Shown in pieces: positions 1-32,000 of a stretch of 32,000 nt of DNA. Position 1 is the first letter of the stretch. Each line of letters opens with the position of its first letter. Origin of the DNA: Aquifex aeolicus VF5 (GTDB taxonomy: Bacteria > Aquificota > Aquificia > Aquificales > Aquificaceae); contig NC_000918.1 in NCBI RefSeq assembly GCF_000008625.1, positions 600,001 to 632,000 of the forward strand, in the 5' to 3' direction. The notes beneath the pieces are model-generated. The model saw only the letters and a list, made by a program, of their open reading frames with translations, searched no databases and was not told the origin of the DNA. The translations under genes and the position numbers were made by a program.

Positions 1-338
1 AGGATAAGCGTAGCGGTCATTAAGTCCAGAAGGGCGTAAAAGCGTCTGTATCCAGGCTCGTCCCTCATGTAGTTTTCCGCGTACTTGTGTATCACAGAAC
101 TGACGAGGAGTATGTAAGTAGAGAGGAGCAGCCCCAGTCTGTCTGGAAAGAGCTCTAAAACTCCGAAGAGAGAAAAGTGACCAAATGATCCAGTAAGCAG
201 GAGAATTAAAGAAATGAGGAAGTTTGTGAGTGTAAAAGAAGTACTCAGCCGCGCTCCCAGAACTCTATTCTCAAGCCTATAGACAAGAAAAGCGGAAACC
301 AGTTGCAGGAGTATAGGGAGGATGATCATGTATTGCAT
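1..338 (-). CDS. NuoL/ND5/MrpA-family proton-translocating membrane subunit, N-terminal part only (gene continues past the left edge)
   Basis: Hand translation of the minus strand from ATG 338-336 gives MQYMIILPILLQLVSAFLVYRLENRVLGARLSTSFTLTNFLISLILLLTGSFGHFSLFGVLELFPDRLGLLLSTYILLVSSVIHKYAENYMRDEPGYRRFYALLDLMTATLIL, with no stop before the edge. It has hydrophobic helices plus the D-x-L...Y-x-x-x-Y-M-x-x-D-x-x-x-x-R-F block typical of the N-terminal domain of NADH dehydrogenase chain L / Mrp subunit A. It is missing from the ORF track because it is truncated. Confidence 0.65.
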   Translation of the reverse strand, partial: MQYMIILPILLQLVSAFLVYRLENRVLGARLSTSFTLTNFLISLILLLTGSFGHFSLFGVLELFPDRLGLLLSTYILLVSSVIHKYAENYMRDEPGYRRFYALLDLMTATLI

Positions 339-392
339 GGAAGGGTATTATAAGGGGAAAGGGAGAAAAAGGAAAGATGTTTTTTATCAGTT

Positions 393-596
393 TTAGATGA
401 GTTGTTGTTGTTTTTTGAGGGCTTTTAATATCTTCTTTCTCCTGTTCCTCTCCCTTTTCTTCTTCCTTTCACTCGGTGGCTCGTAGTACTCTCTCCTCTT
501 TAACTCGGTCAAAATTTGTTCCTGCTCAACTCTTGCCTTGAACCTCTTTAAAACCTTCTCTATAGGTTCTCCTTCCTGAACAATTACCGTAACCAA
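393..596 (-). CDS. rpsU: 30S ribosomal protein S21
   Basis: 67 aa. MVTVIVQEGEPIEKVLKRFKARVEQEQILTELKRREYYEPPSERKKKRE matches the bacterial S21 pattern (M-x-x-V-x-V...E-x-x-x-x-A/V-L-K/R-R-F-K...RRREFYEKP..ERK), followed by a basic tail. TTG start at 596, with GGAGGTGA 7 nt upstream. Confidence 0.93.
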   Translation of the reverse strand: MVTVIVQEGEPIEKVLKRFKARVEQEQILTELKRREYYEPPSERKKKRERNRRKKILKALKKQQQLI

Positions 597-626
597 GCTT
601 GCATCACCTCCTTTATCGGATTCGTA

Positions 627-635
627 ATTATACCA
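627..635 (-). promoter_or_regulatory. Extended -10 promoter element (TGgTATAAT) for rpsU
   Basis: The minus strand reads TTTGGTATAATTACG, an exact TGnTATAAT match. It lies about 30 nt upstream of the rpsU TTG start and about 15 nt upstream of its SD. The -35 is weak (CTCTAA at 17 nt), which fits an extended -10 promoter. Confidence 0.45.
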
Positions 636-655
636 AATTAAAATCTATTTTAGAG

Positions 656-946
656 ATGTTCAAGTACATAATCTTAATAACATTTTTAATGGTTTTCAAC
701 CTGGTCTATTCAATCTACTCCCTGAGGGTGTGGAAGGAGTACACTGAAAGTTTCTACTTCTACTCACACCTCGTAAAGGAAAACATGTTGCTTATGAAGG
801 AAGTTCACGAGAGGATTAATTACAGAAAACTCCTGAAGTACGCAAGAAAGCACGGCTTTAAGGATGTAAGTCCGAAAGACGTCAAAGGAATTTTAGAGAT
901 ATATCTAACCAGCGAGAAGAGTGAACAATCGCGCCAGAAGAAATGA
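656..946 (+). CDS. Small single-pass membrane protein, FtsL/FtsB-like (putative cell-division protein)
   Basis: Taken from the internal ATG at 656 of the 599..946 ORF: MFKYIILITFLMVFNLVYSIYSL (TM helix), then a helical stretch and YRKLLKYARKHGFKDVSPKDV. That last block resembles the C-terminal I-x-x-x-A-R-x-x-L-G-x-x-x-P motif of FtsL/FtsB/DivIC proteins. The last 65 nt overlap the convergent nadC 3' end. Weak call based on pattern only. Confidence 0.4.
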   Translation: MFKYIILITFLMVFNLVYSIYSLRVWKEYTESFYFYSHLVKENMLLMKEVHERINYRKLLKYARKHGFKDVSPKDVKGILEIYLTSEKSEQSRQKK

Positions 947-1706
947 AGTCCACACCTTCAACCGCGTAATCCAGAACGTTATCAAGGGTTATGTTTCCCG
1001 AGACCTCTACCAGCGCCCTTCCCTTTATAATTTCCACAGCTCTTTTTACTTCTTCCGGTGTGAAGTTGTCGAGCATAATCACGTCAACACCTGCACTCAG
1101 TGCTTCTTCTACCTCTTCCAAGTTTTCAACTTCCACCTCAATTTTGTAAACAGGGGAAATCCTTTCCCTTACCCTCTTTACAGCCTCCTTTATGCTTCCG
1201 GCCACCCTCTTGTGGTTGTCTTTGATGAGAACCATGTCGTAGAGTCCAAACCTGTGGTTCGTCCCGCCTCCTATCCGCACTGCGTACTTTTCAAAGTAAC
1301 GAAAACCCGGCGTTGTCTTCCGAGTGTCTAAAATTTTCACGTTAGTCCCTTTAAGTTTTTCTACAAACTTTCTCGCCGTTGTGGCGATTCCGGAAAGTCT
1401 CTGAAGGATATTCAGGGAAAGTCTCTCACCGATGAGGAGGCTCTTTGCATCTCCCTCAAGAATTGCAAGTATTTCTCCTTTTTCGAAAACCTCGCCTTCC
1501 CTTTTTTTGAACTCAACACTTACTCCGCCGAGAATTTCAAAAACCATCTCAACGAAGGGAGCACCTGCAAGTACGCCTTCTTCCTTTGTCTTTATTACCG
1601 CCTTTGCTTTTTCACCTCTGTAAATTCCTTCTGTAGTTATGTCGCCTGTTCCTATGTCTTCGAGTAAAAACTCTTTTAGTTTTTCCTTTACGAGGATTTC
1701 GTTCAT
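882..1706 (-). CDS. nadC: Nicotinate-nucleotide pyrophosphorylase (quinolinate phosphoribosyltransferase)
   Basis: 274 aa. N-terminal LLEDIGTGDITT, central TRKTTPGFR, NHRFGLYDMVLIKDNH and MLDN motifs, and a C-terminal SSGAIVHS...LDISL, all typical of NadC. Confidence 0.92.
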   Translation of the reverse strand: MNEILVKEKLKEFLLEDIGTGDITTEGIYRGEKAKAVIKTKEEGVLAGAPFVEMVFEILGGVSVEFKKREGEVFEKGEILAILEGDAKSLLIGERLSLNILQRLSGIATTARKFVEKLKGTNVKILDTRKTTPGFRYFEKYAVRIGGGTNHRFGLYDMVLIKDNHKRVAGSIKEAVKRVRERISPVYKIEVEVENLEEVEEALSAGVDVIMLDNFTPEEVKRAVEIIKGRALVEVSGNITLDNVLDYAVEGVDFISSGAIVHSSRWLDISLKFL

Positions 1707-1713
1707 GGTTGGG

Positions 1714-1801
1714 TGGTGGGGGTGGAGGGAGTCGAACCCTCACGGGCTTTTCGCCCAGGGGATTTTAAGTCCCCCGCGTCTGCCAATTCCGCCACACCCC
1801 C
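1714..1801 (-). tRNA. tRNA-Leu (anticodon UAA), class II with long variable arm, CCA encoded
   Basis: The reverse complement is GGGGGTGTGGCGGAATTGGCAGACGCGGGGGACTTAAAATCCCCTGGGCGAAAAGCCCGTGAGGGTTCGACTCCCTCCACCCCCACCA. Acceptor stem GGGGGTG/CACCCCC. Anticodon stem GGGGA/TCCCC with loop CTTAAAA. Variable arm GGGC-GAAAA-GCCC. T arm GAGGG-TTCGACT-CCCTC. 3' ACCA. Confidence 0.93.
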
Positions 1802-1816
1802 TAACTAAAGAAATAT

Positions 1817-1845
1817 ATTATACTTATAGAAAGAACTTTTCTCAA
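1817..1845 (-). promoter_or_regulatory. Near-consensus sigma70-type promoter (TTGAGA-17 nt-TATAAT) driving tRNA-Leu (and probably nadC)
   Basis: The minus strand reads TTGAGA aaagttctttctataag TATAAT, with 15 nt between the -10 and the mature tRNA 5' end. The predicted leader is about 8-9 nt. Confidence 0.5.
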
Positions 1846-1851
1846 GAAATC

Positions 1852-3198
1852 ATGAGAGAACCCATCGTAGCTATAGCCACTCCTTACGGTGAGAGTGCAA
1901 TAGGTATAGTTCGCCTATCGGGAAAGGGCGTACTGGACTTAGTTAAGAAGTTCTTCAAAACGAAGAGGGAAATAAAGCCGAGGTACGCCCACTTCGGCGT
2001 TCTCTACGACGATAAAGGCGAAGAACTCGACGAAGGAGTCCTTATATACTACAAAGCTCCTCACTCCTATACGGGCGAGGATATGGTAGAACTCAACCTC
2101 CACGGAAATCCGAGGATTCTCAAAAGAGCTCTGGAACTTTTTGTAAACGCCGGAGCACGGCTCGCAGAACCCGGAGAGTTTACCAAGAGAGCCTTTTTAA
2201 ACGGAAAACTGGATTTAACTCAGGCGGAAGCCGTTGCGGAGTTAATATCCGCAAAAACGGAACTTGCGAGGAAGGTAGCCCTGAAACAACTTCACGGAGA
2301 GCTTTCAAAACACATAAGACCTTTGAGAGAAACGCTTCTGGAACTCCTCGCCTACGTAGAGGCTGACATAGAGTTCGCGGAGGAAGACATACCGACCCTA
2401 ACAAAGGAACAGGTAATCCAGATGGTGGACAAAGTAATAGAGGGAATAAACGAACTCCTGAAAACCGCAAAAACCGGAAAGTTCATAAGGGAAGGTGTAA
2501 AATTAGCTATCGTTGGAAGACCCAACGTAGGAAAGTCCTCCCTCTTTAACGCACTCCTCAAAGAGGAGAGGGCTATAGTCACGGACATAGCTGGAACCAC
2601 GAGGGACTTTATAGAGGAAACTCTCCAGATAAAGGGAGTGCCCGTAAGACTCGTAGACACCGCGGGAATAAGGGAAACTAAAGACCTGGTTGAGAGAATA
2701 GGAGTAGAAAGGAGCAAACAAAAGGTTAAGGAAGCGGATCTTATTCTCTTCGTAATAGACGCAAGTCAGGAAATTACCGAGGAGGATTTAAGGATATACG
2801 AGGAGATAAAGGAAAAGGATCACATCGTAGTGGCTAACAAGGTGGACTTAGGGATTAGGGCAAATCTCGAAAAGTTTAAAGGAGAAAAAATTGTAAAGGT
2901 GAGTGCTTTAAAGGGAACTGGACTGGAGGAGCTTTCCGAGGAAATTCTGAAAAAAGTCGGTGCAAATCTCGAAGAAAGTGTTAATATATACATATCCGTT
3001 AGACACGAAACTCTTCTCAAAAAGGCAAAAGAAGTTTTAGAAAGGTTTAAGGAGGAGTTCAGGGAAAAAGATATAAGTCCTGAAATCGCCATGCTTGACC
3101 TGAGGGAAGCTTCGGACTACTTGGGAGAAATTTTGGGAGAGATTACCACGGAGGATCTTTTAGGAAAAATCTTTTCCACCTTCTGCATAGGAAAGTAA
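1852..3198 (+). CDS. mnmE: tRNA modification GTPase MnmE (TrmE/ThdF)
   Basis: Uses the internal ATG at 1852 (MREPIVAIATPYGESAIGIVRLSG...), giving 448 aa. G1 motif GRPNVGKSS, DTAGIRET, NKVD and the C-terminal FCIGK motif are present. The upstream 71 codons of the 519-aa ORF read antisense through tRNA-Leu and are rejected. Confidence 0.93.
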   Translation: MREPIVAIATPYGESAIGIVRLSGKGVLDLVKKFFKTKREIKPRYAHFGVLYDDKGEELDEGVLIYYKAPHSYTGEDMVELNLHGNPRILKRALELFVNAGARLAEPGEFTKRAFLNGKLDLTQAEAVAELISAKTELARKVALKQLHGELSKHIRPLRETLLELLAYVEADIEFAEEDIPTLTKEQVIQMVDKVIEGINELLKTAKTGKFIREGVKLAIVGRPNVGKSSLFNALLKEERAIVTDIAGTTRDFIEETLQIKGVPVRLVDTAGIRETKDLVERIGVERSKQKVKEADLILFVIDASQEITEEDLRIYEEIKEKDHIVVANKVDLGIRANLEKFKGEKIVKVSALKGTGLEELSEEILKKVGANLEESVNIYISVRHETLLKKAKEVLERFKEEFREKDISPEIAMLDLREASDYLGEILGEITTEDLLGKIFSTFCIGK

Positions 3199-3213
3199 GA
3201 AGAGGAGGTTATC

Positions 3214-4524
3214 ATGACTCAGCAAACCGCTCAACAAGAACAACAAAAGAGTGAAGTAAAAATTTACAGCAGGGAAGAGTTAAAACAAAAGACCTTAGCG
3301 GAGCTCCAGAAAATCGGGAAGGAGCTCGGACTCACCAGAACCACGGGACTTAAAAAAGAGGAGTTAATAGAGAAAATACTAAAAGCTCAGCTCGAAAAGA
3401 GCAGACTCGTTTTCGTAAAAGGTGTCCTCGAAATTCTCCCCGAAGGCTACGGCTTCTTAAGGATGCCGGAGAACAACTACATGCCAAGCTGGAACGACGT
3501 TTACGTTGCCCCCTCCCAGATAAAGAAGTTCGGACTCAGAACGGGAGATACGATTGAGGGCTTTGCGAGACTGCCCAGAGAAAACGAAAAGTACAAGGCG
3601 TTGATCAGAATGGAATCCGTGAACGGACTTCCGCCTGACCCCGAAATACTCAAGAGAAGACCCCAGTTTGAAAAGCTCACACCCCTTCACCCCATGGAAA
3701 GGTTCAAACTCGAGTACGACCCGAATGAGCTCTCCACCCGTGTGGTCAGCCTGATAGCACCTATAGGTAAGGGACAGAGAGGATTAATAGTAGCACCTCC
3801 GAAGGCCGGAAAAACGGTTCTCCTCCAGAAAATAGCCCAAGCTATTATAAGAAACCACCCAGAAGTTTACCTCATAATTCTCCTGATAGACGAAAGACCC
3901 GAAGAAGTCACTGAAATGAGAAGGATAGTGAAGGACAAGGCTGAAGTAGTAGCATCTACTTTTGACGAACCACCCGAAAGGCACATGCAGGTTGCGGAAA
4001 TAGTCGTGGAAAAGGCAAAGAGAATGGTAGAACTCAAGAAAGACGTAGTAATACTTATGGACTCCTTGACAAGGTTTACGAGAGCTTCTAACGCGGTGAC
4101 TCCTCCTACGGGCAGAGTTCTCACGGGTGGTATAGAAATCACAGCCTTCCAGAGACCTAAAAAGTTCTTTGGTGCTGCGCGGAACATAGAAGAGGGAGGA
4201 AGCCTCACCATAATCGCAACCGCTCTCGTAGAGACAGGTTCAAAGATGGACGATGTAATCTACGAAGAGTTCAAAGGAACGGGTAATATGGAAATACACC
4301 TCGACAGAAGACTAATGGAAAGGAGGATATTCCCCGCCATAAACATAGAAAAGTCAGGAACCAGAAAGGAAGAACTCCTTTTAGAGCCCTGGGAACTCCA
4401 GAGGATTTGGGTTCTCAGGAAGTTCCTGTCAACAATGGACCCTGTGGAGGCTATGGAATTCCTCCTTGAAAAACTGAGAAGGTTCAAAACGAACGAGGAG
4501 TTCCTTAAAGCCATGAACGCTTGA
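3214..4524 (+). CDS. rho: Transcription termination factor Rho
   Basis: 436 aa. N-terminal L-x-E-L..IGKELGL, an RNA-binding region ([14 protein letters not shown]), Walker A APPKAGKT, and [17 protein letters not shown] lies 4 nt upstream. Confidence 0.95.
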
Positions 4525-4574
4525 AAGCGAAGAACTTTTATAATAACTTTTTTATCTTGCGAGGAGGTAGGTAA

Positions 4575-4781
4575 ATGAAGAAGGGTATTCACCCCGAACT
4601 AAAACCCACAACTTTCGTATGCGGTTGCGGAAACACCTTTACGCTTCTCTCCACAAAAGGAGGAACTGTTTACTTAGAAGTTTGCAACCAGTGTCACCCC
4701 TTTTACGCGGGCAAACTGAAGATAAAGCCCGCTTACTACGAAATGCTTGCGGAATTTGAAGGAGGTAAGAAAGAAGAGTAA
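4575..4781 (+). CDS. rpmE: 50S ribosomal protein L31 (Zn-ribbon type)
   Basis: 68 aa. MKKGIHPE start, CGCG...CNQCHPFY cysteine pairs. SD GGAGGT lies 6 nt upstream. Confidence 0.93.
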   Translation: MKKGIHPELKPTTFVCGCGNTFTLLSTKGGTVYLEVCNQCHPFYAGKLKIKPAYYEMLAEFEGGKKEE

Positions 4782-4784
4782 AAA

Positions 4785-5873
4785 ATGCTGAAGGAAGCCT
4801 ACATATCCAGACTTGACAAACTCCAGGAAAAGTACAGGAAACTTCAGGAAGAACTCAGTAAACCCGAAGTAATACAGGACGTAGAAAAGTACAAGAAACT
4901 CAGTAAAGAGCTTAAAGAACTCCAGGAGATAAACGAGCTATACGAAAGATACAAAAAAGCCCAGAAGGAATTAAAGGAAGCAAAGGAGCTTTTGAAGAGT
5001 TCGGACAAGGACTTAAGGGAACTCGCGGAAGAAGAGGTAAACAGACTTACTGAAGAGATGAAGAAACTTGAAGAAGAGTTAAAGGTTCACCTGGTTCCAA
5101 AGGATCCAAACGATACTAAAAACGTTATCCTTGAAATAAGGGCGGGAGCGGGTGGTGAGGAGGCTGCCCTCTTTGCCGCGGACCTCTTCAGGATGTACCA
5201 GAAGTACGCAGAAGAAAAGGGCTGGAAGGTAAGTATACTCTCTTCAAACAAAACGGGACTCGGCGGATACAAGGAAGTAATAGCCCTTATAGAAGGTGAA
5301 GGTGCTTATTCGAGGCTAAAGTACGAAAGCGGTGTCCACAGGGTTCAAAGAGTACCTGTCACCGAAAGTAGCGGAAGGATTCACACCTCAACCGCCACCG
5401 TGGCGGTTCTTCCCGAAGTTGACGAAACGGACATAAAGATTAAGCCAGAGGAACTGAAAATAGAAACCTTCAGGGCTTCGGGAGCGGGCGGACAGTACGT
5501 GAACACCACCGAAACAGCTGTAAGGATTACACACATACCTACGGGTATAGTGGTTCAGTGCCAGGATGAAAGGTCTCAATTCCAGAACAAACAAAAAGCT
5601 CTTAAAATCCTGTACGCGAAACTAAAGGACTACTACGAAAGAAAGAAGCAGGAAGAAATAGCGAAGGAAAGAAAGGAACAGGTCGGAACTGGAGAGAGGA
5701 GTGAAAAGATAAGAACTTACAACTTCCCTCAAAATAGGGTTACCGATCACAGGATAAACCTAACCCTTTACAAGCTTCAGGATGTTCTGGAAGGAAAACT
5801 GGACGAAATAATAGACGCCTTGAGGGCGAAGGAAATAGAAAAGAAACTGGAACTAGTAGAAAAGGAAGGTTAA
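4785..5873 (+). CDS. prfA: Peptide chain release factor 1
   Basis: 362 aa. RF1-type PVT tripeptide region ([14 protein letters not shown]) and the GGQ motif ([23 protein letters not shown]). Confidence 0.95.
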
Positions 5874-6106
5874 TCCTTTATAGGGATACTTATCCAGAGT
5901 TGTTCCTTGTCTACATCCTCCCTTTTGAGGTTAACTTCTATGTTGCTGGCGTCAAAGTAGGGGTACTTTCCAAACACGCTAACCAAGTCTCTTTTTATCT
6001 CCTCTACTATACTCGGCGGAAGTCCGCTTCTTTCGTAAGATAAAACTAATTGCAGACGTTTCTTAGCCACGTCTTTACTTTTTCTCGATTTAAATAATCC
6101 GAACAA
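5870..6106 (-). CDS. minE: Cell division topological specificity factor MinE
   Basis: 78 aa, directly downstream of minD. N-terminal [18 protein letters not shown] pattern. TTG start, with AGGAGGGT 6 nt upstream (inside the last minD codons). Confidence 0.85.
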
Positions 6107-6110
6107 TTTC

Positions 6111-6899
6111 TTACCCTCCTAGTAACCGGCTCAAAAGCCCTTTCTTTTCTCCGTAGCGCTTCAGGGGAATGCTTTCACCCATTAACCTGCGGGCTGTGTC
6201 TATTATGGCTTGAGATGCGGGAAACTTTTCATCAAGTACTATAGGCTCACCCCTATTAGTAAAGTCCACGAGTTTCGGTTCTTCGGGAATTATACCGATA
6301 ATTTCGGCTTTAAGTATATCTACTATATCCTCAACTGATAGCATAGCCCCCCTTTTCACCATTTCCCACTTTATCCTGTTTACGATAACTTTGTAATTTC
6401 TCTTGTCCATGCTCTCCAGAAGCCCTATTACCCTGTCCGCGTCCCTTATAGAGGAAACCTCTGGATTAACAACTATTAGAGCTTTGTCCGCAGGGGATAC
6501 CGCTATCTGAAAACCTTTTTCTATACCAGCAGGAGAATCTACGAGGATGTAATCGTAATTTCCTGAATTTTTAATCTCTTCTACAGTTTTGTTCCACTTT
6601 TCAATGTCTATTACGTCCTTATTTGCCCTCTGGTTTGCGGGAAGTAGCCATAGGGAAAGTCCCCTTTTGTCCTTCACGAGTGCTTTTTCATAAGGCACCC
6701 TTCCTTCAAGCACGTCAAGAATGTCGTATACTATCCTGTTTTCAAGACCTAGAATCATATCCAGGTTTCTCAACCCGATGTCTGCGTCGATTAAGAGGAC
6801 TTTTTTACCAAGCTTTGCGAGTGCGGTACCTATGTTTGCGGTAAGTGTAGTTTTTCCTACGCCTCCCTTTCCGGAGGTTATAACAATAACTTCAGCCAT
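6111..6899 (-). CDS. minD: Septum site-determining ATPase MinD
   Basis: 262 aa. Deviant Walker A SGKGGVGKTT, DADIGLRNLD, a ParA/MinD fold pattern and a C-terminal amphipathic tail. Confidence 0.95.
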   Translation of the reverse strand: MAEVIVITSGKGGVGKTTLTANIGTALAKLGKKVLLIDADIGLRNLDMILGLENRIVYDILDVLEGRVPYEKALVKDKRGLSLWLLPANQRANKDVIDIEKWNKTVEEIKNSGNYDYILVDSPAGIEKGFQIAVSPADKALIVVNPEVSSIRDADRVIGLLESMDKRNYKVIVNRIKWEMVKRGAMLSVEDIVDILKAEIIGIIPEEPKLVDFTNRGEPIVLDEKFPASQAIIDTARRLMGESIPLKRYGEKKGLLSRLLGG

Positions 6900-7483
6900 C
6901 TTTCCGCTCCTTCTATTGGTTCTAATACTATATCTTCGCCCTCTATTTTTGCAACTTCCGGGTATCCCGGTGAGTTTCTATCCGCCTCCGACATTATAGC
7001 CTTCTTTTTCCCTATCTGGAGGAGTTGAGGCTCCATCTTGAGAGCCACTATGACCGCCGAGTGATCTCCTATCAAACCGGCCTTTGCAACACCCCTCAGC
7101 TTTCCCATAACTATGATGTTCCCACCAGCGAGGACCTCGGCATCTTTGTTCACATCTCCGAGTATTAAAATGTCTCCTCTGTGTTCTATCCTCTGACCTG
7201 CCCTTAACGTTCTCTCTATTATGAGAAGTCTGCTTTCTTCCCTTTTCTCCTTTCCTTCTTTCTTACCTTCTATAAAACCGCGTGAGAACTCCTTCAGGAT
7301 TTCTTCTACTTTTTTTCTCTCTTCCGGCTTTAATACTTCCGGGTTTTCAAGGATTATCAAGCTTCCTTTGAATATATTGTGGGAGAGTTTTTCTTTCAAT
7401 TCTTTAAGTAATTTATCTATGTTTCCTTTTTCCTTTATCTTTATCTGGATTACGGGAAGTGTTTTTCCCTTTATCTCTATCAC
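6878..7483 (-). CDS. minC: Septum site-determining protein MinC
   Basis: 201 aa upstream of minD, overlapping it by 22 nt. N-terminal IEIKGKTLPVIQIKI resembles E. coli MinC IELKGSSFTL. The C-terminal repeat region (GDILILGDVNKDAEVLAGGNIIVMGKLRG) is typical of the MinC beta-helix. GTG start. Confidence 0.85.
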   Translation of the reverse strand: MIEIKGKTLPVIQIKIKEKGNIDKLLKELKEKLSHNIFKGSLIILENPEVLKPEERKKVEEILKEFSRGFIEGKKEGKEKREESRLLIIERTLRAGQRIEHRGDILILGDVNKDAEVLAGGNIIVMGKLRGVAKAGLIGDHSAVIVALKMEPQLLQIGKKKAIMSEADRNSPGYPEVAKIEGEDIVLEPIEGAERWLKLLL

Positions 7484-7506
7484 CTTAACTATTATTATAA
7501 GGAAGT

Positions 7507-8085
7507 ATGGATGTGTTCGTTCTCGACACGAGCGTTTTCACAAACCCGGAGATATACAGAACCTTTGAAGAGGATCAGAGAGGAGCTATGGAAACCTTTA
7601 TACACCTTGCCCTGAATTCCAGAGCTGAGTTTTACATGCCCACTTCCGTTTACACGGAAATGAGAAAAATAATGGATGTGGGGGAACTCTGGGCGGAATT
7701 TGAGATGGTGGTAAAGATACGCTCTCCCAGGAGGTTTCAATTAACTGTTCCCGCGGATTTTCTCTATGAGTTCATAGAAGAACTCAGATATAGGATTAAT
7801 AAAGGTTTGAGGATAGCGGAAGAACACACGAGGGAAGCGAGCGGTTGTGAAGACGTCGGGAAATTAATAGCTAGGCTCAGGGAGAAGTACAGGGAAGCCC
7901 TCAGGCAGGGAATACTCGACAGTAAAGAGGACGTGGATGTGCTGCTCCTTGCCTACGAACTGGACGGGGTTCTCGTTTCGGCGGATGAAGGCCTCAGAAC
8001 ATGGGCGGACAAGATAGGTATAAAACTCATAGACCCTAAGAATTTCAAAAACATTTTAGAGAGCTTGGTAAGACACAGGTTTTAA
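7507..8085 (+). CDS. PIN-like metallonuclease; HARP-type protein-only minimal RNase P (recognised as Aq_880-like)
   Basis: 192 aa. N-terminal [12 protein letters not shown] (beta1 plus catalytic Asp) and C-terminal [22 protein letters not shown] (PIN acidic residues). There is no antitoxin-sized partner ORF. From memory, the sequence matches the Aquifex aeolicus RNA-free RNase P protein. Confidence 0.8.
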
Positions 8086-9968
8086 ATGAGACGCCCGCCC
8101 TTCAGGGCGTCCCTCACCGCCTTTTCTATACCTTCAGCGTCTATACCGACGAGGTTTCTGAGTATGTCCTGCTTTCCGTGTTCTATGAACCTGTCCGGCA
8201 CACCTAAGTTTATTACCCTCTTCATTATTCCTTCCCTTGCGAAAAACTCCAGAACTCCGCTTCCAAAGCCTCCAACTACCGTATTGTCTTCAACGGTTAT
8301 GAATGTGTCGTACCTATTTGCGAGGTCTCTGAGCATTTTCTCGTCCATCGGCTTTACGAACCTCGCGTTGACTACACCTACCCTTATCCCTTCCTTGTAG
8401 AGTTTTTCCGCGGCTCTAAGGGCTTGGTATACGGGGTATCCCACCGCAAGTATAACGCAGTCCTCACCTTCCAGAAGCTCCTCCCAAGTTCCTATTTCTA
8501 TCTTTTTAAAACCTTCGGTAGGAACTCCGTAAGCCGCACCCCTCGGATACCTCAGGGCGAAAGGCTTTCCGCTGTATATACCAGTGTAAAGGAGGTCCCT
8601 GAGCTCCTGTTCATCTTTTGGAGCGCAAACTACCATATTGGGAACGCATCTCAGGTAAGAGAGGTCAAAAACTCCGTGGTGGGTGGGACCGTCGTCTCCG
8701 ACAAGTCCCGCCCTGTCTATTGCGAAGGTAACGGGCAGGTTCTGGAGTGCTACGTCGTGGATTACCTGGTCGTAAGCCCTCTGGAGGAAAGTGGAGTAGT
8801 ATGCTGCGACTGGTCTTAGTCCTTCTGCGGCGAGTCCTGCAGCAAAGGTGCAAGCGTGCTGTTCAGCAATTCCTACGTCAAAGAACCTGTCAGGGAACCT
8901 CTTTGCGAACTCAACGAGTCCCGAACCTTCCCTCATGGCGGGAGTAATTGCCACGATTTTCTCGTCCCTTTCAGCCAGTTCCACGAGTGCCTTTCCAAAG
9001 ACCGAGGTCCAGGTGGGAGGAGAGCTTTTTTTAATGATTTCTCCGGACTCAACCTTGTAGGGCGCAACTCCGTGCCACTTTACGGGATTTTCCTCCGCAG
9101 GCTTGTAGCCCTTTCCCTTCTTCGTGTAAACGTGGAGAAGGACGGGTCCCTTTATATCTTTCACGTTGTTTAATGTATCCTCAAGGGCCTTTATGTCGTG
9201 TCCGTCTATGGGACCTATGTAATTAAAACCGAGTTCCTCGAAAATAACTCCGGGTGATATTAGACCCTTGAGGAACTCCTCCGTGAGCTTCATTATCCTG
9301 AGAGGAGTCTCCCCGAAGTGCTGTAAGAAATTCTTAATCTTTTGTCTCGTTTCTTGAACGAAATGCCCGCTTATTATCCTGTTCAGGTATGTGGATATCG
9401 CTCCTACATTCGGAGATATAGACATCTCGTTGTCGTTCAGTATCACGATAAACCTGTCCGGTCTTATGTGTCCCGCGTTGTTTAGAGCCTCGTAAGCCAT
9501 ACCCGCCGTGAGTGCACCGTCCCCTATTACCGCTATAACGTAATCCTCTTTTTCTCCTTTCAGGTCCTTTCCTATCCTGAAGCCCAGGGCTGCAGAAATA
9601 GAGGTAGAGCTGTGTCCTGCTCCGAAGGCGTCGTATATGCTCTCCTCTCTTCTCAAAAATCCCGAAATGCCCTTATACTGTCTCAAAGTAGGGAATTGCT
9701 CTTTTCTGTCTGTGAGTATCTTCCATGGGTATCCCTGGTGTCCTATGTCCCAGACTATTACGTCCTCAGGCGGGTTGAAAACCCTCAGGAGTGCTATCGT
9801 TAATTCAACAACACCAAGGCTCGGACCTACATGTCCTCCGTTCTTTGAAGTTACATTTATGATGTAATCCCTTACCTCTTGAGCGAGCTTCTGGAGCGTT
9901 TCATAATCGTAATTCTTTATATCAAAAGGCCCTTTATAGTCCTTCAAGATCTCGTACTTCTCAAGCAT
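8082..9968 (-). CDS. dxs: 1-deoxy-D-xylulose-5-phosphate synthase
   Basis: 628 aa. [14 protein letters not shown], the TPP-binding motif [18 protein letters not shown]...LNDN, and transketolase-like pyrimidine and C-terminal domains. Confidence 0.96.
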
Positions 9969-9989
9969 AGTGAATAAGTTATTCCATCC

Positions 9990-10409
9990 TCAGAAGAACA
10001 TCAATCTGAGAAGCCATCCGAAGATAACTACGCTCAATACAAGCCCGAGTCCCACAACTCCCACAAGTACTCCTATCTTCCAGTTCAGATCCTTTTGCTT
10101 TATCCATATAAGGGGGAAGGTTGCGAGTGTATAGAGCATCAGGAGTATCCCGAGCCACTTGTGGGGGAACAGGAATATGAAGGTTACCTTTTGTTGAACG
10201 TAAGGGTTTGTGGCCTGAGAGAGTCCGGTTATCACCGCAAGAACTACAAACACAGCGGAAATTGCGTGGTTAAAGAGTCCGTGGTGCAGGAAAAATAGAA
10301 CGTGTCTCCTAAAGCCGTAGTAAACTACGTAGCTCAAGTAAGTCACAAAAATGAGTCCCACGAGGAAGTAATTTACTAGTGGGTGAAGCTTTCCCATACT
10401 TTTAATCAT
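9990..10409 (-). CDS. Hypothetical integral membrane protein, about 4 TM helices, His-rich
   Basis: 139 aa with four hydrophobic segments. Histidines sit at the helix ends (RRHVLFFLHHGLFNHA, FPHKW). Its ATG overlaps the reverse gyrase TGA (ATGA). No family assignment is possible by eye. Confidence 0.6.
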   Translation of the reverse strand: MIKSMGKLHPLVNYFLVGLIFVTYLSYVVYYGFRRHVLFFLHHGLFNHAISAVFVVLAVITGLSQATNPYVQQKVTFIFLFPHKWLGILLMLYTLATFPLIWIKQKDLNWKIGVLVGVVGLGLVLSVVIFGWLLRLMFF

Positions 10410-13400
10410 ACATTCGCTTTTTCAAACTCGTTCACCTTTTTGTAAAGCTCGTCCAGAACCTGGAGGTAGTCTTCCTTCCCTTCTTCTACCTTATCCATTA
10501 ACTCTTCAAGTTTTCTAGTAAACTCTTCCGAGACGAAAGGCATTATCTTTTCTCTGCTTTTGAGGAATTCGTAAACCTGCTTTCCGAGCTTCGTAGGAAT
10601 TAAGAAGCCGTGTCTTTCTATAACGTAGCCCCTTTCAAGGAGTTTGGAAACTATCGTGGCGTAAGTGGATGGTCTGCCTATTCCCCTTCTCTTCATCTCT
10701 TCAACTAAGGAACCTTGAGTATATAGGTAAGCCATTGGAACGCTCTTTAGTTCTTTTTTGTCTTCCACATACACGCTCCCTTTCAGGTCCGGCTGGAGTT
10801 CTAATGGGTACACTTTGTTAAAACCTTCTTCAAGAATTTCGGTTGTGAGTATGAGTTCTTGTTCCCTGCCGAGGGCTTTTACTTTCACTTTCTTGGTTTT
10901 TACCTTAACGGGCTTCATCTGAGATGCCATGAACCTCTTGAAGATTAACTCGTAAAGAAGTAGATGTTCTCTTGTGAGGTTCTGGAGCTGTCCCGCGAGC
11001 ATCATACTCCTTAGGTCCTCAACGTCTAAAGGCTTTGTGGGTCTTATACACTCGTGAGCACCGCCCTCTCCCCAAACCCTCGGATAGAAAAGTTCCTTTC
11101 CGAGTTCCTCGCTTATCCACTCTTTCGCCACTCCTATCCCGACGTCCGAAACGCGCGTGGAGTCTGTCCTGTGGTAAGTTATAAGACCGTACTCAAAGAG
11201 TTCCTGGGCGAGTTGCATCAATTTCGGCACGGATATCCTGTAGCGGTCCGAGGCTTCTTTAAGCATGGTGTCGGTGGTAAAGGGCGGAGGTGGATTTTTC
11301 AGTTCTTCTCTTTCTTCAAGAACTTCAACGTCAATCTCTTTCAGGTTTTCGTAAAACTCCTTTGCTTCCTTTTTGTCCTGAAACTCAAAACCGAGCCTAA
11401 GCCACCTTCCGTTTTCTTTAAAGGTTATCTGAACTACATGCTTTTTCTTTCTGTAAAGTTTTTCCCTCTCTATAATCCAGCCGAGAACGGGTATCTGAAC
11501 TCTACCGCCAGAAAGCCAGTGTTTATCAAAAGCTTGCTGTACTATCCTTGAAACTTCAAAGCCAACCCACCTGTCCGCTATTCTCCTAACGAGCTGAGCC
11601 TTTACGAGGTTTTCGTTAAAGTCCCTCGGGTTTTCCACGGCGTGTTTTATAGCCTTTCTCGTCACCTCGTGAAACTCAATCCTTTCCACGTTGGGGATGT
11701 AGGGACTTAGCAGTGCTCCGAGGTCCCAGCCTATCTTTTCCCCTTCCGTGTCTGGGTCCGTTCCGATGAGCACCGTGTCCACCTCCTGAGCGAGTTCCCT
11801 CAGTCCCTTTACTATGTTCTCCTTTCCTTCTATAACTTCGTAAATGGGAACGTATTCACCGTTTTTCGCTATTACGCCGTGGAATTCCTTGTCCTTCACA
11901 AGGTCAAAAACGTGTCCGAGTGATGCCGTAATCATTATGTAAAGGTCCCCAACCATTACCTCAAGAACGTCTATGCCCCCTATCTTTCTGCCCATGGGTT
12001 TTCCGAAGAAGTTTGCTATGGTTCTGGCTTTGTTAGGGCTTTCTACCACTACCAGTACGGGCTTGACGTGCTCCTTTTGCTCCGCTTTTACCTTTCCTTC
12101 CAGGATTTCCCTTACCTTCTTCCTGTCCTCGTCTATTTCCCTTAGGACTTCTTTCAGGTCCACTTCTTCAATTTTCTTGAAGTTTATGTCCTGATTGAAC
12201 CACCTTACCTTCTTTTCTAAGTTCTTGAAAGCCCTTCTGTCGTCAACGAGAACGTGGCTCAGACCTTTCGTAAGTCCACCAGCGTACATTCTTGAAGTTC
12301 TTCCGCTCGCCTGAAGGTATCCCGTCACGTCCGCAACGACGAGTTCAAACCCTTCCTCTCCGAGTCTGAGAGTTAACTCTTCAGAGTTTTTTATCTTTTC
12401 AACGATATCTTCCCTCAGCAAGAACTCCTGAACTTCTTTTCTCAGGTTCTCAATCCTATCTTTTAAATCAGGCCTCTCCTCAACGAAGTCATCGCTCAGG
12501 AAGGAATACCTCCTTAGCCTCTGTATCCACGTGTCAACCTTCTTTACTTCACTCTTCAGTTTTTCGTCCTTGAGGATTATAGGTCTCAGAGAGAGGAGTG
12601 CCCAGAGGAGGTGGGAGACAGAGGTTTCTACTTTGAGGGGAACTCTTATTTTCGGAACGCCGTAGAAGATTGCGTACCTGACCACGTGGGGAAGGTCAAT
12701 CCCGCGAGCCAAGGGGTTTTTAAAGGAAGAGATACCTATCGCTACCTGTGCTTCTCCCTTCTCAAAGAGTTTTAGATCCTCTTCGTAGGTGACCGCCTTA
12801 ACTCCGTGGCTTTCTAAGAACTTTTTAACCTCTTCAACAGCTTCCCTTCCGTAATCAGATGAGACAAAGACGAGTCCTCCCTTTCCGAATTCTTTAACTC
12901 TCTTTAGGAGTGTTTCCTTTAAGTTTTGGGTTTCCTCGTAGGTTTCCACTATGTTTCTGAGAAGGACGCTCGGCTTTCCGACTTCAAATCCCAGTAGTTC
13001 CCTAAAAAGCTTTATCCTGTTTGAACGGGGATTTCCGGTGGCGGAAGAAACCGCAAGAACTCCCTTTTTCTTTTTGGCTATCTCCCTGAGTTCCTCGCTC
13101 CTTTTCTTTATCTCCTCCCAGTCCTCTTCACTCTTATTTGGTTTTTCTTTCAGTCTAATGAGTTCAAAAGCCTTGTGTATGTCTTCCTCGGAAAAACCGA
13201 GGAGGTAGAGAACCTTGTCTACGTTCTTTGCCGTCTTCAGGAAACTGTCCACGTCGTCTACGAAGATGAAGGAAAAGTCTTTGGGGAGTATCTCGTAATT
13301 TTTGTAAAGGAACATAGAAGTTGTGATGAGGATGTCAAAGTCTCCCTTCTGAATTCTTTCCTTTAACTCTTTTTTCTTCTTTTCCGAGAGTTTGCCCCAG

Positions 13401-13846
13401 ACTATTAATCTGTCCTCGTCAACGCCGAAGGTTTTTATCCTCTCTGATACCTGCTCAACGAGGAGTTGTGTGGGAAGTATTATGTAGGACTTTTTCCCCT
13501 GCTTTGCGAGGTAAGATGCCATGGAAAGCCCGAAAGTGGTTTTTCCCACTCCCGTGGGGGCGAGCATGGCAAAGCTCCTTCCGAGGAATACCTTCCTAGC
13601 CCATGACTTTTGCAAACTCCACGGAGAAGTCCCCAATATCTCTTTAAAGAAATCTTCCCAGTCTTTCAGCTCGGATAAGAGTTCGCAGAACTCTTTAAAG
13701 CTCCCATTCTCCAGTTTCTGACAGACTTCCTCTCTATTTACTTCTTCGGGAAGACACTTTTCACAGGGAAGACCTTTTAGCAGTCTTTCGGCGGATATCT
13801 CGCCACCGCAGTTCGGACACAGAGTATCAAAAATAGCCTTAATCAT
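10406..13846 (-). CDS. rgy: Reverse gyrase (helicase-like domain fused to type IA topoisomerase)
   Basis: 1146 aa. N-terminal Zn finger CPNCGG...CEKC, Walker A APTGVGKT, DEAD-like VDDVD and SAT. Then TOPRIM (VVVESPNKARTI, GTDPDTEGE) and the topo IA catalytic Tyr context (ITYHRTDS). Confidence 0.97.
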   Translation of the reverse strand: MIKAIFDTLCPNCGGEISAERLLKGLPCEKCLPEEVNREEVCQKLENGSFKEFCELLSELKDWEDFFKEILGTSPWSLQKSWARKVFLGRSFAMLAPTGVGKTTFGLSMASYLAKQGKKSYIILPTQLLVEQVSERIKTFGVDEDRLIVWGKLSEKKKKELKERIQKGDFDILITTSMFLYKNYEILPKDFSFIFVDDVDSFLKTAKNVDKVLYLLGFSEEDIHKAFELIRLKEKPNKSEEDWEEIKKRSEELREIAKKKKGVLAVSSATGNPRSNRIKLFRELLGFEVGKPSVLLRNIVETYEETQNLKETLLKRVKEFGKGGLVFVSSDYGREAVEEVKKFLESHGVKAVTYEEDLKLFEKGEAQVAIGISSFKNPLARGIDLPHVVRYAIFYGVPKIRVPLKVETSVSHLLWALLSLRPIILKDEKLKSEVKKVDTWIQRLRRYSFLSDDFVEERPDLKDRIENLRKEVQEFLLREDIVEKIKNSEELTLRLGEEGFELVVADVTGYLQASGRTSRMYAGGLTKGLSHVLVDDRRAFKNLEKKVRWFNQDINFKKIEEVDLKEVLREIDEDRKKVREILEGKVKAEQKEHVKPVLVVVESPNKARTIANFFGKPMGRKIGGIDVLEVMVGDLYIMITASLGHVFDLVKDKEFHGVIAKNGEYVPIYEVIEGKENIVKGLRELAQEVDTVLIGTDPDTEGEKIGWDLGALLSPYIPNVERIEFHEVTRKAIKHAVENPRDFNENLVKAQLVRRIADRWVGFEVSRIVQQAFDKHWLSGGRVQIPVLGWIIEREKLYRKKKHVVQITFKENGRWLRLGFEFQDKKEAKEFYENLKEIDVEVLEEREELKNPPPPFTTDTMLKEASDRYRISVPKLMQLAQELFEYGLITYHRTDSTRVSDVGIGVAKEWISEELGKELFYPRVWGEGGAHECIRPTKPLDVEDLRSMMLAGQLQNLTREHLLLYELIFKRFMASQMKPVKVKTKKVKVKALGREQELILTTEILEEGFNKVYPLELQPDLKGSVYVEDKKELKSVPMAYLYTQGSLVEEMKRRGIGRPSTYATIVSKLLERGYVIERHGFLIPTKLGKQVYEFLKSREKIMPFVSEEFTRKLEELMDKVEEGKEDYLQVLDELYKKVNEFEKANV

Positions 13847-13985
13847 AAGAAAGAATGATATTACGAGGCGGGGAAATCTTCTCAGGCAATTACTCTGATA
13901 CTTGTCATCTTCGGGAAAGAGGTATATCTTAATAATCGTAAGCTAAACTTAGTTTAAAAAATCAAACTCAAAGGAGGTGGGAACC

Positions 13986-14423
13986 ATGGCACTCTTTGAC
14001 GAATGGTATCAAAAAGGACACCAGATCGTCCACGAAGTTATGAAGGAGCTCGGAATTGAAGATGAGCACAAAGCCTTCAGACTTCTGAGAGCTGTTCTCC
14101 AAACCTTAAGGGATAGACTCCCCGCCAGTGAAGGAAAGGACTTTGCAGCTCAACTTCCGATGGTTTTGAAAGCAGTCTGGTGTGACGGCTGGGATCCAAC
14201 AAGAGTGCCCGACAAGAGCATAAAACACAAACAGGACTTCCTTGAAAGAGTTATGAACCATCCCGGACTCAGGAGACCTGCGGACATTGAAAGCCTTGAA
14301 GACGCAGAAAGAGTTGTAACAGCAGTATTCAGAGTTCTAAAGAGACACATTTCTTACGGAGAGATAAAGGACGTCCTGAGCGAACTCCCCGAAGACATAA
14401 GAGAAATGTTAGAAAACGCTTAA
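13986..14423 (+). CDS. DUF2267-family protein (function unknown)
   Basis: ATG at 13986 (MALFDEWYQKG...), with GGAGGTG ending 6 nt upstream (GGAGGT is 13973-13978, 7-nt spacer). The pattern ...A.R.LRAVLQTLRDRLP..E...FAAQLP..L...W..GW.P is the DUF2267 signature as I remember it. The GTG at 13977 in the ORF track sits inside the SD and is rejected. Confidence 0.7.
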   Translation: MALFDEWYQKGHQIVHEVMKELGIEDEHKAFRLLRAVLQTLRDRLPASEGKDFAAQLPMVLKAVWCDGWDPTRVPDKSIKHKQDFLERVMNHPGLRRPADIESLEDAERVVTAVFRVLKRHISYGEIKDVLSELPEDIREMLENA

Positions 14424-14466
14424 TTTTTCCTTTCCCCTTTCTAAATTTTTTTATTGGAGTTGGAAT

Positions 14467-15270
14467 ATGAGGGTAAGAGAGCCGGCAGTTGCAGGAACTT
14501 TTTACCCGAAGGATAAGGAAGAGCTAAATAAGTTAATGGATTTACTCTGCGGTTTCGAGCCAAAGGAAAAGATAAAACCCAAAGCCATTTTAGTTCCCCA
14601 CGCGGGCTACATATACAGCGGAAAAACCGCCTGTGAAGTTTACAAGAGGATTGAGATTCCCGAAAAGGTTGTGCTTCTTGGACCCAACCACACGGGACTT
14701 GGAAAACCGATATCCGTGTACAGCGGAGATGCATGGGAAACCCCTTACGGAGTTGTTGAGATTGACGGAGAACTGAGGGAGAAAATCTTAAAATACCCCT
14801 ACGCAAACCCTGACGAATACGCACATTTGTACGAGCACTCTCTGGAAGTCCAGCTTCCCTTCCTCCAGAGGTACGCAAGAAGGGAGTTTAAGATACTCCC
14901 CATAGTTGTAACCTTTGTGGAGTATGAAGTTGCAAAAGATTTCGGAAGGTTCTTGGGAGAAGTTCTGAAGGAAGAAGACGCCCTCATAGTTATAAGCTCG
15001 GACATGAGCCACTACGTTCCCGCCGAGGAAGCGAGAAAGAAGGACGAGATACTCATATCCGCCATGGAAAGACTAAACACCGAGGAGCTCTACTTTAAGG
15101 CTGTTCAATACAACATAACAATGTGCGGAGTTGTGCCTGCGGTTGTAGGAATAGAGTCGGCAAAAGTGCTCGGAGCAACGAAGGGAATAGTGGTTGATTA
15201 CTCAAACTCCGGAGACACGACGGGAGACTACTCTCAGGTGGTAGCTTACTTAGGAATGATTTTCCTTTAA
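14467..15270 (+). CDS. MEMO1-family protein (AmmeMemoRadiSam system protein B-like, UPF0103)
   Basis: 267 aa. REPAVAGTFYP, VPHAGYIYSG, GPNH, SSDMSHY and GDTTGD..VVAY motifs are typical of the MEMO/extradiol-dioxygenase-class III-like fold. Confidence 0.8.
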   Translation: MRVREPAVAGTFYPKDKEELNKLMDLLCGFEPKEKIKPKAILVPHAGYIYSGKTACEVYKRIEIPEKVVLLGPNHTGLGKPISVYSGDAWETPYGVVEIDGELREKILKYPYANPDEYAHLYEHSLEVQLPFLQRYARREFKILPIVVTFVEYEVAKDFGRFLGEVLKEEDALIVISSDMSHYVPAEEARKKDEILISAMERLNTEELYFKAVQYNITMCGVVPAVVGIESAKVLGATKGIVVDYSNSGDTTGDYSQVVAYLGMIFL

Positions 15271-16194
15271 TACTTCACTCACGAGAACGCCTTCTCTGAG
15301 TCCCCAGTCGCTCACGATTAAACAATCCTTTTCAAAAATTTCTAAGGTTTTTAAGAATATGCCTATTCCCGCGAGGATTACCTTTGCCCTCCTGTCCTCA
15401 ACCTGCCTGAACCTCTTACTCCTTTCCTCCGAAGGGATTTCTTTGAAAGTATCAAACCACTTCTTTATCTGTCCGTAAGTCAAAACTTTTCCGTGAACTT
15501 TCTGTGGGTCGTAAGGGTAAACGTTATACTCAAGTGCCGCCAGAGTCGTTATAGTTCCGCCCAGTCCCACAATCGTGTCAACAGGTTTCTTTACCTTACT
15601 AAGTTCCTTCTCTAAAAATTCAAAAAATCTTTTGACTTCCTCTTCCGTTGGAGGGTCCTGCTTGAAGAAGGTCTCGGTCAAGTTCACTATACCTATGGGT
15701 AGGGAAATTACTTCCCTCACTTTATACCCCTTTCCGAAAACGTATTCCGTTGAACCACCCCCCTGGTCCACTACACAAACCTCTCCTTCGGGCTTTAAAG
15801 AGTATGCAACCGCAAGGTAGGCATATCTCCCTTCCTGTTCGGGAGTAATCACTTCAACTACGAGTCCGACTTCTCTTTTTACCCTCTCCAGAAATTCCTC
15901 TGCGTTTTTTGCCCTCCTTATTGCCTCCGTTGCTACGGCCTTTACCCGTTCTACCTTGAATTCATCAATTAACTTCTTATACTCCTTCAGCACCTGAATG
16001 GTTTCCTCTATCCTGTCCTCTTGAAGCCTTCCCGTTTCCTTTACCTTTGTCCCGAGGGAGGTAATCCTTCCCCTCTCAAGGATTATGGAGAGTTTTCCGT
16101 CTTTGATTTGGGCTATCGTTAGTCTCACGGAGTAGGAGCCTATGTCTATGGACGCCACCCTCATAATTGGTTTATTATCTAAAGACATGGGCAA
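15250..16194 (-). CDS. ppx: Exopolyphosphatase / guanosine pentaphosphate phosphohydrolase (PPX/GPPA family)
   Basis: 314 aa. ASKHA motifs IDIGSYSVRL, VATEAIRRA, DQGGGSTE and GLGGT. The start is ambiguous: ATG 16194, 16188 or 16164 (MRVASIDIGS). The last would remove the head-to-head overlap with fabD. Confidence 0.88.
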   Translation of the reverse strand: MPMSLDNKPIMRVASIDIGSYSVRLTIAQIKDGKLSIILERGRITSLGTKVKETGRLQEDRIEETIQVLKEYKKLIDEFKVERVKAVATEAIRRAKNAEEFLERVKREVGLVVEVITPEQEGRYAYLAVAYSLKPEGEVCVVDQGGGSTEYVFGKGYKVREVISLPIGIVNLTETFFKQDPPTEEEVKRFFEFLEKELSKVKKPVDTIVGLGGTITTLAALEYNVYPYDPQKVHGKVLTYGQIKKWFDTFKEIPSEERSKRFRQVEDRRAKVILAGIGIFLKTLEIFEKDCLIVSDWGLREGVLVSEVLKENHS

Positions 16195-17128
16195 GCTCGC
16201 TTACGTTTTTCCCGGACAAGGTTCCCAATACGTGGGTATGGGATACGAGTTTTACAAGCAGTTCCACGAGACCGCTGACGTGGTTCACGCGGTTGAACAC
16301 TCCCTCAGAATGTCTTTAGACGATATCGTTGACGTTATGTTCAAGGGTCCAGAAGAGAAACTGAACAAAACCGTATACACCCAACCTGCACTCTTTGCGA
16401 TTTCTCTCGGTATATACAAAGCCCTTGAGAGTATGGGATTTCCAAAGCCAGACTTTGTAGCGGGGCACTCCCTCGGAGAGTATACAGCCCTTGCTGTTGC
16501 GGGCGGGATAGACGTTCAGCTCGGGGCAAGACTCACCTATTACAGGGGAAAGTACATGCAGGAGGCTGTTCCCGAAGGAAAGGGAGCTATGGTGGCGATT
16601 CTGAAACTCCCTCCTGAAAAGGTAGAAGAAGCGTGTGAAAGGGCGAAGGACGTCGGGGTGGTTGAACCGGCAAACTACAACTCATCTACCCAAACCGTGA
16701 TATCGGGGGAAAAGCCTGCGGTTGAAAAGGCCGCCCAGATAGCAAAGGAAATGGGTGGAAGGGCAATCCCGTTGAAGGTTTCAGTTCCCTCCCACTGCTC
16801 ACTGATGAAACCCGCGGCGGACGCCTTTAGGCTTAAACTCGCTCAAGCTCCGATTCAAAATATTAAAATCCCTCTGGTTCAGAACTACACCGCAAAGGCT
16901 CACACCATGGCACACGAGATAAGGAACAACCTTTACCATCAGATATTTTCCCCGGTAAAGTGGTATCAGAGTGTTATATGGATGCACGAACAGGGAGTTG
17001 ATACCTTCGTAGAAATAGGTCCAAAGAACGTTCTCTCAAAACTCATACAGCAAACGCTCCCGAACGTGAGGGTGTTTAACGTTGAAAAACCAGAAGATGC
17101 GGAAAGCGTTTTAAAGGCGATAACATGA
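16187..17128 (+). CDS. fabD: Malonyl CoA-ACP transacylase
   Basis: Start taken at ATG 16187 (MGKLAYVFPGQGSQY), as FabD normally begins a few residues before GQGSQ. Active-site GHSLGEY. The upstream 15 codons of the track ORF overlap ppx. Confidence 0.93.
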   Translation: MGKLAYVFPGQGSQYVGMGYEFYKQFHETADVVHAVEHSLRMSLDDIVDVMFKGPEEKLNKTVYTQPALFAISLGIYKALESMGFPKPDFVAGHSLGEYTALAVAGGIDVQLGARLTYYRGKYMQEAVPEGKGAMVAILKLPPEKVEEACERAKDVGVVEPANYNSSTQTVISGEKPAVEKAAQIAKEMGGRAIPLKVSVPSHCSLMKPAADAFRLKLAQAPIQNIKIPLVQNYTAKAHTMAHEIRNNLYHQIFSPVKWYQSVIWMHEQGVDTFVEIGPKNVLSKLIQQTLPNVRVFNVEKPEDAESVLKAIT

Positions 17129-24131: not shown

Positions 24132-25825
24132 ACTCTTACTTCCCACCCGTGTTGTTCAATTATCTTCTTTACCAGACTCATTCCCACTCCAAAACCCTTC
24201 GGATTTTTACTGAAAAAGGGCTCAAATATATGCTTAGCTTCCTCTTCTGATAAACCTCTCCCGTTATCCCTGTAAATCAATATTTATGTGTTAATTTCTA
24301 TAAGTATCTCCTTTCCGCCGTGTTCTATGGAGTTATTAATCAAATTGTAAAAGACTTCCTTCAGTAATTCCCTGTCTGCCAGTAATACTTTATCTCCGTG
24401 AACTTTAATACTTATACCTGCGTTCTTGTAGAGTTTGGAGACTTCTTGTATTAAGTCCTTCAAGGAAATCCTTTCTGGTTTCAGTTCTCTTTCCCTTCCT
24501 ATACTCCTGAACTGGTTTATTAAATTGTTTATCCTCTCCACTTCTTCGTAAATCGCCTTCACTATTTCCCTCAATTTATCCTTATCTATTTCTTCCTTTT
24601 CGAGCTGTCTGAGTATCCTTCCAAGGTTCAGCTTTATAGGAGTTAAGGGGTTCTTTATCTCGTGAGCTATCCTTTTTACGGATTCTCGCCATACCTTGAA
24701 CCTTTCCGCAAGGACTATCGGGGTTATGTCTTCAAATATGTAAATCTTTCCCTCGTTCTGGTCAACTTCCTGAATCCTGAGGTTTTTAATGGATTTAACT
24801 TCTTTTAAGAAATTTTCTAGGTTTTCTACTTTCCCGAACATCTGGTTAAAGGTTTTATTCGTGTAAACGTTTCCGTTGTTTTTTTTGAAAAGTACACCTA
24901 CTGGGAGGGCATCAAGCAGTCTCTGGAGTGCTTCCTTTTCCTGTTTTAATTTTTCGTAAAGTTCCCTTAAGTTTTCCTTCATAACTAAAAAAGCACTGCT
25001 CAGTTCTTCTATTTCATCTCCTCTTTTTTCAACTTTTATATCCACATTCAGGTTTCCCTTGGATATTTCCAGAGCTTTTTCCGTGAGTTCTTCAAGGGGT
25101 TCACTCACATACCTTGCAAAGAGCATCGCAAGCCATACCGTTGCAAGAAGGGTAAGGAGTCCCACTGAAACCATTAAAAAGGCGTATATTCCCGTGACTA
25201 TGTCTCTGACTTTTGTAAGGGAACGAAGGTCCAAAGCAATACCGCCGAAACGTTCAAGACTCTCGGGAAACTTGTCCTTTTCGACGAGAACGTACTTATC
25301 TCCGAGGCAAAGGTAATAAACTTCCTTGGTTTCCTTTATCTCGTAATTACACGCTTCCTTGAAGACTCCCTTTACAAAATCAAGCTCCTTAATCTTTTCT
25401 TCCGGCAAATTCTTTAAAATTTCCCTTTTTTCGTACAAATCCTTTATCCTGTAATCCTGCAGTTCCCTGTAGGTTAATTCCGCTTCCCTTATTAAATCCC
25501 TAATCTTACCGCTCAAAAACTCCCTCGTGGTTTGGAAAATTAAGAAAGCCGAGAAAATGTTCAAAATAAATAAGGGAACGAATATGTAAAAGATTAGTAC
25601 GTTTACGAGTTTTCTCCTGAGTCTGTGCTTTGCTTTGCCTAGGTAAACCTTTATTAACTTCCTGAAAATTACCGCGGAAATTATGAGTAAGAAAAGCAGG
25701 TCAACGTTTATCGCTATTAGTATGAAGGGATAATTTGCATCGGGAAGTTTTTTTAAGTTTAAGAAGAATCCTATATTTACTCCGATAAGGATAATTAAAG
25801 CGAGGAAAAGTAGGAGTTTATTCAC
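24077..25825 (-). pseudogene. Membrane sensor histidine kinase (multi-TM + HAMP + HisKA + HATPase_c, NtrY/PhoR-like) interrupted by an in-frame TAA at 24286-24284
   Basis: ORF 24284..25825 has N-terminal TM helices, a second TM plus HAMP (ARYVSEPLEELTEKALEISKGNL), the H-box AHEIKNPLTPI and the N-box NLINNSIEHG, and ends ..ILIEINT-TAA. The same frame continues ILIYRDNGRGLSEEEAKHIFEPFFSKNPKGFGVGMSLVKKIIEQHGW (G1, F and G2 boxes) to 24077. The ATP-binding domain is therefore cut in two by a single stop codon. Confidence 0.8.
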
Positions 25826-26483
25826 CCTTTTCTTTTATGTGCTGGTGTTTTACTATTTCGCCCTCGGACAGGTATATAGCAGCTTCCGCGACGTTTTCCG
25901 CGTGATCCGCTATCCTCTCGTAATGCCTTGCAACGAAAGAGAGGTGCATAGCTCTCTTTATGTTTCTCGGGTCCTCTAAAACGTAAGTCATGAGTTCACG
26001 TTCGAGCTGGTGGTAGAGTTCGTCCACAGTATCGTCCTTCTCTATTACTTTTTTTGCGAGAAGTGTGTCTTGCTGTATGAAGGAAATTACGCTGTCGTTT
26101 ACCATTTCCTTTACTATTTCGGACATGAAGTTTATGTTCACGTAAGGTTTTAGAGGGGGTTCTTCTGCCAGAAGGATTGCCCTTTCGGCTATGTTTTCCG
26201 CCTCATCTCCCATTCTCTCAAGGTCGGAAACTATCTTGTATATCCCCATTATCATCCTGAGGTCTCCGGCTTCGGGCTGGTACAGGGCTATCATCCTTAT
26301 ACACCTTCTCTCTATGTCAACCTCAAGGAGGTCTATCGTGTCATCACCCTTTATCACTTCTTCCGCCAGTTCCACGTTTTGTTTGTTCAGGGCTTCCGTG
26401 GCTTTGTCTATGGCCTCCTGGACGAGTTTTGCCATTTTTATTACCTGTTCCTTTGTCTCTTCAAGTTCTTTGAAGAGTTTCAT
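25818..26483 (-). CDS. phoU: Phosphate-signalling regulator PhoU
   Basis: 221 aa. Two PhoU repeats with E-R-x-x-D-x-A-x-N-(I/V)-A-E motifs (ERMGDEAENIAE, ERIADHAENVAE). It overlaps the downstream kinase gene by 8 nt. Confidence 0.93.
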   Translation of the reverse strand: MKLFKELEETKEQVIKMAKLVQEAIDKATEALNKQNVELAEEVIKGDDTIDLLEVDIERRCIRMIALYQPEAGDLRMIMGIYKIVSDLERMGDEAENIAERAILLAEEPPLKPYVNINFMSEIVKEMVNDSVISFIQQDTLLAKKVIEKDDTVDELYHQLERELMTYVLEDPRNIKRAMHLSFVARHYERIADHAENVAEAAIYLSEGEIVKHQHIKEKGE

Positions 26484-26497
26484 AATAGTATTAATAT

Positions 26498-27073
26498 ATG
26501 TTGGAAAAGGTTAAGAAAATATTTAGGGAAAGTGCGGAGGTAAAACTCGCCTTCGTGGAGCTCTACGCCCAGCAAATTGTAGACGTTGCGGGAATAATAG
26601 CGACCGCCCTGAAAGACGGAAATAAAGTTCTCCTCTTCGGAAACGGAGGCAGTGCCGCGGACGCCCAGCACATAGCGGCGGAACTAGTGGGAAGGTTCAA
26701 AAAGGAGAGGAGACCGCTTCCCGCCATAGCACTCACCACGGACACGTCTATCCTCACAGCTCTCGGGAACGATTACGGCTTTGAGACGATATTTGAAAGA
26801 CAGGTGGAAGCCCTGTGTATGCCCGGAGACGTGGCTATAGGGATAACGACTTCCGGGAACTCTGAAAACGTTATAAGGGGTTTAAAAAAAGCCCACGACC
26901 TCGGAGCAACCACGATAGCCTTCACGGGAAGGAACGGCGGAAAAGTAGCCCAGATAGCCCACTACACATTCATAGTTCCCTCTTACGAGACTCAGAGGAT
27001 TCAGGAGTGTCACATAACCCTCGGACACGTTCTCTGTGAACTCGTTGAAGAGATGGTATGCGAAAGGTCCTAG
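26498..27073 (+). CDS. gmhA: SIS-domain phosphoheptose isomerase (GmhA/DiaA family)
   Basis: 191 aa. GNGGSAADAQHIAAEL, TTDTSILTALGNDYGFE, ITTSGNS and QE.H motifs. GmhA and its paralog DiaA cannot be told apart by eye. Confidence 0.85.
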   Translation: MLEKVKKIFRESAEVKLAFVELYAQQIVDVAGIIATALKDGNKVLLFGNGGSAADAQHIAAELVGRFKKERRPLPAIALTTDTSILTALGNDYGFETIFERQVEALCMPGDVAIGITTSGNSENVIRGLKKAHDLGATTIAFTGRNGGKVAQIAHYTFIVPSYETQRIQECHITLGHVLCELVEEMVCERS

Positions 27074-27882
27074 TCTTTTTAAAGAATTCCAAAAAGGCAT
27101 TTGAGACTTTTAAAAGAGTTGAAAGAGTTTTAAAAGATTTAAACCTCAGCTACAAAAAGTTTATAAACAGGAAGGAACTTTTTAAAGTTTTAAAACCTAA
27201 GGATTATGAACTCTTTCTCGTTATAGGGGGAGATGGTACATTCTTGAGTGCCGCTCGCATCGCTTCGCGTTTCGGTGTTCCCCTTGTTGGTGTAAACGAA
27301 GGGAGGTTCGGTTTTCTCACAGAAATAAAGAAGGAAGAAATAAAAAAAGTTCTGCCGCTGGTACTGGAAGGAAGGGCGAAACTTCAGGAGAGGTTGATGA
27401 TAGACGTTTACCTGAGGAGCAGAAACAGGTTGAGGTATCTCGGGAATTACCTGAACGACGCCGTGATTTCAAAGAGCAGTATAGCGAGGATAATAAGGAC
27501 TAAGGTGTTTATAAATGGGGAGGAAGTTCTGGAGGTCTTCGGAGACGGTGTTATCCTTTCCACACCTACGGGTTCAACCGCCTACGCACTTTCCGCGGGA
27601 GGACCGATTGTTTACCCCGAATCTCAGAACTTACTCTTCGTTCCCATATGCCCCCATACGCTTTCAAACAGACCCCTCGTTCTTCCCTCTAAATTTGAAG
27701 TCAAGTTCAAAGTGGTTTCGGAAAATATGGAAGCCTTCTTGACCTTGGACGGTCAGGAGGGATTTCATCTAAAGAAGGGGGACGAGGTAATCGTTAAGCG
27801 TTCAAGGTACGTTTGCAGGATGTACTCCCATCCCCGTAAGTCCTTTTTCGGGATACTGAAAGAGAAGTTAAGATGGGGTTGA
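27058..27882 (+). CDS. nadK: NAD kinase
   Basis: 274 aa. GGDGTFL, NDAV and STPTGSTAYALSAGGPIV motifs. It overlaps gmhA by 16 nt. Confidence 0.93.
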   Translation: MRKVLVFLKNSKKAFETFKRVERVLKDLNLSYKKFINRKELFKVLKPKDYELFLVIGGDGTFLSAARIASRFGVPLVGVNEGRFGFLTEIKKEEIKKVLPLVLEGRAKLQERLMIDVYLRSRNRLRYLGNYLNDAVISKSSIARIIRTKVFINGEEVLEVFGDGVILSTPTGSTAYALSAGGPIVYPESQNLLFVPICPHTLSNRPLVLPSKFEVKFKVVSENMEAFLTLDGQEGFHLKKGDEVIVKRSRYVCRMYSHPRKSFFGILKEKLRWG

Positions 27883-28575
27883 TAGCTTTTTAGACTTCCT
27901 GAGGTCGGAACCCTTTATAACGAGCAACTCGTTCATCTCGTAAATTTTTGAAACTACGTTTTCTCCGAGTCTGCTTGCAAGATCCGCACTTATCCTCACG
28001 CTACTCTCTTCTTCCCTCTGGAGTGAGTAATTCGTGGTTATTATCGTGCTCTTAAGGTTGTTATACCTGTAAGTGATTATGTAAGAGATGAGTTCCCTCT
28101 GCCAGTCACTGAGCCTCTCAGAACCGAGGTCGTCGAGAACCAAAACCGGTGAGTTTAAGACAGTTTTTAAAAACTTTGTATCCTTTCCCTCGTCCATTAA
28201 GTGTTTTAACCTGAATATTAGATCCTTCGTATCGAAGAAGTATCCTCTGATTCCCTTCTTCTCATAAATCGCTTTTAATGTTGCAACCGCAAGGTGAGTT
28301 TTGCCGACTCCAGGAGATCCTACAAAGGTAAGCCCTTTCCCTTCCTCGGGATTGAAGTTGTGGACGAAGACCCTTATCGTCAAAAGTGCCCTGTTCTGGG
28401 ATACGTTCTTGGGGTGGTAAGTGTCTAAGTTGGCGTTCCAGTACCTCTTTGGGATGTTTAGTTCCCTGTTTACATCCCTTTTCTTGAACCTGCATTCGCA
28501 GAGCCTTACCTTGTTGTCTTCGGTCTTTACGAATCCCGTCCCCTGACAAATACTGCAGGTAGCGGTATCTTGCAT
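27868..28575 (-). CDS. dnaC: DnaC/DnaI-type AAA+ replicative helicase loader
   Basis: N-terminal Zn-ribbon-like CSICQGTG...CEC, Walker A GSPGVGKTHLAVA, Walker B VLVLDDLG, and TTN (sensor I). Start taken at ATG 28575 (MQDTATCSIC, 235 aa). The ORF track extends to a TTG at 28611, which would overlap the SPFH stop. Confidence 0.88.
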   Translation of the reverse strand: MQDTATCSICQGTGFVKTEDNKVRLCECRFKKRDVNRELNIPKRYWNANLDTYHPKNVSQNRALLTIRVFVHNFNPEEGKGLTFVGSPGVGKTHLAVATLKAIYEKKGIRGYFFDTKDLIFRLKHLMDEGKDTKFLKTVLNSPVLVLDDLGSERLSDWQRELISYIITYRYNNLKSTIITTNYSLQREEESSVRISADLASRLGENVVSKIYEMNELLVIKGSDLRKSKKLSTPS

Positions 28576-28607
28576 ACTTTTAAATATCTGGTTTCGTAAG
28601 TTATTTT

Positions 28608-29369
28608 TCAATCGTTACTTTTCCTCCCTTTCATAAACTCAACGAGTTCCAAGGGAAAGGGGAATATAACGGTCTTCGCGTTGTGTAGTCCTATAGTGTG
28701 TAGAGTTTCCAAGTACCTCAGTTGTATGGCTATCGGTTCCTGAGCTAGAATTCTCGCAGCTTCAAGGAGTTTTTGTGCAGCCTGGTATTCCGCCTCAGCG
28801 CTTATTATCTTAGCCCTCCTTTCCCTTTCCGCCTCAGCCTGCCTTGCAAGAGCCTTTCTCAGTTCTTCTGGAAGGTCTATTTTCTTGAGTTCAACCGCTA
28901 TAACCTTCACACCCCATGGATCCGTTTGCCTGTCTATAATTTCTTGAAGTTTCATATTTATCTTTTCCCTTTGAGACAGGAGTTCGTCCAGCTCCGCCTC
29001 ACCGCAGACACTCCTCAAAGTCGTCTGGGCGATCTGGGAAGTTGCGTAAAAGTAGTCTTCCACCTCGACAATAGCTTTTACAGGGTCAACAACCCTGAAG
29101 TAAACGACCGCGTCCACCTGAACGGTTACGTTGTCCTTCGTTATAACGTCCTGAGTGGGAACGTCCAGAGTTACCGTCCTCAGGGAAACCCTCACTATTC
29201 TATCTATAATCGGTATAACTATTATGAGACCGGGACCTTTAGCCCCTATTACCCTTCCGAGACGAAACACAACTGCCCTTTCGTACTCGGGAATTACTTT
29301 GATTGCTGAAGCCAAAAACAGCAGGACTAAGATCGCTATGAATATCGGCGGAAGAGGCAAAAATTCCAT
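28608..29369 (-). CDS. SPFH/band-7 (stomatin/prohibitin-like) membrane protein
   Basis: 253 aa. N-terminal TM helix, then [26 protein letters not shown]...[22 protein letters not shown] and a coiled-coil [11 protein letters not shown]. Confidence 0.92.
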
Positions 29370-29377
29370 AATAGTAT

Positions 29378-30031
29378 TTAGATTAATTCAAGAATGTAAA
29401 AAGCCAAGGTTAAACACGTTATAAATATAACGAGCCCGTAAGCTTTGTAGAGCCAGACGTTAGTTCTATAAAAGCCCCTGTCTATTTGGCTTATGGTCCT
29501 GTAGAAGTTTGCGGTACCGAGCACGAGTGTTAAAACTCCTATACCGATAATGAAAGCACCTATGCTGAAGAGCTTTTCGTGGTGAACTCTTGTACTTATG
29601 TGAAGTATTCTGTCGAGCTGAACGAGGAAAAATTCAAACTTCTCTATAACGAAACCGAAAACAGTTATAGCTATAGCCGTTCTTATCCACGCGAGGAACG
29701 TCCTTTCGGCAGCCATGTAGATACGGGGGTCAACAACTTCCTTTGCGTCAACCTGTTCACCGCACTTTAAATAACTCATCGTTTTGTAGAAACTGAAGAG
29801 TCCTACAGCGGCTACTAAAGTAGCTATAACCGCAAGAGCTCCTGCTCCTGTTCTCAAGAATTCCGCTATATCACCCTTATTCATCATCTTCGCCACCCAC
29901 TCAATCTTTGTTAGTCCAAGAGCAAAACTGATAACCAGAATTGAAAAACGCAGTTGACTGAGGTAAGTCCTTTCCGTGGACATAAAAAGCCTTGGTTCCT
30001 GAAGGGGAGGTAATTTCTTATAAATGTCCAC
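29378..30031 (-). CDS. Integral membrane protein with two tandem DUF202 (YidH-like) modules
   Basis: 217 aa. Two copies of the E-R-T-(F/Y)-L-(A/S)-W/Q-(I/L)-R-T/F motif ([13 protein letters not shown] and [13 protein letters not shown]), each followed by 2-3 TM helices. The start is ambiguous: GTG 30031 or ATG 29983 (MSTERTYL). Confidence 0.7.
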
Positions 30032-30064
30032 AAAAACTTAATTATATCTTAAAATTTTTAAGTT

Positions 30065-30421
30065 ATGAAGAGAATGGCGGGAGTCCTCGGAGTAGTTCTC
30101 GGAGTCTTTGCCCTTTTCGGAAGCGGGAAGAGCGTAGATTACGGAGACTGGTGTCCCAAAGGAAAAAGCCTCGGGAAAGACATTTACGTTGAAGGTATAG
30201 TTGACTACGAAGGTAAGAACTGGTGTAAAGTTGTAGTAAGAACACCTTACTCAGTCACCGAAGTTTATTACACACCCGATGGCTCCGGAGAGAAGGTTGT
30301 AAAGTACAAGAACGGAAAAAAGATGGCTGAGATAGAGCTCGTGGAAAATCAGGTTTACCTGAGACTTTACGACAAAAATGGAAAAGTTGTTGAGGAGATA
30401 AAGTCGAGGGAAGAGTTTTAG
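30065..30421 (+). CDS. Hypothetical secreted/periplasmic small protein
   Basis: 118 aa. N-terminal signal-peptide-like MKRMAGVLGVVLGVFALFGSG, then a Lys/Val/Tyr-rich region likely to be beta-rich, with 2 Cys. No family recognised. Confidence 0.55.
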   Translation: MKRMAGVLGVVLGVFALFGSGKSVDYGDWCPKGKSLGKDIYVEGIVDYEGKNWCKVVVRTPYSVTEVYYTPDGSGEKVVKYKNGKKMAEIELVENQVYLRLYDKNGKVVEEIKSREEF

Positions 30422-30428
30422 AATGTAA

Positions 30429-31238
<810 letters not shown>

Positions 31239-31271
31239 ACCTTTGATAAGATAACTCTAAAGGAGGAGATT

Positions 31272-31529
31272 ATGGAAGAACAAAGATTTGTAGCAGTTCC
31301 TTTTGCGCTGGTGGGCTTTTTCGTAACAGACAGGGACGTTGAAGAGAGCATAAGGACGGACATGACTCCCGAGGAACTGGAAAAGCTTCAGGAACTCCTC
31401 GCAAGGTTCTTGTTTAAGGAAGGCGTCAGAGTGGCTATTTACCCTTCGGTGGTACCCCCTGAGCAAGCCTCAGAAGCCGTTAAGGAACTTGAACAATTAA
31501 TCTTCGGTGAGGAAGAGGGAGAAAAATGA
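31272..31529 (+). CDS. Hypothetical small acidic protein (85 aa)
   Basis: Strong SD AAAGGAGG lies 5 nt upstream. Its TGA overlaps the dapB ATG (ATGA). No recognisable motif. Confidence 0.55.
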   Translation: MEEQRFVAVPFALVGFFVTDRDVEESIRTDMTPEELEKLQELLARFLFKEGVRVAIYPSVVPPEQASEAVKELEQLIFGEEEGEK

Positions 31530-32000
31530 GCGTCAGGGTGGTAGTTTGTGGTGCCCTCGGTAGGATGGGAAGGAGGATAATAGAACTTGCACTTCAGGAT
31601 AAAGATGTGGAAGTAGTCGGAGGAGTTGAACATCCGGACTGCGTACCTTCAATAGATCTGGGAGAAGCCCTTGGAAAGGAAGAACTGAAAGGAAAACCTC
31701 TAACGAGCAGACTCGAAGAACTCCTTCCCTACACGGATGTGGTTATAGAGTTTTCGGGAAATCCCACCGCGGCTGTAGGGCACGCGGAGTTAACCACCCT
31801 TGAAAAGAAGGCGATAGTTATAGGAACTACTGGATTTACGAAACAGGAAATTGAACAGATAAAGGAGTTTTCAAAAAACGCTCCCGTTTTACTCTCACCC
31901 AATATGAGTTTGGGAGTAAACCTCCTCTTCAAACTCGCAGAAATCGCTGCAAAGGTTTTGAAAGACAAAAACTTTGACGCGGAAATAATGGAAATACACC
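31526..32000 (+). CDS. dapB: 4-hydroxy-tetrahydrodipicolinate reductase, N-terminal part (gene continues past the right edge)
   Basis: Hand translation from ATG 31526: MSVRVVVCGALGRMGRRIIELALQDKDVEVVGGVEH...VVIEFSGNPTAAVGHAELTTLEKKAIVIGTTGFTKQEIEQIKEFSKNAPVLLSPNMSLGVNLLFKLAEIAAKVLKDKNFDAEIMEIH. It has the Rossmann G-x-x-G-R-M-G, GTTG, SPNMS and the E-x-H(H) block of DapB. There is no stop before the edge, so it is missing from the ORF track. Confidence 0.9.
   Translation, partial: MSVRVVVCGALGRMGRRIIELALQDKDVEVVGGVEHPDCVPSIDLGEALGKEELKGKPLTSRLEELLPYTDVVIEFSGNPTAAVGHAELTTLEKKAIVIGTTGFTKQEIEQIKEFSKNAPVLLSPNMSLGVNLLFKLAEIAAKVLKDKNFDAEIMEIH

Follow-up and report, generated by a model that had tools for sequence, protein, structure and literature searches.

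The Aq_880 (HARP) gene for a protein-only RNase P and its surroundings in a 32-kb stretch of Aquifex DNA

In Aquifex aeolicus both rnpA and rnpB are absent (PMC8266387, PMC12153264). The protein Aq880 came to light when the RNase P activity of this organism was purified biochemically and analysed by mass spectrometry (PMC8266387, PMC12153264), and it is reported to be the only RNase P activity that A. aeolicus has (PMC12439589, PMC12153264). Cleavage of pre-tRNA 5' leaders by this protein alone has been published in vitro, and Aq880 rescues E. coli cells depleted of their own RNase P RNA in rnpB-knockdown complementation experiments (PMC12439589). Knowledge of this enzyme type, termed HARP, has accumulated over several years, from the discovery in 2017 through structures in 2021, 2022, 2023 and 2025 to the in-vivo complementation in 2025.

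The active form of Aq880 is a homo-dodecamer, built as a hexamer of dimers, as seen by cryo-EM in PDB entries 7F3E and 8KD9 (PMC8405995, PMC12217051). The former is the apo dodecamer, while the latter is AaHARP (the Aq_880 protein) bound to pre-tRNA, with five pre-tRNAs per dodecamer and an arrangement described as a molecular ruler (PMC12217051). Further solved HARPs, which are orthologues from other taxa, comprise Hth1307 of Hydrogenobacter thermophilus (8SSF/8SSG, 8KDA), Hhal2243 of Halorhodospira halophila (7OG5) and the entries 7E8J and 7E8K/7E8O. Hth1307 and Hhal2243 are likewise dodecameric and share 67% and 53% identity, respectively, with Aq880 (PMC8405995). Several of the hosts of these orthologues keep an RNA-based RNase P, and there HARP is not the housekeeping enzyme (PMC8266387, PMC10941002).

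Two other groups of proteins invite comparison. Eukaryotic PRORP (e.g. Arabidopsis PRORP1 and human MRPP3) is, like HARP, a protein-only RNase P whose active site is of the PIN-like metallonuclease type. Of the four HARP aspartates, three superpose on D399, D475 and D493 of AtPRORP1 (PMC8266387), and both enzymes measure the distance from the tRNA elbow to the cleavage site (PMC8405995, PMC12217051). PRORP, however, is a single chain of ~60 kDa in which an NYN-type nuclease is fused to PPR repeats and to a domain that binds zinc, whereas HARP possesses no PPR/Zn module and recognizes its substrate through homo-oligomerisation. The two arose independently (PMC10941002). The VapC toxins belong to the same broad PIN-like group and have an acidic Mg2+-binding site as well. 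Unlike VapC, HARP has no antitoxin, carries an inserted helical domain, assembles into a dodecamer and acts as a site-specific housekeeping endonuclease that is not growth-arresting.

Here we analyse a gene of this family within a 32-kb stretch of DNA (32,000 nucleotides in total, hereafter the window). The present analysis provides its identity and family, the conservation of its residues, its genomic surroundings and the state of positions -1 and 73 in the tRNAs; for catalysis, oligomeric state, the pre-tRNA complex and the role as sole RNase P we rely on publications that deal with the identical protein.

Identity and family of the open reading frame

The open reading frame (ORF) under study occupies positions 7507-8085 of the plus strand and runs from ATG to TAA, encoding 192 amino acids plus the stop codon, according to both the ORF list and our own translation. 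The computed mass of the product is 22.5 kDa and its pI 5.2. Directly upstream of the ATG, within the gap that separates it from minC, a purine-rich AAGGAAG (7499-7505, plus strand) can be read from the sequence, which resembles a Shine-Dalgarno motif and presumably functions as one.

Comparison with all PDB chain sequences revealed that the translation is identical at 192/192 residues (E 1.2e-125) to entry 7F3E, "RNA-free ribonuclease P", which is Aq880 of A. aeolicus according to the depositing paper (PMC8405995). With 8KD9 the only difference is C113S, an engineered change in that structure entry, from which the last two residues are absent. The next matches also bear the name RNA-free ribonuclease P, namely 8SSF and 8KDA (E about 1e-84), 7OG5 (E 6e-65), and 7E8K and 7E8J (E about 1e-49). 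Neither a frameshift nor an alternative start that would break the identity with Aq880 was seen, and a reverse gyrase gene within the window fits a hyperthermophile. Because the translation is identical to 7F3E, and 7F3E is described as Aq880, we are nearly certain that the ORF is the Aq_880 gene, encoding a HARP-type protein-only RNase P, of A. aeolicus or of a strain with an identical protein. Indeed, the catalytic aspartate tetrad, the elbow-binding cluster, the length and the mass are the same as in Aq_880/AaHARP, and at the protein level there is no difference.

The family searches are in agreement with this identification. The Pfam model PIN_5 (PF08745, cut-off 27 bits) covers residues 4-188 with 234.1 bits (E 1.3e-69), 318.5 bits were obtained with the NCBIfam equivalog NF003344 (curated cut-off 241), and TIGR03875, whose title "RNA ligase partner protein" is an older name of the HARP family, reaches 242.6 bits against 95.3. 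The protein thus belongs to the HARP family both by full-length PIN_5/HARP models above their curated thresholds and by identity to an experimentally characterised member. An earlier note on this DNA had placed a 192-aa ORF at these positions, had matched it to Aq_880/HARP and had proposed a profile-HMM search as a check; the ORF is present, its identity to 7F3E is complete, and all three models are passed. With the solved HARPs of other taxa the window protein shares the PIN_5 fold family, an alignment over the full length, the conserved active site and the basic helices. By contrast, no PPR, NYN or PRORP family was found in a Pfam scan of the window protein, which consists of a single 192-aa PIN_5 domain, and membership in the eukaryotic PRORP group, with its NYN, PPR and Zn-binding domains, was accordingly rejected.

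Catalytic and tRNA-binding residues

For the study of residue conservation the window protein was aligned with 48 full-length relatives from Aquificota and Gammaproteobacteria. Two motifs had been singled out beforehand as sources of acidic residues, and both are found in the translation: VFVLDTSVF at residues 3-11, which includes D7, and a C-terminal motif ([22 protein letters not shown]) at residues 142-163, which includes D142, D144, D153 and D160. The catalytic aspartates D7, D138, D142 and D160 (Aq880 numbering) are all present and are invariant in 49/49 sequences, so that the alignment bears out the conservation that the earlier note had expected. All four are essential for the activity of Aq880 (PMC8405995).

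On the plus strand, Asp7 is encoded at 7525-7527; it is equivalent to Asp399 of AtPRORP1 and has been proposed as the general base (PMC8405995, PMC12217051). The codons of Asp138 (7918-7920) and Asp142 (7930-7932) delimit the stretch 7918-7932 and belong to an invariant D-S-x-E-D-V-D motif, while catalytic Asp160, named as such in PMC8405995, is encoded at 7984-7986. The fourth catalytic aspartate of Aq880 appears as "D161" in one publication (PMC8266387) and as Asp160 in another (PMC8405995). Since residue 160 is the invariant aspartate and residue 161 is a glutamate (7984-7989), D160 is the correct number.

The basic cluster that characterises the family is located in an inserted protruding (spike) helix domain, encoded at about 7786-7905 of the plus strand (the domain edges are approximate). 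Its residues are all present, with R94, R96, K99 and R102 on helix alpha5 and R125, R129 and R133 on helix alpha6. Among the 49 aligned sequences R94, R96, R102, R125 and R133 are invariant; position 99 varies between K, R and H, and position 129 between R and K. The spike helix domain forms the dimer interface and the binding site for the tRNA elbow (PMC8405995), and binding of the elbow by the R94...R133 cluster was first proposed and later seen (PMC8405995, PMC12217051). This insertion also accounts for the size of the protein: the length that the 192-aa chain has in addition to a VapC, and which had led the earlier note to call it too long for such a toxin, is the inserted protruding-helix domain for dimerisation and tRNA-elbow binding.

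The following mode of action has been described for the identical protein (PMC8405995, PMC12217051). Each 22.5-kDa chain combines a PIN_5 metallonuclease domain with the inserted two-helix spike domain. The basic helices of one dimer hold the elbow of the tRNA, formed by the T and D loops, and the Mg2+ site of a neighbouring dimer (Asp7, Asp138, Asp142 and Asp160), placed at a fixed distance, cuts 5' of nucleotide +1, where the acceptor stem begins. Such a molecular ruler is convergent with those of both RNA-based RNase P and eukaryotic PRORP.

Gene neighbourhood and distribution of relatives

HARP is flanked by minC (6878-7483, minus strand; TIGR01222, 195 bits), which is divergent from it across a gap of 23 bp, and by dxs (8082-9968, minus strand; TIGR00204, 847 bits), which is convergent with it, the stop codons overlapping. 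The back-to-back and tail-to-tail arrangement described previously is therefore correct. The overlap lies at 8082-8085, where TTTAA is read on both strands, and it leaves neither strand any room between the genes for an intrinsic terminator. Beyond minC follow minD and minE and then, on the other strand, prfA; beyond dxs come a gene for a small membrane protein and then that for reverse gyrase (10406-13846, minus strand; TIGR01054, 1660 bits).

This arrangement bears on the question whether the ORF could instead encode a VapC-like PIN toxin of a toxin-antitoxin module, which would degrade tRNA, rRNA or mRNA and arrest growth. Within the PIN superfamily, HARPs are assigned to a structural group termed VapC-like (PMC10941002, PMC12153264), and the PDB search returned a marginal match to 'putative toxin VapC6' (2LCQ; E 0.062 over 38 residues). 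Such a module would comprise an adjacent antitoxin gene and a VapC-type PIN protein of ~130-150 aa. No plausible co-oriented ORF of antitoxin size, however, occurs upstream or downstream of HARP, where the neighbours are the divergent minC and the convergent dxs. The sole plus-strand ORF on the upstream side (7221-7568) was discarded as a partner gene: it runs antisense through minC, is of low complexity, rich in Ser and Phe, and has no Pfam match, which upholds the previous statement that no small antitoxin ORF precedes the gene. Moreover, no VapC-type PIN family exceeds its threshold (PIN_4 and PIN-TPR remain below theirs, against 234 bits for PIN_5), the helical insertion of ~50 residues is missing from VapC, and the identical protein has been demonstrated to cut pre-tRNA site-specifically at the 5' side and to rescue E. 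coli depleted of RNase P. A toxin is thus effectively refuted and hardly conceivable for this locus.

A second alternative is raised by the match to TIGR03875. As an RNA ligase partner, the protein would act together with a Pab1020-type ligase in cleavage and ligation or circularisation of RNA, and RNase P activity would be secondary, as it may be in archaea. The circularising RNA ligase is over-represented in genomes that contain HARP and is sometimes encoded adjacent to it (PMC12153264), and archaeal HARP knockouts show no phenotype (PMC10941002). In the present case, however, the idea is unsupported, because the annotation of ORFs of at least 110 aa across the 32-kb window includes no RNA ligase gene. 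The upstream neighbours of HARP in the seven loci of the genus Aquifex (L001-L007) are prfA-minD-minC, with dxs on the other side in five of them, and A. aeolicus is reported to have no RNase P activity other than Aq880 (PMC12439589, PMC12153264). We regard a primary role as ligase partner as very improbable, and retain the identification as a tRNA 5'-processing RNase P.

A scan with one genome per GTDB species yielded 56 loci related to the window gene, with identities of 51-88%. The closest relatives all belong to Aquifex or other Aquificota, the top locus being 88% identical, and the remaining taxa are Chromatiaceae and other Gammaproteobacteria, Thioalkalivibrio and a single 'Tectomicrobia' MAG. 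The order prfA-minD-minC beside HARP is kept in the seven Aquifex-genus MAG loci, in five of which dxs follows HARP and in four of which reverse gyrase is likewise retained; the remaining 49 of the 56 loci lack this order. For this reason the neighbourhood carries no functional signal, and a functional linkage of HARP with minCDE or with dxs was rejected: the gene order is confined to the genus Aquifex, and there is no association at the level of an operon.

Some further observations were made on the relatives and on the remainder of the window. Relatives with 52-64% identity (L022, L024 and L030-L051) are common in MAGs of Chromatiaceae and other Gammaproteobacteria and in Thioalkalivibrio, with one in the 'Tectomicrobia' MAG; they indicate a bacterial spread somewhat broader than the few genera given in the text of a 2025 survey. 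Several genes for tRNA modification are present in the window, i.e. mnmE, queA, a ThiI/MnmA-like PP-loop ATPase and a TadA-like deaminase domain protein (1639-3198, 17965-18969, 20558-21313 and 23166-23621), but these are scattered among housekeeping genes and have no operon link to HARP. An IstB_IS21-like AAA+ ATPase of 247 aa (27868-28611, minus strand; PF01695, 76 bits) has no adjacent gene for an IstA transposase; instead of belonging to an insertion sequence, it may act as a helicase loader of the DnaC type.

tRNA genes as likely substrates, and the place of HARP among RNase P enzymes

The window harbours two tRNA genes on the minus strand, both of which were recovered by ARAGORN and Rfam where the earlier note had located them. 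The gene for tRNA-Leu(UAA) lies at 1714-1801, with A(-1) at 1802, A73 and an encoded CCA; that for tRNA-Arg(CCG) lies at 19913/19914-19987, with A(-1) at 19988, A73 and a CCA that is not encoded. Apart from tRNA, no Rfam family reaches its gathering score within the 32-kb window, RNase P RNA included. This agrees with the lack of rnpB stated in the earlier note, which for the genome as a whole is known from the literature.

In both tRNAs A(-1) faces the A73 discriminator, and the acceptor stem therefore cannot extend. These features match the published pattern of A. aeolicus, where A(-1) occurs in 38/44 pre-tRNAs and a G-C pair -1/73 is found in none except tRNA-His and tRNA-Sec; the pattern has been interpreted as co-evolution of the substrates with HARP (PMC12439589). 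With regard to their -1/73 positions, tRNA-Leu and tRNA-Arg are likely natural substrates of HARP. Upstream of tRNA-Leu a promoter-like TTGAGA-17-TATAAT (1845-1817, minus strand) matches the consensus at 11/12 positions, from which a pre-tRNA-Leu leader of ~9 nt would result. A weaker promoter-like site upstream of tRNA-Arg (20070-20043) would give a leader of ~50 nt in pre-tRNA-Arg. Going by these consensus matches, both tRNAs would be transcribed with a 5' leader.

Each of the two tRNA genes is followed immediately, on its own strand, by a gene that codes for a protein. The nadC gene (882-1706, minus strand; TIGR00078, 378 bits) has its ATG 7 nt (CCCAACC) past the end of tRNA-Leu at 1714. 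This gap provides no room for a Shine-Dalgarno sequence, and tRNA-Leu and nadC probably form a tRNA-mRNA co-transcript that gives a nearly leaderless nadC mRNA. Similarly, a polyprenyl diphosphate synthase gene (18982-19896, minus strand) has its ATG 16-17 nt past tRNA-Arg, depending on the predicted 3' end of the tRNA, and the gap includes the Shine-Dalgarno-like motif AAGGTG. On the other side of tRNA-Leu, the listed mnmE ORF (1639-3198, plus strand) is aligned by its family models only from residue 73, so that its real start is to be placed near 1851-1855 and there is no true overlap with tRNA-Leu; the two genes diverge from an intergenic region of ~50 bp.

Because both tRNAs precede coding genes and a recent report describes cleavage of 3' trailers by AaHARP, at a distance of at least 13 nt from the tRNA on its downstream side (PMC12217051), the idea arises that Aq880 also helps to separate tRNA-mRNA co-transcripts. 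We consider this unlikely. If such trailer cleavage did occur in vivo, the 5' ends of the mRNAs that follow could be defined or removed by HARP, and tRNA maturation would be coupled to the expression of nadC and the polyprenyl synthase gene.

The HARP gene of this window thus encodes the type member of a family of enzymes that has been characterised well before. It adds nothing new, since the properties of the enzyme were worked out on this very protein from 2017 to 2025. Its significance is that of the family: no RNase P known is smaller than HARP, which demonstrates that a protein of 23 kDa, made specific by oligomerisation, can take the place of a ribozyme both essential and ancient.
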